DNA from: Bdellovibrionia bacterium
GTDB lineage: Bacteria > Bdellovibrionota > UBA1018
Direction: 5' to 3'
DNA length: 33,608 nucleotides
Assembly: GCA_045805065.1 (NCBI GenBank)
Contig: JBJMMA010000183.1
Location: 1-33,608 of the forward strand
Numbering within the stretch: position 1 is the first letter of the stretch; each line of letters opens with the position of its first letter. The translations under genes were made by a program, and so were the position numbers. A model generated the notes under the pieces. That model saw only the letters and a program-made list of their open reading frames with translations, ran no database searches and was not told where the DNA came from. Shown piece after piece: positions 1 to 33,608 of this stretch.

Positions 1-2
1 AA

Positions 3-863
3 CTCTCGGCCATCTCACCTTCTGATCCGCTGCGACGATACTTGGAAGAAGTGCGCCATTATCCCCTTCTGGACCCTCATCAGGAGTTCGCACTGGTCGC
101 CAAGATGAAGAACGAGGGCGACCTTCAGGCGGCTAAAGCGCTCGTTCAAGCCAATCTGCGGCTCGTTGTGAAGATCGCGTTTGAGTACCGAAGTATCTAC
201 GCCAATGTCCTGGACCTGATTCAGGAAGGCAATATCGGCCTGATGAAAGCCGTCTCGAAATTTGACCCGACCAAAGGGGCCAGACTGGGCTACTACGCCT
301 CCTGGTGGATTCGCTCTTACATCCTTAAATACCTTTTAGACAATTTCCGCCTGGTAAAGGTCGGTACAACTCAGGCCCAGAAAAAACTCTTCTACCATCT
401 CATGAGAGAAAAAGAGCGGCTTGAGGCCCAGGGCTTATTAGCTGGCCCTAAACTTTTGGCCGAAAAGCTAAACGTGCGCGAAAAGGACGTCATTGAAATG
501 GAACATCGGCTTTCGGGCCGAGGGGCTGAACTTTCCATTGATGCCCCTGTTGACCGGTCGGATGATGGTCCAACAAGCACCCATGGTGAGTTTTTAACTG
601 ATAATCATGAGCCTGCGGATGAACGATTAGCTCGCAACCAGCTCATTCAAATGATAAAGGATCGCCTGCCTGAGTTTCAGGAGACGCTCAACGATAAGGA
701 GCGGAAACTTCTGACCGAGCGATTACTCGCAGAAGAGCCTAAAACTCTTCAGGAAGTTGCCGACCAATACGGCCTGACCCGGGAACGGGCGCGCCAGATT
801 GAGGCTAAAGTTGTTCAAAAACTCAGGGAATTTTTGCGTCTTGGACCATCGGAAACTGAATAG
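3..863 (+). CDS. rpoH: RNA polymerase sigma-32 family factor (5'-truncated by the window edge)
   Basis: The frame is open from position 3 (LSAISPSDPLRRYLEEV). It has sigma70 region 2 (NLRLVVKIA, DLIQEGNIGLMKAV.KFDP, YASWWIR), an RpoH box (VKVGTTQAQKKLFY) and a region 4 HTH (TLQEVADQYGLTRERARQIE). Confidence 0.88.
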   Translation, partial: LSAISPSDPLRRYLEEVRHYPLLDPHQEFALVAKMKNEGDLQAAKALVQANLRLVVKIAFEYRSIYANVLDLIQEGNIGLMKAVSKFDPTKGARLGYYASWWIRSYILKYLLDNFRLVKVGTTQAQKKLFYHLMREKERLEAQGLLAGPKLLAEKLNVREKDVIEMEHRLSGRGAELSIDAPVDRSDDGPTSTHGEFLTDNHEPADERLARNQLIQMIKDRLPEFQETLNDKERKLLTERLLAEEPKTLQEVADQYGLTRERARQIEAKVVQKLREFLRLGPSETE

Positions 864-884
864 CAGAAACCAGATTTCTGCTTT
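862..884 (+). terminator. Short hairpin after rpoH, possible terminator
   Basis: AGCAGAAA-ccaga-TTTCTGCT overlaps the stop codon; the following T tail is very short. Confidence 0.35.
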
Positions 885-936
885 ACAGGCCATGGCCGCC
901 CATGTTAACCCCCATAAAAAATAAATAGGAAAAACA

Positions 937-1215
937 ATGGCTGGAAAAACAGTAATTAGAGAAAAGAAAGCTGCAATCGTTAAGAAATTCGCTCAAGGCG
1001 CTGCTGATACCGGTTCTACCGAAGTTCAAGTCGCTTTGTTGACGACTCACATCAACGAACTCAACGAACACTTCAAGACCCACCCAAAGGATCATCACTC
1101 CAAGCGTGGACTTCTTAAAATGGTTGGCCAGCGCCGCCGTCTCTTGAATTATCTCAAGAAATCCGACACCAAGCGCTACTCCCAGCTCATTTCTTCCCTC
1201 GAACTCCGTAAGTAA
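937..1215 (+). CDS. rpsO: 30S ribosomal protein S15
   Basis: Motifs [13 protein letters not shown] and [25 protein letters not shown]; lies upstream of pnp. Confidence 0.98.
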
Positions 1216-1282
1216 TTCGAGTTCAGGAAGCCAGTTTCGTTCTGCGCACTCTAAGCGGCATTACGACACAATTTAGCTTTAA

Positions 1283-1328
1283 GACAGCACCTTGCCAGCC
1301 TGAATTCTCGGGCAGGCAGGGCTCTGTC
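1283..1328 (+). promoter_or_regulatory. Long imperfect stem-loop in the pnp leader (candidate RNase III processing site)
   Basis: GACAG.cac.CTTGCC.a.GCCTGA-attc-TCGGGC.a.GGCAGG.gct.CTGTC forms a ~20-bp bulged stem between rpsO and pnp, with no U tail. Confidence 0.55.
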
Positions 1329-1363
1329 CATTTCTTAACTACTGTTCTCTCCAAGGAGACCTT

Positions 1364-3634
1364 ATGATTCATCGTGTATCTTGTGAGATGGGCGGCAAAA
1401 CGCTGACCATCGAAACGGGCAAAATGGCTAAACAAGCAGACGGTTCTGTTCTTGTTAGCTATGGCGACACCCGCGTACTTGTCACTGCCTGCTCCGCCTC
1501 GGAGCCTCGTGCTGGCGCTGACTTCTTCCCACTCACCGTCGAATTTGCTGAAAAATTCTACGCTGCCGGAAAAATCCCAGGCAGCTTCCACAAGCGCGAA
1601 GGCCGCCCAACTCAAGAAGCCACTCTTTCGGCTCGCTTGATTGACCGCCCTATCCGCCCACTCTTCCCAGAAGGCTACTTCTACGACACGCAAGTCGTCG
1701 CTACCGTACTTTCGGTTGATCCAGAAGCGGATGTTGATGTCGCTGCAGCAGCAGGTGCATCGGCAGCTCTCGCGATCTCTGACATCCCATTCAACGGACC
1801 AACGGCAGCATGCCGCATGGGCCGCATCGATGGCCAATACGTCGTCAACCCAACCTGGGAACAGATCGACAAGCAAGTCACCGACATGGAAATCATGATC
1901 GCTGGCACCAAGAATGCCATCATGATGGTTGAAGGCGGCGCTCGCGAAGTTCCTGAAGCGGACGTTCTCGAAGCGATCGTTCGCGGCCACAAGGAAATCC
2001 AGAAAGTCGTCGCAATCGTCGAAGAATTGCAACGCCTCTGCGGAAAGAAAAAGCGCGAATTCACGCCAGTAACGGTTGAAGCAACCTTGAAGCAAAAAGT
2101 GGAAGGCCTTGCAAAAGCAGGACTCCAAAAAGCTCTCAAGACCAAAGAAAAGCATGCTCGCTATGAATTGGTTGCACAAACCAAGAAAGCGACTCTTGAA
2201 GCTCTCGTTCCAGCATCGATGAAGGAAGCTCAGCCAAAGCAAGCTGACGCTCTTGAAAAAGACGTTAAGTCCGCTTTCGATCTCCTTCAATACAACCTGA
2301 TGCGCGAAATGATTCTCTCTGAGAAGACCCGTATCGACGGCCGCGATCTTACGACCGTCCGTCCGATCTCGGTTGAAGCTGGAATTCTGCCACGTACGCA
2401 CGGCAGCTCTCTCTTCACCCGTGGTGAAACGCAGGTTCTCTCAGTGGTCACTCTCGGCACCTCAGACGACGAGCAAATCGTCGATACGATGTTCCAGAAC
2501 TCCATGCGCAAGTTCATGCTCCACTACAACTTCCCACCGTACAGCGTGGGCGAGACCGGACGCATGGGCGGCCAAAGCCGTCGCGAAATCGGCCACGGCG
2601 CTCTTGCTGAGCGCTCGATCAAAGCAATGATGCCTGCGTACGAAGCATTCCCGTACACGGTCCGCATTGTTTGCGAAACGCTTGAGTCCAACGGCTCCTC
2701 TTCCATGGGTTCCGTCTGCTCGGCTTCGATGGCTCTCATGGACGCTGGCGTGCCTTATCCTAAGGCTGTTGCTGGTATCGCCATGGGCCTCATTAAAGAA
2801 GGCGATCGTTCCTCGATCCTCACCGACATTCTCGGTGACGAAGATCACTTGGGCGATATGGACTTCAAAGTGGCGGGCACCAAAGAAGGCATCACTGGCA
2901 TTCAGATGGACATCAAGATCGAAGGCATCGACGAAAACATCATGCGCACTGCTCTTCAGCAAGCACGTGAAGGACGTCTCCACATCTTGGGCGAGATGGC
3001 TAAGGCAATCGAAGCTCCTAAGGCGGAGATGTCGTTGTTTGCTCCTCGCATCACCACGATCACGGTTCCAGTCGACAAGATTCGTGAAGTCATCGGCTCC
3101 GGCGGCAAGGTCATCAGAGACATCGTTGCTCAGACCGGATGCAAGATCGACATTAACGATGACGGCAAGGTCAACATCGCCACCAATGATGCCAAGGCCG
3201 CTCAAAAGGCGATCGACATCATCAAGGGCATTGTTGCTGAAGTTGAAGTCGGCAAGACCTATAAGGGCATCGTCAAGAAGATCGTCGATTTCGGCGCCTT
3301 CATCGGCGTGATGCCAAATCAAGACGGACTCCTCCATATTTCTGAAATCGCTCACGAGCGCGTGAACGTCGTTACCGATTTCATGAAGGAAGGCGATGAA
3401 GTCGAAGTGAAGGTCATCGAAGTCGACAAGTCCGGAAAGATCCGCTTGTCCCGTAAGGCCCTTCTCCCTCCTCCTCCAGGCGGCGTTCCACAACGCGGCG
3501 AAGGCGGCGGCGGTGGAGATCGTGGACCTCGCGGTGGTGACCGCGGCGGACGTGGCGGCGATCGCGGACCTCGCGGTGGCGGAGATCGTGGACCTCGTCC
3601 ACAGAGCTCCCAAGGCCAAGGCGGAAATCAGTAA
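1364..3634 (+). CDS. pnp: Polyribonucleotide nucleotidyltransferase (PNPase) with a C-terminal RGG-rich tail
   Basis: Motifs FFPLTV, RLIDRPIRPLF, RREIGHGALAE, ESNGSSSM, DHLGDMDFKVAGT, then KH and S1 domains; SD AAGGAG upstream. Confidence 0.99.
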   Translation: MIHRVSCEMGGKTLTIETGKMAKQADGSVLVSYGDTRVLVTACSASEPRAGADFFPLTVEFAEKFYAAGKIPGSFHKREGRPTQEATLSARLIDRPIRPLFPEGYFYDTQVVATVLSVDPEADVDVAAAAGASAALAISDIPFNGPTAACRMGRIDGQYVVNPTWEQIDKQVTDMEIMIAGTKNAIMMVEGGAREVPEADVLEAIVRGHKEIQKVVAIVEELQRLCGKKKREFTPVTVEATLKQKVEGLAKAGLQKALKTKEKHARYELVAQTKKATLEALVPASMKEAQPKQADALEKDVKSAFDLLQYNLMREMILSEKTRIDGRDLTTVRPISVEAGILPRTHGSSLFTRGETQVLSVVTLGTSDDEQIVDTMFQNSMRKFMLHYNFPPYSVGETGRMGGQSRREIGHGALAERSIKAMMPAYEAFPYTVRIVCETLESNGSSSMGSVCSASMALMDAGVPYPKAVAGIAMGLIKEGDRSSILTDILGDEDHLGDMDFKVAGTKEGITGIQMDIKIEGIDENIMRTALQQAREGRLHILGEMAKAIEAPKAEMSLFAPRITTITVPVDKIREVIGSGGKVIRDIVAQTGCKIDINDDGKVNIATNDAKAAQKAIDIIKGIVAEVEVGKTYKGIVKKIVDFGAFIGVMPNQDGLLHISEIAHERVNVVTDFMKEGDEVEVKVIEVDKSGKIRLSRKALLPPPPGGVPQRGEGGGGGDRGPRGGDRGGRGGDRGPRGGGDRGPRPQSSQGQGGNQ
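3502..3600 (+). repeat. GGDRGPR/GGDRGGR repeat tail of PNPase
   Basis: Protein reads GGGGGDRGPRGGDRGGRGGDRGPRGGGDRGPR; DNA units gatcgtggacctcg / gatcgcggacctcg recur three times. Confidence 0.85.
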
Positions 3635-3645
3635 TTTTCGCTAGC

Positions 3646-3678
3646 AGCTCGCAGCAGGGCGTAAGCCCTGCCTGAGCT
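3646..3678 (+). other. GNRA-capped 3' stem-loop preceding the pnp terminator
   Basis: AGCTC..GCAGGGC-GTAA-GCCCTGC..GAGCT. Confidence 0.6.
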
Positions 3679-3691
3679 TCGCAAAAAGTAC

Positions 3692-3730
3692 AAAGCCCCG
3701 GCATCGCAAGATGCTGGGGCTTTTTGTTTT
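3692..3730 (+). terminator. Rho-independent terminator of rpsO-pnp, possibly bidirectional
   Basis: AAAGCCCCGGCATC-GCAA-GATGCTGGGGCTTT followed by TTGTTTT; lies between convergent genes. Confidence 0.9.
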
Positions 3731-3750
3731 CTTAATGGCCTAAGAAAAAC

Positions 3751-4662
3751 TTAGAGCATCATCCAGCTGAGCGTCATGCCAAAGGACGTGTTGTCCAATG
3801 AGATGCGTCCGCCGGTGTAAACATTGAGGTAAGGATTGACCTCAAGGCTTGGCGTAATATGCCAAAGAACACCAGGCTGGAAGTCCGTGCCTTGGTTATC
3901 CAGCACACCGACATCATCGCCGTACGAATGAGTTGCGCCGAGTTCGTAAAGGAACGTCAGGGCCACCGTGTCGCTGATGGAATAATTCACTGCCGGTGCA
4001 AGGTAGAGATCCAGGTCGTTGCCCGATCCGAGCTTTCCAAAGTGGTTATAGCGAGCCGAAGCGTAAACCCCTGGGGACCAGCGGCTGTCATCGATCGTAT
4101 AGCTGAAGTAGTGGAAAGTCTGGAAGCCCACGAGAAGGTCGTTGAGCCGTGAAGCATCAGACACCGCAAAGTGAACGCGAGCGTCACCGTACCAGTTAAA
4201 TCCGCCGAAGTTCAGAATGGAATTGTTCGCGACACGGATCGAAGGATCCTGCATTGCAAACTGCTGAGCTGGCGCGCTTGGCGTATAAGTGAAGTAGCCC
4301 GTCGCGGCAATCGCGTAACGATCGTTGATATCGTAACCGGCAGTCACAAAGTTTTTCAGAAAAACAGGGCGACCCTGATCCTTCTGAGTAAATGGGCCTG
4401 CCTGATAACGGTTCGGATTCGTGACCGAGGAACCGTAATAAATTCCGTAGTAATTGAGCCAGACACGATCCTTAAAGGATCGATCACTGACGGAGTAACC
4501 GACATCATCGGACTCCGAGACCTCTTCTTGCGTATCGTATGCGCCCACTTCACTAGGTGCGGTTTGCACTTCCGCTGCAGCTCGAAGTGGAATAACCGAG
4601 ACTCCAAGACCGAGCAATGCTGCGTTCGCCAACCATTTCAACGAAACCCTATTCTGGTGCAT
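3751..4662 (-). CDS. Secreted, probable outer-membrane beta-barrel protein of unknown function
   Basis: N-terminal signal peptide (AALLGLGVSVIPLRAAA), many amphipathic aromatic-rich strands, and a C-terminal strand SFGMTLSW. Confidence 0.65.
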   Translation of the reverse strand: MHQNRVSLKWLANAALLGLGVSVIPLRAAAEVQTAPSEVGAYDTQEEVSESDDVGYSVSDRSFKDRVWLNYYGIYYGSSVTNPNRYQAGPFTQKDQGRPVFLKNFVTAGYDINDRYAIAATGYFTYTPSAPAQQFAMQDPSIRVANNSILNFGGFNWYGDARVHFAVSDASRLNDLLVGFQTFHYFSYTIDDSRWSPGVYASARYNHFGKLGSGNDLDLYLAPAVNYSISDTVALTFLYELGATHSYGDDVGVLDNQGTDFQPGVLWHITPSLEVNPYLNVYTGGRISLDNTSFGMTLSWMML

Positions 4663-4692
4663 CTATGGACCCCCCGAATGGAGGTCAGCACA

Positions 4693-4708
4693 AGCAAGCA
4701 GCTTGCCA
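4693..4708 (-). promoter_or_regulatory. Sigma54 (-24/-12) promoter of the outer-membrane protein gene
   Basis: Minus strand reads TGGCAAGCTGCTTGCT against consensus TGGCACG-N4-TTGCW; 30 nt upstream of the ATG at 4662. Confidence 0.6.
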
Positions 4709-4731
4709 GAGTTGGGGAAATCGCAAGATTG

Positions 4732-5919
4732 CTATCGAACGCGAATCATCAAAACATCTTGAACGTTGGATTGAGACGCTTTGGAACGAGGCTGAACCAG
4801 TGCTTCGAGCTTGGATAGAATCGGAGCAGATTGATACTCGCGCAACGCTTTCTGAACTTCCCCAGAGCTCATCAACGCAAAGCGCTTTGGAAAATTCTCA
4901 GTATCCATCCAAACGCCCGCAGCGCCTGAATTTCCGTCACTTCCATCACTACTCATGGCAAGAATTTCCACTCGTCCTTGAAGAACCCAAGGCCTTAGCT
5001 TCTGCGCAATGGCCAGCGCAAGATGGGATTGCCTTCCCCCCTTTTGAAAGGTCCGGCTCCCCTTCTTTTTTGCAGGAAGTCGAACGGATGGCTCGCCTCC
5101 AAAAATAAATAGACCCGAGCGATTTTCGCGCAGAGTCGGAGTGACTTTCAGGATTGCGGAGTGCACCCAACTTTGCCAACTGCCAAGCTGGCCTGATGAA
5201 GAATGCAGAATGGAAATCTTTCGTCTGCGAGCCTCAGATTCCAATGCCTTGACCCAAGTCGAATTGTCCGCAAGAACAGTGTGTGGGATTTTACCATCCC
5301 AGAAGGGGCCGCTTCCAACAACGGAAGCATCAAAAGGAGCCACGTCTGACAAAAGGAAGACTCGCGCCTTAACCTGGGGTGCCAAACGCTCGAGCCATCG
5401 TGCTGCTCCCCCGCCCTTGAGCTGACAAAGCTGCGCGCGCTTTGCGTTCAGCTCCTGAATGTTCAAGCCTGCTCTGTAAAGCGCCTGCAGCTTCGACAAA
5501 AGCTCCTGCCGTGACATTCCAGCCCTTGGAAGCCACATCAGACTTGAGGCGCCTCCCGACAAGAAGACGGTCAGGCGCTTTGCCCTCGATCTTCTGAGAG
5601 AGTCAAAAAACTCTAAAAGCTCGCATCCGGCGCGAAAACTACCCTCGCCAGGAAGTGGATGCTCGGCAGCGATCCATTGTCCTGCGTGTTTGACCTTCTT
5701 TCCGGAATCACCTCCGGTCCCCTGAGGATAAATGCCCAAGATCGGTTGATTGGATGAATCCAACTCCCGAAGTGCCTCAAAAAACCGTTCAGAAGCCTTC
5801 CCTAAAAAGAGGTAAGCATCTCCTTGAAACGTCTTCGGAGATCGCCTTTTTAAAAGGTAAACCGGGTCCACATTGTGAACTGTTAAGCTTAATAGCTGCA
5901 AGAGACTGTTTTTATTCAT
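4732..5919 (-). CDS. Glycerate 2-kinase-like protein (DUF4147/MOFRL family)
   Basis: Motifs LGKA, AEHPLP, FLSGGASSL, LKGGG, LSDV, GSGP, GGEP, GGRQ, SDGSDG, SNVQD. Confidence 0.85.
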   Translation of the reverse strand: MNKNSLLQLLSLTVHNVDPVYLLKRRSPKTFQGDAYLFLGKASERFFEALRELDSSNQPILGIYPQGTGGDSGKKVKHAGQWIAAEHPLPGEGSFRAGCELLEFFDSLRRSRAKRLTVFLSGGASSLMWLPRAGMSRQELLSKLQALYRAGLNIQELNAKRAQLCQLKGGGAARWLERLAPQVKARVFLLSDVAPFDASVVGSGPFWDGKIPHTVLADNSTWVKALESEARRRKISILHSSSGQLGSWQSWVHSAILKVTPTLRENRSGLFIFGGEPSVRLPAKKKGSRTFQKGGRQSHLALAIAQKLRPWVLQGRVEILAMSSDGSDGNSGAAGVWMDTENFPKRFALMSSGEVQKALREYQSAPILSKLEALVQPRSKASQSNVQDVLMIRVR

Positions 5920-5939
5920 TTATTCCTTAAAAATGAAAT

Positions 5940-5969
5940 TTGAGGTTCCTTAAACTTTCAAGCTATAAT
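5940..5969 (+). promoter_or_regulatory. Sigma70 promoter, probably giving a leaderless mRNA
   Basis: TTGAGG-N18-TATAAT (TATAAT at 5964-5969) lies 6 nt before ATG 5976; no SD. Confidence 0.45.
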
Positions 5970-5975
5970 CTTTAT

Positions 5976-7061
5976 ATGCCGAATGGCGTCTCAACCGACC
6001 AATGGTTTCTCGAGGTAAATGGAAAGAAATTTGGGCCATACACCATGGCTCAGATTAACGCCTTGGTTCGACACCACGAAATCGTGGGAGAAGACAAAGT
6101 CACGGCTCCTCACCTCAGCGGTAAATGGATTTCCGTTCAAGAATTCGTCAGCCAGAATGAACCTACGGTAGCGGTGGCAGCTCCGCCAGCGCCTAAAGCT
6201 TCGGTTGTGCCTCCGCGTCCTGATGAGCGCACTTTGACTTCGATTACGGCGCCTTCGCATCACTCGGGCGAACCTCGTAAATCCAACTCCAACTCTGACG
6301 CGGTTTTAAATCTTTTTGAAATTCTGCAAGCTGCGCGCGAGCGCAAACCCCAAAACCCGACTCCAAATTCCGTAGGGCACTCGGTCATCGAGATGCCACG
6401 TCCGGTGAAGACTTCCTCGGGCGCAGGATTGTTCTGGTTGGCAGTGCCTGCCATGGTTGTCGTAGCGATTGCAGCCTGGAAAATGACCAGCTCAAATCCC
6501 GCTCCAGCACCGGTTGCGGAAAATGAAACTCCAGTCAAAGCAGCAGCCCCTGCTCCCGCTCAAAAGAGTGCGCCCGTTACGGCAAGCGCACCTGCCGCTA
6601 AGCCTGTTCAAGCGCGGACTGTGGCAACCACCACTCCTCCGCCAAGAGCAAAAACCGTTATCTCATCCCTTGCTCCAAACTCTATCGGACGCCAAGCACT
6701 TCATCCCGCCCCTGCCGCCAATGATCGCGAACGCGAACGTGAACTTGAGCGTGAAAGAGAGCGCGAAGCGGAACGCGAGCTTGAACGTGAAAAAGCGCGT
6801 GATGCCGAATACGCTCGCAGTGGCAGTCAAAACGACTCTTATCGCGGCGACCGAGAGCGTGAGCGCGAAAGAGAAACCGAGCGAGATCATCGGGATTCCA
6901 AAGATCGCTCGACCGCTTCGAATAATGCCAGTGGTAATGGCGCCAATGACTCTGGAAACGGAACAGAGGCCCTTGTAACAGGCGGCACGCCAGCTGATCC
7001 TGCTGCCTTCAGGGATAATCCAGACAATCCTTCTCGTTCTAACTCCCCTCAGTTCCAGTAA
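5976..7061 (+). CDS. GYF_2 (DUF4339) domain single-pass membrane protein with Pro/Ala and Arg/Glu low-complexity regions
   Basis: WFLEVNGKKFGPYTMAQINALV...W is the GYF_2 signature; TM segment LFWLAVPAMVVVAIAAW; ERERERELERERE tract. ATG 5976 is preferred over TTG 5940. Confidence 0.75.
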   Translation: MPNGVSTDQWFLEVNGKKFGPYTMAQINALVRHHEIVGEDKVTAPHLSGKWISVQEFVSQNEPTVAVAAPPAPKASVVPPRPDERTLTSITAPSHHSGEPRKSNSNSDAVLNLFEILQAARERKPQNPTPNSVGHSVIEMPRPVKTSSGAGLFWLAVPAMVVVAIAAWKMTSSNPAPAPVAENETPVKAAAPAPAQKSAPVTASAPAAKPVQARTVATTTPPPRAKTVISSLAPNSIGRQALHPAPAANDRERERELEREREREAERELEREKARDAEYARSGSQNDSYRGDRERERERETERDHRDSKDRSTASNNASGNGANDSGNGTEALVTGGTPADPAAFRDNPDNPSRSNSPQFQ

Positions 7062-7123
7062 GCCCCTGCTCTCTCACTTTCTAATGGACGGTCCTGCCAA
7101 AGGCAAAGTATGCCTGAATCTCT

Positions 7124-7780
7124 ATGGCACGTACGCGTCGAACTGGCTTGTTCATCACCTTTGAAGGAACTGAAGGGGCTGGAAAATCCACCCTCATTTC
7201 CATTTTAGCTACCGAGCTGAAGCGCCACTTTGAGAGCCAAGGCATGAATCGCGGCGTCACCGTGACTCGCGAGCCAGGTGGAAGCGGCGTTGCTGAAAAG
7301 ATCCGTGGCGTGATCCTGAACGAAGAGATGGATCCATGGTGCGAGCTTTTTCTTTATGAAGCCGCTCGCGCTGAGCATCTGGCCCGTACCGTGTTTCCGG
7401 CGCTTGAGCGCGGAGACTGGGTTCTCTGTGATCGCTTTACCGACTCATCACTTGCCTATCAGTCTCACGCACGCGGGCTTCCCTGGAAAGAAGTCAAAAC
7501 CCTCAACAAGCTTGCCACTCAAAACACGAAGCCCAATCTCACCGTACTGGTCGATATCGATCCAGCCGTGGGACTTGCTCGCGCAAGCGATAAGAACCGT
7601 TTTGAAGCCGAGGGCGTCGCCTTTCAAACCAAAGTCCGCCAGGGGTTTCTGAAATCAAAGAAAGAAGACCCCAAGCGCTGGTACGTGCTTCCTGCAAGCA
7701 ACGCAACGCCTGAAGAAAACGCCCGCAAAGTTCTGAAGGTCATTCTCTCCCGCTTTGAAAAGAAGAAGGTCCGCAAATGA
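7124..7780 (+). CDS. tmk: Thymidylate kinase
   Basis: Motifs FITFEGTEGAGKST, TREPGGS, LCDRFTDSSLAYQ. Confidence 0.97.
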   Translation: MARTRRTGLFITFEGTEGAGKSTLISILATELKRHFESQGMNRGVTVTREPGGSGVAEKIRGVILNEEMDPWCELFLYEAARAEHLARTVFPALERGDWVLCDRFTDSSLAYQSHARGLPWKEVKTLNKLATQNTKPNLTVLVDIDPAVGLARASDKNRFEAEGVAFQTKVRQGFLKSKKEDPKRWYVLPASNATPEENARKVLKVILSRFEKKKVRK

Positions 7781-8964
7781 GCCGCGCATCTTCTGCCGCA
7801 TCTTCGTCCAAAGATGAAACGCCAAAATCCTTACTGCCTCTGCCTGAGGCAGCGATTCGTCATCACATGAAAACACTCGAGGGCCCGATGAAGGAATGGC
7901 GCGAGAAAAAGCGCATTCCTCCCGTGCTTCTCATTACAGGGCTTCCTGGCGTTGGAAAGCGCTCGATGTCCTGGTACCTCTCGCAGTGGATTCTTTGCGA
8001 GCGTAACGGGATTCAATCATCCCAGGATGATGGACAAGATAGCCTCTTTGGAATGGCTCCCCCGCCTCCCGTGGTTGAAGTGGATCCGAACTCCGAGCCT
8101 CGTCCCTGTGGCGAGTGCAGCAACTGCCTGAAAGCCCTTCATGGCACTTGGATTGATTTCACGGAGATCGAATCCGAAGACCAGGATTCTGAAGGCAATG
8201 CCTCAGGCGCGCTGAAAATCGAGCAGTTTCGAAAGCTCAAATCCTCACTGGGATTTGGCGGTCACGACAGCATGTATCGGATCATCTTGATCCCCAATGC
8301 GGATCGTATGACGGTGCAGGCCGCGAACTCGGTTCTCAAACTTCTTGAGGAGCCACCCGCAGGCTGGATCTTTCTCCTGACCGCTGCTGACTCCTCTCTC
8401 ATGCTTCCAACCATCGTCTCGCGCTGTCAGACGATTCGGCTCAAGCCCTTCTCTCGCGATTCGATCGAAGAGCTTTTGCGCCTGGAAGACATTGAGGAGA
8501 AAAAGATCCCGATTTGTGCCGAGCTTGCGCAAGGAAGCTGGGGCAAGGCCGTGGCCTGGACTCAGCCTGAGACTTGGGAAAAGAGAAAGATCATCGTCGA
8601 GTTCATTCAAGACCCGAAGAGTCAGCTCAACGCGCTGGTGGATTGGGCATCAAGCGATCCACGCAATATGGACCGCATGATGGATCAGCTCGAAAGCCTG
8701 GCCTCTGATTTGATCCGCTGGAGTCTCTCCGGAGTCAACCCTTCGGCTCAGCCTGGATCTCCTGAGAACTATCGCTGGATCAATTCTGACGCAAAAACTG
8801 CACTCGTTCAGAACGCAAAAAATGCCCTTAAATTTGGCCATGAGCGCGCCCGCGTCCAATGGCTATCTCGCGCTGAGCGTTTGGCACGTGCCCGGGTTGA
8901 GCTTCAGGCTCCAATTAATCGTAAGCTTTTGGCTCAGGATCTGCTAATGCCTTGGTTAGGCTAA
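7777..8964 (+). CDS. holB: DNA polymerase III subunit delta'
   Basis: GLPGVGK, Zn module C...CGECSNC, AANSVLKLLEEPP, PTIVSRC; ATGA overlap with tmk (conserved tmk-holB synteny). Confidence 0.9.
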   Translation: MSRASSAASSSKDETPKSLLPLPEAAIRHHMKTLEGPMKEWREKKRIPPVLLITGLPGVGKRSMSWYLSQWILCERNGIQSSQDDGQDSLFGMAPPPPVVEVDPNSEPRPCGECSNCLKALHGTWIDFTEIESEDQDSEGNASGALKIEQFRKLKSSLGFGGHDSMYRIILIPNADRMTVQAANSVLKLLEEPPAGWIFLLTAADSSLMLPTIVSRCQTIRLKPFSRDSIEELLRLEDIEEKKIPICAELAQGSWGKAVAWTQPETWEKRKIIVEFIQDPKSQLNALVDWASSDPRNMDRMMDQLESLASDLIRWSLSGVNPSAQPGSPENYRWINSDAKTALVQNAKNALKFGHERARVQWLSRAERLARARVELQAPINRKLLAQDLLMPWLG

Positions 8965-8984
8965 ACTCTGGAAAGGAACTGATT

Positions 8985-9254
8985 ATGACCTTGTCTTTGA
9001 ATAAGAAGTTGTTGGTTTCGGCTTTTGCTCTCGTCTCCGGATTTGCAAACGTTGCTGCAGCACATGATTACGGCTGCATTGCTCAGACTCTGGAAGCTTA
9101 TAACCCTAAGCTTTATTCCAACCTCTCGCCATCAGACATTGACTCTGTCATGAACGGCGTCACTGATCGCCGCCGTCAACTTTTCATCCAGGTCGCCATG
9201 TATTGCGATAACAAAGCGAACGCAGCTGACGATCAAGGCGATGCTTCACTTTAA
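8985..9254 (+). CDS. Small secreted hypothetical protein
   Basis: SD AAGGA before ATG 8985, signal peptide ending VAAA, two Cys in the mature part. Confidence 0.6.
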   Translation: MTLSLNKKLLVSAFALVSGFANVAAAHDYGCIAQTLEAYNPKLYSNLSPSDIDSVMNGVTDRRRQLFIQVAMYCDNKANAADDQGDASL

Positions 9255-9627
9255 TTCCAAAGCCGCAGCCCTTCTTTTGGGCTGCGCTTTTTTTCTCAGC
9301 GTTTCTTGCACAAGTCACAAAGGCAAGTTGACTCAAATGCCTGCGATGGAAGCGTTTGGGATGCTTCGCAACGACTTTGCGGTTCTCATCGATATTCGCG
9401 ATCCGGGTCAGCAAAACTTGGGCATGGCTCAAGGCGCATTATCCATGCCTGCATCTAGTCTCGATGAGAGCAAGCTCCCTAAAGGTAAACGCGTCATTGT
9501 TTATGGCGCGACCTATGAGGATGCTGCAAAAGTTTCAAAGCAACTTGCTGATGATGGATTTGATGTTGGCCTGATGGGGACTTACAACGACTGGGTTCAG
9601 GCCAAGCTTCCTACTCAGAAACACTGA
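9241..9627 (+). CDS. Rhodanese-like lipoprotein without the catalytic Cys
   Basis: Lipobox LSVSC, AVLIDIR, GALSMP, VIVYG (Cys position is Gly), GTYNDW...LP. Confidence 0.75.
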   Translation: MLHFNSKAAALLLGCAFFLSVSCTSHKGKLTQMPAMEAFGMLRNDFAVLIDIRDPGQQNLGMAQGALSMPASSLDESKLPKGKRVIVYGATYEDAAKVSKQLADDGFDVGLMGTYNDWVQAKLPTQKH

Positions 9628-9632
9628 AAGCT

Positions 9633-9938
9633 TTAAGCGGCGTCTTCGATTCGAACCCGTTTCTTGATATTTGCTTTTCTCAGCTGATCTTGAAAGCAAG
9701 CTTGGAGAGCTACTGTTTCTGAAAATCCCGCCTTCTTCGCGTAACGAACGGCCGCTTGTGCGCTTACAAGAGTGCGGCCTTTTTCAATTTCACAAACTGC
9801 TGACTTGGAAATTCCAAGCTTCTTTGCCATCTGAGCTTGAGTCAGATTGAGCGTGGTGCGCGCTCCCAACATGAAAGTGGCAAAGGTGAACGGCCCGTAA
9901 ATTTTTTCCATCACCTGGCTTGCGTCTTTAATATTCAT
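9633..9938 (-). CDS. higA: XRE-family HTH antitoxin (HigA-like)
   Basis: LTQAQMAKKLGISKSAVCEIEKGR HTH; downstream of and overlapping the toxin gene. Confidence 0.8.
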   Translation of the reverse strand: MNIKDASQVMEKIYGPFTFATFMLGARTTLNLTQAQMAKKLGISKSAVCEIEKGRTLVSAQAAVRYAKKAGFSETVALQACFQDQLRKANIKKRVRIEDAA

Positions 9939-10215
9939 GCTTATTTACCTCTAAAACTCCGACGAGAATGATATCTCCGGATTCATTTTCTTCGTAAATG
10001 ATTCGATATGATCTATTCAAGCGGACGGATCTCTCTCCCCGCCTCTCTCCCTTAAGCGGCTCATCGTGATATCCGGGAATCATGCGAGTGGCTTGTAATC
10101 CATCCAAATTTACCGATCGCATCCAATTAAAAAAAGCCGCCTTAATATATTTTGGGAGTTTCCCAATCTGTTTTTCAGCGAACTTGGTCAGCCAGACCCG
10201 ACAATGCTTTTTCAA
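9928..10215 (-). CDS. higB: RelE/ParE-superfamily mRNA interferase toxin (HigB-like)
   Basis: GYHDEPLKGERRGERSVRLNRSYRIIY...EVNKHEY; TTG start at 10215 after GAGGAGGA; toxin-first gene order. Confidence 0.82.
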   Translation of the reverse strand: MKKHCRVWLTKFAEKQIGKLPKYIKAAFFNWMRSVNLDGLQATRMIPGYHDEPLKGERRGERSVRLNRSYRIIYEENESGDIILVGVLEVNKHEY

Positions 10216-10228
10216 GCATTCCTCCTCA

Positions 10229-10257
10229 ATAGTACAGCAACTTACTGTACTTGTCAA
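10229..10257 (-). promoter_or_regulatory. Sigma70 promoter of the TA operon with an overlapping palindromic operator
   Basis: Minus strand TTGACA-N17-TACTAT; inverted repeat AGTACAG-N7-CTGTACT at 10231-10251. Confidence 0.85.
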
Positions 10258-10422
10258 AATATGACTTTAAGGATGCCGGCAGATACAAGATACACGCCTT
10301 ATAGGGCTCTTAATAAGATGAGATACGCCTGAGCTTTCGAACAAGAGGTCCGATGAACAGACTTGATTTGATCTAAGCGGCACGAACCCACTCGCACCAG
10401 GCGCGTCTCGCGCCGCGCTTAC

Positions 10423-11274
10423 TTAAGGCGGAAAACCAATCGAAAGCTTCACCGCACTGTACTCAGGATGAATCGTTCCGTCTTTCCGACGAACGATGAG
10501 ATCAGGCTCGACCCAGGTTTTGTCGCGGAAAGCTTCCGGAAGATGCTCTGAAAGGACCATCGCAAACAAGCAAAGAAGCGGTGGCTCCCCTTCACGTAAA
10601 ACGATGGGCTTGCGACGAACGATGGTGAGTCCTGCTTCGCGCGCACCCTCTTCGACGCGAGCCAATTGCTCAGGCGGGTTCATCGGAAAAACGCAGGCAA
10701 ACCAGCCACCGAGCGCCAGATGTTTTGCAGCGGTCAGACAATAGTTTGCAACGGTGCCACGCACTTCAAAGCGGCAGGCAATTTTCTGGGGATGATCGCC
10801 CAAGACTCCTGAGCCCAATGGAAAATACGGAGGGCTTCCTAAAACGAGATCAAACTTCTCGTCAGCACCGATCACGGCAGGATCACGAAAATCCCCCTGA
10901 CGGATCTCGTAGCGCTCTTCAAGGCCATTGTAGCGAGCGGACTTGCGCGCCAGAGCAACGCTTGCGTCTTGCGCCTCAACCGTTACAAAGCGTGCACCCG
11001 GCAGGCGCCACGCTGCGACCATTCCCACGGATCCAATCCCGCTTCCTAAATCCAGAACACGAGTGGCCGTCGGACAATGACTCGTTCCATACCAGGCAGT
11101 CAGAATGTCATCCGTTGAAAAGCGATGACCATCCTTCAATTGAAAAATACGAAAGCGCCCGCTGATCGCATCGAGAGTCTCCCCCTCGCCTACGGCCTGG
11201 ACGTCAGCCGGAGGATTTACGCGTGGACCGGGCTTTGCCCAGCCTTTAAAAAAATCACCACTGTCTATCGCCAT
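10423..11274 (-). CDS. SAM-dependent methyltransferase, TrmN6/YfiC (tRNA1Val m6A37)-like
   Basis: GHRFSTDD, VLDLGSGIGSV, VTVEAQ, GDFR, LVLGSPPYF. Confidence 0.75.
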   Translation of the reverse strand: MAIDSGDFFKGWAKPGPRVNPPADVQAVGEGETLDAISGRFRIFQLKDGHRFSTDDILTAWYGTSHCPTATRVLDLGSGIGSVGMVAAWRLPGARFVTVEAQDASVALARKSARYNGLEERYEIRQGDFRDPAVIGADEKFDLVLGSPPYFPLGSGVLGDHPQKIACRFEVRGTVANYCLTAAKHLALGGWFACVFPMNPPEQLARVEEGAREAGLTIVRRKPIVLREGEPPLLCLFAMVLSEHLPEAFRDKTWVEPDLIVRRKDGTIHPEYSAVKLSIGFPP

Positions 11275-12305
11275 CTGAACATCCAGGAGCCTGTAACCAA
11301 AAATACCGCCGTCATCCCGATCATCGCCAGGATCGATGGCGTGACCTGCGCCAAGGTAGCGCCTTCGGTCATGATTGCACGAGCGCTATTGATCATATGA
11401 GTCAGGGGGAAAGCAAGAGCAAGCTTTTGCACCCAAGGATGCGCGCCTTCGAGCGAAAACCAAACGCCCGAGAGAAACATCATCGGCCAGGAGATGAGAT
11501 TGAGAATCCCGCCTGCGAACTCCTCGCTTGCCGTACGACTTGCCATCAAAATTCCCAAAGAAATGAGGCAGAGCGATCCCAGCAGAAAAACAATGAAAAG
11601 CGAGACGTAAGAGCCCTGCATCCGGAAGTGAATGAGCAGATCGCAACCGATATAGACCGCCACGGTCGTGATCGTGAGAAGGATCAGGCGTGACACGACT
11701 TGCGCGAACAGAAACTCAAACGCGCGAAGGGGCGTTGCCTTCAGACGCTTGAGCACGCCGTTCTTGCGATAGCGAACAATATTATAGCCCACGCCAAAGA
11801 GCGCGCTGAACATCATGTTCATGGCGAGAAGGCCCGAGATCAGCCAATCCACGTAGCGAATCTCCTGCCCCTGAACCGTTTGCTTTTGAACCAGCACACC
11901 CGAGTCCTTGGTCATCTGACCCAAGAGCACCTTCTCAATGAGATAACCTTTTGGAGCGCTCTCGTTGGTCCAATACTTCAGCCCATGGCCCTCAGCACCG
12001 ACCTGAACCACCATATCGAGCTGATGGCGTCTGAGCTTTGCAAGCGCAGCGTCCAGATCCGGCGTATTGATGAACTGAGTGTACTGAGTCTTGAAGAACT
12101 CAGGAACAAAGGCTGCGTGTTGCTCTATCCCAGGGCTTACTGCCACCTTAAAGACGTTCTGGTTGTTTCCGCTGAACGCAAAACCAAACCCTAAGACCAC
12201 AAGCACCGGGAAAAGAATATTCCATCCCAAAGCTGAGCGATCGCGAACAAACTCTTTGTTACGGGAATGAAGAACCGCGATAAACCGAGTCCAAAAACCT
12301 TTCAT
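11265..12305 (-). CDS. ABC-2 type transporter permease
   Basis: N-terminal TM, extracytoplasmic domain, YRKNGVLKRLKATPL, FLSGVWFS, several TMs. Confidence 0.9.
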   Translation of the reverse strand: MKGFWTRFIAVLHSRNKEFVRDRSALGWNILFPVLVVLGFGFAFSGNNQNVFKVAVSPGIEQHAAFVPEFFKTQYTQFINTPDLDAALAKLRRHQLDMVVQVGAEGHGLKYWTNESAPKGYLIEKVLLGQMTKDSGVLVQKQTVQGQEIRYVDWLISGLLAMNMMFSALFGVGYNIVRYRKNGVLKRLKATPLRAFEFLFAQVVSRLILLTITTVAVYIGCDLLIHFRMQGSYVSLFIVFLLGSLCLISLGILMASRTASEEFAGGILNLISWPMMFLSGVWFSLEGAHPWVQKLALAFPLTHMINSARAIMTEGATLAQVTPSILAMIGMTAVFLVTGSWMFRWR

Positions 12306-12310
12306 AGGCG

Positions 12311-13282
12311 TTATCCCCGCAGATCCTTTCCGGTGAGTTCGATAAACAGATCCTCAAGCGTATGAGGCCTGACTTTCATCCGGGCCAGAGTCACGCCCGA
12401 ATCGATCAGAGTTCTCAACGTTGAGTTCACATCACCCGTTTTGATCTCAATCGTGCCGTGTCGATCCACCGCGTTCCAGCCGTTAAAGTGGAGGTCGAGC
12501 GTGTAATCCTCTTTAGGCAGCTCGACAAAGACCTGGTCAAAGTGCTTCTTTAAAAGCGCATCCGGCGCATCTTGAGCCAGGATCTGACCCCGGTCCATGA
12601 TCGCGATTTCATCACAAAGCTCATAAGCCTCATCCATATAATGGGTCGTCAGAATAATCGTCTTTCCCTGCGCCTTGATTGTACGCACGAGATCCCAGAA
12701 GTTTCGGCGAGCCTGCGGATCGAGCCCGGTCGTTGGTTCATCGAGAAAGATCAGATCCGGGTTGTTCACCAGGGCAATGGCAAGAAGAACGCGTTGGCGC
12801 TGGCCCCCCGAGAGCTGGTCGGTATCCCGATTAAGAAACTCGCGTAAGGAGCAAAGCTCGATCAACTCGTCCAGATTGGCGTGCTCAGTGTAAAAGCTTT
12901 GGAAAAGAGAAAGCGCCTCTTTGACCGAAAGGTAATCCTGCAAAGCGGTGCTTTGGAACTGAATGCCGGTCTTTTGCCTGAAGTTCTCATTAAAAGGGGT
13001 CCGTCCCCCATCTTTAAAGATAGGCTGGCCCTGGAAATAAATTTCGCCCGAGGTTGGCTCAGTGATCCCTTCAATGACTTCCAGGGTCGTGGTTTTACCG
13101 GCGCCATTTGGCCCCAGTAGCCCAAAGCAGACCCCGGGGCGGATGGCAAAGCTCACCCCATTCACTGCCTTCACCCAAGGCGATAATGAGCCATCAGGGC
13201 CCTGAGAGCGTTGCCGCCCGCGCACAGCGTAATGTTTGACTAGATTTCGGACCTCTAGAATCGGCAATGAGCTAGGCTGCAT
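12311..13282 (-). CDS. ABC transporter ATP-binding protein
   Basis: GPNGAGKTT, LSGGQRQR, FLDEPTTGLD, TTHYMDEA. Confidence 0.95.
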   Translation of the reverse strand: MQPSSLPILEVRNLVKHYAVRGRQRSQGPDGSLSPWVKAVNGVSFAIRPGVCFGLLGPNGAGKTTTLEVIEGITEPTSGEIYFQGQPIFKDGGRTPFNENFRQKTGIQFQSTALQDYLSVKEALSLFQSFYTEHANLDELIELCSLREFLNRDTDQLSGGQRQRVLLAIALVNNPDLIFLDEPTTGLDPQARRNFWDLVRTIKAQGKTIILTTHYMDEAYELCDEIAIMDRGQILAQDAPDALLKKHFDQVFVELPKEDYTLDLHFNGWNAVDRHGTIEIKTGDVNSTLRTLIDSGVTLARMKVRPHTLEDLFIELTGKDLRG

Positions 13283-13358
13283 ACGGCTATCATTTCATAA
13301 TAATCCTGTGGCGGCGAGATCAGGTTTAGGATTAAAAGACATCTAGGACAAAACACCC

Positions 13359-15188
13359 ATGGTTCTCAAACGCGCAAAACGGCTCCTCTTAGGAGAGCCG
13401 CTCCTCAGTCATCACGCGGCTCACGAAAAGATCCCAAAGTGGAAGGCACTCTCGACTCTTTCGTCTGACGCGCTCTCCTCAGTGGCTTACGCTACGGATG
13501 CCATCTTAGGAGTGCTGATTGTTGCAGCGGCAACGGTCTGGTCGATTCCAATCGCTATTGGGATCTCTGTCCTCCTTTTGATTCTGACTGCCTCTTATCG
13601 GCAAACCATCGACGCCTACCCGACCGGGGGTGGTGCGTATACGGTGGCCAAAGAAAACCTGGGCCAGACCGCGGGCTTGATCGCCGGCGGCGCACTCCTC
13701 GTGGACTACGTTCTAACGGTGTCCGTGTCGATTGCCTCAGGCGTTGAGAATATTTCATCCGCCTTCCCGTTCCTCAGCAATCATCACGAGAGCGCTTGCG
13801 CCGTGATCATTCTGGTGGTGACGTTTTTGAATCTTCGCGGAATCCGCGAGTCCTCAACGATTTTCGCCTTCCCGACTTATTTCTTCATCTTTTCGATTTT
13901 CATCATGCTTGGAACTGGATTCTTTCAAATCCTCACCGGCCATGCAGGCCCGGACACTTCTCCAGTTCTCCATAACGTCTATCCAGTCGTTGGACCGATC
14001 CTGATCCTCAGAGCGTTTGCTTCGGGCTGTTCTGCTCTGACCGGAGTCGAGGCCATCTCAAATGGCGTGACCGTCTTTCAAGTTCCTGAAGCTAAAAACG
14101 CTAAAGCGACCATGGCCTGGATGGCAGTCCTTCTCGGCGCTCTTTTCTTGGGAATCACGACCACAGCTCATGTGTTCCGACTTTTCCCAACCGAGAATCA
14201 AACGCTGATCTCGATGCTAGGTCGCCGGATTTATGGCGACGACACCATGATGTATTACCTGACCCAGGCAGCCACCGCGCTGATCTTGTTCCTGGCAGCC
14301 AATACGTCCTATGCCGACTTTCCGCGCTTGGCATCTTTGCTCGCCAAGGACCGCTTCCTTCCACGTCAGCTCGCCAGCATGGGCGACCGCCTGGTTTTCT
14401 CAAACGGAATCATCGGTCTTGGCATCAGCGCTCTTGCGATCATCATCGTCTTCCGTGGCGAATCGATCCACATGCTGCCGCTCTATGCGATCGGCGTTTT
14501 CCTCTCCTTCACCCTCTCTCAAGCGGGAATGGTCATTCACCATATCAAGGAAAAGGAACATGGCTGGCGCTCCTCGCTTGCCGTCAATGCGCTGGGCGCG
14601 ATCACGACCTTCATCGTTCTTCTGGACATTACCTGGACCAAGTTTGCTCACGGTGCCTGGGTCGTTGTCCTCGTTATTCCAGTCCTGGTGCTTGTGTTTA
14701 CACGAATTCATCGCCATTACCTGAATGTGGGTAAAGAACTCACCTTGATTGGCAAGTATCCACCGGCCCGCTTTGAGAAGATCAAGCACACGGTGATCAT
14801 CCCGATTTCGGGCATTCACCAAGGCGTGCTCGAAGCGCTTCAATACGCACTCTCGATCTCTCCTGACGTTCGCGCCTGTTACGTTGAGATTGACCCTGAG
14901 AAGACCAAGATCGTTCAAGAAGAATGGGAGCGCTGGGTCCCTGGAGTGCCATTCGTGGTTCTCAAGTCCCCTTACCGCTCCGTGATTCAGCCGCTCATCA
15001 ATTACATTGATGACGTCGAGCAGACCGCGCACGATGACATGGTCACCGTGGTTGTGCCTGAGTTTGTGACATCCAAATGGTGGCACAGCCTTCTTCACAA
15101 CCAAACGGCACTCTTCATCCGCGCCGCTCTCGCTTTGCGTCGCCGCCGCGTGGTGACGAGCGTTCGTTATCACCTGAAAAACACTTAG
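13359..15188 (+). CDS. APC-family permease, KimA/YdaO-like (putative K+/H+ symporter)
   Basis: LSSDALSSVAYA, YPTGGGAY, ALTGVEAISNG, DFPRL, and a cytosolic C-terminal domain with SPYRS and LHNQTA. Confidence 0.85.
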   Translation: MVLKRAKRLLLGEPLLSHHAAHEKIPKWKALSTLSSDALSSVAYATDAILGVLIVAAATVWSIPIAIGISVLLLILTASYRQTIDAYPTGGGAYTVAKENLGQTAGLIAGGALLVDYVLTVSVSIASGVENISSAFPFLSNHHESACAVIILVVTFLNLRGIRESSTIFAFPTYFFIFSIFIMLGTGFFQILTGHAGPDTSPVLHNVYPVVGPILILRAFASGCSALTGVEAISNGVTVFQVPEAKNAKATMAWMAVLLGALFLGITTTAHVFRLFPTENQTLISMLGRRIYGDDTMMYYLTQAATALILFLAANTSYADFPRLASLLAKDRFLPRQLASMGDRLVFSNGIIGLGISALAIIIVFRGESIHMLPLYAIGVFLSFTLSQAGMVIHHIKEKEHGWRSSLAVNALGAITTFIVLLDITWTKFAHGAWVVVLVIPVLVLVFTRIHRHYLNVGKELTLIGKYPPARFEKIKHTVIIPISGIHQGVLEALQYALSISPDVRACYVEIDPEKTKIVQEEWERWVPGVPFVVLKSPYRSVIQPLINYIDDVEQTAHDDMVTVVVPEFVTSKWWHSLLHNQTALFIRAALALRRRRVVTSVRYHLKNT

Positions 15189-15204
15189 TCAGAACGAGTC
15201 GTTG

Positions 15205-17169
15205 ATGCTTCACCTGAACGGGATCTCCAAGCAGTTCGGATCCAAAGTCCTTTTCACGGACGCTGAGGCTCATTTTGGCCATCGCTCGCGCGTTGCCTTG
15301 ATTGGCCCAAACGGTGCGGGAAAGAGCACGCTCATCAAGATCATCTTGGGTCTTGAGCAACCGGACTCAGGGCGCGTGACACGCGCTCAGCATCTGGCGA
15401 TTGGTCACCTGGCTCAGGAAGTTCCCAAGTTCTCAGGCCGCACTGTTCTTGAAGAAGTCATGCGCGTCAGCGATCGCCGGGATGATCTTCTCACCGCAAA
15501 AGCCGAGTTCGAAGAGAAGTTTACAAAAGCCGAACCTGCGCCCGAAGAGCTTGAGCGGTACGGCCGCATCTTAGAAGAACTTGAGCATCTCGATGAATAT
15601 CGTCTCGAGTCCAAGGCGAAAGAGATCCTATCCGGCATGGGTTTCAAGCCCACGGACTTCACACGCTCCCTCACTGAGTTCAGCGGCGGATGGCTGATGC
15701 GTATCGCACTCTCCCGCGTGCTTCTCATGGATCCAGACCTTTTGCTTTTGGACGAGCCTACCAACCATCTGGACCTTGAGTCGCTTCTCTGGCTTGAGCA
15801 GTTTTTGCGCTCTTTCCAGGGCGCTATCTTGCTCGTCAGCCACGATACTGAGTTCCTGAATCGCGTCGTCTCCGAAGTTCTTGAGATCGATCAGAAGAAG
15901 CTCTGGAGCTATCGCGGAAATCTTGAAAGTTACGCTGAGCAAAAACAAGAGCGCTTGAAGCTTCTGCAAGCTCAGTACGATAGCCAACAAGCCAAGATCG
16001 CGGACATTGAAGGCTTCGTCGCGCGCTTTGGCGCAAAAGCTACCAAAGCACGCCAGGCTCAAAGCCGTCTCAAGCAGCTGGAGAAGATGGAGCGCATCGA
16101 GCTTCCTGAGGATCGCTCAACGATTGGTTTCAGATTTCCTCCCGCTTCTCACAGCGGAAAAGAAGTCGTCACGGTTCGCAAGGCTTCCGTGAAGTATGAG
16201 GACAAGGTCGTATTTCGCGATCTTGATTGGGTGATCCGTCGTGGCTCGCGCGTAGCCATTGTTGGCGTGAACGGCGCCGGTAAAACGACGCTTTTAAGAC
16301 TTCTGTCCGGAAAACTTGCGCCATCCACAGGCGAAGTCAAAATGGGGCATCTCGTTCAACCTGGTTACTATGCCCAGATTCAGGCTGAGAGCTTGAATCT
16401 CAATAAGACGATCCTGGAAGAGCTGGAAATGACTGCGCCTGAGATGCCGGTCGCACAAGTGCGCGCGATTGCTGGTGCGTTTCTATTTACGGGCGATGCG
16501 GTTGAGAAAAAATGCGCGGTTCTTTCGGGTGGTGAAAAAGCGCGCGTGGCGCTTGCGAAGCTTCTCCTCTCCCCTTCCAATTTTCTGATCCTCGACGAGC
16601 CGACCAACCACTTGGACGTCGAATCCCGTGGCGTGCTCTTGGACGCCTTGCTGGATTATGAGGGAACGCTGGTTCTTGTTTCCCATGATCGCGCGTTTGT
16701 CTCGCCGCTAGTCGATACGGTTCTTGAAATCGAGCCATCGCCCCAAGGCTCGCGCGTCACGCAGCTTTTAGGAAGCTACGAGGATTACCTCGCCAAGAAG
16801 ACTGCTGCCTTGGCCGAAGCAAAAGCAGCGCTCAGCACGCAAGGCGGCTCAGCCGGAAAAGGCGCTGGCACGTCCTCGGGCCAATCAGGCTCCGCCGCGG
16901 CGAGTGCCACCTCGCCAAAAAAGAGCGGTCCATCCAACAATCAAAAGAATGCCTGGATGAAAGAGCGTGAGCAGATTGAAGCCAAGATCTCAAAGCTTGA
17001 GACAGAACAAGCCCGTCTGAGCGAGCTCATGGCAGATCCTAAAACTTACGAAGACAAGGCTAAGTCCATCGCTTTGGCGGAAGAGCAGCGCAAAGTCGAT
17101 CAGACCCTCACTGAAGCCATGGCGCGCTGGGAAGAGCTTTGCGCGCTTCTTGAGGAAGCCGGCCTGTGA
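15205..17169 (+). CDS. ABC-F family ATPase (ribosome-associated)
   Basis: Two NBDs (GPNGAGKST, FSGGW, DEPTNHLD; GVNGAGKTT, LSGGEK, DEPTNHLD), linker KARQAQSR, C-terminal coiled coil, no TM. Confidence 0.95.
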   Translation: MLHLNGISKQFGSKVLFTDAEAHFGHRSRVALIGPNGAGKSTLIKIILGLEQPDSGRVTRAQHLAIGHLAQEVPKFSGRTVLEEVMRVSDRRDDLLTAKAEFEEKFTKAEPAPEELERYGRILEELEHLDEYRLESKAKEILSGMGFKPTDFTRSLTEFSGGWLMRIALSRVLLMDPDLLLLDEPTNHLDLESLLWLEQFLRSFQGAILLVSHDTEFLNRVVSEVLEIDQKKLWSYRGNLESYAEQKQERLKLLQAQYDSQQAKIADIEGFVARFGAKATKARQAQSRLKQLEKMERIELPEDRSTIGFRFPPASHSGKEVVTVRKASVKYEDKVVFRDLDWVIRRGSRVAIVGVNGAGKTTLLRLLSGKLAPSTGEVKMGHLVQPGYYAQIQAESLNLNKTILEELEMTAPEMPVAQVRAIAGAFLFTGDAVEKKCAVLSGGEKARVALAKLLLSPSNFLILDEPTNHLDVESRGVLLDALLDYEGTLVLVSHDRAFVSPLVDTVLEIEPSPQGSRVTQLLGSYEDYLAKKTAALAEAKAALSTQGGSAGKGAGTSSGQSGSAAASATSPKKSGPSNNQKNAWMKEREQIEAKISKLETEQARLSELMADPKTYEDKAKSIALAEEQRKVDQTLTEAMARWEELCALLEEAGL

Positions 17170-17384
17170 GCAAACTCGATGTCTTTACCGAGCGCAGGCT
17201 TTTGAAATTTATCGGCGATCATCGCACCAAAGAAGGATCGCTTCCGACGCTCAAGGATCTGGATGCCGCAGGGTTTGGCAAAGAGATCGTCGACGCCGCT
17301 ATCAAGCAAGGGTTGATCGAGATGTTCTACGTCACCCTCACCAATGGCAGCGTCGTCAAAGGCTACAAGATCAAACAGACCTAA
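17166..17384 (+). CDS. Small hypothetical protein, possible winged-helix fold
   Basis: GTGA overlap with the ABC-F stop; helices followed by a beta-hairpin (YVTLTNGSVVKGYKI). Confidence 0.55.
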   Translation: MSKLDVFTERRLLKFIGDHRTKEGSLPTLKDLDAAGFGKEIVDAAIKQGLIEMFYVTLTNGSVVKGYKIKQT

Positions 17385-17932
17385 GGCTGCAGCTCGCCTT
17401 CAGGAAACGGGAAGATGATGTCCCGGTTCTGATAATTATATTTCTCGCAGGTCTTTACGATCTTGAAGAAGACATCGATCATCCGAGGATCGTTCAGCTC
17501 TTTATAGATCATCGTGAAAAGCTTCAGACGCATATCCATTGAAGTCTTGCAAAAGCCTGCGTCGACATAGCAGCTCGTATGCGAAATGATGGCTTCGTCT
17601 TCTGTCCGTGAGCAGGCCCAATCAACGGGCATCGTGTTGAGTTCGGTTTGCAAGCAAACTGCAGTGCGCTCAATCCAGGCTTTCTCTGCTGGGGTGACCT
17701 CCGCGCCGAGCTTCTTTGAGATCATTGAGCAGTAAGGATAACCAAATCGTTGGAAGTAGCCTTCCTTACCGCAAGGCTGAATGGACTCCCGGCACTGGTA
17801 GTATTCGCAACTGCCGATCTTGCTCGAGCAGTCTTTGTAAGTGCCTGCTCCGGTGCCTGCTTTGGCCCCTGCACTTGCAATGACCGCAAACGCTGATGCA
17901 CATGATGCAATAACGAGAAGAAGGCGTTTCAT
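17381..17932 (-). CDS. Secreted 10-Cys protein, stanniocalcin-like
   Basis: Signal peptide; CEYYQC..PCG..GY...GY.YC...W.....CLQ...C...H..CYV..GFC...C, with Cys spacing close to that of stanniocalcin. Confidence 0.6.
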   Translation of the reverse strand: MKRLLLVIASCASAFAVIASAGAKAGTGAGTYKDCSSKIGSCEYYQCRESIQPCGKEGYFQRFGYPYCSMISKKLGAEVTPAEKAWIERTAVCLQTELNTMPVDWACSRTEDEAIISHTSCYVDAGFCKTSMDMRLKLFTMIYKELNDPRMIDVFFKIVKTCEKYNYQNRDIIFPFPEGELQP

Positions 17933-18070
17933 GGCCGCAGGTTTTACGGCCGTTTGGTGAATTAATCAACTTAAATAAACTAAATTAGTCAATTACTAGT
18001 GTAATAATTCAACTCACCTAGCTTTGCTGCGATATCAACGACTTACCGAAAGCGTGATACTGCTACAGGC

Positions 18071-18988
18071 TTAGGCTTCAGGAGAAGCTTCTTTCCTCTC
18101 CATCGGACCGACCAGATCGCGAACCACGAGAGAGGCCGCGACGTTTCCGAACGTGCCCGTCACAAAGCTTGCGTTGCCCAAGATGAGGTTGCGGCTATCG
18201 CAGTTGAAATAAGGGTTATCGTTGCCTGGGCAAACGCAGCGGAAGCCTTTGCCGTTATCGTATTTGAGTTCTGCAGGCCAGGTCGGTGGCTCGTCCGAGT
18301 AGATCGTCTGAATTCCCCATTGGCCCTTCTCCGGGAAGCCGTACTTTTCGCGAAGAATCCTTCTCACTGCGCGCGCCAGAGGATCGTTCTCGGTTTGAGC
18401 AAGGTCGCGCACCTTGACCTTGAGCGGATCCATGCGTCCACCCGAGCCTGCGGAGCTGACGATCGGAATCTTGCGCTCGCGGCAAAGGTTCAAAAGGTGG
18501 GTCTTGGAAGTGATGTGATCAATCGCATCGATCACATAATCCGGACGTTGAGCAAAAATCTCATCGGCCGTCTCGAAATTATAAAACTTGCTGTGAACAT
18601 TGATCTTGGCCTGTGGATTGATCTTTTTCAGGCGATCCGCGACAACATCGGCCTTTTTGCTTCCCACGAGGCCTTGAAGCGCATGAAGCTGGCGATTGAA
18701 ATTGGTCACGCAGATATCATCAAAATCGACGATCGAGATCTCGCCCACTCCGGAGCGCGCGATGCACTCAGCAGCCCAAGAGCCCACGCCGCCCAGACCA
18801 ATGATCATCACATGAGAGTTCATGAGCTTCTTCATGCGATCATCGCCAATGAGACGTCCCATGCGGTCAAAGCGTCTGTGAAGACGGTATTGATCCATCT
18901 CGGCTTCAGTCATGTCCTGCATCGGCTTTTCTTGAGCAGGGTTTTGGGCTGAGGTTTCTGGCTGGGTTACGGTCAAAGTGTCGTTCAT
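18071..18988 (-). CDS. tcdA: tRNA threonylcarbamoyladenosine dehydratase (ThiF/E1-like)
   Basis: IIGLGGVGSWAAECIARSG, VDFDDICVTNFNRQLHA, IDAID, DPLARAVR, YSDE, FVTGTFG. Confidence 0.88.
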   Translation of the reverse strand: MNDTLTVTQPETSAQNPAQEKPMQDMTEAEMDQYRLHRRFDRMGRLIGDDRMKKLMNSHVMIIGLGGVGSWAAECIARSGVGEISIVDFDDICVTNFNRQLHALQGLVGSKKADVVADRLKKINPQAKINVHSKFYNFETADEIFAQRPDYVIDAIDHITSKTHLLNLCRERKIPIVSSAGSGGRMDPLKVKVRDLAQTENDPLARAVRRILREKYGFPEKGQWGIQTIYSDEPPTWPAELKYDNGKGFRCVCPGNDNPYFNCDSRNLILGNASFVTGTFGNVAASLVVRDLVGPMERKEASPEA

Positions 18989-19001
18989 AAAGTCAGACTA
19001 T

Positions 19002-21964
<2,963 letters not shown>

Positions 21965-22041
21965 TTACACAGCGTCGAAAAAACAAGTCTTCGAACTTAT
22001 TCATCTATTGGGTCCGTCTAGGGGTCGCCAGCCGAGCTGCT

Positions 22042-22068
22042 TAACTTTTTCCTCAAATATTCCGATAC
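22042..22068 (+). promoter_or_regulatory. Candidate sigma28 (FliA) promoter
   Basis: TAAC-N15-TCCGATAC against consensus TAAA-N15-GCCGATAA; 9 nt before ATG 22078. Confidence 0.45.
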
Positions 22069-22077
22069 CCTAGAGAG

Positions 22078-22875
22078 ATGAAGCGCGTAAACTCAGTGCA
22101 AAAGCTGATTTGCCATTCCGGACTGGCCGTTTTGGCTTTGTTCTCAGGGACCGCTTGTTTTGGGGCAAAACCGAGTCCTGAGATCAATCCCCCTCCGGTC
22201 ATCATTCTTCCTAATCTTCTCAATTTCATGGATGGCCGATATGACTTCGCCTACGAATTTGTGACAAGGCCTCTGCACTTAGGAGGCATGGGAGAGACTT
22301 CTCCTAGCGTCGCTTCGAGAAGAGCTCTTGCCCTTGAGAAAGCACATCCCTCTCTCCAGGAACTCAAAAATTACGCAGCGATTTTTGAAGCGGCGTTTTT
22401 TCAAGCGCTGAGCCCTTCGAAAGATGGCGGTCTCGGCTACTTGTATGAGAACGACGCTTATTACTGGGCCAAATACATGGCTGATACGCTCCACGAGCCC
22501 GCGCAATTTGACGCTCTTGTGAAAAAGTATCGCTATGCCCTCTCCTTTGCGCTGCAGCCGATCCATGAAGGTGGCTTAGGGTACGACCCGGATTTCAAAA
22601 CTCGAGACTGGGCTCTCTCACATGCCCAAAGTTTTGAAACTTTGGAAGAGCTGAAGAATTTCACCCGTAAGTATCGTGAGGCCCTTGAGTATTTTCAAGC
22701 GCCAGAACATCAATACAGCCCGCTTAGACCCCCAGAGCTTCGTGACCGGGCTCTGGCGAACTTGAGTAATGTGGATCATTTCAAGCAAGCCGACATAAAA
22801 AATCCGCCGCGTTTTGCGCGTTTTACCAAATTCAAGTGCCTCAAGAGCCAGCTCAAAACACTTCTTCACTTTTAA
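22078..22875 (+). CDS. Secreted helical-repeat protein (48-aa period)
   Basis: Signal-like N-terminus; GG(L/M)G at aa 69, 117 and 165; LQELKNY and LEELKNF are 96 aa apart. Confidence 0.65.
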   Translation: MKRVNSVQKLICHSGLAVLALFSGTACFGAKPSPEINPPPVIILPNLLNFMDGRYDFAYEFVTRPLHLGGMGETSPSVASRRALALEKAHPSLQELKNYAAIFEAAFFQALSPSKDGGLGYLYENDAYYWAKYMADTLHEPAQFDALVKKYRYALSFALQPIHEGGLGYDPDFKTRDWALSHAQSFETLEELKNFTRKYREALEYFQAPEHQYSPLRPPELRDRALANLSNVDHFKQADIKNPPRFARFTKFKCLKSQLKTLLHF

Positions 22876-22920
22876 GATTTTAGACCGCAGCCCAGTCTAT
22901 GCTATTCAAAACTTAAGGCT

Positions 22921-23841
22921 ATGGCGAACGCATCCAACTTCTTACTCATCATCTGCTGCTTTGTTTTTGGAATGGGACTCAAGCGCCTCAAAGTGATGCC
23001 CGCAGACGCTCACGTTGCGCTGAACCGATTCATCATCTACATCTCACTGCCGGCGCTCACTCTTGAACTGGTTCATAAGCTTGAGCTTGGAGGAAACGCT
23101 CTCTATCCAGTGATGATGCCGTGGATCTTTTTCATCGTTGCAGCTTTCTTTTTCAAAGCGCTCGCAAAACCCATGAAATGGGACGTTGGAACCTTGGGCG
23201 CACTGATCCTCACGGGTGGGCTCGGAAACACATCCTTCTTGGGCTACCCCCTGATTGAGACTTTTTACGGCAAGGACGCGCTCTCTGTCGGCGTGCTCAC
23301 AGATCAACCCGGCTCTTTCATGGTCCTGAGCACCTTGGGAATTTTCACTGCATCGAGTTGCGCGGGATCTAATCTTAAAGCCTCACAAATCTTCAAACGC
23401 ATCCTTACGTTTCCACCCTTTCAGGCCGCGGTCCTTGCTCTTCTTTTGAGACCCTTTGCCTACCCCAGCATGGTGAGCCAGGTCTTGGATCGCCTGGGAT
23501 CCACACTGGTGCCGCTTGCGCTTGTATCCGTGGGAATGCAGCTCTCGCTTGATCGCACGCATCTCAAAGAACAGGTCAATGAGCTTGGCATCGGGCTATT
23601 CTACAAACTCATCTTAGGACCCGCGCTGATTGCGCTCCTCTACTTCAAGATCTTTGGAGCCTCGGGACGCGAGATCGAAATCTCGGTCTTTCAAGCCGCG
23701 ATGGCGCCCATGATTACAGGCGGGATCCTGGCCTCTGAAAATGGCCTGAACCCTCGCCTGGCATCCCTGATGATTGGAATTGGAATTCCGCTTTCGCTTC
23801 TGACCGTGCCCGCCTGGTGGTGGCTCTTAAGCCACCCTTAA
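22921..23841 (+). CDS. AEC (auxin efflux carrier / malate permease) family transporter
   Basis: LNRFIIYISLPAL, GNTSFLGYP, PLALVSVG, QAAMAP; about 10 TMs. Confidence 0.9.
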   Translation: MANASNFLLIICCFVFGMGLKRLKVMPADAHVALNRFIIYISLPALTLELVHKLELGGNALYPVMMPWIFFIVAAFFFKALAKPMKWDVGTLGALILTGGLGNTSFLGYPLIETFYGKDALSVGVLTDQPGSFMVLSTLGIFTASSCAGSNLKASQIFKRILTFPPFQAAVLALLLRPFAYPSMVSQVLDRLGSTLVPLALVSVGMQLSLDRTHLKEQVNELGIGLFYKLILGPALIALLYFKIFGASGREIEISVFQAAMAPMITGGILASENGLNPRLASLMIGIGIPLSLLTVPAWWWLLSHP

Positions 23842-23843
23842 AT

Positions 23844-25991
23844 TTAGCGAGAATCCAAAAGCAGCTTCTTCCCAAGTTTACCCTTAGGAACATCAACGAT
23901 AGAGCGCTTGCCCCGCTGCTGATTTCCTCCACGACCTGCGACATCCAGAGGAGAGCGATGCTCTTTTCTTCCGTCGGAGCGAGTTTGCAGACCCGGACGA
24001 TTTCCTTGCGTCTGCTTGTTAGGACGCGCTGGCGCACGAGAATCACATGTTCCGTAATCCTGCTTTTCGCCGCCTTCGATTTCTCGACGGTGCTGACTGC
24101 GACGATACTCAGCCAGGATCTCACGATGGCCCGGCTTATGAGGCTGAAGCAGAGCTTGCTGGATTTTGCGATCCTTCCACTCTTTGGCGACAAAGAGCGG
24201 CGTCTTGGTCATTGGATCGATTCCGCTCCAATACATCGCGGTCGCCAAAGTCATTGGCGTTGGGATGAAGGCCTGGACCTGCTGGAGATTCCAGCCCTTT
24301 TCCTTGAGATAGCCATAGACCTTGTCCATTTTCTCATGGGTCGTACCAGGAAAGCCGCTGATAAAGTAAGGAACAACATACTGCTCTTTTCCTGCTTCCT
24401 CGGAAACTTCTTTAAAGTAGCTCACGAACTGGTCAAAGTTCTTGAGACCTGGCTTCTTCATCAGATGCAGAACATCATCGTCCAGATGCTCAGGCGCGAC
24501 TTTCAAGTGACCACCGACGTGATTGCCGATGAGCTCCTTGAGGTACTCATGACCTGCCTTCTCGTCACCGAGCGCGATGTCATAACGAAGACCCGATGCG
24601 ATATGGATCTTTCTGATGCCTGGAACCTGACGCGCCTTGCGCAAGAGATTGACCGATGGCGTGTGATCTTTATGAAGATGCGGACAGAGCTTTGGATGCA
24701 CGCAAGAAAGCTTACGGCACTTGCTCTGAATTTCGGTGCTCTTACAACGCAGCTGATACATGTTTGCGGTTGGACCGCCGATGTCGCTGACGATTCCCTT
24801 GAAGCCTGGAACTTTTGGAAGCTCACCGAGCTCCTTCAAGAGACTTTCCTCGGAGCGAGATTGCACAATACGACCCTGGTGCAATGTGATCGCGCAAAAT
24901 GAGCAACCCCCGAAGCATCCACGCGTCGAATTGATGGAAAAGCGAATCATGTCTGCCGCAGGAATCCGTTCCTTATAAGAAGGATGCTGTTCCTTGGTGA
25001 ATGGCATTTCATAGACGGCGTCAAGCTCTGGCGTCGACAGTGGAAGCGCAGGAGGATTGATCACTGCTGCCTTGTTGCCGTGATACTGAACGAGGCGGCG
25101 TCCGTTGTAAGGACTTGCTTCGTACTCGATGAAATACGCAGCTTTTGCGAACTTTCTCTTATCATCGCGAACTTCTTCAAACGATGGAATCGTCAGACGC
25201 GGCTCGATCGCACGCGCTTCGTCACGCGTCGCAAGATACGCGACCCCACGCTGACCTTTCAGGCGCTGAATCGCGCGCTGGCCGGCCTCATGCGAGAGAG
25301 TGACAGGTCCGCCGATTTCTTCCTGGGCGCGCTGAAGCTCTTCGACAAGCACACGAACGGCGCGCTCGCCCATTCCGAAAACGAGAAGATCAGCCACAAG
25401 CTCCGTCAAGATCGATGGACGGATGCGGTTCTGCCAAAAGTCGTAGTGCGCGAGGCGGCGAAGACTTGCTTCCACCCCACCCACAATGACCGGCGTCTCA
25501 GGGAAAGCCTTACGCGCAAGTTCCGAGTACACAATGCTTGCGTAGTCGGGGCGATTTCCACCCTTGCCGCCTTCGGAGTACATATCGTCCGAACGGACTT
25601 TTTTGTTCGCCGTGTAGTTATTGATCATCGAGTCGACGGTTCCGGACGAAACTCCGACAAAGAGCCTTGGGCGGCCCATCTTGAGGAAATCCTCAGTCGT
25701 GTTCCAGCGCGGCTGTGAGATGATTCCCACGCGCAGTCCCATCTTCTCAAGGAAGCGGCCTAAGCATGGAATCCCGAACGTCGGATGATCGACGTACGCA
25801 TCGCCATTGATCAGAAGAACATCGAGCTCACTCCATCCCTTCCACTGCATCTCCTGACGCGTGGTTGGAAGAAAGCGCTTACAAGCCTCGCGGTACACGG
25901 TCGCGTTATCGATCTTCATCGTAGAGGAAGACTTAGGTTGCGCGGGCTGGATGGGAGATGCGTTTTTGGGGGAGGAATTTGACGGCGACAT
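23844..25991 (-). CDS. YgiQ/UPF0313 family radical SAM protein
   Basis: GDAYVDHP, GGVEASLRRLAHYD, RGCFGGCSFC, DIGGPTANMY, GHLKVAPEH, QVQAFIPTPMT; ATG 25991 after AAAGG. Confidence 0.92.
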   Translation of the reverse strand: MSPSNSSPKNASPIQPAQPKSSSTMKIDNATVYREACKRFLPTTRQEMQWKGWSELDVLLINGDAYVDHPTFGIPCLGRFLEKMGLRVGIISQPRWNTTEDFLKMGRPRLFVGVSSGTVDSMINNYTANKKVRSDDMYSEGGKGGNRPDYASIVYSELARKAFPETPVIVGGVEASLRRLAHYDFWQNRIRPSILTELVADLLVFGMGERAVRVLVEELQRAQEEIGGPVTLSHEAGQRAIQRLKGQRGVAYLATRDEARAIEPRLTIPSFEEVRDDKRKFAKAAYFIEYEASPYNGRRLVQYHGNKAAVINPPALPLSTPELDAVYEMPFTKEQHPSYKERIPAADMIRFSINSTRGCFGGCSFCAITLHQGRIVQSRSEESLLKELGELPKVPGFKGIVSDIGGPTANMYQLRCKSTEIQSKCRKLSCVHPKLCPHLHKDHTPSVNLLRKARQVPGIRKIHIASGLRYDIALGDEKAGHEYLKELIGNHVGGHLKVAPEHLDDDVLHLMKKPGLKNFDQFVSYFKEVSEEAGKEQYVVPYFISGFPGTTHEKMDKVYGYLKEKGWNLQQVQAFIPTPMTLATAMYWSGIDPMTKTPLFVAKEWKDRKIQQALLQPHKPGHREILAEYRRSQHRREIEGGEKQDYGTCDSRAPARPNKQTQGNRPGLQTRSDGRKEHRSPLDVAGRGGNQQRGKRSIVDVPKGKLGKKLLLDSR

Positions 25992-26195
25992 TGAACTACC
26001 TTTTTGAAAATCCTTAGGAAAATCGTTGAGCGATTCATACAACTAATGAACGCCCGCGTCAATCTGATAGGGGCCGGACGGGCGCAAATTGGGCCCGGGC
26101 TCCTCTGCCGTCCGGTATAAGGATTGCACAGTCGCTGGCCCCGTTACGCCGCATCCTGTCCTGCATCAAAACCCACTCAATTAAAGGAATTCGCA

Positions 26196-27110
26196 ATGTT
26201 TCGCTCAAACGTTTCCGTTGCTGGAGCCATTTTGCCATCTGTCCACCCCCTCGTCATTATATGCGGTCTTGTTGCTGTCAGCCTGCTCTTTGGCTGCTCG
26301 GGGTCGTCCGGCATTGCCGGAATGGATGCCTCACAGGTTGGTCCTGAGTGGGCCATTCAGCTCAAATCCAGCTGTCCTGACACGCCCACTGAGAGCTGCG
26401 TGGGAGGCTATCCTTACGCAGTGGGCTCCGATGGACTTTTCCGCGTGGGCCCCGGCCCTCAAGGCCAGATCTTTACCGGCAAACTCTCGGGAGAAGAGTT
26501 GAGCGAGCTTCAAAAAATCTACGCCGAGTCTGCAGCGTCCGCACAAGCTCACTCGGGTGATGCCGTTTGCGCGCAATCCATTGTCGATTCTGGAACTGTG
26601 AACGAAGAGATTTCGTTCGTAGCTCGCGGCGGAGCATCGAACGAATGGGTTCGCACAAGTGAGCGTGACATGTGCTCACACCTTCAATCCAACGAAACGT
26701 CGCAGAAGCTTCTTGCGTACATGCACGATTCAGCATCCCGACACTACCCTCTTCCTTTTCCGGATGACAACTGCGACGGCGCTCGCGCGAATTTGGAGTC
26801 ACTCTATGGGAAAGTCCGTGAATGCAAGACAGACGCGGATTGCGCCTTCATTGATGACGCTTTTCAACCCATCGCGCAGGACTATCTCACTTTCTTGCTG
26901 AAAGGAGATTGCTCCGGAGCGCAACCTCTGGTCGTTGCAAATCGTGCAAAGGTTGCAGAAAAGCGCGGCAATCTGTTGCAAGCCTACTCGCATACACAAG
27001 AGGCGTGCAATAACAGATCTGTCACAAGCTGCAGAGGATTCTCCGACTTCCAACCGACACGCCCTGCACCAATCTGCGGCGGCGGCATCTGTCGCGCTCG
27101 AAGCGGATAA
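26196..27110 (+). CDS. Cys-rich putative lipoprotein
   Basis: SD AAGGA before ATG 26196, hydrophobic stretch and lipobox LLFGC, 12 further Cys including CKTDADC and C-terminal CGGGIC. Confidence 0.7.
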   Translation: MFRSNVSVAGAILPSVHPLVIICGLVAVSLLFGCSGSSGIAGMDASQVGPEWAIQLKSSCPDTPTESCVGGYPYAVGSDGLFRVGPGPQGQIFTGKLSGEELSELQKIYAESAASAQAHSGDAVCAQSIVDSGTVNEEISFVARGGASNEWVRTSERDMCSHLQSNETSQKLLAYMHDSASRHYPLPFPDDNCDGARANLESLYGKVRECKTDADCAFIDDAFQPIAQDYLTFLLKGDCSGAQPLVVANRAKVAEKRGNLLQAYSHTQEACNNRSVTSCRGFSDFQPTRPAPICGGGICRARSG

Positions 27111-27118
27111 CGCTCACT

Positions 27119-27140
27119 CGAGGGCGTGATAACGCCCTCG
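27119..27140. other. Perfect 9-bp hairpin downstream of the lipoprotein gene
   Basis: CGAGGGCGT-GATA-ACGCCCTCG; no U tail. Confidence 0.55.
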
Positions 27141-27289
27141 CAAGTGCAAATACTCCTTAGAAGATCTGTGAACTACGCTTTGCGGCTGCATACCCCTTGC
27201 AGAAGCTGACTGCCGTTGGCCTAAACATCTCGACGCTCCCTCCCGCTAGGCACTTCTTTTAAATCACAGAATATCTAAGGAGATATAAA

Positions 27290-27901
27290 ATGAAAAAAAT
27301 CGCACTTTGCGCAGCTGCGCTTTCCATGACCATTGGCTCTTTCGCATTCGCAGACCAGAACCAGATGCCGTCGAATCCTCGCCCTACCAAGGACTTGATG
27401 CGCATGGATTGCCGTTTCTACGGTGAAAAGCGTGAGCATGACAAGGACAAGCGTGATTGCGTCGCAAGCGCTACTTACTGGGTCATCAACAAGCACCAGA
27501 TCAAGGACATCCGCTACGGTGTGAGCTGCGATCGCCAGACGATCTACAACGACGGCGGCACCTACATGCCACAAGAGCAGGTCTCTGACGGCATCCGTCC
27601 ATGGACCGCTGCAGTTCCTCGCGTTGAGCTCATGCCACAGTTCGCTCTCCGCAACGCAGGCACTTACACCTCCAAGCTTGAAACCGACGATCAGCAGCTC
27701 ATGAACGGCGTTTGCTACGTCAACAAGCTCTACGAACAAGGTGACGACAGCAGCAGCGATAGCAGCAGTGGCAGCGGCAGCGACAGCAGCAGCGGAAGCG
27801 ATCATGGCAGCAACAGCCATGGAAACAACAGCGGCAGCGATCACGGTCACGGCAACAACAGCGACCACGGCAGCGGCCCTACCGGCACGATCCAGCACTA
27901 A
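27290..27901 (+). CDS. Secreted 4-Cys domain protein, paralog 1, with a Ser/Gly/Asp/His-rich tail
   Basis: SD AAGGAG; signal peptide ending AFA; core RMDCRFY...C...YGVSCD...IRP..AAVPRVE..P...GTYTSKL...GVCYV. Confidence 0.8.
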   Translation: MKKIALCAAALSMTIGSFAFADQNQMPSNPRPTKDLMRMDCRFYGEKREHDKDKRDCVASATYWVINKHQIKDIRYGVSCDRQTIYNDGGTYMPQEQVSDGIRPWTAAVPRVELMPQFALRNAGTYTSKLETDDQQLMNGVCYVNKLYEQGDDSSSDSSSGSGSDSSSGSDHGSNSHGNNSGSDHGHGNNSDHGSGPTGTIQH

Positions 27902-27935
27902 TCGCGACGCTTTTTACTCTTCGCGACTTACGCTC

Positions 27936-27992
27936 AAGCATCGATGTCTTCACTAGAAGTTTTGTGAGACATCGATGCTTTTTTATTTTTTT
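27936..27992 (+). terminator. Rho-independent terminator after paralog 1
   Basis: AAGCATCGATGTCT.t.CAC-N10-GTG.AGACATCGATGCTT followed by TTTTATTTTTTT. Confidence 0.8.
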
Positions 27993-28187
27993 CTCATGCT
28001 GCTCCTCTCCCACGCGCCGGGTCTGCACGCAGTTTGCAAACGATGCCGCAGCCATTTTTTCTCGATCAGCATCGCATCAACCGACAACCTTAAGCGCGGT
28101 ACGAAACTGCGCGATTCAAAGGACGCGATAGCGTCGTGTCCGAATGGCGCACGTATGCGCATTTCGGACATCCAACAAGGAGAGATC

Positions 28188-28661
28188 ATGAGAAGATTTA
28201 CCCAGTCGAACCTAACCCTTGTCCTCGCACTCTTGGTGAGCGGAGCGACATTATCCACCACGGCTTCCGCGGACCTGAAATCCAGCCGGATGCGCGTGGA
28301 CTGCCGCTTTTATTCGAACTCCCACAAGTTCTGCTACACCAGTGCTATGTACAAGGTCTACAGCACCGGCGAGATCGATGATGTCCACTACGGCATCGGT
28401 TGCGATTATGAAACCATGTACGATGATGGCGCAACGACCGAGCCGCAAGATGAGCTCTCAGACACGATTCGCCCAGGACGTGCGGCTCTTCCTCGCGTTG
28501 AGATCACACCTAAAGGCTCCTTGAGGCATCCAGGCACCTACTCATCCAAGCTTGAGACCGATCATGGTCGCTACAACGATGGCACCTGCTACGTCAGAGA
28601 GATTGACGAAGACGAAGCAGATTACCATCTCATGATGCAGAACTTGTTCTTTTTGCAATAA
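28188..28661 (+). CDS. Secreted 4-Cys domain protein, paralog 2
   Basis: SD AAGGAG before ATG 28188; signal peptide ending ASA; core RVDCRFY...CY...YGIGCD...IRP..AALPRVE..P...GTYSSKL...GTCYV. Confidence 0.8.
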   Translation: MRRFTQSNLTLVLALLVSGATLSTTASADLKSSRMRVDCRFYSNSHKFCYTSAMYKVYSTGEIDDVHYGIGCDYETMYDDGATTEPQDELSDTIRPGRAALPRVEITPKGSLRHPGTYSSKLETDHGRYNDGTCYVREIDEDEADYHLMMQNLFFLQ

Positions 28662-28682
28662 GCGCAAAAAAAGGAGCACCCA

Positions 28683-29411
28683 ATGTTGAGAAAACTTCCT
28701 ATCGGACTCATCGTTTTATCGATCTTATCCACTTCTGCTTACGCAGATTTTAGATGGGGCAGCGGATCTAATTCCGGCTCTGGCTCAAACTCCGGTTCGG
28801 GCTCTAACTCCGGATCAAACTCTGGCTCGGGCTCCGGTCCTAGCTATGGATCTGGTTCAGGTTCTGGATCGGGCTCTAAATCAGGTTCTGGCTCGAACTG
28901 GGGCTCGGGCTCCGGATCGGGCTCGCACGAGGACGAGTTCAACTATTATCGCATCGATTGCCGTTATCATGGTGGCGATCAGGACCACGATCATGGAAGT
29001 GATCACGGAAGCGATAGTAGCGGCAGCACCGGTGGCAAAATGGGCGATAAGCTCAGCGACAAGATGGGTGACAAGGGCAAATCCTATGGCGAGTACGGTG
29101 GCTCAGGCCATTCGTTCTGCTACGGCAGTGCCGTGTACCGAATCACGGATCGTGAACTTCGCGACATTCATCTTGCCATCGGCTGTGACAATCGCACGAT
29201 CTTCAACGAAGATGCGCGCGTACATACCGAGATGACCCTGGATCGCTTTCAGCCACTTCGGGCTGCAACGCCAGCCATCGAAGTATTCCCTCATGGTCAG
29301 CTGGCCACCGAGGGAACCTACACTTCGGTTCTCGATATCTCGTACGGACGCATGAAAGGTCTCTGCTACGTTCATCCAGTCAAATACGATGACATTGGAA
29401 GAAAGTATTAA
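28683..29411 (+). CDS. Secreted 4-Cys domain protein, paralog 3, with an N-terminal Gly-Ser repeat
   Basis: SD AAGGAG; signal peptide ending AYA; core RIDCRYH...CY...AIGCD...QP..AATPAIE..P...GTYTSVL...GLCYV. Confidence 0.8.
   Translation: MLRKLPIGLIVLSILSTSAYADFRWGSGSNSGSGSNSGSGSNSGSNSGSGSGPSYGSGSGSGSGSKSGSGSNWGSGSGSGSHEDEFNYYRIDCRYHGGDQDHDHGSDHGSDSSGSTGGKMGDKLSDKMGDKGKSYGEYGGSGHSFCYGSAVYRITDRELRDIHLAIGCDNRTIFNEDARVHTEMTLDRFQPLRAATPAIEVFPHGQLATEGTYTSVLDISYGRMKGLCYVHPVKYDDIGRKY
28758..28926 (+). repeat. (GS)n / GSGSNS protein repeat
   Basis: GSGSNSGSGSNSGSGSNSGSNSGSGSGPSYGSGSGSGSGSKSGSGSNWGSGSGSGS, encoded with varied synonymous codons. Confidence 0.9.
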
Positions 29412-30263
29412 TCAGACAGAGACGTTGTAGTCACGAAGTACAGAAGTCAGAGATGTCTTCTTATCCGTCTGCTCTGAACGTTTACCAATGATCAGAGCGC
29501 AAGGCACACCGTAGGTGCCAGCCGGAAACTCCTTCGGAAGAGTGCCGGGGATGACAACCGCATTGCGCGGGACGCGTCCCCGGTATTCGACCGGGTTGCC
29601 GGCCTGAGTGACATCGATAATCTTCGTGCTGGCCGTAATGACCACTCCTGCGCCCAGGACTGCGCCTTCTTCAATCACCGCGCCTTCGACCACAATGCAG
29701 CGGCTTCCGACAAAGACATGGTCTTCGATGATCACGGGACTTGCCTGCACAGGCTCAAGCACGCCGCCAATTCCCACACCGCCTGAGAGATGCACGCCCT
29801 TACCGATCTGTGCGCAAGATCCCACCGTTGCCCAGGTATCGACCATCGAGCCCTCACCCACAAAGGCGCCGATGTTGACGTAACTCGGCATCAGAATCGC
29901 GCCCGATTGAATATGCGAGCCCCGGCGAGCAACCGCTGGCGGCACAACACGAACGCCCTCTTTGCCGGTCCAAGCTTTGGTTGGAACTTTATCCACCCAG
30001 GTCATGCCAGCGGCTTCTGAGACCGACATCTTGCGGATCCGGAAATAAAGGAGAATGGCTTTCTTAATCCATTCATGGGTCTGCCAATTTCCATCGGCGC
30101 CCTTGGAGGCCACGCGGATCTCGCCTTTATCGAGCGCATCGATCACAGATTCAATCGCCTCAACAGAGGCTGGCGCATCAGCGGGCGTTTTGCCTTCATA
30201 GATCGATTCGATGATTTGCTTAAGCGATGCGAGATCAAGACTCGTAGCATTTGTGGAAGTCAC
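29412..30263 (-). CDS. dapD: 2,3,4,5-tetrahydropyridine-2,6-dicarboxylate N-succinyltransferase
   Basis: WIKKAILLYFR, RVVPPAVARRG, LMPSYVNIGA, VDTWATVGSCAQIGK.VHLSGGVGIGGVLEP. Confidence 0.97.
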   Translation of the reverse strand: MTSTNATSLDLASLKQIIESIYEGKTPADAPASVEAIESVIDALDKGEIRVASKGADGNWQTHEWIKKAILLYFRIRKMSVSEAAGMTWVDKVPTKAWTGKEGVRVVPPAVARRGSHIQSGAILMPSYVNIGAFVGEGSMVDTWATVGSCAQIGKGVHLSGGVGIGGVLEPVQASPVIIEDHVFVGSRCIVVEGAVIEEGAVLGAGVVITASTKIIDVTQAGNPVEYRGRVPRNAVVIPGTLPKEFPAGTYGVPCALIIGKRSEQTDKKTSLTSVLRDYNVSV

Positions 30264-30943
30264 GGAGCTCTCCTTTGCGCAACCTGAAGCGCGGCAAGAA
30301 CTGCAGGCACATGAACACGTAAAACCTCAGCAGGAGCAAGCCCCCGCTCAATCTCATAAGTCAGAGTCGGCATATCCCGCTCCAGGCCAGCATAAGTGCC
30401 CAGGCATCCTGGCGTAGGATAGCCAATCGTTTCTTCGATGATGTAACCGGTGAGCGCTTTGATCGCCTCAGCCTCATCATGGCAAGGGCCGTTGACGTTG
30501 AGCATCGGCTTCCAAGAATGGAGGCTCAGCACCCAGCGAGGCTTGTACTTTGAGAGGTACTCGACAAGCGCCTGATTCTCAGGCTCGCTATTGGCGTGAG
30601 GACCAGGCGGATAACGCTCGTTGAAAGCCTGCGGGTTCCAATCGTTTGATGGAAGATTCCGATTGAGATCTACGCCGTGGCCATTGAGGCGACTCTTAGC
30701 CAACACGCCATCCAAATTAAACGCCGGCACCAACGTCAGGTTCATCGTAAAAGGAAAGCTCTGAGTCAGCGCATCGAACAATCCATGCGCGCACACCACA
30801 CCTTCCGTTTCGTCCCCATGAACGCCACCCAAGATAAGCACCTCAGGCCCGCCCTTCTCCCAGCGATACGCCGGAATAGGCAGCCCAGTGGCAGTCTTAC
30901 CGAAATTAAACCCAACAAAGTTCTGCTGATGCGCCCCGGTCAT
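30260..30943 (-). CDS. M14 zinc carboxypeptidase, murein peptide amidase A (MpaA)-like
   Basis: GGVHGDE, NLDG, R.N..GVDLNRN, SEPE, SLHS, IGYPTPG, TYE; GTGA overlap with dapD. Confidence 0.8.
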   Translation of the reverse strand: MTGAHQQNFVGFNFGKTATGLPIPAYRWEKGGPEVLILGGVHGDETEGVVCAHGLFDALTQSFPFTMNLTLVPAFNLDGVLAKSRLNGHGVDLNRNLPSNDWNPQAFNERYPPGPHANSEPENQALVEYLSKYKPRWVLSLHSWKPMLNVNGPCHDEAEAIKALTGYIIEETIGYPTPGCLGTYAGLERDMPTLTYEIERGLAPAEVLRVHVPAVLAALQVAQRRAP

Positions 30944-31083
30944 TTCGCTTGTGAAATTAACACATTGGCGGCGAATGGCCCATAAATTCCCTTTGAAGCG
31001 CGAGAACTGTCATCTTCTTTTTCAAACCAATTAAGTGGTTGATATCATTTATATATCCACCCATTTGCTCTGCACTTTGACCC

Positions 31084-31110
31084 TAAAGATCCATGTCACG
31101 ATTCCGATAC
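31084..31110 (+). promoter_or_regulatory. Candidate sigma28 (FliA) promoter
   Basis: TAAA-N15-TCCGATAC, 39 nt upstream of TTG 31150. Confidence 0.55.
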
Positions 31111-31149
31111 GAAAGCTGAAGCAGTTTAATCAGAAACAAGGGATCGACA

Positions 31150-32382
31150 TTGACCGCCATTCAACTAGAAACGGAGCTGCGCAGGCACTTAGCCAAGCTT
31201 CAAGGCAAGCGTAGCCGTTTTACCATCGGTGTTGAACACGAGTTTTTTCTTCTCAATTCAGAAGGAAAACCAGTTTCGCATGCCGAAGGACAAGCATTTC
31301 TAGCCGCGTTGGCGAAAGTACCTCAATGGTATATTCGCGAGGAACTTAACGAATCAGGCGAAAAGCTCATCTGGCGAGTATCTAAAGACACTCACGATGG
31401 TCGCTTCACCGCAGTTAAATACGACCACCACCCTCACCTCTTTGAGATAGCATTTGGGTACGAGAACAATCTTCATGCATTGTTTTCCGAAGTACTTGCT
31501 GTCCTACAAACCGTACGGGAAACCGCCACTTATTTGGGCCTGCGGATCGGAGCCAGTTCAAATATCGAACTTGATCCAATGGATCCCCAAATAGTCAGCC
31601 CTTTAAGCTACTTTAAGGATCTCCGCTACTATCGAAGCATTCTTTTACAAAAAAGATTTGGAGCTCAGGTCCCTTCTTCTCAAAACTATGCAGCGACTAT
31701 TGCTGCTACGCAATTCCACGTCGGCGCTACTGAATGGTGGAACAGAGAAAGTTACGTCGAAAAACTATACTGCCTTGAACCTATCCTCTTAGACTTCGTA
31801 ACAAGTCTAAGCTCAATTACATCCCCCACTACGTTTTTTAGAAAACGCTGGCAGGGTTATCGCGAGGTTTTTCAAGGATTCCCACTTGTGGGATATCCCA
31901 CACTTCCAAATTGGGACATCACTCAGTGGTCAAGTGCCTTGATTAGTTCTCCACTGGCTGGCGGCCCGAATGATCTTTGGGCTGGCAATTGCCTAAAAGA
32001 CCTTACTCGCAGTCCTTTCAATGGGTCGACGGACTTCCTCGGCGCTGTCAGAGATTTGCAACTCATTCGCCCAAAACTTTATGGCACTCTAGAGTTCAGA
32101 GCTGATCCATCGCTCGGCTCTGCGCAACATATTGTAGCAATGGCGGCCCTACGTCTCGGTCTATGTGAAGCGATAGCTTCCGAAGCTTTTAGACCCTCTC
32201 TGTCTTTTATGGACGCGCATGACCTTTGGTGGAAAAAAGTCACCTCTAATTATGCGCGAGCATCTGTCTCCATGTATACTGAAGTCATATCTCTTGCGAA
32301 AAGAGGACTCGCTCTACGTAAGTACGATGAAGCACATCACCTTGCTGCCTTCGATGACTTGCTCAAAAGGGAGGCTGCGTGA
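31150..32382 (+). CDS. Glutamate-cysteine ligase family 2 (GCS2)-like / carboxylate-amine ligase
   Basis: FTIGVEHEFFL, FEI, ATQFHVG, IRPK.YGTLEFR match the glutamine synthetase/GCS2 catalytic motifs; the sequence is divergent. Confidence 0.65.
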   Translation: MTAIQLETELRRHLAKLQGKRSRFTIGVEHEFFLLNSEGKPVSHAEGQAFLAALAKVPQWYIREELNESGEKLIWRVSKDTHDGRFTAVKYDHHPHLFEIAFGYENNLHALFSEVLAVLQTVRETATYLGLRIGASSNIELDPMDPQIVSPLSYFKDLRYYRSILLQKRFGAQVPSSQNYAATIAATQFHVGATEWWNRESYVEKLYCLEPILLDFVTSLSSITSPTTFFRKRWQGYREVFQGFPLVGYPTLPNWDITQWSSALISSPLAGGPNDLWAGNCLKDLTRSPFNGSTDFLGAVRDLQLIRPKLYGTLEFRADPSLGSAQHIVAMAALRLGLCEAIASEAFRPSLSFMDAHDLWWKKVTSNYARASVSMYTEVISLAKRGLALRKYDEAHHLAAFDDLLKREAA

Positions 32383-33608
32383 ACCTCATTAAGGATGCAC
32401 GCACCATAGCAGGACTGTTCCGAGAGGCACTCTTTCACTCACGGTCTGTACAGATTATTTCGGCCGATTATGGCGATATTACTGCCTTGATTACCGATCT
32501 CCAAGAAGACTCATCTAGAGATATCAGCACTGAGCGCCAACTTTTTTTAACGTCTTCAATTACCATTAATAATCTTAGTGATAGCTTTTCCGCTAAGATC
32601 CGTTGCGCTTTCCCACAGTTCGTACTCTTCTGGAACGGAACGATCACAAAATCGGAGACAGGCGAACTCGTCGTCACACTTCCAGCCGAAGTCCATTTAG
32701 AGAACTCTCGGACGCAAGCGCGCGTAGAGCTTATAAAGTCAACGTCGCCATCTGGCCCCATCTTGGTCAATACAGATACCTTTTGTACCGAAGGCATTTT
32801 TCAAATAGAGGATATTTCCGAAGGCGGCTTTGGTGGAAGTCTTCGTGTATTTCCAGAAATGCCCATTAGGATCGGCACACAGCTTCAAGGACGCATAAAG
32901 ACCCCTACAGGTATCATCGAAGTAAACGGACAGGTTGTCCAAGTCTCTCTGCACTCAGCAGCTAATACGTCACAAGCAGATGCAATCTACCGAGTCGGAG
33001 TTAAGAATCAGACCTTCAATCAATCTACAGTCCACTCACCACCAACCCAATCCGAACGCCGTAAATTTAAGCGTGTGCCCGTGCAACTGGATATCAATCT
33101 GCTCTCCCCTTACCATCCAGAGCACGTAGTCAGCGGACTCATCTTAGATGCATCACTGGCTGGATTTCTTGCTCGTCTCAAAGACATATCAGATGCAATA
33201 CTTCTTCCAGTAGGATGCATCGTTCAGATTCCGCAGACGTCCATTCTGGCACAAGTTATCTCTCTAGAGGATGAAAACGTCCGTTTTCAAATTGTGCAAA
33301 GCAACTCAAAGGATCGAGTTGAGTGGTTTAAACGACTTACTCCTTATTTGAACAAGAACACATCTCATTCGACTGCAACAGGAATGGACATCATTGAGCT
33401 CTTCTGCGAATCAGGAGCTCTAGCTTCCACCTATCTAAAAAACCAACGGCGTTTTGCAGAAGATTTTTTAGAAGCGTTTACAGCACGTGACTCTCAAGGG
33501 AGTTGGATTTATCGCTGGATCGAGCGCGACGAGGAAGGCAAAATTCGAGGTCACAACAGCATCGTTAGGCTCTCGGATCATACTTGGTCTTGGGGATCAG
33601 TTGCTGGA
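32379..33608 (+). CDS. Tandem PilZ-domain protein (3'-truncated; absent from the ORF track)
   Basis: GTG at 32379 (GTGA overlap, SD AGGGAGG). My manual translation is open for 410 codons to the window end, with RTQAR (32709)...DISEGG (32811) and ERRKFKR (33054)...DASLAG (33147). Confidence 0.75.
   Translation, partial: MNLIKDARTIAGLFREALFHSRSVQIISADYGDITALITDLQEDSSRDISTERQLFLTSSITINNLSDSFSAKIRCAFPQFVLFWNGTITKSETGELVVTLPAEVHLENSRTQARVELIKSTSPSGPILVNTDTFCTEGIFQIEDISEGGFGGSLRVFPEMPIRIGTQLQGRIKTPTGIIEVNGQVVQVSLHSAANTSQADAIYRVGVKNQTFNQSTVHSPPTQSERRKFKRVPVQLDINLLSPYHPEHVVSGLILDASLAGFLARLKDISDAILLPVGCIVQIPQTSILAQVISLEDENVRFQIVQSNSKDRVEWFKRLTPYLNKNTSHSTATGMDIIELFCESGALASTYLKNQRRFAEDFLEAFTARDSQGSWIYRWIERDEEGKIRGHNSIVRLSDHTWSWGSVAG

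Follow-up and report, generated by a model that had tools for sequence, protein, structure and literature searches.

In fimbrial-type operons, the gene of the major subunit is followed by an attenuating terminator and then by the genes of minor subunits. The periplasmic beta-barrel ZinT/YodA carries a flexible His-rich segment for metal handling. Inhibitors of the PliC, MliC and ACP types are soluble, Sec-exported, eight-stranded antiparallel barrels of approximately 100 aa in the Gram-negative envelope; they are not known to have a four-Cys pattern or Asp/His-rich arms. PliC and MliC act on c-type lysozyme by means of conserved residues in a loop. Three tandem genes (p1, p2, and p3) in a 33,608-nucleotide contig of a Bdellovibrionia bacterium (JBJMMA010000183.1; hereafter, the window) share features with each of these systems. 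As in fimbrial operons, a first paralogue predicted to be highly expressed is followed by a terminator and weaker paralogues, but the predicted fold of the trio is a closed barrel rather than an incomplete Ig domain, and no chaperone, usher or other assembly gene lies nearby. The combination of a barrel with a flexible His-rich segment, as in ZinT/YodA, is the working principle that we propose for the trio, although Pfam gives the trio no match at E ≤ 1, the barrel lacks an invariant His cluster, the genes have no neighbor of the znuABC type, and ZinT was absent among the 50 structural matches listed. The PliC/MliC/ACP proteins resemble the trio in size and export and, at a structural similarity no higher than background, in predicted architecture, but no sequence or profile relation to it was found, and they are not found in conserved tandem trios.

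Three exported paralogues and their expression layout

All 3 genes lie on the forward strand. The product of p1 (27290-27901, 203 aa) consists of a signal peptide (residues 1-21), a barrel core (approximately 37-148) and a tail (149-203) rich in Ser, Asp, Gly and His. That of p2 (28188-28661, 157 aa) comprises a signal peptide (1-28) and a barrel (31-138), with a C-terminal peptide, first acidic and then hydrophobic (...DYHLMMQNLFFLQ), which is conserved in the alignment with homologues. In p3 (28683-29411, 242 aa), a Gly/Ser/Asn linker of approximately 60 aa separates the signal peptide (1-21) from the barrel, in which the beta1-beta2 loop extends over 52 residues rich in Asp, His, Gly, Ser and Lys. 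Inspection of the sequence revealed a Shine-Dalgarno motif, AAGGAG, 7, 5 and 6 nt upstream of the respective ATG codons (27277-27282, 28177-28182 and 28671-28676, all on the forward strand; starts at 27290, 28188 and 28683), and the Sec-type signal peptides, judged by eye rather than with a predictor, end in AFA, ASA and AYA, respectively, each followed by Asp. The longest open reading frame of p2 starts at 27975, but the homologue alignment fixes the start at 28188. The stop codon of p3 abuts that of a convergent dapD-like gene (29412-30263, reverse strand). An antisense frame of 207 codons (27275-27898) was dismissed as a shadow of the repetitive Ser/Gly/Asp codons of p1, because homologues, codon adaptation and dN/dS back the forward frame. 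The only Rfam match over 26000-29600, to isrG on the reverse strand inside p1, stayed below the gathering score of 100, at 23.8 bits, and was taken as noise.

The first-pass annotation had described these genes as adjacent, each with a Shine-Dalgarno motif and a Sec signal, and as paralogues with a common four-Cys motif and a Cys1-Cys2 loop of 9 to approximately 50 aa, a description which holds. BLASTP aligned p1 with p2 at 46% identity over 117 aa (E = 4e-36), p2 with p3 at E = 4e-21 and p1 with p3 at E = 1e-15, and the three-way alignment recovered the motif, with 33 invariant columns, including all 4 Cys, in a common core of approximately 110 residues. The Cys1-Cys2 span measures 15 residues in p1, 9 in p2 and 52 in p3. 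The genome to which the window belongs carries exactly these 3 copies.

The layout supports 2 putative expression units, p1 alone and p2 together with p3, as had been suggested earlier. An intrinsic terminator follows p1 (27936-27992, forward strand), with a 17-pair hairpin containing 1 bulge and a U4AU7 tract; the hairpin (27936-27980) has a predicted dG of −25.3 kcal/mol (z = −6.0), and none of 200 shuffled sequences folded as well. A hairpin with a U-run is also present 3' of p1 in G001, a genome of the same genus, and in G006, from another genus, where its sequence is unrelated. The gap between p2 and p3 is 21 nt in the window and 21-51 nt across the genomes with a trio. The codon adaptation index (CAI), a mere proxy for expression that was calibrated here on 5 ORFs identified by inspection and through a single motif, is 0.789 for full-length p1 and 0.815 for its core, values exceeded by 4 and 1 of the 3,751 ORFs, respectively; p2 is surpassed by 527 ORFs and p3 by 410. 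GroEL-, EF-G-, DnaK- and ribosomal protein-like ORFs head the ranking. The G001 orthologues follow the same pattern (0.75 for p1 versus 0.48 and 0.45 for the other 2), and p1 shows the lowest synonymous difference from its counterpart in that genome (pS = 0.44). From codon usage, p1 is thus predicted to be the major, highly expressed form and p2 and p3 the minor ones, in agreement with the role previously assigned to p1.

Predicted fold of the four-Cys core

The core had been reported as a beta-rich domain of no recognized family, and this assessment was borne out. Searches of p1-p3 against Pfam and NCBIfam yielded nothing near a curated cutoff at E ≤ 1, and the PDB sequence search had 0 matches at E ≤ 10. 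The AlphaFold2 model of p2 (mean pLDDT of 80.5, above 90 in the core) is a closed barrel of 8 strands with a low-confidence helix at 141-155, and a Foldseek search with this barrel against the PDB returned no match at E ≤ 1e-3; no p2 match in the ESM Atlas reached 0.9. Positions that point into the barrel are conserved and hydrophobic, and the other face of the strands carries mainly Arg, Asp, Lys, Glu, Thr and Ser, including the invariant R36, D38 and R40. Because this face is mostly charged or polar, the barrel is predicted to be soluble rather than membrane-embedded. Outer-membrane eight-stranded barrels of the OmpA/OmpW/PagL/NspA type, which superpose at Z of 6.9-7.5, were rejected since the model has no lipid-facing hydrophobic exterior with aromatic girdles and its strands are only 5-12 residues long. 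The register of the strands suggests that all 4 Cys face the interior and form the pairs Cys1-Cys4, across the beta1-beta8 seam, and Cys2-Cys3, between beta2 and beta3; with this likely pairing, the variable stretch would be the beta1-beta2 hairpin loop. Complex prediction of the p1 and p3 cores with p2, using their own alignments, scored 0.00 against a mark of 0.32, a result on which the tool gives no verdict and to which we attach no weight.

Structural superposition (VIA) retrieved generic eight-stranded barrels only, with Z up to 8.7 against a background of 7-8 stated for the tool; judged from the model, the resemblance does not rise above background and offers no hint of a function. Among the best compact superpositions is the DUF1842 protein Q63NT7 of Burkholderia (PDB 8t0b; Z = 8.4, rmsd 3.5, 104 of 121 residues), which is described as a barrel of 8 strands that is hydrophobic inside and lacks a channel, in passages that do not mention a signal peptide (PMC10994174). 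It has no sequence relation to the trio and its function is also unknown, so that the match explains nothing about p1-p3.

Other matches bear on the question of whether the barrels hold a ligand. That the trio represents a diversified ligand-binding family, as had been proposed as one option, is possible. We consider improbable a reading in which the interior would carry a small hydrophobic or amphipathic ligand in the manner of lipocalins, avidins or haemophilin, with specificity differing between paralogues. The modeled eight-stranded meander with a following helix, the conserved hydrophobic interior and the presence of avidins, nitrobindin, fHbp/NHBA/HpuA/haemophilin and AttH-type barrels among the matches (Z of 4-8.7) are consistent with it, but a core of approximately 110 residues with 2 internal disulfides could hardly accommodate a cavity, Pfam gave no signal for lipocalins, avidins or any other family at E ≤ 1, and no transporter or biosynthetic gene is linked. 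Avidins matched at Z of 4.9-5.7, and lipocalins appeared just in weak Foldseek rows. For the Slam-cargo barrels (TbpB, fHbp, HpuA and haemophilin; Z of 4-5.8), no DUF560 domain was present in the 12 flanking ORFs scanned; the Slam family PF04575 was unmatched in the genome, though also in all 14 control genomes.

Rather unlikely, too, are p1-p3 as periplasmic inhibitors that, like PliC, MliC or ACP, would block a hydrolase such as a lysozyme, a protease or a transglutaminase-like enzyme, shielding, for example, the predator's own envelope. PliC (3oe3, Z = 7.2, rmsd 2.9 over 82 aa; 4mir, Z = 6.8), MliC/YdhA (2f09, Z = 5.5) and Neisseria ACP (Z = 6.7) are among the structural matches, albeit at the background of the tool, and MliC is the nearest named Atlas cluster, a lead only at 0.76. 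By contrast, the Pfam family MliC (PF09864) did not match p1-p3 at E ≤ 1, and hhalign gave a 15-sequence profile a 7% probability against Escherichia coli MliC, aligning the signal peptides alone. A CAI within the top 5 of the genome would also be unusual for an inhibitor.

The upstream lipoprotein gene and the distribution of the family

Upstream of p1 lies a gene for a Cys-rich lipoprotein (26196-27110, forward strand, 304 aa, with the start fixed by homologue alignment A4), which the first-pass annotation had missed. Its lipobox, read by eye, is LLFG followed by Cys, and 12 Cys are invariant. Just 3' of its stop codon, a hairpin lacking a U-run is predicted (27115-27146, forward strand; dG of −23.8 kcal/mol, z = −5.7, unmatched by any of 200 shuffles). 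The lipoprotein has no Pfam match, no Atlas match reaching 0.9 and, for its model, no Foldseek match in the PDB at E ≤ 1e-3. Its N-terminal domain (50-185) is modeled with block-mean pLDDT of approximately 72-94, and comes closest in fold to Mago nashi (Z = 8.0, rmsd 5.5, 121 aa). Weak Atlas leads of this domain to Emfourin/DUF6438 (0.81-0.83) had Pfam backing in none of 7 homologues at E ≤ 10.

The order lipoprotein-p1-p2-p3 is conserved in genomes G000, G001 and G006, the outer flanks differing in the last, and in G083 a lipoprotein homologue precedes 2 divergent barrels; hence, lipoprotein and barrels are kept together in 3 genera, with the lipoprotein directly upstream. Barrel pairs without an adjoining lipoprotein occur in 2 single genomes, G062 and G308. 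The lipoprotein family is found in 42 of 75 genomes of the host family, compared with 5 of 75 for the barrels, and its commoner copy resides in another gene cluster, with a TGase_elicitor-like protein. Given that it mostly occurs elsewhere, the partnership with barrels is not obligatory for the lipoprotein. An inhibitory role of the barrels could draw on this TGase_elicitor-like neighbor and on the Emfourin/DUF6438 leads, but the latter lack Pfam support, and the cassette neither contains nor adjoins a hydrolase gene.

The neighborhood also bears on the earlier proposal of a heteromeric extracellular fiber, coat or matrix with p1 as the bulk subunit, which we regard as unlikely. In such a structure, p2 and p3 would be minor or adaptor subunits, and the lipoprotein would provide the anchor. 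It would accord with the major/minor gene layout (a codon-adapted p1, a terminator in 2 genera and a weaker p2-p3 unit), with the fixed order of 3 orthogroups and with the conserved C-terminal peptide of p2, which could dock on a partner. However, the modeled barrel is closed and complete, with neither a strand missing nor a repeat to drive polymerization, barrel pairs exist with no lipoprotein beside them, and the neighborhood contains no gene for an usher, a secretin, a sortase-like protein or any other factor of assembly or outer-membrane export. The incomplete Ig fold or Gln/Asn repeat units of chaperone-usher and curli subunits are likewise absent, the core being devoid of tandem sequence repeats.

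As for the barrels themselves, a profile search recovered approximately 49 clusters among 1.84 billion representatives. Four long matches (768-1478 aa, several short stretches each) were set aside as spurious, 3 being repeat proteins (Kelch/DUF2510, BACON and TPR) and 1 having no Pfam match. Barrel genes occur in 5 of 401 genomes sampled from the phylum and are invariably arranged as tandem pairs or trios, the arrangement for which a homologue search had been recommended. A locus scan with p2 orthologues (A3) found 1 locus on a genome contig (G001) and 1 in a metagenome (L013, a barrel pair). The 8 read runs listed all come from DNA metagenomes of soil or rhizosphere, the word share being only 0.05-0.06 in 4 of these, and no RNA run was listed. 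The papers listed in literature searches on Bdellovibrio lysozyme inhibitors, Bacteriovoracaceae secreted beta-barrel paralogs and emfourin included nothing about the barrel family. The barrel proteins are thus a rare, unnamed family, restricted to the lineage.

In the phylogenetic tree, p1, p2 and p3 of G000 and G006 fall into separate clades (SH-aLRT support of 98 for p3, 94 for p1 and 99 for p1+p2), and the orthogroups and their order are older than the split of these 2 genera. The dN/dS of the barrel genes is 0.13-0.28, although dS is saturated, as would be expected of real genes under constraint. Their dN is 2.4-6.5 times that of the flanking dapD and ygiQ; fast evolution relative to the flanks would also suit inhibitors.

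Asp/His-rich arms and a possible envelope role

The loops and tails of the family are often rich in Asp, His, Ser and Gly, a bias of the variable segments overlooked in the first-pass annotation. Among 58 members, 6 failed the parser, and 15 of the 52 parsed are extended by 20 aa or more in which Asp plus His make up 20% or more, the site being at the N-terminus, in the beta1-beta2 loop or at the C-terminus. The p3 loop is one of just 3 Asp/His-dense windows among the 927 ORFs of the genome that are crudely signal peptide-positive. Such arms are absent from p2 and from 37 of the 52 parsed members, which means that the barrel as such cannot have cation binding as its function. Inside the barrel, neither His nor Asp forms an invariant cluster.

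Our best explanation, which we put forward tentatively, is that p1-p3 are envelope proteins without enzymatic activity, produced in a tuned stoichiometry with p1 as the major and p2/p3 as the minor forms, which work with the lipoprotein and bind divalent cations through their acidic/His arms. The locus would constitute a four-gene envelope cassette, encoding an outer-membrane-type lipoprotein and 3 anciently diverged paralogues, the latter predicted to be exported, disulfide-stapled, soluble eight-stranded beta-barrels. These would act as scaffolds alongside the lipoprotein, either in the periplasm or on the cell surface, and their amounts would be tuned, with p1 abundant and p2/p3 made in few copies from the second unit. 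The fast-changing, disordered loops and tails would be the working parts, most likely binding divalent cations for metal buffering or sequestration or in a hydrated cation-binding layer, and the C-terminal peptide of p2 may be a docking element. A bolder version, to which we give little credence, sees the cassette as encoding a new, abundant system, secreted or of the envelope, in soil bacteria of the Bacteriovoracaceae type, in which barrel-on-a-string proteins sequester divalent cations with polyanionic, His-rich arms. One possibility within it is a surface layer of closed barrels organized by the lipoprotein, with p2/p3 as adaptors; another is an aid to predation that strips Mg2+ or Ca2+ from the prey outer membrane.

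Should the arms of the tuned set of envelope proteins not bind cations, this would be an ordinary lineage-specific hypothetical family, whereas cation binding would make the barrel a new scaffold in periplasmic metal handling. Seen in the host's own order alone, the barrels would add a new domain family to the databases, and, if codon usage is a true guide, an unnamed protein ranks among the most abundant of this uncultured, predatory-type lineage. The conserved four-gene envelope module, with p1, its partners and the lipoprotein, would offer a target for work on how Bdellovibrionota build or arm their envelopes.

Tandem paralogues and their family

The 3 tandem genes under study, p1 (27290–27901, plus strand; 203 aa, P0001), p2 (28188–28661, plus strand; 157 aa, P0002) and p3 (28683–29411, plus strand; 242 aa, P0003), are each preceded in the DNA by AAGGAG, at a distance of 7, 5 and 6 nt from the respective ATG, and by eye their products carry signal peptides in which a hydrophobic segment follows a basic n-region and leads to an A-x-A motif, with putative cleavage at AFA↓D, ASA↓D and AYA↓D. 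The longest p2 ORF begins at 27975; its start was set at 28188 because the corresponding Met is the first residue in 8 of 9 database relatives, the ninth lacking its N-terminus. Judging from BLASTP (p1/p2, E 4e-36; p1/p3, 1e-15; p2/p3, 4e-21), the proteins are clearly paralogues, and their three-way alignment contains 33 invariant columns, including 4 cysteines. Thus, the first-pass annotation of a trio of secreted paralogues with Shine-Dalgarno motifs, Sec signals and a shared four-Cys core is upheld. The assembly, which spans 4.22 Mb in 262 contigs and is 94% complete, contains no further copies. At 29409–29414 the p3 stop codon touches that of a convergent dapD-like gene (29412–30263, minus strand), an arrangement repeated in the same-genus genome G001; as no intergenic base separates the 2 genes, a terminator could not fit there. 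A 207-aa Ala/Val-rich ORF antisense to p1 (27275–27898, minus strand) was chosen over p1 by a simple ORF caller because it is slightly longer; it is a shadow frame of p1, which automatic annotation could mis-call.

That no family had been recognised at first reading agrees with the searches: Pfam and NCBIfam scans of p1–p3 at E ≤ 1 returned nothing beyond noise, located in signal peptides and in tails of low complexity, and a 15-sequence profile had no match among PDB sequences at E ≤ 10. A word-index search with p2 yielded 9 proteins, all unnamed, from 67 candidates in 5.8 billion. When the profile was run exhaustively against 1.84 billion representatives, 53 proteins passed E ≤ 1e-3, of which 46 also passed 1e-10 and 27 passed 1e-30. 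Four long matches of the profile search were considered spurious: Pfam identifies 3 of them as repeat proteins and has no match for the fourth. The family is rare, occurring in 5 of 75 genomes of the host's taxonomic family (5 of 38 that are at least 90% complete; 4 of 48 genera) and in 5 of 401 genomes sampled across the phylum, the sole one outside the host's taxonomic family belonging to the same order. A same-genus contig is labelled "uncultured Bacteriovoracaceae bacterium" and one divergent member "Bdellovibrionota bacterium"; DNA of the locus occurs in soil metagenomes (4 runs, 0.21–0.32 share of words).

Predicted fold and variable arms

The AlphaFold2 model of p2, built on a 15-row alignment (mean pLDDT 80.5; 10-residue blocks across 31–140 averaging 83–97), comprises 8 strands (32–42, 48–58, 63–72, 75–83, 92–96, 103–107, 116–124 and 127–138) and a low-confidence helix (141–155). 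Foldseek returned no PDB match at E ≤ 1e-3, and VIA-align matched many eight-stranded barrels at Z 5–8.7, the tool's own stated background, including AttH-type and pericyclase domains, de novo designed barrels, avidins, OmpA, OmpW, PagL, PliC, MliC, ACP, fHbp, NHBA and HpuA, as well as the DUF1842 protein 8t0b, reported to be of unknown function (PMC10994174). In each strand, one face is hydrophobic and conserved (for instance M35, V37, C39, F41; C49, A53, Y55, V57; V66, Y68, I70, C72; G132, C134, V136) and the other is charged or polar, including the invariant R36, D38 and R40, which points to a soluble rather than membrane-embedded barrel. Since the modelled strand boundaries place C49 directly across from C72 in the β2–β3 hairpin (49 + 72 = 58 + 63) and C39 and C134 on neighbouring seam strands, we infer Cys2–Cys3 and Cys1–Cys4 disulfides. 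The fold class is shared with small exported soluble barrels. That the proteins are PliC/MliC-like inhibitors has this background-level fold similarity as its sole basis, profile tests against MliC failed, and we consider it quite unlikely; a ligand carrier is more improbable still.

Across the family, insertions rich in Asp, His, Ser, Gly, Lys and Asn occur before the barrel, in the β1–β2 or β2–β3 loop or after the barrel. Segments of at least 20 aa with at least 20% Asp + His are present in 15 of the 52 members counted (58 considered, 6 failing to parse), including the p1 tail and the p3 loop. Among 927 ORFs of the genome that a crude criterion scored as having a signal peptide, only 3, one of them p3, contain 8 or more Asp + His residues within 20 aa. 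The p2 protein has no Asp/His arm, and its orthologues share an acidic, then hydrophobic C-terminus ending in Gln. Elsewhere in the genome, a 261-aa ORF (contig C16, 1571–2356, plus strand; high codon adaptation of 0.751, rank 15) encodes a signal peptide with a very His/Asp-dense stretch (11 of 20 residues) immediately after it and may specify another abundant exported metal-binding protein.

The four-gene cassette and its predicted expression layout

Upstream of p1 lies a gene for a Cys-rich lipoprotein (P0069; 26196–27110, plus strand) with a lipobox, 12 invariant cysteines and no Pfam match. Its model is good at residues 50–185 only, the one clear match being a Mago nashi platform fold (Z 8.0; next rows ≤ 5.7). 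The lipoprotein–p1–p2–p3 order recurs in G001 and, with different outer flanking genes, in G006 from another genus, where a 119-aa ORF made mostly of His-rich motifs with several cysteines (locus L011, contig C2, 3795–4154, minus strand) lies approximately 2.2 kb from the trio. A third genus (G083) has 2 divergent barrels after a lipoprotein homologue; tandem barrel pairs without an adjoining lipoprotein are found in G062 and G308, and metagenome locus L013 likewise holds a barrel pair. The lipoprotein family is present in 42 of 75 genomes of the host's taxonomic family, its commoner copy being grouped with 2 other lipoproteins, which lack Pfam matches, and a TGase_elicitor-like lipoprotein (PF16683, E 7e-20 in G090). 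This conserved cluster, which includes a second lipoprotein paralogue in the host genome (contig C226, locus L036, 749–4733) and occurs also at L028 (G004) and L031 (G090), seems to be an independent and more widespread envelope module of that taxonomic family.

In a maximum-likelihood tree of 61 family members (fragment P0054 excluded; SH-aLRT the only support measure), p3 sequences of the host genome, G001 and G006 form a single clade (98) and the p1 sequences a separate one (94); the p1 + p2 clade, within which G006 p2 takes an unresolved basal position, has a support of 99. Judging from these orthogroups, the trio is older than the split between the host's genus and that of G006, each member having been kept. 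Between the host and G001 species, dN is 0.19–0.26 for the 4 cassette genes versus 0.04–0.08 for ygiQ and dapD, and dN/dS is 0.09–0.28 with dS saturated. Other genes of the window include a 700-aa ORF joining queuine tRNA-ribosyltransferase (PF01702, E 3e-142) to Methyltransf_30 (PF05430, E 3.5e-14) at 19856–21958 (minus strand), a 410-aa ORF without a Pfam match at 31150–32382 (plus strand) and, overlapping it by 4 nt, an ORF that continues past the window end (32379–33608, plus strand) and whose PilZ domain is weak (E 4e-8).

As first noted, p1 has its own terminator: a strong hairpin with a U-run follows it (dG −25.3, z −6.0), the G001 stem is nearly identical, and in G006 the sequence is unrelated yet again forms a hairpin with a U-run (z −5.6). 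Gaps between p2 and p3 are 21–51 nt in the 3 genomes. Codon adaptation was referenced to 5 ORFs around a tuf-like gene, named by eye and with one motif, and ranked over the 3751 ORFs that encode 100 aa or more; GroEL-, EF-G-, DnaK-, ATP-synthase- and ribosomal-protein-like ORFs rank at the top, which validates the proxy. The p1 gene scores 0.789 in full (4 of 3751 ORFs higher) and 0.815 for its core (1 higher), compared with 527, 410 and 1139 ORFs above p2, p3 and the lipoprotein gene, respectively. Applied to the G001 orthologues of the trio, these weights give 0.75, 0.48 and 0.45, and p1 has the lowest synonymous difference from G001 (pS 0.44 versus 0.57–0.73). The first-pass proposal of a fibre or coat with p1 as major component agrees with this major/minor layout, but it is backed by neither a polymerising feature nor an assembly gene, and we regard it as unlikely.

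Possible role in the envelope

Collectively, our results identify a new family of predicted exported, disulfide-bearing barrels. They are encoded in a conserved cassette, where one member shows very high codon adaptation and the other 2 are weaker in this respect. Neither Pfam, NCBIfam and the PDB nor the literature searched describes the family, the cassette or its layout; the fold class itself is known. Our tentative preference is that the barrels are non-enzymatic envelope proteins which would be made in tuned amounts and act together with the lipoprotein, their acidic and His-containing arms binding cations.
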